Notes: generated from the letters alone by a model not told the origin. A stretch of 54,166 nt of DNA from Caldisphaera sp. (GCA_049971805.1 JBMFKU010000009.1:1-54166), one strand, 5' to 3'. Numbered from the stretch's first letter, positions 1 to 54,166 are shown. Numbers and translations: made by a program.

Positions 1-138
1 ATAATTGTTGAGGGCATTGATCTAGAAAAGGTAGGTCAAACAGCAGCAAACATAGAATTGGCGACAAAAATAACTGAATTTGATAGGAGGAAGTTTATGG
101 ATGGAATTTACATATATGGAAGAGAGGTGATTGCATAA
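1..138 (+). CDS. rpl6: 50S ribosomal protein L6 (C-terminal part, truncated by window edge)
   Basis: Frame 1 reads [45 protein letters not shown], the L6 C-terminal signature (D.R.F.DGIY). Its TAA overlaps the rpl32e ATG (TAATG). Confidence 0.95.
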
Positions 139-557
139 TGACTTCAAGAGAAGAGAATAAAGCAAAAATTAAAGTTATGCAAAGAAGAAAGGTTCAGAGC
201 TTAATAAAAGAAAAGAGGAGAGTCCACTTTATGAGATATTTATCATGGAGATTTAAGAGATTGCAAAAAGGTTGGAGGAAGCCCAAAGGAATAGATGCTA
301 AAATGAGACTGCAAAGAAAGGGCTATCCTCCAATAGTAAAGGTTGGATATAAAGGAAACAAATTTATTAGAGGATTGCATCCTTCTGGATTAATACCTGT
401 TGTTGTCTCTAGTGTTAAAGACTTAGAATCATTAAGCTCTGATGTACACATAGTTTATATTTCCTCGAGCGTAGGCATTAGAAAGAGGCTAACACTGCTA
501 GAGGCAGCTAAAAAAAGAAATTTAAAAATAGCTAATGGTGGTTCATATGGATTATAA
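138..557 (+). CDS. rpl32e: 50S ribosomal protein L32e
   Basis: WRKPKGID.KMR, GY, RGLHPSG motifs; position after L6; RBS GAGGTGA upstream. Confidence 0.96.
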   Translation: MTSREENKAKIKVMQRRKVQSLIKEKRRVHFMRYLSWRFKRLQKGWRKPKGIDAKMRLQRKGYPPIVKVGYKGNKFIRGLHPSGLIPVVVSSVKDLESLSSDVHIVYISSSVGIRKRLTLLEAAKKRNLKIANGGSYGL

Positions 558-1008
558 ATTACAGAAAAGGCTTGCCGCTGAGATATTAAAGGTTGGAGAA
601 AGTAGGGTTTGGATAAGTCCTGACCCAGAAAATGAAGAGGAAATTAGCCAGGCTATAACTAAGGATGATGTAAGAGGACTAATAGAGAGAGGTTTAATTA
701 AAGAATTACCTTTAAGAAGGAATTCTCATAGATGGCTAATTAGACACATAAAAAGGGTAAAAGGTCATCGTAGGGGATATGGTAAAAGGGAAGGTACTAA
801 AGATGCTAGAATAGATAGTGAAGAAATATGGGTAAATAAGATAAGAAAGATGAGAAATTATTTAAAATATCTTAGAGATAAAGACATGATAGATTCAAAA
901 ACCTATAGAAGATTATATAGGTTAGCAAAGGGTAACATGTTTAGGAGCTTGGCTGACTTGAGAAGGTATATAGAAGATAATAAATTGATAAAAGGTGCTA
1001 AATCATGA
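547..1008 (+). CDS. rpl19e: 50S ribosomal protein L19e
   Basis: QKRLAAEILKVGESRVW, GHRRGYGKREG, YRRLYRLAKG motifs. Start moved from 535 to ATG 547, which follows GGTGG. Confidence 0.96.
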   Translation: MDYKLQKRLAAEILKVGESRVWISPDPENEEEISQAITKDDVRGLIERGLIKELPLRRNSHRWLIRHIKRVKGHRRGYGKREGTKDARIDSEEIWVNKIRKMRNYLKYLRDKDMIDSKTYRRLYRLAKGNMFRSLADLRRYIEDNKLIKGAKS

Positions 1009-1634
1009 AAGAAGGTCCAAAGTATAAAGTTGCTTTAAAAAGGAGAAGGAAGGGTAAAACTAGTTATTATATGAGATATAAGTTAGTTATTTCTGGAAAG
1101 CCTAGATTGGTTGTAAGAAAAACAAACAAATACATATTAGTTCAATTCGTAAAGTTTGATGCCAATGGCGATATTGTAATAGCCGCAGCCCACAGCAAAG
1201 AATTATCAAAAATTTATGGATGGAAAGGCTATAGTAAAAATAATTGTGCAGCATATTTAACGGGTTATTTAGCTGCTTTAAGGGCTAAACAAAAAAGAGT
1301 AGAAGAAGCTATTTTAGATATAGGTTTGCAGTCTCCTATAAAAGGGAGCAGAATTTTTGCCTCATTAAAGGGTGCATTAGATGCTGGAGTTAATATACCA
1401 CACTCAGATGAAATATTACCATCTGATGATAAAATTAATTGCGAGATCATTTCAAAGTGGGCAAATGAATTAAAAGAAAAAAACCAGGAACTTTATAAGA
1501 GGCAATTTATGAAACAATTAGAGAGGTTGCCTCCAGAAGAGTTAGTAAAAAATTTCGTGGAGGTGCTGAATGCAATTAAGAGCGAACCAAGCAAAAAAAT
1601 AGGTGAAAAAATAAAGATGGGTGAAAATCAATGA
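1005..1634 (+). CDS. rpl18: 50S ribosomal protein L18
   Basis: [36 protein letters not shown] motifs. Confidence 0.96.
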
Positions 1635-2260
1635 GCAATATACAAATAGTTGAATCTTGGGAACCCAAAACCCAAGTAGGAAAGATGGTAAAGGAGGGAA
1701 AAATTACAAGCATTGATGAAATATTTAAGAGAAACCTACCAATTTTAGAACCTGAAATAGTTGATACTTTATTACCTAATCTGCAAGTAGAGGTATTAGA
1801 TGTAACATTAGTCCAAAAGATGACTGATGCGGGCAGGATAGCTAGATATAGGGCAACAGTTGCTGTAGGAAATAGAAATGGTTATATAGGGGTTGGAAAA
1901 AGTAAGGCAAAGCAATTCAGAGATTCTATAGATAAAGCTATTAGAAATGCAAAGCTTAACATAACACCAATAAGAAGGGGTTGTGGTAGTTGGGAATGCA
2001 CGTGTGGAGAACCTCATAGTGTACCCTTTACAGCAGCTGGTAAAAGTGGTAGCGTGGCCATAGTATTAAAGCCAGCACCTAAAGGAACAGGGTTGGTAGC
2101 TGGAGATGTGGCAAAAAAAGTTTTAGCACTAGCTGGAATTAGAGATGTATGGACAAAAACTTTTGGCGAAACTAGGACATCATATAACTTTGCTAGAGCA
2201 ACATATATGGCGCTAAGAAATACATTTAGAACAGTTACACCAATGGATTGGACAAGGTGA
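1631..2260 (+). CDS. rps5: 30S ribosomal protein S5
   Basis: [44 protein letters not shown] motifs. Confidence 0.97.
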
Positions 2261-2266
2261 ATTAGT

Positions 2267-2737
2267 TTGGTATATGCTATAATAAGGATAAAAGGATCTA
2301 TAGGTATAGACCCCAAGGTAGAAAGGGTTTTAGATGATCTAAGGCTAAGAAGAAATTTTGTTGCTGTTTTGTATCCAGAAAGTTTAAATGGGATAAAAAA
2401 TTTATTAAAAGAAGGTCAATCAGCAATAACATGGGGAGAGATAGATAAAGATGCGTTAATAGAATTAATTAAACGAAGAGGCAGATTTGTTGGAGACAAA
2501 CCAATTACAGATGATCTATTAAAAGAAAAATTTGGATTTGGTATTGAGAATTTTGCAGATAAGATAATTAAAGAAGAATTGTATTATCACAAATTAGAAA
2601 ATAAGGGGATTAAGCCATTCTTTAGATTGCATCCACCAAGCGGGGGATTTAAATTGTCATTAAAGAGGCTATATCCTCAAGGGGAATTGGGTTATAGAGG
2701 TAAATTAATTAATAATTTAATACTTAATATGGCTTAA
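2267..2737 (+). CDS. rpl30: 50S ribosomal protein L30
   Basis: TTG start after GGTGA; ITWGEID and FRLHPP.GG...GELGYRG..IN.LI motifs. Confidence 0.95.
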   Translation: MVYAIIRIKGSIGIDPKVERVLDDLRLRRNFVAVLYPESLNGIKNLLKEGQSAITWGEIDKDALIELIKRRGRFVGDKPITDDLLKEKFGFGIENFADKIIKEELYYHKLENKGIKPFFRLHPPSGGFKLSLKRLYPQGELGYRGKLINNLILNMA

Positions 2738-2785
2738 GCAAATTTATTTTTAACTCTGAGAAGTATTATGATTGAGGGTGAAAAA

Positions 2786-3298
2786 ATGGCATTAACTGCA
2801 AGGACAAGGAAGAAATCAAGGAAATTAAGAGGAAGGTCTAGGTCAATGGGTTGGGGCAGAGTAGGTCAACATAGAAAATCTGGAAGCAAAGGTGGAACAG
2901 GAGGTTCTGGTATGAACAAACATAGAAAATCGTGGATGCTTAAATATTATCCGAACTGGTTTGGTGCAAAGGGTTTTATAACTACTAGAAATAGACTAAT
3001 CCATAAAAAAGAATCAATAAATATAAGAGATTTATCAAATTTATTATACAATTTAAAGAAACAAAATAAGGTAAGCATTGAAGGGGATAAATATGTTATA
3101 GATCTTAAAAAATTTGGATTTGACAAGCTTATAGGTCAAGGAAGTATATATGAAAGAGTAAAGGTAATAGTTAAAGAAGCATCTAAAAAGGCTATTGAAA
3201 AGATAAAGGAATCAGGAGGAGAAGTTATAATAGAGGAAAAAGTAGAAGAGGAGAAAGAAGGAAAAGGAAAGGAAAATAAAGAAGAGGAAAGCTCTTGA
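2786..3298 (+). CDS. rpl15: 50S ribosomal protein L15
   Basis: RKLRG..SMGWGRVGQHRKSG..GG.G motif. Start placed at ATG 2786 after GAGGGTGA. Acidic C-terminal tail. Confidence 0.95.
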   Translation: MALTARTRKKSRKLRGRSRSMGWGRVGQHRKSGSKGGTGGSGMNKHRKSWMLKYYPNWFGAKGFITTRNRLIHKKESINIRDLSNLLYNLKKQNKVSIEGDKYVIDLKKFGFDKLIGQGSIYERVKVIVKEASKKAIEKIKESGGEVIIEEKVEEEKEGKGKENKEEESS

Positions 3299-3870
3299 GT
3301 TTTTTAAAGAGTAGTTTACATCCAGTTATTTCTAATTTTATAGATAGCAAAAAATTTATAGTGATTTATGGCCCTCCAGCAACTGGAAAAACTCATTTAG
3401 CATTCGAAGTTGTTAAATATTTATTATCGAAAAGTCTTAAGGTTTCGTTTATTGCAACAGAATCTTCTACGTTAACCTTTGCAAGGCATGTTTATAATGA
3501 TTTAAATATAAGAGCTGTTATAACTAAAGAACAATTATTAAAGGAAGTTATTTTATCAACATTAAGCAACGAATTCATAGTAATAGATTCAATTAATTGG
3601 CTCTTCAGATCATTTAATGATGAAACTGCTGAAAAAGAGCTATCATTTATATCATCTCTATTAAGCTTGATGGGTGGATTTGCTACTGGTCAAATATCTG
3701 AAATAGATGAGGAAAGCAAGATGTCAATGGATACATGGGTTCTACCATGGGTTAAGGTTGTGGGAATAACAAAAAAGTTTAAGGAGGGATTAATTGAATT
3801 AAAAATTGAGAGACCAATAAATTTGGTGCTTGAATATAGAATTACAAGAGATGGTGTGATGTGGATATAG
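3295..3870 (+). CDS. RecA/RadB-like P-loop ATPase
   Basis: Walker A IYGPPATGKT, FIATE strand and Walker B FIVIDS in RecA-superfamily spacing; single domain, 191 aa. Confidence 0.7.
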   Translation: MSFLKSSLHPVISNFIDSKKFIVIYGPPATGKTHLAFEVVKYLLSKSLKVSFIATESSTLTFARHVYNDLNIRAVITKEQLLKEVILSTLSNEFIVIDSINWLFRSFNDETAEKELSFISSLLSLMGGFATGQISEIDEESKMSMDTWVLPWVKVVGITKKFKEGLIELKIERPINLVLEYRITRDGVMWI

Positions 3871-4373
3871 TATCATTTTGTATCGACTTGCTTAAAGTAT
3901 TCATATATGTTATACCGGCAATGGTAGCAAATGGTACCCCAGTTGTAATTCATGGATTACCTCCTATAGATATGAATAAAAAATGGAGAGATGGAAGAAG
4001 AGTTTTTGGAGATGGAAAGACTTGGGGAGGATTTTTAGCTGGAATTGTTGGAGGAACGATAATAGGAGGTATTGAAAGCGCAATAATTTGGAATAATATT
4101 TTATTACCGTCTTTTGTTTCATCTTTGGGAGCTCTATTAGGAGACTTAATGGCTTCTTTTATTAAAAGAAGGCTTGGTCTGCAAAGAGGAGCTCCCGCAC
4201 CTCTATTGGATCAACTAGATTTTTATGTAGGGTCATTAGTTTTCTTATATGTGTTTTTAAGGATATCATTTAATATTTATGCCATATTATTGTTTGCATT
4301 GTTAATTTATTTACTTCATAGAGCAACAAACTATACTGCATATAAGCTCGGTTTAAAGAGTGTACCATGGTAA
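3861..4373 (+). CDS. carS: CDP-archaeol synthase (CDP-2,3-bis-O-geranylgeranyl-sn-glycerol synthase)
   Basis: PAMVANGTPV, DGRRVFGDGKTWGG, GDL.ASFIKRRLG..RG.PAP.LDQLDF motifs; hydrophobic helices; ends in KSVPW. Confidence 0.93.
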   Translation: MDIVSFCIDLLKVFIYVIPAMVANGTPVVIHGLPPIDMNKKWRDGRRVFGDGKTWGGFLAGIVGGTIIGGIESAIIWNNILLPSFVSSLGALLGDLMASFIKRRLGLQRGAPAPLLDQLDFYVGSLVFLYVFLRISFNIYAILLFALLIYLLHRATNYTAYKLGLKSVPW

Positions 4374-4460
4374 AACAAAGGTAGTTGTAAGAATTTTATA
4401 TTTCATAATATGAAAGATTTATAAGTATTAGAATTTATAGTATTTGCATGGTGCATTTTT

Positions 4461-5612
4461 ATGTCAGAAAAAACTGGAGAGAAGGTAACATTAAGTGTTA
4501 TAAAAGCAGATATAGGAAGTTTAGCGGGTCATCATAAAGTACATCCAGATACCATGCTTGCAGCAACTAGGGTTTTGGCAGAGGCAAAAAAGAATGGCAC
4601 AATAGTAGATTTTTATGTTACTGCAGTTGGAGATGACTTGCAATTAATTATGACTCACAAGAAAGGTATTAATAATAAAGATGTTCATTCAACAGCGTGG
4701 AATGCTTTTGAGGAAGCAACAAAGATTGCAAAAGAATTGGGATTATATGCTGCAGGGCAAGATTTGCTTAGTGACTCATTTAGCGGTAATGTCAGAGGCA
4801 TGGGCCCAGGAGTTGCAGAAATGGAATTTAATGAAAGACCCGCAGAACCACTTGTTGTATTTATGGCAGATAAGACAGAGCCCGGAGCATTTAATATGCC
4901 TCTATATAAGATATTTGCAGATCCTTTTAATACAGCTGGCTTGGTTATAGATCCAAGAATGCATGACGGATTTATTTTTACAGTATTAGATATTTATGAA
5001 GGAAAGGTTATTGATTTAGATGTTCCAAAAGAAGTCTATGATTTGTTGGCATTGATTGGCACTCCATCAAGATATGTGGTTAAATATGTACATAGAAAAG
5101 ATGGTGAAATAGCTTCAACAATGAGTTCTGAAAGATTGAATCTAATAGCTGGTAAGTACATAGGGAAAGACGATCCAGTTATGGTAGTTAGAGCACAAAG
5201 TGGATTTCCAGCATTAGGAGAAATATTAGAACCATTTAGTTTTCCGCATCTAGTAGCAGGATGGATGAGAGGGAGCCATACAGGTCCACTAATGCCTGTA
5301 GGGATAAAAGATGCTAAAATGACTAGATTTGATGGTCCTCCAAGGGTTGCAGGGTTAGGATTTAATATAAAGAATGGAAATTTGATTGGGCCTACCGATC
5401 TTTTTGATGATGTTGCATATGATGAAACCAGGAGGCAGGCTCAAATAATAGCAGAATACATGAGAAGACATGGCCCGTTTATGCCTCATAGATTAGGTCC
5501 AGAGGAAATGGAATACACAACTTTACCTGATGTGCTAAAAAGATTGGAGAATAAATTTAAGCCATTTGAGCTAGGATATAAGCCAATAATCAGGCATGAT
5601 TTAGAAGCTTAA
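4461..5612 (+). CDS. fbp: Fructose-1,6-bisphosphate aldolase/phosphatase (class V FBPase)
   Basis: SVIKADIGS..GH, GLY.AGQDLL.D.FSGN, DKTEPGAFN, GKDDP, GWMRGSH.GPLMP motifs. Confidence 0.97.
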   Translation: MSEKTGEKVTLSVIKADIGSLAGHHKVHPDTMLAATRVLAEAKKNGTIVDFYVTAVGDDLQLIMTHKKGINNKDVHSTAWNAFEEATKIAKELGLYAAGQDLLSDSFSGNVRGMGPGVAEMEFNERPAEPLVVFMADKTEPGAFNMPLYKIFADPFNTAGLVIDPRMHDGFIFTVLDIYEGKVIDLDVPKEVYDLLALIGTPSRYVVKYVHRKDGEIASTMSSERLNLIAGKYIGKDDPVMVVRAQSGFPALGEILEPFSFPHLVAGWMRGSHTGPLMPVGIKDAKMTRFDGPPRVAGLGFNIKNGNLIGPTDLFDDVAYDETRRQAQIIAEYMRRHGPFMPHRLGPEEMEYTTLPDVLKRLENKFKPFELGYKPIIRHDLEA

Positions 5613-5617
5613 ATAAA

Positions 5618-5650
5618 CTTTTAAATTAATTTTTATTTTATTTTTTTTTA
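5618..5650 (+). terminator. Oligo-T tract, probable archaeal terminator of fbp
   Basis: Several T runs, including ...TTTTATTTTATTTTTTTTT, shortly after the fbp stop codon. Confidence 0.45.
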
Positions 5651-5750
5651 AAAAGTTAATCTAGTAATTTTCTTAAATAAGGATATATTTAGTTGATAGC
5701 ATTTTAATATTTAACTTCTTCCTATTCTCATTATAGTGGGTGATATATCT

Positions 5751-6422
5751 ATGAAATCTATATTGGCTGTGAATTTTAAGGCATACGATACTGCTTTTAA
5801 TGATGTTTCATTAGAGTTAGCGAAGACTTCTAACACCTTATCCTCAAAGTTAAGTAATGTAAGAATAATTTTAGCGGTTCCATCATATACAGTAGAAAAA
5901 ATTTATCCTTATTACAATGATATATATTTGCAGCATTTAGACCCTTTTGATATAGGTGCAAAGACTGGTTTTCTGCCAGCAGAATCTATTAAATACATGC
6001 AAGTAAAAGGTTCAATAATAAATCATAGTGAACATAAACTTGTTTATAGAGATATAGAAAGAATAGTTAAAGTATTAAGAAACTCAAATAAAGAATCTCT
6101 AGTATGTGCAGATACTGCCGGAGAAGCTGCTGGCATATCGTATTTAAAGCCTGATATGGTTGCTGTTGAGCCACCAGAGCTGATAGGCTCTGGTATTCCA
6201 GTTTCTAAGGCCAAACCTGAAATAATAACCGAGTCTATAAAAGCCGTTAAAGCTATAAATGATATACCTGTTCTAGCTGGAGCAGGAATTACTCTACCAG
6301 AAGATGCAACAAAGGCTTTAGAATTAGGGGCTTCAGGAATTCTAATTGCAAGTGCAATAATGAAGGCAAAAGAACCAAATAAAATATTAATTGATTTTGC
6401 TGAGGCAATGAACAGTATTTAA
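5751..6422 (+). CDS. tpiA: Triosephosphate isomerase (archaeal type)
   Basis: AVNFKAY, INHSEH, AVEPPELIGSG, GAGI motifs. ATG 5751 follows GGGTGA. Confidence 0.96.
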   Translation: MKSILAVNFKAYDTAFNDVSLELAKTSNTLSSKLSNVRIILAVPSYTVEKIYPYYNDIYLQHLDPFDIGAKTGFLPAESIKYMQVKGSIINHSEHKLVYRDIERIVKVLRNSNKESLVCADTAGEAAGISYLKPDMVAVEPPELIGSGIPVSKAKPEIITESIKAVKAINDIPVLAGAGITLPEDATKALELGASGILIASAIMKAKEPNKILIDFAEAMNSI

Positions 6423-6429
6423 ATTTAAT

Positions 6430-6786
6430 TTAAATTCTTTGTTTTTGTTTTAATAGGGTTTCTGCTTCATCTAAATTCTTTCTGCAATCGCCAAGCATAT
6501 CTAGTAATTTTCCTGTGTTTATTTTAACTAATTTTCTTGGTCTACCTCTTCCTTCAACCTTTAGCTTGCTTGTTTCTACGATACCTAAACCCGCTAAATC
6601 GTTTACTACTCTTAATATTAATGGGTAACTAACGTTTAATACCTTGGTTAAATCCCTAACACTTAGTTCCTTTTTATCTAATAGATATTCCAGTATTTGG
6701 GCTGCTAGATCATAATCAGGAACTGAAATACATTGTATCAAAGACTTTATAGGTTTTTCTTCTTTATTGATTTCCACGTTTTTCAC
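6430..6786 (-). CDS. Winged helix-turn-helix transcriptional regulator
   Basis: LSVRDLTKVLNVSYPLILRVVNDLAGLGIV HTH pattern followed by a GRGRPRK wing. Confidence 0.75.
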   Translation of the reverse strand: MKNVEINKEEKPIKSLIQCISVPDYDLAAQILEYLLDKKELSVRDLTKVLNVSYPLILRVVNDLAGLGIVETSKLKVEGRGRPRKLVKINTGKLLDMLGDCRKNLDEAETLLKQKQRI

Positions 6787-6898
6787 CTGGTTATAATACT
6801 TATTTCTAATATTTAAAAATTTTTCCTTTTTTAAAACAAAATAACAGTTATTAGTGTTTTTAAAAAGTATTATTAATCTAATAAAGCAATTATATTAA

Positions 6899-7930
6899 CT
6901 ATTTATATAATTTTATTGCCTGTTCTCCTATGTAATCCAATAAAACCTCTCTTGCACCTTCGCCAATATCTAAAACTCTTGAATCTCTGGCCAATCTTTC
7001 AACTAAGGTTCCAGCGCTTAGTCCTTTCCCTCCAAGTAACTGAACCCCAATCCATGTTGCTCTTTGCGCTATTTCTGCTCCAATGACTTTAGATATAGCT
7101 GCATCTAGTGGATCCAAATTATTACTATTTTTAATTTTTTCTAATGCTTTGTTAATAAACAATTCTAATAATCTGATTTTCGTCTCTATTTCAGCAAACA
7201 TCCATTTAACAGATTGGTATTCGGAAAGTTCTTTACCAAATATTTTTTTGCTTATAGCTGATTTTCCTAGTTCATTTAATATACTTTCAGATATCCCTAA
7301 ACCTATTGAACCATAACCTAATCTACCATAGTTTATTAATTCTAGAGCCTCTCTCAAGCCTTTACCAGGTTGTCCCACTCTCTTTGCTTTTGTATTTTCA
7401 TAAAAAACTTGGCAAATCCCTGCACCTCTGAAACTAATCAGTTCCATGGGCTTTACTTTTATGTTGCTTTGCCTTTCAGCTAAATATAATGTTGGTCCTT
7501 GAGGTCCTTGAGCAAGTATAATAAAATGGGTTGCATATAATGCGTTACTTCCAAAAATCTTTTCTCCATTAATTATTGCACTTCCTTCTTGATTTTCTTC
7601 AGCAATAGTTTTTAAATTAGCTTTTACATCAGTTCCCCCACCAGGCTCAGTTATGGTAGTTGAAAAAACTGAGTTATCAAGACCTAATTTATAAGAACCT
7701 ATACCACTTATCATTATTATGTGCGCAATAGCTGGGCTGTATCTTGATGTTAATCTAACAGCATGATAAAGGGATTCTAGTCCATATTTTCTTAAGCTAA
7801 ATAGCCCTTCCTTCTTCATTTTTTCTAAAAAGTCTCTCGGTACTTCATTTTTGGTATCAGTTTCTGATGTAATTTTAGGAACCTCATTGCTCAAAAAATT
7901 AATTATGTTTTCAGGCAAAATAGTAGACAT
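6899..7930 (-). CDS. Acyl-CoA dehydrogenase family protein (short, divergent)
   Basis: TEPGGGTD, INGEKIF, GVQLLGGKG, ERLARDSRVLDIGEGAREV motifs. Confidence 0.9.
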   Translation of the reverse strand: MSTILPENIINFLSNEVPKITSETDTKNEVPRDFLEKMKKEGLFSLRKYGLESLYHAVRLTSRYSPAIAHIIMISGIGSYKLGLDNSVFSTTITEPGGGTDVKANLKTIAEENQEGSAIINGEKIFGSNALYATHFIILAQGPQGPTLYLAERQSNIKVKPMELISFRGAGICQVFYENTKAKRVGQPGKGLREALELINYGRLGYGSIGLGISESILNELGKSAISKKIFGKELSEYQSVKWMFAEIETKIRLLELFINKALEKIKNSNNLDPLDAAISKVIGAEIAQRATWIGVQLLGGKGLSAGTLVERLARDSRVLDIGEGAREVLLDYIGEQAIKLYK

Positions 7931-8117
7931 ACACTCACCAATTCTTTTTTATTTTAAAAGGTTATTAAATTTGGTATCTATTGAATTTATATTGTTTTAT
8001 GGTTTGAATTAAGATTTTTATTTTTATCGTTTTAATTTTATAATTATTTTTAACTCTAATAAACTTATACAAATTTTTAAAGGCCTGGTTACAAGATATT
8101 CTTTAGGGTGATTTAGT

Positions 8118-8633
8118 ATGCCAATGAGACCAGGAAGATGCTATTCACATATAACAAGCCAGCCATATACAAGGAAAGAATATATACACGGAGCACCTCA
8201 GCCTAAAATAACAAAATTTGAGATAGGAAATAAAGAATTGTTAAGAAATTATGAAGTAAAGCTAGAGTTAATTTCTTTGGAAAGAGGTCAAATAAGGTCT
8301 AATGCCTTGGAATCAGCTAGAGTTATGACTAGCAAGTATTTATCAACTACAGTTGGTGATTCCAATTATTATATGAGAATGCCTAAATACCCGCATCAAG
8401 TAATAAGAGAAAATAAGATGATGGCTTTTGCTGGAGCAGACAGATTACAAGATGGAATGAGGTTATCGTTTGGTACTCCTGTAGGTGTTGCCGCTATAAT
8501 TGATAATGGAGACAGGCTAATAGAAATATGGGGGAAGAAAAGCAATATTGAAGCTTTAAAGGAAGCTTTAAGAAGGGGTGCTTCTAAACTTCCTTTAAAG
8601 ACAAGAATTATTATCCTTGAAAGCAAGCAATAA
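8118..8633 (+). CDS. rpl10e: 50S ribosomal protein L10e (uL16)
   Basis: [40 protein letters not shown] motifs. Confidence 0.97.
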
Positions 8634-8647
8634 TAGGAGATTAAATA

Positions 8648-9682
8648 ATGCCAACTTATTTAGATTGTAACATACCATATACTTTAGTCTTTCCAGACGT
8701 AGATATAAAAGGCAAAACCGCATTGATTCAGCTACCAGATGGTATGAAACAGTTTTCTTTGCAAATAACAAAGTGTGTAAAAGAAAGATTTTCAATAGAT
8801 TCAATAATTAGCATAGAAAATACTTATGGTGCATGCGATCTTCAATATAATCAAATATTTAAAATAATAAAACCTGATTTAATAATGCATATAGGTCACT
8901 CTCCGTATCCAGAATACCTAGCAAGTAAATCAGTAAATCCAGATAATAGAAATTGGCAAATTATTTATGTTAAGGCATTAAGCAAGCTTCAGCTTACTGA
9001 AGAAATTATAGATAAAGCATCAGAGCTATTGAAAGAAAAGAGTTTAAGAACAATATCAATAGCTTTGACTTCACAACACACACATCTATATAGTTTTTTA
9101 TATAATGAACTAGAAAAAAGGGGATTTAAAGTAAAAAAATCTAATGGGTTTCAACCATATTATGAACCGGGTCAAATTTTAGGGTGCGATTTTAGGGCAT
9201 CTATTTTTAGGGATTCTGAAGGATATGTCTTTTTAGGAGGAGGAGAATTTCATCCGTTGGGTTTATATTTAGCTACATTAAAGCCAGTTATACAAATTGA
9301 TTTGTATTCTAATAGGGTTGTTGATTTTACTCCTATTGGTTATAAATATTATAAACAAAGGTTATTTAAAGTTTCGCAAGCAATGGATGCAAATCATTGG
9401 GGAATTATAATAGGTTTGAAAACCGGACAATATAGACCATATATTATTAATATTATAATCAAGATGCTTAAAGGTAAGGATTATGTTCTTCTCTTAGCAG
9501 AAAATATAAATGAATTGTCATTAAGATCTATAGATAATGATTGGTTTGACGCATTTGCTATTACCAGCTGCCCAAGAATACCTATAGATGATCTTTTATA
9601 TTATGATAAACCAATTTTAACTCCTGGAGAAGCTTATATGGCATTAAATAAGAAATTAGATAGATATTTGTTCCCGTGGTAA
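8648..9682 (+). CDS. dph2: Diphthamide biosynthesis radical-SAM enzyme Dph2 (2-(3-amino-3-carboxypropyl)histidine synthase)
   Basis: QLPDG, YGACD, HIGHS, GQILGC, GG.FH, CPRIPIDD, PILTP.E motifs; three cluster cysteines. Confidence 0.93.
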   Translation: MPTYLDCNIPYTLVFPDVDIKGKTALIQLPDGMKQFSLQITKCVKERFSIDSIISIENTYGACDLQYNQIFKIIKPDLIMHIGHSPYPEYLASKSVNPDNRNWQIIYVKALSKLQLTEEIIDKASELLKEKSLRTISIALTSQHTHLYSFLYNELEKRGFKVKKSNGFQPYYEPGQILGCDFRASIFRDSEGYVFLGGGEFHPLGLYLATLKPVIQIDLYSNRVVDFTPIGYKYYKQRLFKVSQAMDANHWGIIIGLKTGQYRPYIINIIIKMLKGKDYVLLLAENINELSLRSIDNDWFDAFAITSCPRIPIDDLLYYDKPILTPGEAYMALNKKLDRYLFPW

Positions 9683-9683
9683 A

Positions 9684-10304
9684 ATGATTGGTAATTTAAA
9701 AGTTTTAATTGAAAAGGAGATACCAAAGATAACTAATCCAAAGAGAGAGCTAGAGCAATACTCTACTCCTTCAGAACTGATACTTGATATGATTCAAGAC
9801 TCATATCTTTCTGGGTTATTAGAAAATTCGATTACAATGGATTTAGGAGCTGGAACTTGCAGGATAGCTATTGCTTCTCTTTTAATGGGTGCTTTAAAGT
9901 CTATTGCCTTAGAGATAGATGATAGATTTTATCACGATTGTATGGGCTCTGTTAAAAAATTTAATTTAGAGGGAAGGCTTATATTTATAAAGACATATGT
10001 AAATAAGAATTTAGGATTGATTAAAGAAGGTTCAATTGATATTATCTTTATGAACCCGCCCTTTGGTATTTGGAAAAGAAATGCTGACACTGAATTTTTG
10101 GAGTTTGCGTTTTCGAAAAAACCAAATAAAGTTTATTCTATACTTAAGTCAGGAAATATAAGCTACCACACAAAACTTAGTTCTAAGTGGGGGTACAGGC
10201 TGAGACTAATTAAGAGTAGGAAATTCCCGATAGTAGCCTCTATGGCTCATCATAGAAGTAGAATTAGGAGGGTAAAAGTGGATGTCATATTATTTGAAAG
10301 ATAG
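9684..10304 (+). CDS. METTL5-family SAM-dependent (N6-adenine type) methyltransferase
   Basis: LEQYSTP, DLGAGT and MNPPFG motifs; usual neighbour of dph2 and csl4. Confidence 0.88.
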   Translation: MIGNLKVLIEKEIPKITNPKRELEQYSTPSELILDMIQDSYLSGLLENSITMDLGAGTCRIAIASLLMGALKSIALEIDDRFYHDCMGSVKKFNLEGRLIFIKTYVNKNLGLIKEGSIDIIFMNPPFGIWKRNADTEFLEFAFSKKPNKVYSILKSGNISYHTKLSSKWGYRLRLIKSRKFPIVASMAHHRSRIRRVKVDVILFER

Positions 10305-10914
10305 TGTAGTGGTTCCAGGGCAAATAGTTGCACAGCAAGAAGAATTTGTTGAAGGAGAAGGAACTTATATTGATTTTTTAACAGGTTTTATTAGATCATC
10401 ATTGGTAGGTAAAATATCTATAGATTTTAACAATAAAATAATAAATATAAATCCGAAAAAGAAAATTAAATTGCCAAAAAAGGGAAGTATAGTAGTGGGC
10501 TCTGTCTCTACAGTAAGAGAAAACATAATATTTGTAGATATTTATGGCTCGCTTATTTTATATCCAAGACCACAATGGGAAGCCGAATTTTCTGGCCCAT
10601 TATCAGGCTCGATATTGTCTAACCAGGCAGGGTTAGAAAAAAATAATGATTTGCAAGAAATTGTAAAGCCTAATGATATAATTTTAGCTAAAGTTACAAA
10701 TCAAACTAATCCATATAATTTAACTTTAAAAGGACCTCAGCTTGGCGTTATTTATTCTACTTGTTCGAAATGTGGATCTATAATGCTGCCAGGAGAAAAT
10801 AATACTATGAAATGCCCAAGGTGTGGAAATGTAGAAAAAAGGAAAATTTCAAATTTGGCATCATCACGTTTATTAAGAATCGAATTAAAGAGAACTTTAT
10901 TAATGCCACCATAG
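10282..10914 (+). CDS. csl4: Exosome complex RNA-binding protein Csl4
   Basis: VVPG N-domain, S1 domain (DIILAKV), LGVIYSTCSKCG...CPRCGNVEKRK zinc ribbon. Confidence 0.92.
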   Translation: MSYYLKDSVVVPGQIVAQQEEFVEGEGTYIDFLTGFIRSSLVGKISIDFNNKIININPKKKIKLPKKGSIVVGSVSTVRENIIFVDIYGSLILYPRPQWEAEFSGPLSGSILSNQAGLEKNNDLQEIVKPNDIILAKVTNQTNPYNLTLKGPQLGVIYSTCSKCGSIMLPGENNTMKCPRCGNVEKRKISNLASSRLLRIELKRTLLMPP

Positions 10915-11526
10915 GTGTTTTTTATGAAACCCCAAAAAAGGAAGATTGTTTTGCAATTAAAGAAGGGAAGCGATTTAGAAAATATTATGAAAAAGATAGG
11001 TGGTATTGTATCTTCTCAGGAAGCAATAATTAAGGTTGAGAATAATATTATGTCAATAAGTTTTATTAATTCAAATAGAAATATAAAGGAAATAAAATCG
11101 AAGATAAGAGAAATTGTAATGCCTTATAGTGAAAATAGAATTAATGGCATTAAATATGATAACAATGAAATGTCAAAGATTCTCGGTAACTATAATAAAA
11201 CTTATTTAGAAGTAATAGGATTTATTTTAAACAAATTGGGTTATAAAACTGCTATAGAAGAAGATGGTTTAATAACTAGCGTAAACAAAGATTTATTGGA
11301 AAAAATTTCTAATGAAGTTAAAGAATCATTTACTAAAATTAGCAGGATTAATGCCAGCAATTCAACGAAAAAGCTATTGGCATGCATTTTGGTAATGAGG
11401 AAAAAATCTCTAGATATAGTTATAAATGCAGGTATCTCTTCTAGAATTTTAGAAGAGAATAAAAACAAGTTATATACTAAATATAGTTGGAAAGATGCAT
11501 GTGAAATGCTTAACAGGGTGGTTTGA
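10915..11526 (+). CDS. Conserved hypothetical protein (DUF2067-like by position)
   Basis: 203-aa ORF abutting csl4 and overlapping rpoL; family guess rests on synteny only. Confidence 0.6.
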   Translation: MFFMKPQKRKIVLQLKKGSDLENIMKKIGGIVSSQEAIIKVENNIMSISFINSNRNIKEIKSKIREIVMPYSENRINGIKYDNNEMSKILGNYNKTYLEVIGFILNKLGYKTAIEEDGLITSVNKDLLEKISNEVKESFTKISRINASNSTKKLLACILVMRKKSLDIVINAGISSRILEENKNKLYTKYSWKDACEMLNRVV

Positions 11527-11528
11527 GC

Positions 11529-11840
11529 ATGCCAGAAAATGAGATTAATATTAGCAAGACAGAACAAGGTGTATATAAAATAGAAATTAAAGGGGAAGAT
11601 CATACTATGGGTAATTTATTAGCTAACATTCTTCAAACACTTGATGGAGTAAATATTGCATATTATGAGGTTCCCCATCCATTAGAGGATAGAATATTTT
11701 TATATATGGATTTAAATGAGGGAATCAATCCAATTGAAAAGATAAAAGAGGCTTTAAATAAAATAAAAGAAATAAATTCTGATTTTAAAAATAGATACTT
11801 ATTCAAATCAAAAGAAAAGGGATTAGAGGTAGAAGAGTGA
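11529..11840 (+). CDS. rpoL: DNA-directed RNA polymerase subunit L (Rpo11)
   Basis: GEDHTMGNLL and AYYEVPHPL motifs. Start is ATG 11529 or TTG 11523. Confidence 0.95.
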   Translation: MPENEINISKTEQGVYKIEIKGEDHTMGNLLANILQTLDGVNIAYYEVPHPLEDRIFLYMDLNEGINPIEKIKEALNKIKEINSDFKNRYLFKSKEKGLEVEE

Positions 11841-12112
11841 AAAAAGAATCAAGGATTTTAATAAGTAAATGCTATAATTATACTTGTATAGGAATAATAT
11901 TGAGATTAAATTCTCTAGATGGTTTTATAGCATCTAAAGGAAAATGTGAGGATTTTTGTCAAAAATTAAAATTAAGTGGGTATTTTTATGAGATAGGATA
12001 TTATAACGGAGATTGCAGTTGTGGGATAAATGAATACACAGATGTAAACCCATATTTCATTAATTTTTTAAATAATATATTAAAAGAAATTTATAGTAAA
12101 AATATGATATGA
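11837..12112 (+). CDS. Small cysteine-rich hypothetical protein
   Basis: 91-aa ORF coupled to rpoL by a GTGA overlap; six Cys. Confidence 0.6.
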   Translation: MKKESRILISKCYNYTCIGIILRLNSLDGFIASKGKCEDFCQKLKLSGYFYEIGYYNGDCSCGINEYTDVNPYFINFLNNILKEIYSKNMI

Positions 12113-12155
12113 TAAAATAATTAATAAAAATTTGTAAAATAGAGAAAGTAAATTC

Positions 12156-12161
12156 TTTAAA
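12156..12161 (+). promoter_or_regulatory. Probable TATA box of tRNA-Leu
   Basis: TTTAAA about 28 nt upstream of the mature tRNA 5' end, with purine-rich sequence further upstream. Confidence 0.45.
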
Positions 12162-12188
12162 GGGTAACCTGTTATTTAATATAATTGC

Positions 12189-12273
12189 GCGGGGGTGCCC
12201 GAGCCTGGCCAAAGGGGACGGGCCTAAGACCCGTTGGCGTAGGCCTGCGTGGGTTCAAACCCCACCCCCCGCA
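12189..12273 (+). tRNA. tRNA-Leu(TAA), intronless, CCA not encoded
   Basis: Acceptor stem GCGGGGG/CCCCCGC plus discriminator A; anticodon stem ACGGG/CCCGT with loop CCTAAGA; long variable arm; T arm GTGGG-TTCAAAC-CCCAC; T-rich tract downstream. Confidence 0.95.
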
Positions 12274-12356
12274 TTGTTTTATTTTGAAATAATAGCAAAG
12301 TTAAAGGCATGCTTTTTATGATAAAATAATTTAAATCATTTTGATATATTTAATGT

Positions 12357-14306
12357 TTAAGGATAAATTTCCATACCAGAATTAGGCAAAGCTTTATACC
12401 CAGGTAGTCTTCTCTCTAATTCTGATGCAAATTCTTTTGTTGATAATACTGACAAAAATTTACTCACGTATGGATTATTTAGCTTGTCCTTTCTAACAAT
12501 AAAATCATATATTTCTTCTCCAATAGGAATAAAGTCCAAATCAAAAAATCTTGCCATAGCTTCTAATGATATGCCTGCATCAGCCCTTCCCTGTAAAATA
12601 GCTGTTGCAACTGCCGAGTGAGTCTTCACCTCATATGTATAACCCCTTATTATTTTCTCTGGGTTTTTATCTATGTATTGCTTTAATAACTTATCAAGTA
12701 AAACCCTAGTGCCAGATCCTTTGTTTCTATTTATTATTACAACATCATCTCTTAGGAAATCTTTAACACTATTTATCTTTTTTGGATTTCCTTTTCTAAC
12801 TAAAATGCCGATTTTTCTAGAATAACCTCTATATATGATTACATCATTTTCAACTTCCATAATCTTTGGCATATGTATATTGTATTGCATGGTATTCTCA
12901 TCTAATAAATGGCTTCCTGCTATATCGGCATCCCCCCTTTTTATTGCAATCCAACCGCCTGTTGAACCAACATTTATTATTCTTGCATTTTGTATTGATG
13001 ATACTTTTAATACAACCTCTATTCCCAAACAATTGCTTCCTATTATAGTCAAATCTGGTGGCTTAATTGATGAAGAAAATAAATATACATCTGTTTCTTC
13101 GTTTTCATCAAAGTACTCTCTATTTTCTTCTGCAACTATGTAGCCATCGGAAATACTTATACCAACAATTGAACCTGAACCAGTCATTATAGGATATGCT
13201 GAAAAACCGTCTTGCCTTCGAACCAACTGGACAGGAATCAATTCCGTAAAACCTCTTCCAGCAGGTAACTTAAACGGTAGCTTAGCTTTTACTCTGCTTC
13301 CTTCTATCTTCTCTTTTCTCATCATTTTTCTAATTATTGGGTCAACTATGTTATACAAATTCATCATTGCAGAGAGAGGAAATCCGGGTAAGCCAAACAG
13401 AATCTTTTTACCAATAACAGCTATAGCTGTTGGCTTTCCTGGTCTAGATTTCAGTCCATGAACTATTATCTTAGCACCTATATCATTAAAGATCTTGTAA
13501 ATCATATCTCCATAGCCAGCTGATGTGCTACCTGTAGTGATTAATATATCGACTTTTTCAATTTCTTTTTCTATAGATTTTTTCATTTCTTCATAGTTAT
13601 CAGGTAATATGCCCTTAAACTCTACATCAGCTCCAAGTTCTTTTAGCATGGAAGTTATAACATAGCCATTTGAATCGTAGACTTTTCCTTGAATTAATTC
13701 CTCTCCCGGAGGTTGGAGTTCAACTCCAGTGGAGAAAACTGATATCTTAGGAGGTCTGTATATTTTTACCTTATTTATGCCTAGTCCGGCTAATATTGCC
13801 AATTCTCTAGGAGTAATTAAAGTGCCAGACCTGATTACAACATCTCCTGTAGCAATATCACTACCTGAAAATGATATGTTTTCCCCAGGGGAAACCATTT
13901 TGTATATCTTTATTTTATTTCCTTCCCTAGATATATATTCTTCCATTACAATAGCATCTGCTCCTCTCGGTACCATTGCACCAGTTGATATTTGAACTGC
14001 CTGTCCCTCTCTAATTTCTATTTCCGGCTTAATGCCTATCTCTACTTTTCCTATTACATCTAATTCTTTAGGTTCTATTTCGCTTGCCCCTGCTACATCT
14101 AATGATCTAACAGCATAACCATCAACAGTTGATCTATCAAATGGTGGATAATCTATAGGAGCTATAATATCTTCTGCCAAAATTTTATTTACTGAATTGA
14201 ACAAATTTGATTCTACAATACCTAATACAGATATTCCATTTGTTTCTTTTTCTATTAAATCCAATGCTTCCTGAACCGATACCAGTTTATGAAATACAAG
14301 GGCCAT
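12357..14306 (-). CDS. moeA: Molybdopterin/tungstopterin metal insertase MoeA fused to a C-terminal substrate-binding-like (PBP/LysR-type) domain
   Basis: PPFDRSTVDGYA, TGAMVPRGADA, STG.EL, TTGSTSAG, PGKP, GLPGFP motifs. C-terminal VGSTGG, NRNKGSGTR, H.AVA. Confidence 0.93.
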   Translation of the reverse strand: MALVFHKLVSVQEALDLIEKETNGISVLGIVESNLFNSVNKILAEDIIAPIDYPPFDRSTVDGYAVRSLDVAGASEIEPKELDVIGKVEIGIKPEIEIREGQAVQISTGAMVPRGADAIVMEEYISREGNKIKIYKMVSPGENISFSGSDIATGDVVIRSGTLITPRELAILAGLGINKVKIYRPPKISVFSTGVELQPPGEELIQGKVYDSNGYVITSMLKELGADVEFKGILPDNYEEMKKSIEKEIEKVDILITTGSTSAGYGDMIYKIFNDIGAKIIVHGLKSRPGKPTAIAVIGKKILFGLPGFPLSAMMNLYNIVDPIIRKMMRKEKIEGSRVKAKLPFKLPAGRGFTELIPVQLVRRQDGFSAYPIMTGSGSIVGISISDGYIVAEENREYFDENEETDVYLFSSSIKPPDLTIIGSNCLGIEVVLKVSSIQNARIINVGSTGGWIAIKRGDADIAGSHLLDENTMQYNIHMPKIMEVENDVIIYRGYSRKIGILVRKGNPKKINSVKDFLRDDVVIINRNKGSGTRVLLDKLLKQYIDKNPEKIIRGYTYEVKTHSAVATAILQGRADAGISLEAMARFFDLDFIPIGEEIYDFIVRKDKLNNPYVSKFLSVLSTKEFASELERRLPGYKALPNSGMEIYP

Positions 14307-14311
14307 TTATT

Positions 14312-15040
14312 TCACCCATAATTTTGTATAAACCTTGCAACTGATTCTAAAGAATATTGATCAGGAACTATAATATTTTTGTCTGGGCAAATCTCTTTTG
14401 CTTTTCTATAGGTTGTTATGCCAATAGAAAATATTTTTACATTATTTATTTCTTTGATCTCTTTGCACACATTTTCAGCTATTAATGGTGACGATAATAT
14501 CATATAGTCTACTTTTTTATCTTTCAGAATGTTTCTAATTTTTGTTAGATTTTCATTATTAATAATTTCTTCATAAAGGCTCACCTCTATATATTTAACT
14601 TTGTTGTTTTTAAGCACGGAGTTAATTTCTTTAATTCCTTGTTGGGATCTAGCTAAAAGAACGCATTTGCAATTTGATCTAGACAGTTCTATAGCAAGAT
14701 TATAGCCTGTAAAGGTTTTAGGTATTATATCTATTTTTTTCCCCAAGTATTTTGAAACAGATTCTGCTGTTTCTTTACCAACCGCAGAAATTTTTTTATT
14801 AGAAATTTCTTCTATAATTAAATTAAATAAATTAAATTTCTTTGAGTCCTCAATTAATATTTTTGGACCTCTTGGACTTGTAAATGCTATGCAATCACAA
14901 TTGTCTAAATTATTAATAAAGCTTATAGAACAACCTTCTATTGGTTTGATAGTTAATATAGGTGTCCATATTATTTCAGCAAGATCTTTTATTTTTTCAG
15001 GAAACTCCGGTCCCATATATAGGATTACTCTTTTTTCCAT
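14312..15040 (-). CDS. hemD: Uroporphyrinogen-III synthase
   Basis: AFTSPRG, AVGKETA, SIGITT motifs; position in the hem operon. Confidence 0.85.
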   Translation of the reverse strand: MEKRVILYMGPEFPEKIKDLAEIIWTPILTIKPIEGCSISFINNLDNCDCIAFTSPRGPKILIEDSKKFNLFNLIIEEISNKKISAVGKETAESVSKYLGKKIDIIPKTFTGYNLAIELSRSNCKCVLLARSQQGIKEINSVLKNNKVKYIEVSLYEEIINNENLTKIRNILKDKKVDYMILSSPLIAENVCKEIKEINNVKIFSIGITTYRKAKEICPDKNIIVPDQYSLESVARFIQNYG

Positions 15041-15765
15041 AATTTATCCCTCATATCTACTGTTTTTCCAATTATAATTACTGCAGGGTTTTTTATCACT
15101 CCTTTATCATAAATTTCTAATATTTCTCCTATATTTCCAATAACAGTTTTTTGATTTTCTGTTGTAGCATTTATTACAATAGCGCATTTTTCATCATATC
15201 CTCTTATATTTGCAACCCTTCTTAGAGTTTCTTTTAAATTAGATGCACTCATTAAAATAACCAAGGTATCTGCATTTTTTGCTAATTCTTCTACTTTTAC
15301 TGTAGGCCTTTCTTTTTCTTTTGCCTCTTTTCCAGTCATAATTGCTATGCTAGATGAGAGTTTTCTGTTTGTTAATGGTATTCCAGCATATGTCGCAGCA
15401 CCAATAAATGATGGAATTCCTGGTATTGTTTCGCAACCCAATCCGTTTAATATAGAAAAAATACATTCTTCTTCTCCTCTTCCATAGATATAAGGATCTC
15501 CGCCTTTTAATCTTACAATTATTTTTCCTTCTTTGCATTTTTCCAAAATTGTATTGTTTATTTCTTCCTGTTCCATTACGTGATTATTTGGACCTTTACC
15601 TGCATATATTAATTCGCAATTCTTTTTGCTGTAGTTTAGAAGTTCCTTTGATATAAGCCTATCATATATTATTACATCAGCTTGTTTTATTACTTCTAGC
15701 CCTTTTAAAGTTATAAGTTTAGGGTCTCCAGGACCAGCACCAACTATATAAACCTTGCAGTTCAA
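15025..15765 (-). CDS. cobA: Uroporphyrinogen-III C-methyltransferase
   Basis: VGAGPGDPKLITLKG, RLKGGDPYIYGRG.EE, GIPLTNR motifs. Confidence 0.95.
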   Translation of the reverse strand: MNCKVYIVGAGPGDPKLITLKGLEVIKQADVIIYDRLISKELLNYSKKNCELIYAGKGPNNHVMEQEEINNTILEKCKEGKIIVRLKGGDPYIYGRGEEECIFSILNGLGCETIPGIPSFIGAATYAGIPLTNRKLSSSIAIMTGKEAKEKERPTVKVEELAKNADTLVILMSASNLKETLRRVANIRGYDEKCAIVINATTENQKTVIGNIGEILEIYDKGVIKNPAVIIIGKTVDMRDKLWKKE

Positions 15766-16667
15766 CTATTTGACACCCTTTCAATTAACTCATATATTAT
15801 ATTTCCTGCTTCTTGCCCTAATTTACTGGCATTTTCTTTGTAATCTTTAAATCTAAGCAGATACATTTTTTTACCATTTCTCGATGCAATTGCCGCAATC
15901 AATGTAATCATATTATTGTGTAATCTAGCTACAGCTCCTATTGGAGAATGGCAACCCGCTTGGGCTTCTTTTAAAAATTCCCTTTCAGCTACGGCCTCGT
16001 AATAAGTATTTTTATCGCTATATTTTGATAAAATATCAGATATCTTATCACCTTTTTTTCCTACAACAGCTATGATACCTTGATTAGGCTCTGGAGGAAA
16101 TTGATCTAATGGCAATATTATTCTATTAGGGTTCAAATTTAATCTTATTAAACCAGCTTCTGCCATTATTATAAAATCATATTCATTATTGTATAGCTTT
16201 TTAAGTCTTGTATCTATGTTGCCTCTTATCGGTTTAATTTTTACCTTATTGTTATAATGCAAAATAAAAGAGGCCCTTCTGATGCTTGATGTTCCTATTA
16301 TAGAACTATCTGGTATATCACCTATGCTATTAATTTTTTTATTTGTAAAAACTAAGGAGTCGTTAGGAATTTCTCTGGGAAGAACCATAATTATATCTAG
16401 TTTGGGATCAATATCCTTGGGTAGATCCTTCATGCTGTGTATAGCTATATCTGCATTATCATTGATTACAATGTTGTTAACTTCTTTTTCAAAAATACCC
16501 TTTTCCCCAATTTCATAAAGAGGTTTGTCATGTATTATATCGCCTTTAGTTTTTACAATTATTTTTTCCATTTCTAGATCAGGCATAAATCTCTTAATAT
16601 AATTTTCAAATATTTCCACCTGCTTTATGCTGAGTTTGCTCCCTCTTGAAGCAACTTTTATTTTCAT
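15762..16667 (-). CDS. hemC: Hydroxymethylbilane synthase (porphobilinogen deaminase)
   Basis: ASRGSKLS, KTKGD, HSMKDLP, GTSSIRR, RGNIDTRL, AGCHSPIG (dipyrromethane Cys). Confidence 0.96.
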   Translation of the reverse strand: MKIKVASRGSKLSIKQVEIFENYIKRFMPDLEMEKIIVKTKGDIIHDKPLYEIGEKGIFEKEVNNIVINDNADIAIHSMKDLPKDIDPKLDIIMVLPREIPNDSLVFTNKKINSIGDIPDSSIIGTSSIRRASFILHYNNKVKIKPIRGNIDTRLKKLYNNEYDFIIMAEAGLIRLNLNPNRIILPLDQFPPEPNQGIIAVVGKKGDKISDILSKYSDKNTYYEAVAEREFLKEAQAGCHSPIGAVARLHNNMITLIAAIASRNGKKMYLLRFKDYKENASKLGQEAGNIIYELIERVSNS

Positions 16668-16675
16668 TTTTTCAC

Positions 16676-17935
16676 CTAAGAAATTTCCTTAATTGCTTCT
16701 TTCATTTTTTCTGCTGTTATATCAATAACATTATCATTGTGCTCTGAACTAGTAAATATTGTTTCGAACTGACTTGGTGGAATAAAAACATTTTTTGAAA
16801 GAAGAAATTCATGGAATTTGGTATATTTTTCTTTGCTTGCTTTTCTAGCATCATCAGCATTGTTGATTGGTTCGTTGGCAAAAAATATCTGCATCATGCT
16901 TTCAACTCTATTTATTTGATAATCTTTTACTATTTCATTTATTTTTTCTTCTAGCATTTTTGCAGCCAAAGAAGCTTTTTTTATTGCATTTGTTTTTTCA
17001 ATGGTTTCCAGAGTAGCTAATCCTGCAACCATAGTTATTGGATGACCATTAAACGTGCCTGCATTAAAAACATTACCAGATGGAGTTAGAGAGTCCATTA
17101 TATTTTTGCTTGAAACAATTGCTCCAACAGGAAATCCACCACCAATAATTTTTCCTAAAGTTACTATATCTGCATTTATACCAAAGTATTCCTGGGCTCC
17201 TTTTATTGAAATTCTAAATCCTGTTATAACTTCATCAAATATTAAAAGAGTATTATGGCTTTTAGTTATTTTTCTGATTCCTTGCAGGAATTCTTTTTCA
17301 GGCTTTATAACTCCCATATTTCCGATTACAGGTTCGATTATAACTGCTGCTATCTCATCGCCTAGCTTATTAAATATCTCTTCTACAGATAAAATATCAT
17401 TGTATTTAGCGATTAGGGTTAGGTTTGCAACTTCTTTAGGGACACCGTTGCTATTAGGCACCCCATACTCTGTCGCTGCGCTACCCGCTTGAACTAATAC
17501 AGAATCATGGGCACCATGATAACAACCATCAAACTTTACTATAAATTTTCTTCTTGTATAGCCCCTAGCAAGCCTGATGGCAGCCATTGTTGCTTCGGTT
17601 CCTGAATTTACAAACCTTATTTTTCCATCAGGCATTATATATTTCAGAATTTTTTTTGCTAGTTTTAGCTCATTTTCATTTGGTGCACCATATAGCCAAC
17701 CATGGTCAAGTTGCTCTTTAATTTTCTCTAAAACAGATTCTGGTCTATGACCTAAAATTAATGGTCCATAACCTAGGACATAATCTATCAACTTAACATT
17801 ATCTTCGGTATATAGATAAGGTCCTTTTCCTTCTTTTACAAAAAATGGAAATGGTTTTACAGCCCCTCTAACAGGACTATTAACCCCTCCAGGAAAATAA
17901 TTTAATGCTTCATTATACAAATCTTCGCTTCTCAT
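16676..17935 (-). CDS. hemL: Glutamate-1-semialdehyde 2,1-aminomutase
   Basis: [45 protein letters not shown] motifs. Confidence 0.97.
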
Positions 17936-18036
17936 TTTTATCCCTATTTATTTTATTACTACCTAATAATCTTTGGTATTATCAGCCTTTATAAAAAATA
18001 AGGTAATACATGTAATAGATTATCTGGAGATAGTTA

Positions 18037-18309
18037 ATGATAGATGAACCGTCGTGGATATTGGAAAAAGAAAGGCCGGCAGCAATTATTTATGCTATTG
18101 TTAAAAAGACTGGATCTAAAAACATTAATTTAATATCTGAGTATCTGAAAAAGCTTTCAAGCAATAACTCATGGATAGGAAAGATATCTTTATTTTTATA
18201 TTTAAACCAAAAAGAAATTAAAGAGATTATAGATGAGATAGACTTTGGATTAATGCCTAGCAATGAAATCAGTAAGCAAGTATTAAATGTTATAGAAAGA
18301 TCATGCTAA
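18037..18309 (+). CDS. Hypothetical protein
   Basis: 90-aa ORF with a GGAG RBS-like sequence upstream; fills the gap between hemL and the HD gene; no recognisable motif. Confidence 0.55.
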   Translation: MIDEPSWILEKERPAAIIYAIVKKTGSKNINLISEYLKKLSSNNSWIGKISLFLYLNQKEIKEIIDEIDFGLMPSNEISKQVLNVIERSC

Positions 18310-18362
18310 GTTTAATTTAACTTTTAATTGAATAATAAAATATTTTATTATGCGAGAAGTAT

Positions 18363-20015
18363 TTAAATTTCCTTCGCTTTATTCGAAAATATTTCAGAAA
18401 GCTCGTTAACAGCTTTGCTTCTTATTTTATCTATATTATTCTTAAGCTTCTTGTGGTCTTCTATGCTATCAGAATAGATATACACAAGCAATACTGGAAT
18501 TGAACCGGTTTGTACTAAGCCTCTTATATACATCGATTCTTTCCAATTAAATATATTTTGAGAAGCTTCATTAATTTTAGACTCATTAATTATTTCCTCA
18601 TCATAGTAATCTATTTTTATTGCATCTATATCAGAAATGCTTTTTATGTGCTCATTCAATAAATGCTTATTAAATCCTTTTATTAATTTTTTTATATTTT
18701 CTGTTGATGCTTGTTTTCCATTTTTTTCTAAGATTTGAGATGCAATTATCATAACTTGTTCGGGTCTTTTAAATAAAGACAAGGGTAATAGTTCTCTACG
18801 ATTTAATAGACTTAATGCCCACCTTTTTAATACATCTGATCCTTTATTTGACGAAATTTTTATCATTGAGTCTAATTCATTATCATCGAAGTAATATTTA
18901 TTCTCTTTAATAGCTTCTGAAAGAACTTTTGGATCTAAGAAATCTGCTATATCTATATCTTCATACAATTGTAGTTTTACTTTATCCCACTCATCGGCTA
19001 AACCGTTTACAAATTTTTCTACGGATTTGTTTAATGCAATTGATTTATGGTGAAAGTAAACAGATTTGTACATTTTATATCTTGCATCGAATATATCTTC
19101 CAATGTTGGCATGCTTTTCATATCGAGAGTTAAGAAAGGTACCTCATCTTTTTGATCATTTTGCATTAAACCAAGCTTTATTCCATATATTAGCCTATCT
19201 ATATCGATGTTCCCATAAACTATCCCTGTGGCCATGGCATCTCTTTGTAGGTAATCTAACCTATCTGCGTCAGCAATTTCATTTGATATTATACTTTTAA
19301 TAATTTTTGCTGCATTGCAAGATAATCCAAGATCTTCTAGTTCATCACACTTTTCTTTGGGGAACAGCGATGCAAGAGATGCTTCTATTAAACTGCTCAA
19401 GCTACTCAAATTTTTATCATTTGCCAATTCATTGCTAGCAAGCTCTGATAGCTTCTTTATAAAATAATATGTATAAAATTCGTGTACCTTACCACCTATT
19501 AAAACCATATCAGAATATATTTTTGATAGCTTTTTCGATATATTTTGGTCTAATGATATGTCCTCGTTTGAATATACTAAGATGTTTTTTATGCCTGATT
19601 CTATCATGTGGCTAAATGCTAAATGTCCTAAATCGTGCAATAGACAGGAAAGTCTAGCTACTTGTATAAAAGAATTATATGCTGTTTCATTACAGCTATT
19701 AAATAATGCTGCGCAAAGCTTCGAATTATTTTCGGATAATGCATCATTTAATAATTTATTTGCCATTCTAGATGCTATGTGCATGCAACCCAAAGAGTGC
19801 TCAAGCCTTGTATGTTTTGCAGAAGGAAAAACTAAATAGTTTGCACCAAGCTGCTTTATATTATGAAGCCTTCTCATAAATGGCGTTTGAAGTATCCAAT
19901 ACTCTCCCAAATTTATTGGTATAAATCCATGAACATTATCGAGAATCATAGCTTTGTATGGAAATAGCCCCAGGCTTTCTTCATTACTTCCTCTTAGCAA
20001 TATTTTAAGCACCAT
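18363..20015 (-). CDS. HD-domain phosphohydrolase, dNTP triphosphohydrolase (SAMHD1/dGTPase-like) family
   Basis: D.VHG.I, RRL..IKQLG, HTRLEHSLG, LLHDLGH..FSH, DADRLDYLQRD, R..MYKSVYFHH motifs. Confidence 0.9.
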   Translation of the reverse strand: MVLKILLRGSNEESLGLFPYKAMILDNVHGFIPINLGEYWILQTPFMRRLHNIKQLGANYLVFPSAKHTRLEHSLGCMHIASRMANKLLNDALSENNSKLCAALFNSCNETAYNSFIQVARLSCLLHDLGHLAFSHMIESGIKNILVYSNEDISLDQNISKKLSKIYSDMVLIGGKVHEFYTYYFIKKLSELASNELANDKNLSSLSSLIEASLASLFPKEKCDELEDLGLSCNAAKIIKSIISNEIADADRLDYLQRDAMATGIVYGNIDIDRLIYGIKLGLMQNDQKDEVPFLTLDMKSMPTLEDIFDARYKMYKSVYFHHKSIALNKSVEKFVNGLADEWDKVKLQLYEDIDIADFLDPKVLSEAIKENKYYFDDNELDSMIKISSNKGSDVLKRWALSLLNRRELLPLSLFKRPEQVMIIASQILEKNGKQASTENIKKLIKGFNKHLLNEHIKSISDIDAIKIDYYDEEIINESKINEASQNIFNWKESMYIRGLVQTGSIPVLLVYIYSDSIEDHKKLKNNIDKIRSKAVNELSEIFSNKAKEI

Positions 20016-20094
20016 TGCTACTAAATACTGATTAAGATTAATATATTTTTATATAAGAAAAAGAATTATTTAAACGTTAAATTATTTATTAATA

Positions 20095-21102
20095 TTAAAC
20101 TAAATTTGCCTTTTCTAATGATTTTTTATATTCTCCTGTTATTGATGTATCTGTTGTGTCTACCCCTTTCATTTTTGCAAGGTATACCGAAACATAACCT
20201 GCTAATAGAGAGCCTTGCATTAGCTTTGAAAATAGATTATTGCCTCTTGGAGATATTTTAACCAAAGTTTTATTTTGCCTAATATATATTTCATTTAAAA
20301 GATTTGTCAGGATAGAGCATAGTTTTCCTTCAGATTCAAACAATATATAACCTATTTTAAGATTTTGATTTTTCTGCCAAACTACTATATCATTATGCGC
20401 GCTTTCTGGATATGCTTCAGTTTTTGCTATGGCCTTTGTGTTTTCACTAAATTCTTGTCTCCATCTATTGGCTAAAATTTCATAATCTCCACAACCTGAA
20501 ATTATATACAGATCATCATTTGCTAAGCTGTTTGCAATATTTAAGCCCTCACCTCTTGATGTTTCCTTAATTACATTTATGCTATCTTCTAAATCATTAT
20601 CGCTTATTAGATTAATTCCCTGTGCCCTTAAGGCTCCTAAAGTGGTCGAAACCAGTTCTGCCATAGCTGTTCTTGGATAATAGTTCTTTTCTATTAACGC
20701 TATAGGAGAACCCCTTTCAGTTACAAGCTTTTCTAGTTTTCCCCCACTTGTTATGGCTATTACTTTAGCATTTAAATTGTAGGCCTCTCTAACACATGAT
20801 AGTGTTTCGTGCGTATTTCCAGAATAGCTTACCCCTATTACCAAATAATTTTTATTAACCCAGCTTGGTAACGATTCCTCTTTAATGACTTCAACTGGAA
20901 CATTAATTCTTGAGTTTAATGCTAATGCTTTGATGTAATCTCCTGTTACTCCACTACCCCCCATACCGCATAAAACAATACCATCAAATTTATTTCCTAA
21001 AGACTTTATAGAAGATCCTTTTTCAAAGCCATACTTGATCTGGTGTGGAAAGGTATCGTAAAGTGAAAGCATATTTTCTGTTATGCTATTAAGATTTGTC
21101 AT
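20095..21102 (-). CDS. pgi/pmi: Bifunctional phosphoglucose/phosphomannose isomerase
   Basis: CGMGGSG, VSYSGNTHET, ITSGGKL, PR, ENTK, PESAHN motifs. Start placed at the ATG after GGGTGA. Confidence 0.92.
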   Translation of the reverse strand: MTNLNSITENMLSLYDTFPHQIKYGFEKGSSIKSLGNKFDGIVLCGMGGSGVTGDYIKALALNSRINVPVEVIKEESLPSWVNKNYLVIGVSYSGNTHETLSCVREAYNLNAKVIAITSGGKLEKLVTERGSPIALIEKNYYPRTAMAELVSTTLGALRAQGINLISDNDLEDSINVIKETSRGEGLNIANSLANDDLYIISGCGDYEILANRWRQEFSENTKAIAKTEAYPESAHNDIVVWQKNQNLKIGYILFESEGKLCSILTNLLNEIYIRQNKTLVKISPRGNNLFSKLMQGSLLAGYVSVYLAKMKGVDTTDTSITGEYKKSLEKANLV

Positions 21103-21242
21103 ATTATCACCCACTAAATGTTAAAATCCTCTCTTAATGTTGGTGTAGTATAATTATAAATTTTTATGAAGACCAAAACAGTTTAAAAGAGAAAATAATA
21201 TGCTTTTTTATAAATAAAAATGCTTATGCTCTAAAGGGATAA

Positions 21243-21587
21243 TTATGGCATATTCTGCTTTTTTCTTTTACTTCCTCTTTTTCTTCCTTTAGTAGCTTGT
21301 TGCCATGTTTGTTGTATTTCTTCTTGTTTTTTGCTTTCTTGCTTATAGGTAAGTACATTTAATGCCTCTTTAACATTATCAATACCCTCTAGTTTTTTTG
21401 CTATCTCTTCTTCCCCTAAATATTTTAACCAATTAACGATGTGCCCTTCTTTTAAGTGATAGTTAACTGCCGAGGGATCTAAATTTGACAGTCTTTCCAT
21501 TTCATTTTTTAGCTCATTTAGATTGTGAGCTATCCCAATTACTTTATCAAAACTTTTAAATAAAAACGGTTCTTTCTCATTTTGCAA
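21243..21587 (-). CDS. Hypothetical protein (DUF5752-like helical domain with basic tail)
   Basis: PF.F...A.NL.EL...YHL..GHI.NWL pattern; TTG start with a GAGG element upstream; Lys/Arg-rich C-terminus. Confidence 0.65.
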   Translation of the reverse strand: MQNEKEPFLFKSFDKVIGIAHNLNELKNEMERLSNLDPSAVNYHLKEGHIVNWLKYLGEEEIAKKLEGIDNVKEALNVLTYKQESKKQEEIQQTWQQATKGRKRGSKRKKQNMP

Positions 21588-21775
21588 TTCACTCGCGCCT
21601 CTTGCTATCTATGTTTTTAAGGACTAATATTTTTAACTATTATTATACAATTATTAATACAAAATTTAAATAAGCTGTAGAGTTTTGAATTAATTTTATA
21701 GTGCAGAAGTAGAATAAATATAAATATGTAGCAAAACAACTAATTATTGCTAATAGCAAGCTCGGTGAATAGCTA

Positions 21776-22597
21776 ATGAGAAATTCAATATTGATAACAA
21801 ATGATGATGGTATAGATAGCATAGGACTTAAGTTTCTAGCAGAAGAACTTAACAAAATAGGATTTAATATTTATGTTGTCGCTCCAAAAAATCAAGTCAG
21901 CGGTTCAGGAAAATCTCACTCTTTTGAGGTTAGGGTAGAGAAAAGGGATTTACAAAATGCTAAAAAGTCATGGGCGATTGATGGTAAACCAGCTGATGCG
22001 ATTGCAATAGCTATAAGGCATTTACTAAAAGATGTTGATATAAAATTGGTTGTTTCAGGTATAAATATAGGTCCAAATATGGGGTTAATGGATTTCTTTA
22101 CAAGTGGTACAATAGGAGGAGCATTGGAAGGAGTATTGTTCGGCTATAAGTCATTTGCTGTTAGTTTTGCTATATTAAGAGGTATAAAAAATAAAGAGCA
22201 AGAAGATCTGTTGAAGGAGTCAGCTAAATTAACATCTATTATAATAAAAGATACTTTTGATATAATTATGGAAGACCCTAAGCTAGATTTAATTAATATA
22301 AATTTTCCTCCAACAAGGCCCATAGGTATAAAAATTGCAAAGATATCATGGCAAACTAATTTGGATGTTTATGTAGATTCTAATGAAAACATTTTTCATG
22401 TTATGGGATGGAGCACTGACGACCTTAACAGTGCATATAATGGAGGAGATATAAATAGTGATGTATTTTTTGTTAAAAAAGGATATGTAGCATTAACTCC
22501 AATGTGTATTAAATGCCTTCCCGACTCATTAACTTATTATGAATCCTATGAAAAAATAAACAATGCCTTAGCCAAATCAAACATAATATCTGTTTAA
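21776..22597 (+). CDS. surE: 5'/3'-nucleotidase SurE
   Basis: ILITNDDG, VAP...SG.G, DG.PAD, VVSGIN.GPN, SGTIGGA motifs. Confidence 0.95.
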   Translation: MRNSILITNDDGIDSIGLKFLAEELNKIGFNIYVVAPKNQVSGSGKSHSFEVRVEKRDLQNAKKSWAIDGKPADAIAIAIRHLLKDVDIKLVVSGINIGPNMGLMDFFTSGTIGGALEGVLFGYKSFAVSFAILRGIKNKEQEDLLKESAKLTSIIIKDTFDIIMEDPKLDLININFPPTRPIGIKIAKISWQTNLDVYVDSNENIFHVMGWSTDDLNSAYNGGDINSDVFFVKKGYVALTPMCIKCLPDSLTYYESYEKINNALAKSNIISV

Positions 22598-22818
22598 AAT
22601 AAATAGTAAAAATTAAAATTCAGATGTTATTTCTTATATTTATTGCTCTGTTATAAAAAAATTTTCAAACGCAATAGTTTCTTACTATTTGTTTTTACTG
22701 AGATATATAATTAAAATTTTTAAATATTTATGATAAAAATTGAATAATCAAGCTAAAAGGTTAATTTTTAAAGCTAGCTAGTTCTAATCTAAATATAGAA
22801 TATTGGCGGTGAAAGTAA

Positions 22819-23220
22819 ATGAGTGTGCAATTCGCAACACTTGGAGATCTGAAAAAAGGAAGCTATGTAATAATAGATGATGAACCATGCAGAATAGTTG
22901 AAATAACTAAGGCAAAAACGGGAAAACATGGAAGTGCTAAGGCTCATGTAGTAGCTGTTAGTTTATTTACTGGGCAAAAGAAAACATTGATTGCTCCATC
23001 AGATACTCAGGTTCAGGTTCCAATTATAGAAAAGAAGAACGGTCAAGTTTTAGCTGATTTGGGAAGCAATTTACAAATTATGGATATGGAAACATACGAT
23101 ACAATAGAGGTAGAGAAGCCCACAGATGAGCCAGAATTGCTAGATAAACTTAAACCAGGAGTTGAAGTTGAATATTGGGTGATAATGGGTAAAGCTAAAA
23201 TCGTTAGGACTAGAAGCTAA
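22819..23220 (+). CDS. eif5a: Translation factor aIF-5A
   Basis: Hypusine loop KTGKHGSAK; [10 protein letters not shown]. Confidence 0.97.
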
Positions 23221-23329
23221 TTATAAAAGTATTTTTACAGTTCATATTGGTCTTATTTATTAATTTTCTCTTTGGATTTTAAGGTTGTACTTTTCACTAT
23301 TTGTAATCTTAATAAATAAATGAAATTGT

Positions 23330-24109
23330 TTATAGAGGTCTTATAAAAAATTTTATTTTTGCTTTATGATAATCTCTTATTATAGTTTTTGCAGCTTCAT
23401 CGATATTAGGTTCTTTTGTTTTCTTGTAGATCCATGATCTTTTTAATGCAAGCTTTTCTAAAATCTTATATGGGTCTGTTTCGTTTATATTATAGGCCTC
23501 TAAAAATGCATCTTGATTAAATTTAAGGATTTTTTCTATTAGTGCTATTGCTGGCTTTACAGGATCATTAATTTCATCAACTTCTCTTCCTCTAATTATA
23601 GATTCAGGATATCCACCTTCTATTGGAAAAACTCCTGGAGAGTCTAATATATAAATTCCATTGCTTATTTTATAGATAGTAAATGACTTAGTATATCCAG
23701 GGCTTCCTGGTATAGGACTTGTTGGAGCACTTTTCTTCCCTTTTAAAGAATTTATAATGCTCGATTTTCCTGTTTTTGGATAACCAATTAATGATACAAC
23801 TATTGGTTTCTTATAAGATAAATTTTCAATTAAATTCAATAAAATTCTCTTATCCTTTTTCCTCCATATGGAATAATAAATAGCATTTAATCCATAAGAT
23901 TTAAACTTCTCGACCCATTGCTCGGCTATTTCATAAGGGACTAGATCTGCCTTGTTTAATACTAAAATTAGTTTTTTGTCAAAAGTTTTTGCAAATTCTT
24001 CAACCCTTTTAGCTCTCGTGCTAATAGGATCTCTTATGTCCGTTACTTCAATTACTATGTCGGATCTCTTAATAGTCCTAGCGATTTCCCTCCATGTAGC
24101 TAATAGCAT
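23330..24109 (-). CDS. Circularly permuted ribosome-biogenesis GTPase (RbgA/YlqF family)
   Basis: G4 NKAD precedes G1 GYPKTGKSS, G2 PGYT and G3 DSPG. Confidence 0.92.
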   Translation of the reverse strand: MLLATWREIARTIKRSDIVIEVTDIRDPISTRAKRVEEFAKTFDKKLILVLNKADLVPYEIAEQWVEKFKSYGLNAIYYSIWRKKDKRILLNLIENLSYKKPIVVSLIGYPKTGKSSIINSLKGKKSAPTSPIPGSPGYTKSFTIYKISNGIYILDSPGVFPIEGGYPESIIRGREVDEINDPVKPAIALIEKILKFNQDAFLEAYNINETDPYKILEKLALKRSWIYKKTKEPNIDEAAKTIIRDYHKAKIKFFIRPL

Positions 24110-24308
24110 TTTTCTCTCCCGTTTTTTATTTGGGTTTTATTAATTAAATTATAATTCTACATTTTTCTAAAAATATTTGTAAGGAAAAATACTATTAAGC
24201 TTTTATAACTAAATTTTTATCATTTCTCTAATTTACAATTCGATATGAATATATAAGCTTTGCGTAACATTTATACGAGGGAAACATTTAAAAGGTCTGG
24301 TGATATGA

Positions 24309-25247
24309 ATGTCAGAATCCGAAGGTTCTAAGAAAAAATCCAATAAGGTAGAATGCCCTCCAGATAAGATAATTTATGATGCCAATATGGGAGCTAGAAT
24401 TTGTTTAGAAACAGGTGAAGTTATAGAAGAGCAGGTTATTGGTGATGAAGCTGAATGGCGTGCATATACACCGGATGAAAAAGCCAGAAGAACAAGAGTT
24501 GGAGGTCCTATTTCTTTATCGAAACCAAATATGGGTATTGATGTATATATTGGCAGTTTTCATGAAGGTAGTGGGAAGAAGATTAGGGGTTTATCTAGGA
24601 GAATAGATATGCTTAGATTGCAAAGAAGTTTTAGGATGGGTAGAACATTAAGTAGCTTAGAGAAAAATATTAATCAGGCATTAAAAATATTGGATGAATT
24701 GTCTACACATATGGAGTTATCAAATAAAGTTAGAGAAGAGGCCTCGAAGATGTATAGGGATGCAACTCAAAAAGGTTTAACAAGAGGGCGTAGCATTGAA
24801 AGTGTTGTTGCAGCAACATTATATGCTGCATGCCGTAAATTAAGAATGCCGTGTACAATAGATGAAATAGCAAAACATTTATCTATAAAGGATAATGATG
24901 TTAAAAGAGAAATTGCTAGATGCTATAGGTTATTAGTTAGAGATTTGGAAGTCGATATACCAGTAATTGAACCTGAACTTTTTGTTAATAGAATTGTAAG
25001 TGCATTAGGATTACCTGATTATGTTGCTGTTGAGGCAATAAAAATACTCAGAGATGCAAGAAATAAAGGAACAACAGCTGGTAAGGATCCTAGCGGTCTG
25101 GCCGCAGCTGCTGTTTACTTAGCAGCTTTAAAGCATGGACTAAGAAGGACTCAAAAGGAAGTAGCTCATGTCGCTGGGGTTACTGAGGTAACTGTAAGAA
25201 ATAGGTATAAAGAAATTGCTGGAGAGGCCGCTTCAAAGTTCTCTTAA
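24309..25247 (+). CDS. tfb: Transcription initiation factor IIB (TFB)
   Basis: EWRAY B-reader; two cyclin repeats (RGRSIESVVAA.LYAACR; GKDPSGLAAAAVY); TQKEVA..AGVTEVTVRNRYKE. Confidence 0.97.
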   Translation: MSESEGSKKKSNKVECPPDKIIYDANMGARICLETGEVIEEQVIGDEAEWRAYTPDEKARRTRVGGPISLSKPNMGIDVYIGSFHEGSGKKIRGLSRRIDMLRLQRSFRMGRTLSSLEKNINQALKILDELSTHMELSNKVREEASKMYRDATQKGLTRGRSIESVVAATLYAACRKLRMPCTIDEIAKHLSIKDNDVKREIARCYRLLVRDLEVDIPVIEPELFVNRIVSALGLPDYVAVEAIKILRDARNKGTTAGKDPSGLAAAAVYLAALKHGLRRTQKEVAHVAGVTEVTVRNRYKEIAGEAASKFS

Positions 25248-25250
25248 ATC

Positions 25251-27086
25251 TTAGCTTAATTTAATTATTTTTTCTAGTGTTGGTATTGTAAATTCCAAGT
25301 TTAATTTTTTTAACGTTTCTTTTTTTGGTACCCCATTTTTATCCCAGCCCCTTATATCGTAATAGTAATCTAAAAGCTGGTTAAACGATTCATAGCTCAA
25401 CCTACCTCCTGCTAATGGACCTTTTGTTAATGGTTTTTTAAACCATTTTTCGGGAGGTATATCCATTTCTCTCTTCCATTCATTGAATTCTCTGATCCAA
25501 AATGCTCTTATTAAAGCATATATTCTGTCTGCAATTGTGTATATGTCATCCCATGTATATTTTATTCCTGTTGCATATTGTAATAACAATGGATAATGCT
25601 CAAGGCTTAGGCCTATTTCAACCCATGGTAATCTGCAAGTTGTTATACTTTCAAACATACCCCCCCTAATTCTTTGCATTTCTATAACTTTTGCAGCCTT
25701 TTCTTTTGAATACGAGAATCTATCATTTTGTACTTCCCAGCTAATTACCCATGCATCTTTATGGTGTGCTCCAATAGGGCTTGTTGAAAACGCTAATGCC
25801 ATGCCAGGAGCTGTATGGCAATCATAAGCACTTACTTCTAAGCCTTTAGAATTAATTGCAAAATCACAACCACCGATTTTTTTGCAAGCACCCTTTGTTC
25901 CATTTGCTAGTAAATCTCCAAGCTTGGTTTTTCTAAATGCAATTTCATTTATAAGATCTTGATAAGTTTTGAAGTCCCCCCATTCTATTTTTCTATCATC
26001 GATCCCGCTTAATAAACCTCTTTGGCTTGCTTCGGTGGCCCATCCTAGAATGCTACCTAAGCTAATTGCATCAATCCCCAATTGATCTGCAAGCCTATTT
26101 AGTGTTCCCACTTCCTTTAGTTTAGCCATTCCAATATTGCTTCCTAACATAGCAACATTCTCATAGTCTAGTTCACTTTTATATCCTTCTGAATCTACTA
26201 TTACGTTTCCACACAACATATTGCAATTAGGGCATCCTCTTTGTTCTACTTTAATGGACTCCATTGTATATCCATCTATTCCTTTAAAATCATCAAAGAT
26301 CCCTTCACTAAAATTAAAAGTAGGCAAAACGCTTTCTTCTTGGGCCCAATCTATTGTTGCCATTGTACCTTCTCTCATCCAAAAATTATATCCAGGTCTT
26401 TCTCTAACTTCTTTTAATGCTTTAGCTCCTTCTATCTTTAATAGTTTATCATCATATAGATCAATACTCTTTGTTCCTTTTATAACTACGGCCTTTATTT
26501 TCTTAGAGCCCATTACTGCACCTATACCAGGTCTTCCTCCACTTCTACCTTCTTGGCTCATAATTGTTGCAAATCTTACTAAATTCTCCCCTCCATTACC
26601 AACCTCTACTATGCCTCCAAATCTACCGAATCTTTTCCTTAGTTTAGCCTCAGTATCCCACGAGTTTAAACCCCACAGATCTTCTGCGCTTTCAAAAGAA
26701 ACCTTATCGTTTTCTATATTTAGTAAAATAGGTCTTTCTGATCTGCCTTGAAACACTATTGCATCGAATCCTGATTTTCTCATTTCTACAGAAAACATTG
26801 TTCCAATATTTCCATCTCCATAGCCTCCAGTTAATGGACTTTTCGATGCTACTTGCAACTTACCGCTGCTGGGTATAGGTAATCCAGTTAATGGACCTAT
26901 CGCAAATATTAATAGATTTTCAGGTGAAAAAGGATCTACTCCTTGCGGATTGTATTCCCACAGTATTCTAACAGCTAAACCTCTTCCACCTAGGTATTCT
27001 TGAGCCCACTCTTTTGGGTATTCAAAACTTTTTGTTTCTTTTCTATTTAAGTCTATCCATAGTATTTTACCATTCCAGCCTTTCAT
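25251..27086 (-). CDS. aor: Tungsten-dependent aldehyde:ferredoxin oxidoreductase family protein
   Basis: YLGGRGLA, KSPLTGG, GR.G.GAVMGSKK.KA, CPNCNMLC Fe-S motif, DQLGID.IS, YY..RGWD..G.P. Confidence 0.93.
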   Translation of the reverse strand: MKGWNGKILWIDLNRKETKSFEYPKEWAQEYLGGRGLAVRILWEYNPQGVDPFSPENLLIFAIGPLTGLPIPSSGKLQVASKSPLTGGYGDGNIGTMFSVEMRKSGFDAIVFQGRSERPILLNIENDKVSFESAEDLWGLNSWDTEAKLRKRFGRFGGIVEVGNGGENLVRFATIMSQEGRSGGRPGIGAVMGSKKIKAVVIKGTKSIDLYDDKLLKIEGAKALKEVRERPGYNFWMREGTMATIDWAQEESVLPTFNFSEGIFDDFKGIDGYTMESIKVEQRGCPNCNMLCGNVIVDSEGYKSELDYENVAMLGSNIGMAKLKEVGTLNRLADQLGIDAISLGSILGWATEASQRGLLSGIDDRKIEWGDFKTYQDLINEIAFRKTKLGDLLANGTKGACKKIGGCDFAINSKGLEVSAYDCHTAPGMALAFSTSPIGAHHKDAWVISWEVQNDRFSYSKEKAAKVIEMQRIRGGMFESITTCRLPWVEIGLSLEHYPLLLQYATGIKYTWDDIYTIADRIYALIRAFWIREFNEWKREMDIPPEKWFKKPLTKGPLAGGRLSYESFNQLLDYYYDIRGWDKNGVPKKETLKKLNLEFTIPTLEKIIKLS

Positions 27087-27247
27087 TTTCTTACCCTTTA
27101 ACTTTATTTACTTTAAGGTATTTATTAATTAATATAGCTGTGAGATCTTTTTAAGGTATTTAGATTTTATTATAAATATTAAGGTTTTAAGGAAATATCT
27201 ACGCATAATAGGTTTAGATTCTAACTTGATTAGTTGAGGGTGTAAAT

Positions 27248-27682
27248 ATGTCTCAGTATAGACAAGATATAAATGATTTTTTAAAAAACTTAGATAGATG
27301 GATTACTATGCAACAAGCAGTTTTAGACTCATTTAAAGAAAGCTATCCTAAAGTTAGAGATTCTGATAGGCTTGATATAATAATTCACACAAGGATAGCA
27401 TTTAATCATATAATAAGAACCTTAAAAGCCTTCGATGATTGGTTGCAAGATCCATTTATTACTACAAATGCTCCGAAGGATCTGTTAATACAAGTGTGGG
27501 ATCAAACAATTAATGTGTTGCAAGAAATATTAAAGATGGATATAGGCCATACTACGCAGATGAGAAAGACGATAGACGAGCTTTCAAAGGAGGGCAGACT
27601 TAACCCAATAGTTGTAAGATTTAGAGATATAAATGAAGAAAGAAGGGAAGAAGGAAGGGGAGCAACAACTATATCTTTTTAA
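27248..27682 (+). CDS. Conserved crenarchaeal protein (DUF2153-like)
   Basis: DRLD.I...R.AF.H..RTLKAFDDWLQDP and D..HT patterns, recalled from this family. Confidence 0.75.
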   Translation: MSQYRQDINDFLKNLDRWITMQQAVLDSFKESYPKVRDSDRLDIIIHTRIAFNHIIRTLKAFDDWLQDPFITTNAPKDLLIQVWDQTINVLQEILKMDIGHTTQMRKTIDELSKEGRLNPIVVRFRDINEERREEGRGATTISF

Positions 27683-27719
27683 ATAAATTTTTTAATTTGT
27701 AGTTAAGGAGAAGTTTGAG

Positions 27720-28007
27720 GTGGTCGGTTTGTCTAAAGAAGCAGGAAAAAAGCCAGTTAAGCAAGCAAAGGCAAAAGAAGAGAAGAAACAAGTAAATGCA
27801 TTTGATTTAAGTCTGGAATTAATAAATAGAGTTAAGAAAGATTTACCAAAGATGAACTATGTAACCCCATATAAACTTACAAACTCATATAATATAGCTT
27901 TTTCAACTGCTAGAAGATTATTAAATGAATTAGAAAAGGAAGGTATATTAGTTTTATATTCATCAAGTAAAAGGAATCCCATTTATATATTTAAAGAAAA
28001 TAAATAA
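27720..28007 (+). CDS. rps25e: 30S ribosomal protein S25e
   Basis: Lys-rich N-terminus; YVTPY.L...YNI..S.ARRLL.EL...G winged helix; IY near the end. Confidence 0.85.
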   Translation: MVGLSKEAGKKPVKQAKAKEEKKQVNAFDLSLELINRVKKDLPKMNYVTPYKLTNSYNIAFSTARRLLNELEKEGILVLYSSSKRNPIYIFKENK

Positions 28008-28082
28008 TTTTTAATAATTTTAATATCTTTATAGCTTTATGCTTTTAAATCCAAATAAACTTTTTAATCATGGGGTGAAATA

Positions 28083-29369
28083 TTGCCAGACTTTATAATA
28101 ACAGGTGCTGGTATAGTGGGATTAGCTACTGCATATCATATAATCGAAAACAATAGTGGGTCCTCTATTTTAATAATAGATAAGGCTGATGGACCGGGTG
28201 CAGGAGATACATCTAAAAGTGCTGCTGCATTTAGAGCGGCTTTTACAAGTAAAATAAATATAATGCTATCTAAATCAAGCATCGATTTCTATTACGATTT
28301 GCAAGTAAATAAAAACATAGATCTTGGAATGAGAAAAATAGGTTATCTATTTGCTTTAGACAAAAAGGAGTTTAACAAAATAGAAATGGGGATAGAAGTT
28401 GCAGAAAAGATGGGGATAGAGTATAGAGAAATAGAAAATGATTTGCTTGAAAGGAATTTACATATGAGATCCAGTGTTTCAAGTTTTGAGGAGGCATCCT
28501 TAATAGATGCATCAGATATCTATAAATCCTATCTTTTCCAAAATGCAGGAGTTTTAGATCCAGAAAAAATTATAAACTATTATTATAACAAACTAAAAGA
28601 TTATGGTGTTGAATTTCATTTTGGTATAGGGATTAAAGATTTTTTAGTTGAGCCGAGTAGACCCCTTGGTATAGAAGGCGAACCCTTTCCATGGCAGGAA
28701 TCAAAAATAACAGGAGTGAAATTAAATAATGGTGATATAGTAAAGGCGAATAAAAAAGTAATAGTATCTTTAGGTGCATGGAGCAACTTATATCTAAACA
28801 AAATAGGTTTTGATACATATAGCAGGCCTAAAAAAAGACAGCTTTTTTCTATAAAGGCTAATAATCCGAATTTAAAAGATTTGTTATACGCTAAAGGCTT
28901 TAATAAAGACAACGTTATGCCTTTTACTATATTACCCAAGGGAGTATACATACGACCTAACCCTAGTGAAGGAACATTTTGGATTGGATTAAGCGATGAA
29001 TTGGGTAGACCTATTCAATTGGATGATAATCCTTCTTCAGAAGAGAATTTTTATACATATGGTATTTTACCAGTTGTTTCTTTATATTTTGACCAGTTAA
29101 AGGATCAATATCCATACTCATCATGGGCTGGCCATTATGATATAAGCTTTGATGGACAACCAATAATTTATGAGCCATTTAATAGCAACTTATTAATATC
29201 TGCAGGAACTAGTGGGAGCGGAATAATGAAGGGAGACGCAATAGGTAGAATTACAGCTTCTTTAGCCCTTGGAAAAGATATAACAATACTTTATGATAAT
29301 ACTGAATTTGACACCTCTTGGCTTGGTTTAGAAAATAGAAAAATAGAAAAGGAGTTGCTAATAATTTGA
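28083..29369 (+). CDS. FAD-dependent oxidoreductase, D-amino-acid oxidase/sarcosine oxidase/L-proline dehydrogenase family
   Basis: GAGIVG FAD motif, TSKSAAAFR, GAW, WAGHYD.S.DGQP, G.SGSGIMK motifs. TTG start after GGGGTGA. Confidence 0.9.
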   Translation: MPDFIITGAGIVGLATAYHIIENNSGSSILIIDKADGPGAGDTSKSAAAFRAAFTSKINIMLSKSSIDFYYDLQVNKNIDLGMRKIGYLFALDKKEFNKIEMGIEVAEKMGIEYREIENDLLERNLHMRSSVSSFEEASLIDASDIYKSYLFQNAGVLDPEKIINYYYNKLKDYGVEFHFGIGIKDFLVEPSRPLGIEGEPFPWQESKITGVKLNNGDIVKANKKVIVSLGAWSNLYLNKIGFDTYSRPKKRQLFSIKANNPNLKDLLYAKGFNKDNVMPFTILPKGVYIRPNPSEGTFWIGLSDELGRPIQLDDNPSSEENFYTYGILPVVSLYFDQLKDQYPYSSWAGHYDISFDGQPIIYEPFNSNLLISAGTSGSGIMKGDAIGRITASLALGKDITILYDNTEFDTSWLGLENRKIEKELLII

Positions 29370-30733
29370 GCAATTGTAAGACAAAAATATTGCTTGTCTC
29401 TACAATTCATAAAGATGAAATAATAAATTTATTATCTAATTTAAATAAATTGAATTTTTGTTTTGATGCTATAGAAATTAAAAATTTATATTATTTAAGT
29501 AAAGATGAAATAATAAAAAACTTACCAAAAAATTGGGAATCTTATGATGTAATAATAGTTCCAGGTAATTTGATATGGGACTTTTCCGATTACGGAGGAA
29601 AGATTGTTAAAGGAACTGAAAGTCATTATTGTTTAGCCAAATTTTTGTTTTATTTGGATCCAAAAAAATTTAGCCCAAAGAACCCTGTAGAAAAAGAGTT
29701 TAAAGATATAAATGAAGAAATAAATAATAAGATATTATTGGAAGTAAATGAACAAAATAATTTTATTTATAAAATAAAAAACTTGAGAATACCTTTAAGA
29801 CCTCCACCTATGATAATATTTTCTGAAGTTTTTTTAAACAATCAATATGATTATAAATCGATTTTAGATTTAGCAAAAAATTATGTTGATGATGGTTCAA
29901 GTGCAATTGTTATCGGATATATTCCAGGCATGGAATTAGGTTATTTAAAAAATTTAATAAACTTGCTAAAAAATGAATTAAATGTACCAATTGGACTAGA
30001 TGCTCCACCTATTATTTTAGAAAAGTTCAGCAAGGATATAGATATAATAATGAGCTTTACTTTAGAAGAATATTTAGAAAAGAAAGAACTAATAAAGGAT
30101 AAAGCAAGTGTTGTTGTAATTAACGAAATAAATAGTGATATTGTTAAAAAAATTAATACTTTGATAAAAAATGGGGCTAAAATTATTTTGGATCCTTTGG
30201 GGATGCCTCCAATATATCCTGGTTTTTTAAATAGCTTAATTAAAGCTAGAGATTTAGCAAATAAAATAAATGCACCAATTATGATAGGCTTAAATAATGT
30301 GGAAGAGCTATCAGATGTAGACTCTATAGGTTTAAATGGGCTTGCAACGTTTTTGTCCTATGAGGCAGGGATTAGTATTATATTAACTGGGGAAGTTAGT
30401 GTAAAAGCTAGAGGAAGCGTATATGAAATTAAAAAAGCAATAGATATGGCTTCGATTTCAGCAAAGCTAAAAAAGCCTCCAAAGGATTTAAGTGTAAACC
30501 TATTATATTCTAAGGAAAAAGATTGGTTCAACAATAATAAATTTAAAATATATGGAAAAAGAAATGTAATAAAGATAGAATTTAAAGGTTTGTCATATGA
30601 AATCAATTGCAAAGAAAGATGCCCAATAGGCTTTTTATTTGATATGAAAGATGTAAATATTAAAGAGATAGTTAAAATAAGCAATTTAATTTATAGATAT
30701 TGTTTACCTTGGTCAAATAATTGGCAATGTTAA
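29366..30733 (+). CDS. Dihydropteroate synthase-like (pterin-binding) protein, divergent
   Basis: IP.RPPPM.I.SEV, ILDP, G..NV.EL.DVDS.G.N..A....EAG.SIILT.E.S.KARGS..E, PKDL...LL..KEK. These match the archaeal DHPS-related family. Confidence 0.78.
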   Translation: MSNCKTKILLVSTIHKDEIINLLSNLNKLNFCFDAIEIKNLYYLSKDEIIKNLPKNWESYDVIIVPGNLIWDFSDYGGKIVKGTESHYCLAKFLFYLDPKKFSPKNPVEKEFKDINEEINNKILLEVNEQNNFIYKIKNLRIPLRPPPMIIFSEVFLNNQYDYKSILDLAKNYVDDGSSAIVIGYIPGMELGYLKNLINLLKNELNVPIGLDAPPIILEKFSKDIDIIMSFTLEEYLEKKELIKDKASVVVINEINSDIVKKINTLIKNGAKIILDPLGMPPIYPGFLNSLIKARDLANKINAPIMIGLNNVEELSDVDSIGLNGLATFLSYEAGISIILTGEVSVKARGSVYEIKKAIDMASISAKLKKPPKDLSVNLLYSKEKDWFNNNKFKIYGKRNVIKIEFKGLSYEINCKERCPIGFLFDMKDVNIKEIVKISNLIYRYCLPWSNNWQC

Positions 30734-31009
30734 CAATTAAAAATAGGTAGCTTTATTATAAGAGAAGAAAATCTGAGCTTTTAGTCATGAAGCAAGGCTA
30801 ACAAAAAAGACTAATAAACAAAAGTCTTGTAAATTATATAATAAAGTGATAAAGTAAAGATAAATTCTTAGTAAGGGCAAATTAGAAAATTAAACTTCAA
30901 GTATTTGTTCTAATGAGTACTAGACCTTTTTTATATTTTTTATTATTAAACAAAATTTAATTAAATAGATTGGAGAACAAATAGCTTAAAGACAAACCCT
31001 TCAAAAAGA

Positions 31010-31615
31010 TCACATGCCTACGAGCGAAGCTCTTATAATGCTTATAGCAAACCCTGCTAGTATTAGGCTCATAAATTTATCTATGAGTAGGGCTCCATGC
31101 TCACCTAACAATTTCATTATATATTGCCCAGCATATAAAATTAAGTAAGCTAATATTATGTTAACAAAGATGCTTATTAATGCTATTGGATAGCCATAAG
31201 CATATCTTATATATAAAACGGTTGAAATGCTTCCCGGGCCTGCTAATAAAGGAGTAGCTAAAGGTACTATTGCTTCTTTTTCTATATTCTCTGGATTGTT
31301 TTTTGGAGCACCTATTTCAATATCAAATAGGCTGGCTATGGCGTAAACAAGTAAAATTAATCCGGCTGCCAACCTAAAATCATTAAATGTAACACCTAAG
31401 ATACGAAACACGTATTCGCCTATTATAACAAATGCTAATAGCATGAAAACTGCTGCAATTATGAGAGTTCTTAAAAATTTAGGTCTTTTATCCTTTGGCA
31501 ATAAATTAGCTGTTGGTATATAAAAAGGGATAACAGTAAATGGATCTAATACTACAAAAAGCATTATAACTGAATCTATTAACGGCTTAAGTGAAAATAA
31601 TGACAAAATATACAC
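31010..31615 (-). CDS. MarC family membrane protein
   Basis: LFVVLDP, F.LAAGLIL, AIVPLATPLLAGPGSI motifs. Confidence 0.92.
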   Translation of the reverse strand: MYILSLFSLKPLIDSVIMLFVVLDPFTVIPFYIPTANLLPKDKRPKFLRTLIIAAVFMLLAFVIIGEYVFRILGVTFNDFRLAAGLILLVYAIASLFDIEIGAPKNNPENIEKEAIVPLATPLLAGPGSISTVLYIRYAYGYPIALISIFVNIILAYLILYAGQYIMKLLGEHGALLIDKFMSLILAGFAISIIRASLVGM

Positions 31616-31621
31616 CGCTAG

Positions 31622-32068
31622 TTAAATTTCTTCATCGCCTTTTTCTTCTTCAATGCCTTCTGGCCCTGTTTTTTCCGTTGTTATCTCTGTTGCTTCTTTT
31701 TCCAATTCTATTTTTATATCATCGTTTATATAAGGCGCTATTAAATAAATCTTGTGCTCAACGTAGTTATCTTCACTTATCATCATGTTTTCAAAGCTTA
31801 TAGTATAAATGGGAAACCTTGCAATGGCCTTGTCTGATGTTCTACTCAATGAACCAATATTTCTCATAATATCTACCAATTCAGGCTTTAATGGCAAGGG
31901 AAAGTCAACTTCTCTTTCATCCTTTAAAACAATAAAATCGCTAAGTTCTGGATTCCATTCTTTCATTGCATCTTCACTCTTGTTTTTGACTATTTTTGCT
32001 ATTTCGCCGTCTTTAATTTCACTTGATATTATGCTTCCTTTTTCAGCTCTTATTATTAGTACCTTCAT
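31622..32068 (-). CDS. Conserved crenarchaeal protein (DUF2286-like)
   Basis: EW.P..SDFIVL.D, P.Y.ISF.N pattern; acidic C-terminus. Confidence 0.7.
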   Translation of the reverse strand: MKVLIIRAEKGSIISSEIKDGEIAKIVKNKSEDAMKEWNPELSDFIVLKDEREVDFPLPLKPELVDIMRNIGSLSRTSDKAIARFPIYTISFENMMISEDNYVEHKIYLIAPYINDDIKIELEKEATEITTEKTGPEGIEEEKGDEEI

Positions 32069-32542
32069 TGCTTTTCATCTCTTCAAAGATTAAATTAATT
32101 CTTCTAGCTTATATGCTTTTTTAAAAAATAAGATTTCATATTTTAAAGAATTATATAAAAAGGTGATTCGACTATTGCTGGTCTGAAGAGAGAGGCTTGT
32201 TTTTACTTTATCATATGGTTAATCGTTATTAACAGAGCTTTTAGCATTATTTATGTCTTTATATTTAGGCATGCTTGTTAATACTGCTAAAGAATTTTTA
32301 TCTCATGCGCATCATAGATATATTTTCCATATTCATGCTTACATTTCAGTCACTATTGCACTTCATTTGAACTTCTTTTTATAAACCTTTTTAATCTTTA
32401 TTATGAATTAAAGTTTCTAAAGCTTTCTATAATGGATATCATTCCTGCAATAAAGAGCTAAGTTTTCCTTTTTTCAAATCCATGTCTATATAAAAATAAA
32501 TTTATATTTTTTATAATATTAACTCTTTTGGGGAAAATAATA

Positions 32543-33376
32543 ATGAACGATAATGCAAAAGGATATCTATATATAATGGCAGTGATATTTATATGGGGGT
32601 CTTCCTATTCAGTAACAAAAATATTAGAAAAATTCATTTCTCCAATTTATATATCAGCTTTAAGAGCCTTGGTCGGGGGAATAGTATTATTAATAATATT
32701 TAGGAAAATAATTTATGGGGTTAAGGAAACTATAGCTGGTTTATTAAATATGGCATTCTTTTTAATATTTTTAAACTTAGGGATAATGTATTCAAAGAAT
32801 CCATCATTATCTGCAGTTTTAGTTTATACTCAACCAATATTTGTTGTTATATTAAGCAAATTTTATTTAAAATCAAGAATAACTTTATTGCAATATATTG
32901 GAATTATAACAGGTTTTTTTGGAATCCTTTTAACAGCTATTTCAACAATTGGATTTAGCATAGGTCTTATATTTTCTCTTCTAAGTGGATTTTCGTGGGC
33001 CATCGGGACAGTATATTTTGTAAGGCATTTGGCAAATAAGGATATAATTGCTTTAAATTCATATATGTCATTAATTTCATTTCCAGTAATAATATCGTTT
33101 CTTCCCCTTAGCCATTATTTTGAAATAAACGTATCATCAATAATTATTTTAATATATACAACATTAATAATCCAGATATTGGCATGGCTTTTATGGTTTT
33201 ATGCTGTTAAATATATAGGCCCTGTAAGGAGTAGTAGTCTTGTTATGCTAACTCCCATATCATCGTTTATATTTACTATAGCTTTAATGCATGTATTTCC
33301 AAATTATTTGCAGTTAGCTGGCTCCATTTTTGCTATCATAGGATCTCTAATTGCTCAGATAGGAAGAAAAACATAA
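32543..33376 (+). CDS. EamA/DMT family transporter
   Basis: About ten hydrophobic segments; IWGSS, R, YTQP and G repeat pattern. Start is ATG 32543 or TTG 32528. Confidence 0.88.
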   Translation: MNDNAKGYLYIMAVIFIWGSSYSVTKILEKFISPIYISALRALVGGIVLLIIFRKIIYGVKETIAGLLNMAFFLIFLNLGIMYSKNPSLSAVLVYTQPIFVVILSKFYLKSRITLLQYIGIITGFFGILLTAISTIGFSIGLIFSLLSGFSWAIGTVYFVRHLANKDIIALNSYMSLISFPVIISFLPLSHYFEINVSSIIILIYTTLIIQILAWLLWFYAVKYIGPVRSSSLVMLTPISSFIFTIALMHVFPNYLQLAGSIFAIIGSLIAQIGRKT

Positions 33377-33378
33377 AT

Positions 33379-33849
33379 CTATAATGGGCCTGCGTTTTCA
33401 TATCCTTGCCTAATACCTTGGCCGGCCTTTTTTGTTAAAGCCTCACCACCTTCTTTTAATAATATGGCTAAGTTTTCCGCATGCGCCTTAGTCCTTTCTA
33501 TTGCAATTTTTTTAAGTTCCTTTGGATCATCACTTTCATCTTCATGAATTGTAACATCGATTATAATTTTTCCAGTTAATATAGATAACATAACTAATCC
33601 TACAGATAAAGCAATATAGCTATACTTGTCCACCTGTTTCGACCCAACCCAACCTAATGTGATTATACCATCACAGCCGCTATCAATTAATCTTTTAGCT
33701 TCGCCTGGTAGATCCTTTATTCCTGGAACCGTATGTCTAATTATTGTATATTCTGGCAAAAGGTCTTTTAATACATTTAATGCTATTGTACCCATATCTA
33801 CTCTTGAAAATGTAGTGTCAACTATTCCAACACATTTTCTCTCTTTCAC
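33379..33849 (-). CDS. ribC: Archaeal riboflavin synthase
   Basis: GIVDTTFSRVDMG, TVPGIKDLP, HEDE, G.GIRQG motifs. Confidence 0.94.
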   Translation of the reverse strand: MKERKCVGIVDTTFSRVDMGTIALNVLKDLLPEYTIIRHTVPGIKDLPGEAKRLIDSGCDGIITLGWVGSKQVDKYSYIALSVGLVMLSILTGKIIIDVTIHEDESDDPKELKKIAIERTKAHAENLAILLKEGGEALTKKAGQGIRQGYENAGPL

Positions 33850-34504
33850 AGGCTTCTATCACCTCTTTTCCGCTAATTAAAACATAACCCATTTTGCTCG
33901 CATATTTCCTAGCATTTTCTAAACTTAATGAAGTTCCAAAATCAAGCATTTCTGCAAATGCTGTTGCAGGCTCCATTCCTGCAAGCAAGGATAAAGAAAT
34001 GCTCAATTCCGTATGTCCTTTTCTTTCTTTTAAATTTCTTGCAGCAAGTAATGGCACATGACCAGGAGCTTGAAATTCCTCGATAAATTTTTTGATTGCA
34101 TCGTTTACATTTCCATTAGCATGAAGTTTAACTACCTTGTATAGTTCTTGCATGGTTAATGCTCTATCATTATCGCTAATACCTGTTCTAACATTTATGT
34201 GATTAACCCATATAGTAAAAGCTGGCCTATCTTTATAAAATAATAATTTTTCAGTTAATGGTTTTAAATTTGGAATCTTTGCTATTAGTTCATCACCCCA
34301 GATTAGGCCAAGATCTCTAGCTATATTCCATGTTGTTGCAAAGCAAACTAATCCACCGGCTTCTTTTCTTAATTTATAAATAGAATCAGACCTTATTCTT
34401 GATGCATGAAAAACCATATCAATCTCGCTTTCTCTCGATGAGGAATCATAAAGTAATACTGGAAGTCCTTGCTTCAGGCTTTCTATTGCATTATCTATTG
34501 ACAT
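33818..34504 (-). CDS. ribB: 3,4-dihydroxy-2-butanone-4-phosphate synthase
   Basis: YD..SRE.E.D, AGGLVC, TGISDNDRA.T, F.APGHV, R.GHTE, EML motifs. Confidence 0.93.
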   Translation of the reverse strand: MSIDNAIESLKQGLPVLLYDSSSRESEIDMVFHASRIRSDSIYKLRKEAGGLVCFATTWNIARDLGLIWGDELIAKIPNLKPLTEKLLFYKDRPAFTIWVNHINVRTGISDNDRALTMQELYKVVKLHANGNVNDAIKKFIEEFQAPGHVPLLAARNLKERKGHTELSISLSLLAGMEPATAFAEMLDFGTSLSLENARKYASKMGYVLISGKEVIEACEREKMCWNS

Positions 34505-35240
34505 ATTTTGCCACCAGCGCAGTTGCCAGAGTCAATACAGATAGAATAAGGAAAGTATAATATATTATGTTATAATTGTGTTTATTACTTTTATTAATTA
34601 TAAAGTTATTAGTTGAACTGTTTAATATTATTATGTTGGTCTCATTACTGATTGATGATGTGCTATTTGGTATGATTCCGAATGTAATAAAGATGAATCT
34701 ATTGTTACCTTCGTATTGAAAAGAAGTCCAAGATGTTTGAGAAAAAGATAGAATATTGTTCAATGAATTTAACATGTTTATTTCAATTGTTGATTTATTC
34801 TCTAACATAAATATATGCGATGTTTCATTGATACCAGGTATATTGCTAACTGTGTAATTATTAACAATTACATTTCTTAGACATAAATTTGTTAAATTCG
34901 TGATAATATATAATTTAGCTAGTTCTCCACCATCATCATTGTAATAGCTTATATTAATAATTTTTATAAAAATGTTAGGAGATGACATTATTAACAATAT
35001 AGAATTATTGTATATATAATATATCACATATAATTTGTTTGAAGTTAAATTGATATTAATTTCATCTATACCATTAGCTAATAATGTAAATTTTTTGTTG
35101 CTTATAACATAAAAGGTTTTGTTGCTTAAATTTATTGATTCTGATGCGCTTTGTAGGTTTAATGAAAAACTATAGGAATATGTTATGTAATCTAGGCTTA
35201 AAGCTAAAATTATCATCATTATTATAGCTAATTTTTTCAT
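34491..35240 (-). CDS. Putative membrane-anchored secreted Asn-rich protein
   Basis: N-terminal MKK plus hydrophobic signal, C-terminal transmembrane helix with basic tail, many N-x-S/T sequons. Confidence 0.7.
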   Translation of the reverse strand: MKKLAIIMMIILALSLDYITYSYSFSLNLQSASESINLSNKTFYVISNKKFTLLANGIDEININLTSNKLYVIYYIYNNSILLIMSSPNIFIKIINISYYNDDGGELAKLYIITNLTNLCLRNVIVNNYTVSNIPGINETSHIFMLENKSTIEINMLNSLNNILSFSQTSWTSFQYEGNNRFIFITFGIIPNSTSSISNETNIIILNSSTNNFIINKSNKHNYNIIYYTFLILSVLTLATALVAKYVNR

Positions 35241-35258
35241 TTTGGCTTACCGTTTTGC

Positions 35259-35861
35259 TTACGTTATTATAGAATAAACCATTGATGCTATAACTCTGGT
35301 TAAAAATGATTCTATAACGGCTGCAACTGCTAGGAGTATTATTGATAAAATTAGTAAACCAAAAGAACTTTTATACATTTTTAACGGTCCTTTGTTTACC
35401 ATAAGTATAAAAGTTGATGCTACCAATGTTACTGAAGGTATTTCTATTGCTCCATGAGGGACTAATAAATAAAACATAACTAGGGAAGGCTCTGTGGGTT
35501 GGGTTTGGAGTGCCAATGGTAAAACAAACCCAACCAAGCCTCCATTAAAGGCCACAATCAGTATTGGTATAATAATAGTTAGTGATGATAACCATGTTAT
35601 TATTGCAGTTTTTATATTATTACCAAATATAACAAATGGTAACAAGTAAATGCTGTTCCCTCCTTCAAAGTTTTGTTCTATTTGCTTTATTTGCGATGAT
35701 TGGCTTTGCAAATACTGGCCAATAAAAGAATTCATTATGTAGTTATAGCTTAAAACTATTGCAACCCCTGCAATACCAAAAATTATTATCATTAATATCC
35801 AGGTTTTTCTTAAGTTTTTTTCTTCTATTAATGTATCTATCGCATCTCCTAAAATATCCAT
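35259..35861 (-). CDS. SpoIIM/DUF95 family membrane protein
   Basis: IF.NN, NG..VG, LLVPHG.IEIP, AA.IES motifs. Confidence 0.88.
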   Translation of the reverse strand: MDILGDAIDTLIEEKNLRKTWILMIIIFGIAGVAIVLSYNYIMNSFIGQYLQSQSSQIKQIEQNFEGGNSIYLLPFVIFGNNIKTAIITWLSSLTIIIPILIVAFNGGLVGFVLPLALQTQPTEPSLVMFYLLVPHGAIEIPSVTLVASTFILMVNKGPLKMYKSSFGLLILSIILLAVAAVIESFLTRVIASMVYSIIT

Positions 35862-36095
35862 TATCGCTTCACCTTTTGAATTACTTAATAGCTGTTTTTA
35901 TAGTTTCTGATCCAGCATTAATATAATTATTTTCTCTCAATTTTTAATTATATTAATATAATTTTACATTTTAATATTTTAAAGCTTAATAGGTTTTTGA
36001 TTTTAAAAATATAAGCTTATACCGCTAAAGTATATTTATTTTGCTGTCAATATATTATATATGAATATAAAGGAAATATATCAAGGGTGTAAAAA

Positions 36096-36860
36096 TTGGA
36101 ATTGGATGGCAAAGATTTGAAAAAAAGGAAATCAATACTTATGGATTTATGGAATGAATTAATAACAATATGGGAAAGCAATCCACAAAAGATATCTAGA
36201 GAATATGTCATAGAAAGGCTAAAAGGTGAATATAGCAAAGAAGGAATTTCACCAATAAGGGGCGCATCGGAACCAAAGGATCTATTTGATAAAGAATTGA
36301 CAAGCTTATATATATTAGGAAAGTATGGAATGGGATTAGAGGTTCAATATCCTGAATTCTTTGATAAGGTCTTTTCAATAGAAGTCAAAATGGATCAAGT
36401 AAATGATTTATTATTATCTGATAATACAGATGGTTTAAGAGATAAGGTCAGTGCTATAATAGGTAATGTTGATGGAAATTCTATAGCTAGGATTCTAAGA
36501 ATACCTTTAACAAAGATATATTTTGGTTTTTCTAATGAGAGTACTATTAAAAGAGTAGCGGATTCATTAAAGAAAATGTTTCCAGAGCAGGCTAAAGAAG
36601 TGAATAAATATATTAAATTCTATGCAGCTTTTAAAATAGCCAATGATATAGATATTGGAAAGATAAAAAACAGAATAACTAAAGAGGCATTCAAACAGGC
36701 ATTGGCATTAGAATTGAATATTGATAGAAAGTCTCTTCCTAGTGATAAATACATAATGAAAATAGCCAGTGATGTATTTAAAGTTTCAAATAAAAACTTA
36801 AAAAATGTATTTAGCTTTAATAATAAGAAAATCCAAAAAGAAAAACAAATAAAAAAATAG
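36096..36860 (+). CDS. Conserved crenarchaeal protein (DUF2192-like)
   Basis: I.PIRG...P.DL.DKEL.SLY.LGKYGMG and KEA.KQALA patterns. Confidence 0.72.
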   Translation: MELDGKDLKKRKSILMDLWNELITIWESNPQKISREYVIERLKGEYSKEGISPIRGASEPKDLFDKELTSLYILGKYGMGLEVQYPEFFDKVFSIEVKMDQVNDLLLSDNTDGLRDKVSAIIGNVDGNSIARILRIPLTKIYFGFSNESTIKRVADSLKKMFPEQAKEVNKYIKFYAAFKIANDIDIGKIKNRITKEAFKQALALELNIDRKSLPSDKYIMKIASDVFKVSNKNLKNVFSFNNKKIQKEKQIKK

Positions 36861-36862
36861 TT

Positions 36863-38062
36863 TTATACTTTTATTCCAAAGGCCTGTCTTATTAATTCTC
36901 TAGCAATAGTAAGCCTTTGTACTTCATTTGTACCCTCGTATATTGTTGTTATAATTGAGTCTCTTAGATATCTCTCTAGACCCATTTCTTGGTCAACACC
37001 GTATCCTCCATGTATTTGAACTGCTTGTCTGGATATCCATTCAGCTGCTTCAGACGCAAATGATTTTGCCAAACTAGCTGCAATAATGAATTCGCTTCTT
37101 TTTGCATCGGCCAAACTAGCCGCCCAATATGTTAAAAGCCTTGCCCCTTCAAGCTTTATGTACATGTCTGCAATTTTTTCTGTTATCATTTCAAAGTTTA
37201 TTATTTGTTGACCAAATAGTTCTCTTTGTAAAGAATAGCTCAAAGCCTTTTCAAAAGCAGCTTGGGCAATACCAATCGATTGAGCCGCTATTCCTATTCT
37301 TGTAAAATCGTATGTAGAAACAATTACTTTAAATCCTTCATTTTCTTTTCCAATAACGTTTTCTGCTGGCACCTTTACATTGTCAAGTATAACCTCATAG
37401 GGCTGTTCTCCTCTCATACCCAATACCTTAAAATGTTGCCCTAGTTTTACTCCGGGCCAGTCGCTTTCAACAACAAAAGCAGTAATTCCCCACCATCTTT
37501 TGTTTTGCTGTGGTTCATTTGTTCTTGCCGATACAATGAAATACTTAGCCTTTTCAGCTCCGCTTATAAAGACCTTTCTTCCACTTATTACATAATGATC
37601 ATTTTCTTTTATAGCCTTTGATTGGGTACCTGCAACGTCGCTTCCTCCGCTTGGTTCTGTATTAGCATGAGCACCTTGCACTTCTCCTTTTGCAATTGGT
37701 GTTACATATTTCTTTTTTAAATTTTCGCTACCAAATTGCAGTATTGGAACGACAAACAAATGATTAACTCCAACCGCAACAGCTAGACTAGGTACAACTC
37801 TTGATATTTCTTCCATCAATATTGTTGTCATTAATTGGCCTCCACCTTGTCCACCGTATTCCTCAGGAATTCCTATTCCAAAGAAGCCTTGCTCGGCCAT
37901 TGCATTAAAAATTTCCTTCGGAATTTGATTTGTGTCTTCAATTTCTTTCCATCTAGGTTCAACATTTTTTTCCAGAAATTCTCTAACAGATTTTCTAAAT
38001 AATTCGTGCTCCGAATTTAATTCTATTTTGAAGTCTTCGATACTTTTAAATGGAAATACCAT
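36863..38062 (-). CDS. Acyl-CoA dehydrogenase
   Basis: PEEYGG, TEPSGGSDV, GRKVFISG, AVQIHGGYG, ERYLRD, IYEGTNEVQR motifs. Confidence 0.96.
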   Translation of the reverse strand: MVFPFKSIEDFKIELNSEHELFRKSVREFLEKNVEPRWKEIEDTNQIPKEIFNAMAEQGFFGIGIPEEYGGQGGGQLMTTILMEEISRVVPSLAVAVGVNHLFVVPILQFGSENLKKKYVTPIAKGEVQGAHANTEPSGGSDVAGTQSKAIKENDHYVISGRKVFISGAEKAKYFIVSARTNEPQQNKRWWGITAFVVESDWPGVKLGQHFKVLGMRGEQPYEVILDNVKVPAENVIGKENEGFKVIVSTYDFTRIGIAAQSIGIAQAAFEKALSYSLQRELFGQQIINFEMITEKIADMYIKLEGARLLTYWAASLADAKRSEFIIAASLAKSFASEAAEWISRQAVQIHGGYGVDQEMGLERYLRDSIITTIYEGTNEVQRLTIARELIRQAFGIKV

Positions 38063-38306
38063 ACCTATCGCCTTCTCAGTTCATATTATTAGTTTATTTA
38101 GAGTTTTATATCTTCTTAGCCATTGCTTATTCATTACAAACTTTAATGAATTATTAAAAAATATTATTAATAGAGGGATATAAGTAAAGAATATTAAAAA
38201 TTTCTTGTATAGCTTTATAGGAAAAAATTTATAAACTTTTATATCATATGCAATTAAAAAAACTTATAAATGGTGAAAAATAATAAAGATAAGGTGTATA
38301 CAAAAG

Positions 38307-40094
38307 ATGCGGGATGATAGTGGAAAAGGAGGAGTTAAGTTAAGAAGATTCCTCGGTTTAACTGATATTTTTATGCTTTCTTTAACAGGTATGATAGGTT
38401 CTGCATGGCTTTTCTCTGCTCTGGGTATTTTACCATATGCAGGACCTGCAGCCATTTTGACATGGATAATAGCTGGTATTTTATTTGTGTTTATGGTATT
38501 TGGCTTTGGAGAATTAGGGGGCGTATTTCCATTTTCTGGATCTTTGGCCAGATATAACCACTATACTCACGGAATTTTTAGCAATTATTTATTATCATAG
38601 GCTTACTTTTTAGGTGCAGTAACAACAGTTTCTGTAGAAGCAATAGCAATAGTAACCTATGCCAGCGCTTATATACCAAGAATATATAATTCTACAACTA
38701 AACTATTAACTCCATTAGGTGTTTTATTTGCTGTGGGCCTTGTTGCATTGTTCGTTGTAATTCAATTGGTTGGCATAAATGTTTATGGATGGTTTAATAG
38801 AATTATAACTGCATGGAAGTTTATTATACCCTTGTTGACTGTTATTTTGCTAATATTAATGTATTTTCATCCATCAAACATAGTGAAAATGCCAGGTGGG
38901 TTTACTCCATATGGTACAGCAGCGATATTTGCTGCAATGGTCCCAAGCGGAGTTGTATTTGCATACGAAGGTTTTAGACAAGGGCTTGAGTATGCAGGAG
39001 AAACTAAAAACCCACAAAGAGATGTACCTTTAGGAACAATATTAGCAATTATTGTTGTAATATTAATATATGTTTTATTGCAGATAGCTTTCATAGGAGG
39101 TATAAACTGGAAGGCAGCAGATGTAAGTGTAGGAAATTGGTCAGCCTTAGCAAGTTCTAGTTGGTCAGGGCATCCATTTTATAGCGAATTGCTAGCCACT
39201 GGTATACCAATACTTATTGGCTTCGGCATTATATTGCTAATAGATGCAGCAATATCCCCTGCTGGTACATTAGCAGTTTATGTGGGTTCTTCAGCAAGAA
39301 ATATTTATGGAATGGCAAGAGTAGAATATATACCAAAGTTTTTGTCAGGTCTGCACAAAAGATTTAGAACTCCATGGATAGCTATTCTATTAACATTTGT
39401 ATTAGCTGTAATATTTATGTTGCCTATTCCAAGCTGGTATTTTGTAGTAAGTCTAAGCTCTTTATTAACGGTGTATAATTATTTAACAGTTGGAATAACT
39501 AATCATGCCTTAAAAAATTTGGCTCCAAACATCAAAAGACCATATAAGGTTCCGGCATGGTATATTTTATATCCATTAGGTTTTATCGCTGCCGCTATGT
39601 TAGTTTATTGGTCAGGTTGGACTCTTATTAATACTGTAGTAATAGCTGTTATAGCAGGTCTACCGTTAGTTCTATTTGGGCCATATAAGAAAAAATTGGG
39701 GTTATCTACAAAAGAGGTATCCATATTATCAGTAATATTATGGATAGTGTTAGCAATAGTAGTAGCTGGTTATGAACTTTCTTGGCCCTTGCTCTCTTAT
39801 TTCCCTATTTATTGGGCATTAATATCTCTAATACAGGTTGGAGCTTTATTTTATCTATACCTAAGAAGCCATCATAGAAGTGTAAAAGCAACATGGTGGT
39901 TAATAATATTTAACATCTTGTCCGGTATAATATCTTATTATGGATCTCTCGGTCCTTCTCCATTAATTCATTATCCATACGATTATGTAGTTTTTGCTAT
40001 TATGAGTTTGATAGTTTATTTTATAGGTATTAAAACTGCATATCTAACAAATGATCTGAAAGAGATAATAGAAAAAGGATTGCCTGAAGAGTAA
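38307..40094 (+). pseudogene. APC-family amino acid permease interrupted by one in-frame TAG (38598-38600)
   Basis: ORFs 38307-38600 and 38733-40094 share a frame. The 44 codons between them are open (AYFLGAVTTVSVEAIAIVTYASAY...). Motifs GMIGSAWLFS, ELGG.FP.SG, FAYEGF, AGETKNPQRD. Confidence 0.88.
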
Positions 40095-40751
40095 CTAATA
40101 AATTCTTAATATCTTTATTTTATCAAATATTTTTTTATAAATTTTTAACCATATGTTTTCGAATTGTATTACCAATAAAGATGACCATACAGCCAAAACT
40201 ATTCCAGCCAATAAATCACTAAACCAGTGAACTTGTAAAGTAAGTCTTGTATACATTATAGCTAATGCATATATCCATGATAAATATTTTATATAGTTAT
40301 TTTTTGTGTTATTAAATACATATGTTATATAAAATGCAAATACTGAAACCCTGACAGTATGTCCTGATGGAAAAGAAAAATAGTCTGCATTAATAAGAGC
40401 AGTTAGTAAAGGCCAATGTTGAGAAATTTCATGAGGTCTAGGAATTCCTGTAAATGCCTTTATAAACTCTGTTGCTATCATCGAGATAATTATAGCAACT
40501 ATAAAACTAACTGCATTTTTAGTTACATGTTTTTTTAAAACAGCTTGACTAAAATAAATTATTATCATATATATTAAAAACGCCTCTAAGCTTGCTGTGT
40601 CTGTAAGCATTTTTATGTAAATGTTGTTATCTAGCTTAATTTCGCTTAAAAAATAATTATTTATTGGGTTAAATGATCCAGTTATTTCTAAGATAATAAT
40701 TATAGCTAAAATTATTGTAAACAAAATCAATGATGTTTTAACGTTTTTCAT
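40095..40751 (-). CDS. PAP2-family membrane phosphatase
   Basis: K......RP, SFPSGH, R....VHW.SD motifs. Confidence 0.92.
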   Translation of the reverse strand: MKNVKTSLILFTIILAIIIILEITGSFNPINNYFLSEIKLDNNIYIKMLTDTASLEAFLIYMIIIYFSQAVLKKHVTKNAVSFIVAIIISMIATEFIKAFTGIPRPHEISQHWPLLTALINADYFSFPSGHTVRVSVFAFYITYVFNNTKNNYIKYLSWIYALAIMYTRLTLQVHWFSDLLAGIVLAVWSSLLVIQFENIWLKIYKKIFDKIKILRIY

Positions 40752-40873
40752 ATTTTTTCCCTTTGATCTTTCTCGCTAATGGTGAGGCTTTTATCCTCTT
40801 GTATTTTTTATGTATGCAGTAAAAATATCTTTCCTATAATAATTTTTAAATTTTAATAGAAATAAAAGGCTTT

Positions 40874-41518
40874 TTAAATATTAATTGAGTTCATTTCAGA
40901 ATACCTTAATAACATTTCTGATAGCCTTGTTAACCTATAATAAACATGGTGTGTTCTAGTTTCTTCTTTCGGTTTTGCCTTTCTATGTTTTGCCTTTATT
41001 ATTTTTTCTTTTACGCTAACAATTAGTCCTAGTCTTTCAAGATTTTCTAATAGGTCTATTATTTTGCATGTCTTTTCTTCCAAAACTTTAGCTATTGTAC
41101 CTGCATGCTCATTCTCAGCTTCTCTTAAAAAAATAAGTAATTTTAATGTGTTTTCACAACCTGTAATGGATGTAAAATATGTGTTTAGATCTTTATAGTT
41201 TTTCGTTAGATGCCTTATAATTAGGTTAGTATCCTTAGTAAGCTCATAATATGTATGATGTTTTCTAACTTCTTCAGCTAATTTAAATCTAGCATCACTT
41301 CTTTTTATCGAGCTACCCTGGTACCTTTGTATTAATTTTAGTTTTTCAAGCTTATCTAGTTCATCTGTTATAGGTTCTATTGGCATTTCTAGAATGGATG
41401 CTATCGATTTTGCATAATCAATATTAGCTCTCTTTAAATGAAACAATATATATAGATCTAAAGGGCTTATACCTTTAATCTTCTCTAATTCAATTTTTGG
41501 TTCGTTTCTTTTATCCAT
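40874..41518 (-). CDS. Tandem winged-HTH protein (two DUF2250-like repeats)
   Basis: Two homologous halves, each with an HTH and a HH.YY.LT ending. Confidence 0.75.
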   Translation of the reverse strand: MDKRNEPKIELEKIKGISPLDLYILFHLKRANIDYAKSIASILEMPIEPITDELDKLEKLKLIQRYQGSSIKRSDARFKLAEEVRKHHTYYELTKDTNLIIRHLTKNYKDLNTYFTSITGCENTLKLLIFLREAENEHAGTIAKVLEEKTCKIIDLLENLERLGLIVSVKEKIIKAKHRKAKPKEETRTHHVYYRLTRLSEMLLRYSEMNSINI

Positions 41519-41659
41519 TTTTATTCGAAATAAATATGGTATCCAAATTATATAAATTTGATTAACAAATTATAATTTATTAATTAAAAATTTTTAATAG
41601 CAGTTTTCTTTATCACTCTTTTTTTGCAATTAAATTGATGAGATCTAAGGTGGATAAAG

Positions 41660-42358
41660 ATGGAAATTTATGTAGGTACATCGGGTTGGATGTACTCATG
41701 GAATTTAGGAAGATCATTAGATTGGTACGTGCAAAAATCTAATTTAAATACTGTTGAATTAAATTCATCATTTTATAGGTTTCCGTATAAAAATCAAATT
41801 AAATCTTGGTCAGAAAAAGGTAAAGATATAAGATGGGCAATAAAAGTTCATAAATCTGTATCACATACACATAGATTAGATAAGAACTCTTATGATGTAT
41901 GGAGCAAATTTATAGATTCATTTAAAGAAATGGATAATATCATAGATTTTTATTTAATACAATTACCACCTTCCTTTGCAAAAAATGAAGAAAATGTTAA
42001 CAGAATTATAGATTTTTCAAGGTTTGCTAATATTAATAAAAGGCTAGCGATTGAATTTAGAAATAATTCTTGGTTTAATGAAGAAACCATAGATTTGTTT
42101 AGAAAGCTTGATATGACAATAGTTAGCATCAGCTCACCGATAGGAGAATTCATTTCTTTATCTAACGATATTATTTATTTAAGGATGCACGGAAAAAATA
42201 AATGGTATTTTTATGAGTATAGTAAAAAAGAACTTAATGAGATAGCAAATAAAATATATAGTTTAAAACCTAAAAAGATTTATGTATATTTTAACAATGA
42301 TCTATGGATGCTCAGCAATGGAATTTATATGTTAAACCTATTAAGATCCTTAAATTAA
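41660..42358 (+). CDS. DUF72 family protein
   Basis: VGTSGW.Y, VELNSSFY..P, QLPPSF, EFR..SW, YLRMHG, YFNND motifs. Confidence 0.92.
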   Translation: MEIYVGTSGWMYSWNLGRSLDWYVQKSNLNTVELNSSFYRFPYKNQIKSWSEKGKDIRWAIKVHKSVSHTHRLDKNSYDVWSKFIDSFKEMDNIIDFYLIQLPPSFAKNEENVNRIIDFSRFANINKRLAIEFRNNSWFNEETIDLFRKLDMTIVSISSPIGEFISLSNDIIYLRMHGKNKWYFYEYSKKELNEIANKIYSLKPKKIYVYFNNDLWMLSNGIYMLNLLRSLN

Positions 42359-43338
42359 AAGTCCGAATAAACAGATATTTTTCCATCTGAAATGTATGCC
42401 CCACAAAATCTGCAAAAGCCATTTTTCATAGGAGACCCGCAAATTGGGCACTTGTTTTCTTTTGCAATTGACCTATCTTTAAATAAACCTAATTGGATAC
42501 CCTTTTTAAACAAATATGCATGTGCATGGGATGTGAAGTCTATTTTATATTTTTCCTTTAAATCTTTGATTTCTTCAATCGTCGTTAATTTCTTCCATAG
42601 GTTTAATAAATTATCTGCTCCACTTCCAGACGTTATAGGGGTTTTATCTCTTAATGCAATATCTTTTAATCCATGCATTAATATAAATTTTCTTAACAAT
42701 AATTTACCATATTTTTTATTATCAATATAATTTATTTTACATTCTAACGGAGTTTTAATTGAAATTTCTTTTACCTTTTTGCTATATAATGGTTGCAATA
42801 AATTGATACCAAAACTCTGTGAAATAGGTTTAGAATTGAAAAATGCATTTCTTATTACATTTTTTAGCCAATTATTAAGGTAGTTTTCTTTCTTATCTAA
42901 AAGAAAATCATAGCCAAAAAATAGCTCATCACCTCCATCACCTGTTGATATACAATTGCAGTTTAATTCCTTGGCTTTCTTTAATCCAAGACATACTGAA
43001 ATGCCTGAAATTATCTCTATTGGATCTATTAGCTTTAATATTTTTAAAACTAAATTTAGGCAATCGTCTATTTCCGGAGAACTAACATCAAAATTAAAGA
43101 CGTTTATTTTCGCACCTATTTTTTCTGCAAAATAATTTATGTAATATTTGTCTTTTGCATCGTTTATTAGCACAGAGATTAGTTTTTGATCAACATTTCT
43201 TTTAAGTAAAGATAATGCTATAAAGGTTGTATCGATACCTCCACTATATAATAAACAATTGCATTTTTTCTCATGTATTGAATTAAAGACAGATTCGGAC
43301 AGTTCATCTGCTATTTTAATGCAATTATCTATATCCAG
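42355..43338 (-). CDS. Asparagine synthetase-like ATP pyrophosphatase (synthetase domain only) with C-terminal zinc ribbon; non-canonical start
   Basis: The frame stays open 55 codons upstream of the tracked GTG (43173) and adds the PP-loop LLYSGGIDT. Also TGDGGDELFFGY, K.LLR, R.K and CPICG...CRFCG. The open frame begins at CTG 43338-43336, directly after GGGGGTGA. Confidence 0.8.
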   Translation of the reverse strand: MDIDNCIKIADELSESVFNSIHEKKCNCLLYSGGIDTTFIALSLLKRNVDQKLISVLINDAKDKYYINYFAEKIGAKINVFNFDVSSPEIDDCLNLVLKILKLIDPIEIISGISVCLGLKKAKELNCNCISTGDGGDELFFGYDFLLDKKENYLNNWLKNVIRNAFFNSKPISQSFGINLLQPLYSKKVKEISIKTPLECKINYIDNKKYGKLLLRKFILMHGLKDIALRDKTPITSGSGADNLLNLWKKLTTIEEIKDLKEKYKIDFTSHAHAYLFKKGIQLGLFKDRSIAKENKCPICGSPMKNGFCRFCGAYISDGKISVYSDF

Positions 43339-43349
43339 TCACCCCCTTT

Positions 43350-44297
43350 TCAATAGATGTATAAAATTGTTAATATAGTAACTACTATTAATATTATATA
43401 TGATAAAGAAATTATCTTTAATGATTTAAATACTTCATTATAGCTAGGTAAAGATCCAGCTCCTAGTTTATATTCTCCAATTTTTTCTAACGATATGTTT
43501 AATGAGCCTGCCATTGCAGACATAGGATTTCCAGCATTTTTGCTTTCAGTTTTTTTTCTGAAATTTTTCCATACTTTTAAAAGATTTCTTATATTATTTC
43601 TTGTAAAAAAAGATGATATTGCAATAATGATGATTGAAAGCCTAGCTGGGATATAGTTTATTATAGTGTCTGTCATGGCACTTGCATAGCCCACATTTAA
43701 GTGCTCCTTGTCTTTAAACCCTAGAGATCCATCTAATGTATTTATGATTCTTTGAATCAAGCTTCCTATAGGTCCTAATAATAAAAGCCAAAATATGGGT
43801 GATAAAACGCTATCAACAAAGCTTTCAGATAGTGATTCAATCGCTGCAGATGCTATATGATTTGCATCTAAGTTTTCTACATTTCTTCTAACAATTTGAC
43901 TAACATTACTTCTTGCGGAAATAAGATCATTTTCTTTGATTGACTCACCAACCTTTTTTACTATATCATAAAGTAGTTTGTAAGAAAAAGATGTTTTTAT
44001 AATATAGGCAGAAGCTATTATCCATAGAATTGGGCTAACTAGTAATGATAAATATAATAATAATGTGTAGATAAGCAAATGACTTAAAACTACTAATATC
44101 CAAATTAAAAGGCCTCTCACCCTTGATGAATAAGGTTTATAGAGCCTTTGTGACATTAAAAAAGAAGTATGAACTGGATGAATTTTTAATAAAAATCCCC
44201 TATGATATGGATATATAACATCTAAAAACAAAGCTAAGAGAAAAGAAGCCATAAAATAATATTTATTAGGAAATAAAAATTTTGGTAGATATAGCAT
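43350..44297 (-). CDS. cbiB: Adenosylcobinamide-phosphate synthase
   Basis: HPV, IV.R, AAIESLSES.VD...SP, INTLD..LG, D...NYIPARL, S.NAG.PM.AMAG.L motifs. Confidence 0.93.
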   Translation of the reverse strand: MLYLPKFLFPNKYYFMASFLLALFLDVIYPYHRGFLLKIHPVHTSFLMSQRLYKPYSSRVRGLLIWILVVLSHLLIYTLLLYLSLLVSPILWIIASAYIIKTSFSYKLLYDIVKKVGESIKENDLISARSNVSQIVRRNVENLDANHIASAAIESLSESFVDSVLSPIFWLLLLGPIGSLIQRIINTLDGSLGFKDKEHLNVGYASAMTDTIINYIPARLSIIIIAISSFFTRNNIRNLLKVWKNFRKKTESKNAGNPMSAMAGSLNISLEKIGEYKLGAGSLPSYNEVFKSLKIISLSYIILIVVTILTILYIY

Positions 44298-45025
44298 TAT
44301 TTAACCACCAATAGAAGGGAAATAATTTCTACTACTTCAATTGTAAAACCTATCACATCTCCATTAGTAAATCCAATCCTCTTTTTTGAATCTCTTATTA
44401 TAATTGGAATAGCCAATAATGATATTTGGGAATAAATCAAAATATAATTTTTAAATAAAAATAGTATCAAAAATAATAAAGCTAAATAAATAATTAAATT
44501 AATGATAAATTTTTTATTATTTTTTGAATTTTTAATAAATAAGCTACCACTTCCATCATAGTTTGGTGCTGTTCCAAAAAATGATATCAGATATGATGAT
44601 TCAAGTCCTGCTAAATATGATAGTAAGATAATTTCATAGCTTTTATCAAAGATAAAAAACAATGAAAGTCTTAATATTATTAAACAGGAAGTAAAAACAA
44701 TGGCAAAGCTACCTTTTCTTGGATCCTTTAAAATTTTCAATGCATCAATACCTGTTTTTCTTGATCCTATCACGTCTGAATAGTCAGCAAATCCGTCTAG
44801 ATGTAAAGCTCCTGTAATTATTATATGAGATATCAATAAGAGAGAGGCATTAATAATTTGGGGGAAAAACAGCAAGTAAGACGCAAGAGATATTATTAAT
44901 CCCTCGATTATGCCAATAATCGGAGATAAATAAAATACTTCTGATGCATCTATCAAACTATTTTGCTTTGTTGGAATAATGGTAAAAAAAGATAATAAGC
45001 TAAGGAACTTTTTTATCTTTTTCAT
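44297..45025 (-). CDS. cobS: Adenosylcobinamide-GDP ribazoletransferase (cobalamin synthase)
   Basis: FFT.IP, TGALHLDGFAD..D, KDPR.G.F, G.TNGDVIG...E motifs. Confidence 0.93.
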   Translation of the reverse strand: MKKIKKFLSLLSFFTIIPTKQNSLIDASEVFYLSPIIGIIEGLIISLASYLLFFPQIINASLLLISHIIITGALHLDGFADYSDVIGSRKTGIDALKILKDPRKGSFAIVFTSCLIILRLSLFFIFDKSYEIILLSYLAGLESSYLISFFGTAPNYDGSGSLFIKNSKNNKKFIINLIIYLALLFLILFLFKNYILIYSQISLLAIPIIIRDSKKRIGFTNGDVIGFTIEVVEIISLLLVVK

Positions 45026-46061
45026 TTAAAACACCATTAATTGCGTCTATTAATTTTATATTATCTCCATGTAATCTAATTGATATCCTTGAATAATTTT
45101 TGTTTAAACCATAAAAAGTAGAAGCATCTCTTATGTATATTCCTTTTTTAATTAGTTCTTTTTTAAATAAAGGATTGGGCATGATTTCATGTTTAATCAA
45201 TAAAAAGGCCGTTCTGCTGTTATAAACCTTTAATTCTTTGTTTAAACTGTTTTCAATAAATTGCCTTTCCTTTTTTATTGTTTTGTTAGCATTATCTATA
45301 TAATTTTTTATAAATTCTTTATTTTTTAAAATTTTAGAATAAAAACAATTAGTTATTGCATCTATAGGCCAGGCTTGTATTGATGATTCTATTTTTTCAA
45401 TAAATTTATAATTTAATGATATAATTTCTCCCAACCTAAAGCCGGGTGTTGAAAAAGTCTTTGTTTGGCTTCTTAGCAAAATGTATTCTTCAGATGGTTT
45501 TAATGGATCACAGTCTGATATTTCTATAAATGCCTCATCTATAATTATATTAACATCTTTATCTAAATTATCGATAATTTCATTTATGTCATTTATTTTT
45601 AAACAAAAACCTATAGGATTATTTGGTCTTGAAAAAATTAATAGTGAAGACCCCTTTAAGCTTTTAATGATTTTAATAATTTTTTCAGTATCAATATAAT
45701 TTTTGTTTTCAATGTCTAAAGTTATTCTAATCAGTTTTGATCTTATTGCATTAGATAGGATTTTATGGTCTCCAAAGTTTGGTTCTATTATTATTAAATT
45801 TTTTGGCCTAAATAAAATTGGAATTAATGATAATGCTTCATCACTTCCGTTTATAGGTATGATGAAATCTTTATTAATATTAAAATAGTTTGATAGATAA
45901 TTTCTAAGCTTATTATATGATGGATATCTCTCATAGGATCTATTTTTTATGCAATTTTCTAAAATTTTTTTTGCTATCTTAGGTGCTCCTAGCGGATTTG
46001 ATGGTGCACTAAAATCCGTTAAGTTTTTATTTTGAGATCCTCCATGAAATCTTTTAATCAT
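45000..46061 (-). CDS. cobD: L-threonine-O-3-phosphate decarboxylase (PLP-dependent)
   Basis: HGG, DFS...NPLG, NG..E, PNNP.G, DEAF, RS.TK.F..PG.RLG motifs; position in the cob operon. Start placed at ATG 46061. Confidence 0.85.
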   Translation of the reverse strand: MIKRFHGGSQNKNLTDFSAPSNPLGAPKIAKKILENCIKNRSYERYPSYNKLRNYLSNYFNINKDFIIPINGSDEALSLIPILFRPKNLIIIEPNFGDHKILSNAIRSKLIRITLDIENKNYIDTEKIIKIIKSLKGSSLLIFSRPNNPIGFCLKINDINEIIDNLDKDVNIIIDEAFIEISDCDPLKPSEEYILLRSQTKTFSTPGFRLGEIISLNYKFIEKIESSIQAWPIDAITNCFYSKILKNKEFIKNYIDNANKTIKKERQFIENSLNKELKVYNSRTAFLLIKHEIMPNPLFKKELIKKGIYIRDASTFYGLNKNYSRISIRLHGDNIKLIDAINGVLNEKDKKVP

Positions 46062-46581
46062 GACAAATCTCCTTGATTTTTTGCAAGTCATATAGTGTAT
46101 TTAAGTTAAATAATTCTTTCTCATAATTCACTTTTATGCTTTTCCATTTATCATAATTGTATCCCTTAAAAATAGATATACCAGTATATTCTCCATGTTT
46201 ATTTAATATAGTTATTAGAGGTTCTCTAAAATTAAGCGATTTGCTAAGTATTTCTATTAATACTTCTTTATTTAAAAAAGGGAAATCGGAAGGTAATATT
46301 AGTATAGGTCTTTTCTTTATTATATTTAATAAGATACTTAAGTCAACAGAATAATTTATACCGGGAGTGTAAATTATTAATGCATTAGTATTTTTTAAAA
46401 TATCAACATATTTTTCTGTGTTTTCTGATATTGCAATTGCTATGAAATCACTTATATAGGAAGCAACCTCCAAAATATTTATGATCATAGGTTTACCACA
46501 AATTTTTGTAAAAGGCTTGTAGCTTGAATTAAATCTAGTCCCTTTTCCTCCAGCCATTATTATGCTTATAGGAATCCTCAT
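46054..46581 (-). CDS. cobY: Adenosylcobinamide-phosphate guanylyltransferase
   Basis: IMAGGKGTR, KP, G.NY..DL, SD.P, N.NT..DL motifs; position in the cob operon. Confidence 0.85.
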   Translation of the reverse strand: MRIPISIIMAGGKGTRFNSSYKPFTKICGKPMIINILEVASYISDFIAIAISENTEKYVDILKNTNALIIYTPGINYSVDLSILLNIIKKRPILILPSDFPFLNKEVLIEILSKSLNFREPLITILNKHGEYTGISIFKGYNYDKWKSIKVNYEKELFNLNTLYDLQKIKEICHD

Positions 46582-47681
46582 TGGTTACCACCAAATAAAT
46601 AATCATAAATTTTTGATAATGCAGAACCTATTAAGGCAGAAGCAATATCATCTTCAAACATTGGCAATCTAGATATAGACAAATTAAGCCTATCTTTTGA
46701 TGAGTCAACCCAATATGTTGCAGTTAATCCCTTAAAGCCAGACAAATATATGCTTAATGATGAAGCCAAAGCCTCATCAGCAATTATCCTCTTCGTGTCT
46801 TTTTCATACTCTTCTTTAGCTAAAAAAGGGAAAGTATTGCTCTCTCCTCTTAAATCTATTTCTCTTGCTGCAATAATAAAAGACCAAACATTTGGATCAT
46901 TTAAGAAATTGTTTATTTGATGTTTGATCAATATTCTGATATTATTTATATCCTTCCCAGGAACAGGGGCTAACTGATACAATTTTATAGCTTCTTCAAC
47001 TAAACCATTTATATCTAGTCCTAACGATCTTTTTAGCAACTCATCTTTTTCTTTGTTTTCTTCGAATGAAATGAGGGTTTCATGTATTAACCTTGATATA
47101 TAATTGCCATGCTTTGTCGACAATCCACTCCACATATATCCATTTTTACTTATTTTTGCTGCAACTGTTATTCCATCGCTTGATGTACCAGATGACCTTG
47201 ATTTGCACCTTATTAATAAATCGCTTGCAGAAAGGCATTTAGATTCAGTAACTGTTCTAAATAAATCTAATAATCCGCTGAATGTCAGCTCATGATTGAG
47301 CCACGCTATTATATTTATTGTTCCTTTTTCAGCGTTAAATAAATTTTCTTGATATATGCAGTTTGGAATTTCAAAACTAGCAGTTATTAAAACTCCACCC
47401 ATTTCTCTTTCTTTAATCTTATAATTTTTTATATTAACAGATGTAGCCATTACTGGAACTTCATTGCTTAAACCCAATGAAGATATAACATTTTCTCTAA
47501 ACAATTTGAAGTCATTTATTTTTATATTTTCATTAACTTGAGATATTACAACCTTATCGCTTTCAGTTATGCCATCTATATATGAAGTTGAAAGCATGTG
47601 CATTTTATTTTCAAATTTTATTAATAAATTATTTTTAATTGTTTCAATTTTTACCAATCTTTTCAAGCCTCTCATATTCAT
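46578..47681 (-). CDS. cbiS: Bifunctional adenosylcobinamide amidohydrolase (CbiZ) / alpha-ribazole phosphatase (CobZ) fusion
   Basis: N-terminal half has GTINI, TE.K, SGT.SD (CbiZ). C-terminal half has DPNV, ADE, Y..G.KG, LP.F.DD (archaeal CobZ). Confidence 0.82.
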   Translation of the reverse strand: MNMRGLKRLVKIETIKNNLLIKFENKMHMLSTSYIDGITESDKVVISQVNENIKINDFKLFRENVISSLGLSNEVPVMATSVNIKNYKIKEREMGGVLITASFEIPNCIYQENLFNAEKGTINIIAWLNHELTFSGLLDLFRTVTESKCLSASDLLIRCKSRSSGTSSDGITVAAKISKNGYMWSGLSTKHGNYISRLIHETLISFEENKEKDELLKRSLGLDINGLVEEAIKLYQLAPVPGKDINNIRILIKHQINNFLNDPNVWSFIIAAREIDLRGESNTFPFLAKEEYEKDTKRIIADEALASSLSIYLSGFKGLTATYWVDSSKDRLNLSISRLPMFEDDIASALIGSALSKIYDYLFGGNQ

Positions 47682-48663
47682 TATAAATAAATTTCTTTAT
47701 TTGGCTATTGTCAAATCCCAGCATCTTGGCTAATATTAGTGTGCCCCCTGCTCCCACACCTTCTTTTACATAACCTTCTTCATAAAGCTTTAAGCCGTCA
47801 TATTTTGAATCACGAAAATCAAGATCTGATGAGATAATTTCTACATTGTTTATTTGTTTTAATAATGAAACTATGTTGGAGTCTTTATCGTTAATTATCC
47901 ACTTTGTAGTTGCTACCTTTATTTTATTATTAAATAAACCCAATTTAGTTAAAATTGAAATTACTGCACCCATCTGGGTACCTCCTGATAACAAGACGAT
48001 ACGAGAGTTCTTAGATGAGCCAAAAGCAATTCCAGCTAAAGCTATGTGAACTGGGTCTCCAACTTCATCAACTATATAAAAAACATCATTTATTTCTTTC
48101 TTTATTCTTTTCAGTGCATCTTTAACAACAATTCTTTTCAATTCCTTAGGATTGTTTGGTGATGTACTGCTTACGAGATCTATGGCTTCATAACCCAAAC
48201 CCTCCATTATTGCTGATGCTGTTGTAGTACCACCGGGTATGCTTTCTCCAATTAAAACAACATCATGATTTCTTGATATTATTTCACCCAATTTAATGGA
48301 TTCATAAAATATTGATTTAGCAGTTCCATATTTTAATGCGTTTTTCCCCTTTATATTGCTTCCGGGCATGGCGTTTGGTAATAAAATATGTGGTACCTTC
48401 AGCTTATAAAAAAGACCCGAATCTACAACAAAAAACGGTATGCAAATGTTTTCTAATACACTCCTTGTTATAACTGCTGGAGTTGGTAGACCTTCAGGTG
48501 TTACTGGTATTTCTTTTTTAGTTATAGGCAAACCATTAACTAAATACTCTAAATCTAACGTCGGTGTATATAATGTATCTTTGTTTGAAGAACCTGCTAT
48601 GCTTATCCCCTCTATGGTAGAGGTCTCTGTTGATCCTCCAACATAAACACCAATTGCATTCAT
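47644..48663 (-). CDS. cobT: Archaeal nicotinate-nucleotide:base phosphoribosyltransferase CobT
   Basis: T..I.GIS.AG, TP.LD.E, PTPAVIT, GESIPGGTTTA, GDP, GGTQM, YEEG.VKEGVGAGG motifs. Confidence 0.9.
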   Translation of the reverse strand: MNAIGVYVGGSTETSTIEGISIAGSSNKDTLYTPTLDLEYLVNGLPITKKEIPVTPEGLPTPAVITRSVLENICIPFFVVDSGLFYKLKVPHILLPNAMPGSNIKGKNALKYGTAKSIFYESIKLGEIISRNHDVVLIGESIPGGTTTASAIMEGLGYEAIDLVSSTSPNNPKELKRIVVKDALKRIKKEINDVFYIVDEVGDPVHIALAGIAFGSSKNSRIVLLSGGTQMGAVISILTKLGLFNNKIKVATTKWIINDKDSNIVSLLKQINNVEIISSDLDFRDSKYDGLKLYEEGYVKEGVGAGGTLILAKMLGFDNSQIKKFIYNEYERLEKIGKN

Positions 48664-48772
48664 TTTATTTTCCCAATTGGATAGGGTAGCCAGTAATATT
48701 TATAGATTGTTTAATTGCTTTAAAATAAAATATAATTATATTTTATTTACTCAAATAATTATTTAATAATAT

Positions 48773-49078
48773 TTACTCAATTATCATTATATTTTCAGAT
48801 TGAAAACCAAATTTTATCAAAATTTCTTTAACTTTTTTTCTATGATCTCCCTGTAGCTCTATCCTACCATCTTTATATGTTCCCCCTGCTGCCAATTCGC
48901 TTTTAAGTTTCGAGGCAAGTTCTTTATAATTAACTTGCTTTTCGTCGATCCCTTCAATAACAGTAACTTGCTTACCAAATCTTCTTGTTTCCAATCTTAT
49001 TTTTATAATTTGTTCCTCAGTAGCTAATTGTTCGCATATTTCAGGTGGAAGACCTCCACAATCAACATTTTTCGACAT
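48773..49078 (-). CDS. sui1: Translation initiation factor aIF-1 (SUI1)
   Basis: GLP.E.C, RRFGK.VT.IEG, LKS.LA.GGT, IELQGDH motifs. Start placed at ATG 49078 downstream of GAGGTGG. Confidence 0.94.
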
Positions 49079-49170
49079 GGGCTTTTTTTGCCACCTCACA
49101 ATTTCTATTATATTAAAGATTAATCTAGGAATATAAACCTTGCTTTGCAAATTTCTTTTAGGGGCTATAA

Positions 49171-49428
49171 ATGTCTGAGTTTAATAATTCGGATGAGCTA
49201 AATAAAGAAGGCGAAGAAACAAGTTTGCAAGAAGAATACTCTGGTCCTCTTTATGGTATATCCGAAAGGGAAGTATATTATATGTGTTTAAATTGCGGTT
49301 ATAAAATAAGCAAATCAGAGCTTGATCAATATCATAGCATGATTTGCCCTAAATGCGGTTATAGGATATTTGTTAAGCTAAGAGCACCCCCGACTCTTGT
49401 TAAGCCAAGAAAGGTTGATGCAATTTAA
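49171..49428 (+). CDS. rpoP: DNA-directed RNA polymerase subunit P (Rpo12)
   Basis: Y.C..CG...CP.CGYRIF.K.R.P....V.AI pattern; acidic N-terminal extension. Confidence 0.88.
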
Positions 49429-49440
49429 TTATGTGTTTGA

Positions 49441-50361
49441 TTATGTGTTGTTTTCTTTGTTTTCAATGTAATTTTTCATTATTATTTCATTGATTAATTT
49501 TGCTCCTAAAGCTGCTGTAATATCGTTTGAATCGTATGGTGGAGAAACTTCTACTACATCAGCTCCTATAAGCCTTTTATCGACTAATTGATTTACTATG
49601 CTAAGCCCTTCAACATTATTTATCCCCCCGGGCTCCGGATTTCCTACTCCTGGAGCAAACGATGGATCAAAGCCATCCATATCTATTGATAGATAAATAT
49701 ACTTGCAATCCGATAAGAATCTTTTTATTGTATTTATTGTATTTAATATGCCTAAGCGATATATATCTGATGGCTTTAAGGTATTTATGTTATTTTTCGA
49801 TAATGCATAGTTCCTCTCTTCTTTAGAGTAAGCCCTTACTCCTAAATAATTTATTTTAGTCAGCCCAAGAATTTCTAAATTTCTTCTCATGACAGAAGCA
49901 TGTCCGAGCTTTAATCCCAAATAATCATCTCTCAAATCATAATGTGCATCTATGACTATTAGGCAAGGTGAAATATTTAACGCCTTTTTAATACCTCTTA
50001 AAACGCCATAGGTTATTGTATGTTCCCCTCCTAATACGATAGGTATTTTATTTTCTTTAACTATTTCAGAGGTAATCGAAGTGACTCTATTCATGGTTTC
50101 ATTTATATCACCAATAACTGGTGTTATATCACCTTCATCATCTATTCCAATATCTTCTAGATAGATATCAGAAAAATAGCTATTGGATTCTAAAGATGAT
50201 GCTGCTTGTCTTATTGAGTCGGGTCCAAACCTAGTTCCAGGCTTATATGATGTAGAAGAATCAAATGGTACCCCAAATATGACGTATTTTGATTTCTTAT
50301 TGGTTTCAAGGCCTGCATAGTTTCTAGACGACTTTGATAAGTAGATTTCCTTTAAGCTCAT
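49441..50361 (-). CDS. speB: Agmatinase (ureohydrolase family)
   Basis: GVPFD, PGTRFGP..IR, GGEH, DAHYD, SIDMD..DP..APG.G.PEPGG, DVVEV.P motifs. Confidence 0.92.
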   Translation of the reverse strand: MSLKEIYLSKSSRNYAGLETNKKSKYVIFGVPFDSSTSYKPGTRFGPDSIRQAASSLESNSYFSDIYLEDIGIDDEGDITPVIGDINETMNRVTSITSEIVKENKIPIVLGGEHTITYGVLRGIKKALNISPCLIVIDAHYDLRDDYLGLKLGHASVMRRNLEILGLTKINYLGVRAYSKEERNYALSKNNINTLKPSDIYRLGILNTINTIKRFLSDCKYIYLSIDMDGFDPSFAPGVGNPEPGGINNVEGLSIVNQLVDKRLIGADVVEVSPPYDSNDITAALGAKLINEIIMKNYIENKENNT

Positions 50362-50441
50362 TTTTTCTCCCTAGAAAAAATGTATAACAATTTAAATAAA
50401 AGTTTTGGTCAGTATAGCATAGAAAGAATAGGTGGAGCTAA

Positions 50442-52196
50442 TTGTCTGAAACGGATCTATATGATAAAATAATTGATATAGCTAAAAGAAGAGGGTTTTT
50501 CTGGCAATCCTATGAAATTTATGGTGGCTTAGGTGGCTTTTATGATATGGGTCCTTATGGTATGGCTTTAAAGAAAAAAATTGTTGACTTATGGAGGGAA
50601 GTATTTATAAAAAATCATCAAGATAGAGTTGTAGAAGTTGAAACCCCTATATTAGGACCATCTATAGTTTATGAAGCAAGCGGGCATGTAGATAACTTTA
50701 CTGATCCAATAGTTAAATGTAATAAATGTGGCAGGGTTTACAGAGCAGACCATTTAGTTGAAGAAAAGTTAAAGATAAAAGCAGAAGGATTCTCAATAGA
50801 TGAACTTAATAACTTAATTAAGGCAAAGGATTTGAGATGTCCTGTTTGTAATGGTGAGCTAAGTGATGTAAAGGTTTTCAATTTATTATTTAAAACTCAA
50901 ATAGGACCATATGAAGGAAATGTAGGATATTTTAGACCTGAACTTGCGCAGGGTATTTTTGTTGCATTTAAAAGGATACATGAATCTTTAAGAAATAAGT
51001 TACCTCTAGGAATAGCGCAAATAGGGAAAGTAGGTAGGAATGAGATAAGCCCTAGACAGGGAATGATAAGATTAAGAGATTTTACGATTATGGAGATGGA
51101 ATACTTCTTTGATCCAGATAAAGATGATTGTCCAAATATAGAAAAATACTACAATGAAACTATCAATATTTTACCCTATGAATTAAAAGAAAAAAAAAGG
51201 GAGCCTATTACTGTAACAGTTAAAGAAGCTATAGACAGAAAATTGGTTGTTCATAAATGCATGGCTTATTGGATGGTTATTGGTAAGCTTTTGGTTTTAA
51301 GAATTGGCGTGCCTGAAAGCAATATGTATTTTGAAGAAAAAGGTCCTAAAGAAAGAGCTCATTATTCTAAACAAACATTCGATCACATGGTAAAAACTAG
51401 TAGATGGGGTTGGATTGAGGTAGCCGGTTATGCATATAGAGGAGATTATGATTTATCAAGACATGAAAAGTTTAGCAATATTGATTTGGAGGTATTTGAG
51501 CCATACAAGACAATCCAAGTTATAAAAAAGAAAAAAATTATGTTAGACAAGGCATATGCAGGAAAGACCTTTAGAGCAAAAGCTAATGAAATTATGAGTA
51601 AAATTGAAAAATTAGATGCAGATAAAGTATTAGACGATTTAAACAGAGATGGTAAAATAAATGTTGATGGAATTGATATACCAAAGGAAGCAATAATAAT
51701 TGTAGAAAGAGAAGATAAGGTTTCAGGAAGAAAGTTTATACCACATGTAATAGAACCTTCTTTTGGAACTGACAGATTATTATATGTAGCAATGGAATAT
51801 GCATATAGAGAAAGCAATGGTAGGATAATTTTGTCTTTTCCAAGATACCTATCGCCTGCAGAGGCTGTTGTATTGCCATTAATTGAAGATGACGATAAGT
51901 TAATTAATAAAGCAAAATCCGTTTACTCGCTGTTAGTATCAGAAGGCTTTTCTGTAATTTATGATGATAATGGAAGCATAGGTAAAAGATATGCAAGATA
52001 TGATGAAATAGGTGTACCTGCTGATTTTACGATCGATTATCAATCATTAGAGGATAACACTATAACAATGAGAGACAGAGATACATGGAAGCAGGTTAGG
52101 ATTAATATAAATGATATATCATCAGCCCTCAGGAAATTCATTTATAATTCCTCAGACATAAAAGAACTAGGAAAGGAAGTTGAGATAGAAGGATGA
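50442..52196 (+). CDS. glyS: Glycine--tRNA ligase (alpha2 type)
   Basis: RRGF, SGHV.NF.DP, RPELAQG.F, RNEISPRQG.IRLR.F, ERAHY, HVIEPSFG.DR, IGKRYAR.DEIG.P motifs. Confidence 0.97.
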   Translation: MSETDLYDKIIDIAKRRGFFWQSYEIYGGLGGFYDMGPYGMALKKKIVDLWREVFIKNHQDRVVEVETPILGPSIVYEASGHVDNFTDPIVKCNKCGRVYRADHLVEEKLKIKAEGFSIDELNNLIKAKDLRCPVCNGELSDVKVFNLLFKTQIGPYEGNVGYFRPELAQGIFVAFKRIHESLRNKLPLGIAQIGKVGRNEISPRQGMIRLRDFTIMEMEYFFDPDKDDCPNIEKYYNETINILPYELKEKKREPITVTVKEAIDRKLVVHKCMAYWMVIGKLLVLRIGVPESNMYFEEKGPKERAHYSKQTFDHMVKTSRWGWIEVAGYAYRGDYDLSRHEKFSNIDLEVFEPYKTIQVIKKKKIMLDKAYAGKTFRAKANEIMSKIEKLDADKVLDDLNRDGKINVDGIDIPKEAIIIVEREDKVSGRKFIPHVIEPSFGTDRLLYVAMEYAYRESNGRIILSFPRYLSPAEAVVLPLIEDDDKLINKAKSVYSLLVSEGFSVIYDDNGSIGKRYARYDEIGVPADFTIDYQSLEDNTITMRDRDTWKQVRININDISSALRKFIYNSSDIKELGKEVEIEG

Positions 52197-52202
52197 GGAT
52201 CT

Positions 52203-52580
52203 ATGAATTCCCAAGATAATGATACAAATGAAAAGGATGTTAAATTAGGAAAGGCTGATATAAGTAAGGCCTTATCTGTTATACCGCCCGCAACTTCATT
52301 GAAAGGTAAGGGTAAAAAGATAAGTGAGAAAAGAATTAGGATTTCATATGATTCATCATTGGAGAAAGGAGAAGCAAAGATATCAAAAAAGTTGGCACAA
52401 GATTTGGGCATACAAAAAGAACTCGAACTGGTAATAGCAGGTAAAAAGAAATTCGTTATGAAGGCAGTTATTGATGAAGGAATAAAAGACGATAACAAGG
52501 TGTTTGCTAATCCCGATGAAATGAAAGATGAAGGAATAGCTGATAACAGCATTGCAACTGTAAGAGCGGTTTCGGTTTAA
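52203..52580 (+). CDS. Hypothetical protein, possibly a stand-alone double-psi beta-barrel domain
   Basis: Two internal half-repeats: AKISKKLAQDLGI..ELEL and VFANPDEMKDEGIADNSIATV. Confidence 0.65.
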   Translation: MNSQDNDTNEKDVKLGKADISKALSVIPPATSLKGKGKKISEKRIRISYDSSLEKGEAKISKKLAQDLGIQKELELVIAGKKKFVMKAVIDEGIKDDNKVFANPDEMKDEGIADNSIATVRAVSV

Positions 52581-52602
52581 ATATTTTAAATTGGTGTAAA
52601 TT

Positions 52603-53037
52603 TTGAGCAATTGTGATTTCAAAAATTCAAAAGAATTATTAGATCAAAGTGCAAGCAAATTGGCCCAATTGCTCCAAGAACAAATAAATCTAATAAACAA
52701 TGGGCATATTTTATTTAATATGCTTTTATCTGTAGAGGAAAAGCAAAAGGAGGAAGCTATGGAAAATTTAAAAGATATAATAGATAAGTTAAAAGAGATT
52801 AGATTATTAATAAGAAAAGAAACCGAGTTTTATCAAAAAATGATAGTTTTTTGCAATGAAATAAAAAATATGGATATAGAAACTTTAATAGGATATTATA
52901 TACAGGCAGGATCGAAAAAAGAAGAGGACTTTTTAAAAAGTCTTTCTGGTATAATAGATGTAAAGGATGATTTAGTTGATATAAAATCAATTATTTTAAA
53001 ATTGAAGGGAGATAAAAACTTAATTTTTAACAAATAG
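52603..53037 (+). CDS. Hypothetical alpha-helical (coiled-coil-like) protein
   Basis: 144-aa ORF with TTG start after GGTG; Leu/Glu/Lys-rich. Confidence 0.6.
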   Translation: MSNCDFKNSKELLDQSASKLAQLLQEQINLINNGHILFNMLLSVEEKQKEEAMENLKDIIDKLKEIRLLIRKETEFYQKMIVFCNEIKNMDIETLIGYYIQAGSKKEEDFLKSLSGIIDVKDDLVDIKSIILKLKGDKNLIFNK

Positions 53038-53209
53038 TTGTAATGAATAACTTAATTTTAAGTTTGTTTGATAAAAATATGAACAAATCTTGTCATTTTA
53101 AGGTGGGGTAAAGTTTAAGGTTTGTTCTAAAAATAATTAGATATGAATAGCTATCAAGGGTATTCTTCACTATATAAGGTAAGTCTCTACTCGTTACCAA
53201 ATTAAAGAA

Positions 53210-53348
53210 AAAGGAGGGCAAGATTTCTCTCTTAGGTCAAATAAGAGCGAGAAGTTGTAACTTTACTCCCACATAGGGAGGAATCAGAGTAGCTCCTATA
53301 GGTAACCCTTAAGACTTGAAAACTCTCGCACTTCAGGGGAGAAGCCAG
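53210..53348 (+). mobile_element. Possible decayed IS200/IS605 (tnpB) right-end remnant
   Basis: GC-richer patch in a long intergenic gap, ending GAAAACTCTCGCACTTCAGGGGAGAAGCCAG. This resembles crenarchaeal IS605-type ends as I remember them (GAAACCCTCGCCCTTTAGGGCGGGGAGGAAGTCAG). No ORF. Confidence 0.35.
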
Positions 53349-53499
53349 AAGTAGTTAGCAAAACTAACTTTTTGGAAGTTTAAGTTATCTTGCTTAAAAG
53401 AGGTAAAAATTATTGCAGTAGATTATTTTATTTTTATTAAAAAATTATAGCAAATGTTTTTAAGCTAAGCTGTATACAATAAAAACTGGTGTGGCCATA

Positions 53500-53714
53500 G
53501 TGTCTCATGGAAGTGAGAAGTTAAGTAAGGGGAGAAAATTTCTATAGCGATTTTATTATTAATTCCGTTTATGGTTTACATGTTATATCCTACTTATGAC
53601 AAAGTAAACCCAACCTTAGGAGGTTTATCATTTTTCTATTGGTATCAAACAATGTGGCTTGCAATATCAGGTCTACTGTTTGGTATAGCAGCATATATAT
53701 GGGAAAAAAGGTGA
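53500..53714 (+). pseudogene. DUF3311-like small membrane protein (symporter partner), apparently frameshifted near the 5' end
   Basis: Frame from 53541 reads SIAILLLIPFMVYMLYPTYDKVNPTLGGLSFFYWYQTMW...WEKR* (P.L.G..FFYWYQ..W signature). GTG 53500 is in another frame and stops at 53547. Confidence 0.7.
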
Positions 53715-53720
53715 AGTTCA

Positions 53721-54166
53721 ATGATTTTTGGTCTTTTAGGTTGGGTAGTATTTTGGGTCTTGTTTGCTGTTTTTGTTTTCCTAGGATTCTTTGGAGCCAA
53801 ATGGAGAAAGGGGGATCTCTCACAACTAGGGGAGTGGGCTTTAGCTGGTAGAAAGCTTGGAGTATTTTTGGTTTGGTTCTTAGTTGGTGCAGATCTCTAT
53901 ACAGCTTATACCTTTGTTGCAGTTCCGTCTCTTGAATATGCAGTAGGGGCAGAGGGATTTTTTGCAGTCCCTTATGTAGCAATAACATTTGCTGTAGCAA
54001 TGTTGTTTATGACAATTTTGTGGGATAAATCTAGAGAAAAAGGTTATATAACTGCAGCAGATTTTGTCCACGATACGTTTAGAAGTCCTACATTGGCTAT
54101 TCTAATAGCATTAACAGGAATTGTTGCCGAGTTACCTTACATAGCTTTGCAAATTGATGGCATGAG
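53721..54166 (+). CDS. Sodium:solute symporter family protein (N-terminal part, runs off window)
   Basis: ATG after AGGTGA. Reads MIFGLLGW...[10 protein letters not shown]...[17 protein letters not shown]...KGYITAADF...PYIALQ. Missing from the ORF track because it has no stop in the window. Confidence 0.92.

Follow-up and report, generated by a model that had tools for sequence, protein, structure and literature searches.

AsnX, a family of PP-loop enzymes, is repeatedly paired with vitamin B12 salvage genes in many lineages, which suggests that AsnX restores amide groups on scavenged B12 precursors. From its sequence and modelled structure, AsnX is predicted to be a stand-alone PP-loop ATP pyrophosphatase with the synthetase fold of asparagine synthetase B (AsnB). 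Our preferred reading, to which we give slightly less than an even chance, is that it acts as an ammonia-dependent, AMP-forming ligase: it would re-amidate those side chains of salvaged corrinoids that carry a free carboxylate and thereby supply adenosylcobyric acid to CbiB, with the substrate deduced from genomic context.

AsnX closes a cobamide-salvage operon

The copy of AsnX described here lies in a 54,166-nt stretch of Caldisphaera sp. DNA (the window), at 42355..43338 on the minus strand (327 codons plus stop). It follows six genes on the same strand, cobT, cbiS, cobY, cobD, cobS and cbiB, each of which overlaps the next (cobT/cbiS by 38, cbiS/cobY by 4, cobY/cobD by 38, cobD/cobS by 26 and cobS/cbiB by 1 nt), and its open frame begins 11 nt past the cbiB stop; these ORF coordinates agree with an earlier note on this DNA, which had described the overlapping genes and a further gene about 11 nt on.

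Genes were named by Pfam and NCBIfam profile matches, using the curated NCBIfam cut-offs. Two score above them: cobT (47644..48663), an archaeal-type nicotinate-mononucleotide:base phosphoribosyltransferase (NF003372, 388.8 bits, cut-off 306; TIGR00303, 312.2, cut-off 240; PF02277, 1e-06), and cbiB (43350..44297), encoding the membrane protein adenosylcobinamide-phosphate synthase (PF03186, 8.3e-72; NF002281, 320.8 bits, cut-off 273). The other four carry the names of their best NCBIfam matches, with scores below cut-off. cbiS (46578..47681) is a fusion of CbiZ (adenosylcobinamide amidohydrolase; PF01955, 5.9e-34, residues 22-202) and CobZ (alpha-ribazole phosphatase; TIGR03161, residues 215-360), with 218.8 bits to NF038002 bifunc_CbiS (cut-off 250). 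The cobD-like gene (45000..46091) encodes a PLP enzyme resembling L-threonine-O-3-phosphate decarboxylase (PF00155, 1.3e-31; TIGR01140, 163.1 bits, cut-off 290.55), and cobS (44297..45025) a cobamide (5'-phosphate) synthase (PF02654, 1.3e-39; TIGR00317, 101.7 bits, cut-off 110). The cobY-like adenosylcobinamide-phosphate guanylyltransferase (46054..46581; PF12804, 5.7e-11; NF045495, 51.1 bits, cut-off 250) is a putative assignment from operon position and a weak family match.

AsnX has an asparagine synthetase fold and forms a separate family

PF00733 is the only Pfam family over threshold in AsnX (7.8e-12, residues 9-152), and the Pfam search found no glutaminase domain. The PP-loop SGGIDT, an ATP pyrophosphatase motif (residues 32-37; 43228..43245, minus strand), has S32, G34 and D36 invariant in our alignments A1 and A3. 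TGDGGDELFFGY (residues 132-143; 42910..42945, minus strand) aligns to human asparagine synthetase (ASNS) as the counterpart of the SGEGSDE loop, with G133, G136, D137, E138, G142 and Y143 invariant. Near the C-terminus, CPICG..(8)..CRFCG (residues 297-312; 42403..42450, minus strand) is a four-Cys zinc-ribbon-like motif; C297, C300, C309 and C312 are invariant across 21 long-form sequences, and the motif is missing from short forms of ~260 aa. ORF and Pfam reading thus bear out both motifs, the missing glutaminase domain and the CxxC ribbon, all noticed in the earlier note. K232 is conserved without exception across phyla, as are the PP-loop and the GDE loop; Asp134 varies, being Ser or Glu in short forms.

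The AlphaFold2 model (pLDDT 95.2) has the synthetase domain of E. coli AsnB as its top PDB match in Foldseek (1ct9, E 2.2e-12, TM 0.68). The best matches comprise E. coli AsnB and human ASNS synthetase domains (E 2e-12 to 1e-10, TM 0.67-0.71), followed by carbapenam and beta-lactam synthetases. With the AsnB/ASNS C-terminal synthetase domain (PF00733; 1ct9, 6gq3) AsnX shares the fold (E 2e-12, TM 0.68-0.71), the PP-loop SGGxD(S/T), a G-x-G-x-D-E loop holding counterparts of ASNS Asp-367 and Glu-368, and a conserved Lys that is probably equivalent to Lys-466; given this common fold and these motifs, acyl-adenylate formation and PPi release are expected.

AsnX differs from these enzymes in having no N-terminal Ntn glutaminase domain, an added C-terminal four-Cys ribbon, an identity of 17-19% and a genomic setting in cobamide salvage. 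Asp-400 and Arg-403 of human ASNS, described as conserved active-site residues (PMC6748925), align with Ala165 and Asn168 of AsnX, and the catalytically required Glu-364 corresponds to Asp134 in the window's AsnX, a residue that short forms replace by Ser or Glu. AsnX also scores far under the AsnB equivalog cut-offs (54.8 against 499 and 42.5 against 267.1). These Pfam/NCBIfam scores and the ASNS alignment rule out orthology to AsnB and, as sequence comparison goes, place AsnX in a family of its own.

The AsnB fold can take other carboxylates, as the beta-lactam and carbapenam synthetases (1mc1, 1q19; fold match E 5e-11 to 1e-10) illustrate: like AsnX they are adenylating enzymes of this fold, and they no longer make asparagine. 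Unlike AsnX, they have no link to cob genes, and their chains, of 490-500 residues, still include a degenerate N-terminal domain some 200 residues long; their ring closure uses an intramolecular amine.

AsnX is linked to salvage genes across lineages

Among 39 loci compared, from many genera, 20 have AsnX adjoining the cobT-cbiS-cobY-cobD-cobS-cbiB cluster, on one flank or the other and facing either way, and 19 have it unlinked. Across lineages, the best 80 AsnX loci from 185,579 species genomes were examined for neighbours within 3 kb: a cob gene is present in 31 (cbiB in 21, cobD in 21, cbiS in 6, cobT in 5), a second PP-loop gene, DUF71-B12, in 32, one or the other in 48, and neither in 32. 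These loci include records named Odinarchaeota, Borrarchaeum, DHVE2, Methanomethylicia, Nitrososphaeria, Omnitrophota and Dehalococcoidales. Linkage of AsnX, DUF71-B12 and cbiB-cobD is repeated in other archaeal phyla and a few bacteria, with cbiB-cobD-AsnX and AsnX-DUF71-cobD-cbiB as recurrent modules. The cbiB linkage whose conservation the earlier note proposed to check therefore extends far beyond the window's genome. The earlier note's rationale of corrinoid damage in hot acid is too narrow for a family with records in Bathyarchaeia, Asgard archaea, Dehalococcoidia and Omnitrophota as well; the presence of AsnX in lineages neither hot nor acidic weakens a pure heat or acid explanation.

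The earlier note recognized the linkage to cob genes and overlooked the accompanying DUF71-B12, which usually adjoins or co-occurs with AsnX (106/130 AsnX genomes in the survey below), often as an adjacent, overlapping gene. DUF71-B12 is a subgroup of the Dph6 (diphthine-ammonia ligase) family, predicted to be a B12-salvage PP-loop ATPase (de Crecy-Lagard et al. 2012, PMC3541065). It resembles AsnX as an uncharacterised, stand-alone PP-loop enzyme without a glutaminase domain, clustered with cbiB; it differs in belonging to PF01902 rather than PF00733, in its length of about 210 aa, in its signature GExGEYHT and in being more widespread, with reports from many bacteria (PMC3541065). Main-text passages of that paper make no mention of an AsnB-like partner.

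A predicted AsnX/DUF71-B12 complex scored 0.41 (runs of 0.41, 0.25 and 0.54), against 0.11 for the best control; at least 75% of contacts agree between runs, and partner pLDDT is at least 84. In the benchmark, whose counts are only roughly valid here since this prediction used custom alignments, 58/80 solved complexes and 2/110 mismatched pairs reached the mark, and scores of 0.60 or less were seen in just 7 of the 80 solved complexes and in both passing mismatches. The modelling lends weak support to a physical complex.

AsnX and cobQ mark salvagers and de novo producers

A survey of 351 genomes of AsnX's class found AsnX in 130, cbiB in 177, full-length cobQ in 60 and DUF71-B12 in 115; related genomes among the 351 are not independent, so Fisher values overstate the association. 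The cbiB genomes divide into 104 with AsnX only, 53 with cobQ only, 2 with both and 18 with neither (seven of the 18 at least 90% complete). AsnX and cbiB occur together in 106 genomes, and 150/351 have neither. No cbiB match was found in 24/130 AsnX genomes, five of them (G037, G038, G069, G101 and G348) at least 90% complete. DUF71-B12 is present with cobQ in 0 genomes and without AsnX in 9, so it can evidently do without AsnX.

Only 2/130 AsnX genomes, G205 and G208, also have cobQ, which is absent from 10/10 AsnX genomes of other phyla. The earlier note had seen no cbiP/cobQ or cbiA in the window, and the window's whole genome (G000, 96.6% complete) likewise has neither. cbiA and cbiC are absent from all AsnX genomes tested, namely G000 and three relatives (G060, G041 and G189), which implies corrinoid salvage only; the cobQ genome G320 has both genes. 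PduO-type adenosyltransferase and B12-binding domains are found in all five. The anti-correlation with cbiP that the earlier note proposed to look for therefore exists as near exclusivity and is confounded with lifestyle: de novo production goes with cobQ and salvage with AsnX, so any salvage-specific AsnX function fits the pattern equally. Likewise, near exclusivity with cobQ agrees with the idea of AsnX as a CbiP substitute, but replacement of CbiP inside a de novo pathway does not hold here, where cbiA and cbiC are absent.

Possible roles of AsnX

If AsnX re-amidates corrinoids, it would act in cobamide (vitamin B12) salvage rather than in asparagine synthesis. On a salvaged corrinoid it would adenylate a side chain that ends in a free carboxylate, converting ATP to acyl-AMP and PPi, and free ammonia would then attack the acyl-AMP to restore the carboxamide; as AsnX has no glutaminase domain, glutamine would not be the nitrogen donor. 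Together with DUF71-B12, with which we infer a division of labour, it would convert incompletely amidated or hydrolysed corrinoids to adenosylcobyric acid, the substrate of the neighbouring CbiB, for which CobD would supply aminopropanol phosphate. Hydrolysis in acid, base or heat turns the side-chain amides of B12 into inactive mono- to hepta-carboxylic acids (PMC9822362).

In that case AsnX and DUF71-B12 would provide salvage-only organisms with the amidation for which de novo producers use the glutamine amidotransferases CbiA and CbiP, and AsnX would be a functional stand-in for these. CbiP/CobQ (cobyric acid synthase) and CbiA/CobB (a,c-diamide synthase) resemble AsnX in the proposed reaction, which uses ATP to amidate corrinoid carboxylates ahead of the CbiB step, and cobQ, nearly mutually exclusive with AsnX, is comparably placed, ~0.8 kb from cbiB in cobQ genomes of the class. 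They differ from AsnX in sequence and fold, which are unrelated (a MinD/CbiA-type ATPase plus GATase_3), in using glutamine, and as enzymes of the de novo synthesis that AsnX genomes lack; the carboxylate is phosphorylated by them, not adenylated.

Several observations count against re-amidation: the unlinked loci (32 of the best 80; 19/39), the 24/130 AsnX genomes without a cbiB match, the 18 cbiB genomes without AsnX or cobQ, G205 and G208 with both, the 9 genomes with DUF71-B12 alone, the variable Asp134, and the window's copy without a canonical start.

Another role in corrinoid salvage, with or without DUF71-B12, such as the conversion of complete cobamides or pseudo-B12 to a substrate for CbiB or the ligation of an amine other than ammonia, is in our view rather unlikely. 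The linkage and phyletic data suit any salvage-specific function, and the fold matches include the beta-lactam and carbapenam synthetases with their intramolecular amine. For DUF71-B12, de Crecy-Lagard et al. proposed cobamide remodelling, in a CbiZ-like role or by another route, and described an anti-correlation with CbiZ in bacteria (PMC3541065); CbiZ and cobQ are both absent from 3/3 bacterial AsnX genomes tested, where cbiB-cobD lies beside AsnX. However, CbiZ is already present in 7/7 archaeal AsnX genomes tested and in the window, so AsnX is no CbiZ substitute there. In addition, PP-loop enzymes are ligases, a reviewer of PMC3541065 doubted a hydrolase role, and the AsnX neighbourhoods yield no candidate amine or second substrate.

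AsnX could also be an activating subunit of the CbiB step, which would adenylate the f-propionate carboxylate of adenosylcobyric acid and pass the acyl-adenylate to membrane-bound CbiB for addition of aminopropanol phosphate. The prominence of cbiB and cobD among its cob neighbours and the recurrent modules would accord with this, but we judge it improbable: the 53 cbiB genomes of the cobQ set lack AsnX, as do the 18 with neither gene, and an enzyme of the preceding step would equally adjoin cbiB, as cobQ does. The window's CbiB covers positions 2-257 of the 282 in the Pfam model, as CbiB does elsewhere, so no part is apparently missing, and Salmonella CbiB is not known to need an AsnX-like partner.

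We consider it highly improbable that AsnX serves in housekeeping as an ammonia-dependent asparagine synthetase, or as another enzyme amidating amino acids or proteins, in an incidental cob neighbourhood, even though AsnX is the sole PF00733 gene of the window's genome, conserves D137 and E138, which match ASNS Asp-367 and Glu-368, and is called asparagine synthase-related in public records: it tracks cbiB rather than a universal need, keeps its cob linkage across phyla, lacks the Asp-400 and Arg-403 counterparts, scores well under the AsnB cut-offs, and belongs to a class that does not depend on the AsnB fold for asparagine, as G320, a complete Sulfolobaceae-like genome, has no PF00733 gene anywhere.

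Start codon of the window's AsnX

The earlier note was right about the gene itself and overlooked that its frame has no ATG, GTG or TTG from the upstream stop to the PP-loop. Canonical starts begin with the GTG at 43173, which gives a 272-aa product, as in protein database record P0001; this product would be without the PP-loop. Upstream regions of 13 related loci were compared: in 13/13 the start is ATG, GTG or TTG, 2-4 codons ahead of a conserved Cys, and all six same-genus loci among them have ATG where the window has ATA (43330..43332, minus strand), a probable non-canonical start or else a mutated one. A second assembly, likely from the same source sample, is identical across 42300-44300 and has the ATA at ~79x word depth.

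Lacking a canonical start, the window's AsnX may be expressed only weakly or have died recently. Whether it is so is separate from the role of the family, which might be functional elsewhere. The start codons of its relatives and the recurrence of the ATA would fit a copy left inactive or barely translated by an ATG to ATA change, which we nevertheless think quite unlikely: the 327-codon frame is unbroken, although stop codons readily appear in DNA of ~28% G+C, and every family-invariant residue is present. GGGGTGA, a Shine-Dalgarno-like run that may serve in initiation (43340..43346, minus strand), lies 6 nt 5' of the ATA, and this run and the 11-nt spacing from cbiB make coupled or non-canonical initiation plausible.

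A glutaminase-less AsnB-type gene ends the cobamide-salvage operon

Six genes on the reverse strand, each overlapping the next in the ORF map of the window, span 43350-48663 and were named with Pfam and NCBIfam as cobT, cbiS (CbiZ fused to CobZ), cobY, cobD, cobS and cbiB. The cbiB and cobT products score above the curated NCBI cut-offs; those of cbiS, cobY, cobD and cobS are best matches below cut-off, so these four names rest partly on the conserved operon. Opening 11 nt past the cbiB stop is a frame of 327 codons (42355-43338, reverse strand), here called AsnX, with the PP-loop SGGIDT, the loop TGDGGDELFFGY and a C-terminal CPICG..CRFCG. The earlier note, which proposed a corrinoid amidation or repair enzyme, had reported this gene, its motifs and the lack of a glutaminase domain, and we saw all of these again.

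The AsnX frame contains no ATG, GTG or TTG upstream of the PP-loop. Its earliest canonical start is a GTG at 43173, giving the 272-aa database product (P0001), which would be without the ATP site. A GTG at 43340-43342 was rejected as the start: it is out of frame and reaches a stop after five codons. In 6/6 same-genus loci compared, AsnX starts with an ATG two to four codons ahead of a conserved Cys. At the corresponding place the window reads ATA (43330-43332), with GGGGTGA 6 nt upstream, and 42300-44300 is identical in a Logan assembly of a hot-spring metagenome run that is possibly the source sample and gives no independent confirmation. Silencing of this copy by its ATA start seems improbable to us, and would concern the state of the copy only, separately from the role of the family.

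AsnX has an asparagine synthetase fold with a changed aspartate site

AsnX belongs to the PP-loop ATP pyrophosphatases of PF00733 by its SGGxD(S/T) motif, its score (45.9 bits against a cut-off of 21, 7.8e-12, residues 9-152; the only Pfam family over the protein) and its AsnB synthetase fold. An AlphaFold2 model built with 21 homologues (pLDDT 95.2, pTM 0.92) has the synthetase domain of E. coli AsnB as its top Foldseek match (1ct9, E 2.2e-12, TM 0.68); the human ASNS synthetase domain superposes with a TM of 0.69-0.71, and carbapenam synthetase and beta-lactam synthetase come next. Identity to the matched solved structures is 17-19%, and a sequence search against solved structures returned marginal matches only (best E 0.021). 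Scores against the AsnB equivalogs are 54.8 bits for NF006949 (cut-off 499) and 42.5 bits for TIGR01536 (cut-off 267.1).

In a HMMER alignment to 8sue/6gq3, human ASNS Asp-367 and Glu-368 correspond to D137 and E138 of AsnX and are both kept, whereas Glu-364 is replaced by Asp134, and Asp-400 and Arg-403 by Ala165 and Asn168. K232 lies outside the aligned stretch and is probably the counterpart of Lys-466. The synthetase-site set of ASNS (Glu-364, Asp-367, Glu-368, Asp-400, Arg-403 and Lys-466) is retained only partly in AsnX; the ASNS structure paper names Asp-400 and Arg-403 among the conserved synthetase-site residues (PMC6748925). By sequence, then, AsnX is not an AsnB orthologue. SGGIDT is invariant in the AsnX alignments, and the residues invariant in both long and short forms across phyla are S32, G34, D36, D63, G133, G136, D137, E138, F140, G142, Y143, F145, G211, K212, R216, K232, P234, G238 and G240. 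Together with the modelled fold, these residues point to ATP binding and to a substrate, other than aspartate, that is converted to an acyl-adenylate.

The protein starts ~25-30 residues before the PP-loop and shows no Ntn (class II, Cys1) glutaminase domain and no GATase match, so the nucleophile would be ammonia from solution or another amine. There is likewise no match to the CbiP/CobQ families (CbiA-type ATPase plus GATase_3); any likeness to these is proposed as functional analogy only, and amidation of corrinoid side-chain carboxylates by AsnX to give cobyric acid is a suggestion from context. The two cysteine motifs, CPICG and CRFCG, are invariant in 21 long-form AsnX proteins and are modelled as short strands (pLDDT 89-93) of a putative zinc ribbon. 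Two CxC pairs (C25-x-C27 and C127-x-C129; window 42942-42950 and 43258-43266) stand just ahead of the strands entering the PP-loop and the GDGGDE loop. C25 and C27 occur in most long forms, C127 and C129 hardly vary, and the pairs are mostly missing from short forms and from members in other phyla; they could be a second metal site or disulfides.

AsnX is associated with cob genes across genera and phyla

Only 44 relatives of similar length were found in 5.8 billion proteins, named from Caldisphaera, Acidilobus, Desulfurococcales and Thermoprotei; these homologues are 290-375 aa long. Among 351 genomes of the window's class, 133 have AsnX matches, or 130 once three with 479-618-aa frames of ordinary AsnB size are left out (G180, G184 and G185, E 1e-13 to 1e-15). 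Two forms can be told apart, a long one of ~320 aa with the Cys ribbon and a short one of ~260 aa that ends ahead of it. We considered whether the short forms are pseudogenes and rejected this: ORF maps show intact ORFs of ~250-260 aa, and the stop flags come from alignment past the natural stop. A search for AsnX fusions of 574-2000 aa found none at E <= 1e-8 among 6153 candidates, which is weak evidence.

The window's genus and the sister genus share a fixed order, cobS-cbiB-AsnX-(DUF72)-(DUF2250). In a wider set of loci from many genera, AsnX adjoins the six-gene cob cluster in 20/39, a biased rate since the loci were hand-picked with AsnX and cbiB matches already known. In these 20 it lies on the same strand after cbiB, convergent with cbiB or divergent from cobT; such varied positions and orientations mean that the order has been repeatedly reshuffled while the association was kept. 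Among the 80 best matches in 185,579 species genomes, a cob gene lies no more than 3 kb from AsnX in 31 (cbiB 21, cobD 21, cbiS 6, cobT 5), and in 32 both cob genes and DUF71-B12 are missing from that interval. Among the linked loci are records under the names Odinarchaeota, Borrarchaeum, DHVE2, Methanomethylicia, Nitrososphaeria/Thaumarchaeota, Thermoproteota, Omnitrophota and Dehalococcoidales. The linkage to cbiB, whose conservation the earlier note had proposed to check, thus recurs across genera and phyla.

In the window, a DUF72 gene (41660-42358, forward strand) is convergent with AsnX and is followed by a gene for a DUF2250 winged-helix protein (40874-41518, reverse strand). This arrangement is not kept beyond the two genera.

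A second PP-loop family, DUF71-B12, accompanies AsnX

Clustering of AsnX neighbours revealed a ~210-aa family that immediately adjoins AsnX in 22/39 loci, usually on the same strand and often overlapping it by a few bases, and that also stands beside AsnX at loci remote from the cob cluster. The account in the earlier note had no such partner, which was not visible to its author. The neighbour belongs to PF01902 (diphthamide synthase, DUF71) and carries SGGKDS and GExGEYHT. According to de Crecy-Lagard et al. (2012), a motif of the latter type divides DUF71-B12 from the true diphthine-ammonia ligase Dph6, and DUF71-B12 clusters with btuCDF and cbiB, from which a role in B12 salvage was predicted; a CbiZ-like role was cautiously put forward there, and a reviewer doubted it on the ground that PP-loop enzymes are ligases (PMC3541065). 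Our literature search found no later characterisation.

PF01902 is represented twice in the genome of the window, by a Dph6-like gene and, on another contig, by a DUF71-B12 with GENGEYHT (G000:C27:148-807), and AsnX itself has no PF01902 match; a cobQ-containing genome (G320) has a single PF01902 gene. Taking E <= 1e-36 as our own threshold for DUF71-B12 and the band at 1e-26 to 1e-33 as Dph6, so that borderline genomes may be misassigned, we found DUF71-B12 in 115/351 genomes of the class, 106 of which also have AsnX and 0 cobQ. A predicted AsnX/DUF71-B12 complex scored 0.41 against 0.11 for the best control, weakly supporting an interaction.

Within the genus of the window, DUF71-B12 stands apart from the cob operon, directly downstream of a conserved ~185-aa gene (L077, at G000:C27:148-1371, and L078). 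By eye, a gene resembling D-isomer 2-hydroxyacid dehydrogenases lies nearby, downstream in L078 and upstream on the other strand in L077.

AsnX and cobQ are nearly exclusive

Across the 351 genomes, cbiB is present in 177 and full-length cobQ, encoding CbiP, in 60, nearly all in a Sulfolobaceae-like family (46/47 of its genomes), the rest in one further family and a handful of scattered genera. We give raw counts in preference to Fisher values because related genomes are not independent. The cbiB genomes divide into 104 with AsnX only, 53 with cobQ only, two with both (G205 and G208) and 18 with neither, seven of which are at least 90% complete; AsnX without a cbiB match occurs in 24 genomes, five of them at least 90% complete. 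One genus is split, G340 having cobQ without AsnX and G341 AsnX without cobQ, and cobQ was found in 0/10 AsnX genomes of other phyla, whose completeness is not given. In de novo producers of the class, cobQ adjoins cbiB, the same position as AsnX.

The window's whole genome has no match to TIGR00313 (CbiP/CobQ). We looked for cbiA and cbiC in five genomes: both are absent from the window's genome and from three AsnX relatives, and both are present in the cobQ genome, so AsnX is a marker of organisms that only salvage, and cobQ of de novo producers. A PduO-type adenosyltransferase and B12-binding domains are encoded in all five, which means that the salvagers do use cobamides. The anti-correlation with cbiP raised in the earlier note is therefore borne out as near-exclusion in 351 genomes, but it is confounded with salvage-only versus de novo lifestyle.

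Neither CbiZ nor cobQ was found in three bacterial AsnX genomes, two of which have cbiB-cobD-AsnX with DUF71-B12 nearby and the third cobS-DUF71-B12-AsnX. Something besides CbiZ or CbiP must feed CbiB in these bacteria.

A candidate route for repair of corrinoid side chains

Producers amidate the corrinoid side chains with CbiA at a and c and with CbiP at b, d, e and g. From cobinamide on, cobamide salvage is regarded as completely mapped, by way of CbiZ, CbiB, CobY, CobS and CobZ. That two ATP-dependent amide ligases are conserved alongside this pathway implies an extra step not yet described, for which repair of de-amidated corrinoids is the simplest candidate. Acid, base or heat is reported to hydrolyse the side-chain amides of B12 to inactive mono- to hepta-carboxylic acids (PMC9822362), and an organism living on scavenged corrinoids would encounter such forms. 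Side-chain amidation would be the simplest answer to what salvagers lack and an ammonia-type amide ligase pair could supply, and re-amidation would give adenosylcobyric acid, the substrate of CbiB, whose gene is the commonest beside AsnX. We thus tentatively favour a reading, with the substrate taken from context, in which AsnX re-amidates corrinoid carboxylate side chains to provide adenosylcobyric acid for CbiB. That AsnX and DUF71-B12 together form a glutamine-independent, two-enzyme repair system for scavenged or damaged side chains is a possibility we hold a little more loosely.

Some other role in salvage, its chemistry unspecified, is rather unlikely in our estimate. Activation of the f-carboxylate for CbiB is doubtful, given the 71 cbiB genomes that lack AsnX. 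Housekeeping amidation or asparagine synthesis is very improbable, since AsnX tracks cbiB rather than a need common to all, PF00733 is entirely missing from a complete genome of the class, and the aspartate-site residues are changed.

While the enzyme class is known, the AsnX family, its connection with cobamide salvage and the pairing with DUF71-B12 appear new within the literature searched: a full-text search covering few subscription journals and no supplements turned up no paper that connects an AsnB-like gene with cobamide salvage, and none on the family or the pairing, on which the gene clusters listed in the supplements of PMC3541065 could bear. If side-chain re-amidation by AsnX and DUF71-B12 is correct, it would constitute an unrecognised branch of B12 salvage that makes hydrolysed, inactive B12 derivatives available to some bacteria and, in several phyla, to archaea that only salvage; in hot springs, sediments and elsewhere, communities would have more B12-like molecules to use as nutrients. 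DUF71-B12, unexplained since 2012, would gain a function and a partner, corrinoid amidation would have a second, non-homologous solution, and genome-based predictions of corrinoid use per organism would need revision.

Other features of AsnX and DUF71-B12 loci

A metagenomic protein of 458 aa (P0043) fuses a DUF71 domain to an AsnB-like one that is distant and has no glutaminase. It was rejected as a fused AsnX/DUF71-B12 since its DUF71 domain has the Dph6-type EGGEFE motif of the diphthamide branch; it shows that both PP-loop folds can act within one polypeptide. The DUF71-B12 match at G270:C1:1329444-1330674 is split into two overlapping parts (model 2-117 and 108-207), and a shortened AsnX match (29-197) comes after them. 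Judging from these matches, the pair may be decaying here; the genome is complete and retains cbiB.

In several ~300-aa frames the match to the cobQ model (E 1e-32 to 1e-36) is confined to its first ~200 positions, which cover the ATPase half but not the glutaminase half: G249:C37:15904-16530 and frames on G205:C70, G208:C58, G186:C165, G248:C24, G121:C194 and G125:C57, one of them 6 kb from AsnX. These frames might encode CobQ-like enzymes that depend on ammonia, or relatives of ParA/MinD. The two genomes with both AsnX and cobQ, G205 and G208, are also without DUF71-B12. In these two and in G220 (loci L046, at 4614-6122, L071 and L041), a 503-506-aa radical SAM gene lies immediately upstream of AsnX, its PF04055 match covering residues 225-407 and its N-terminal half falling in no assigned family.
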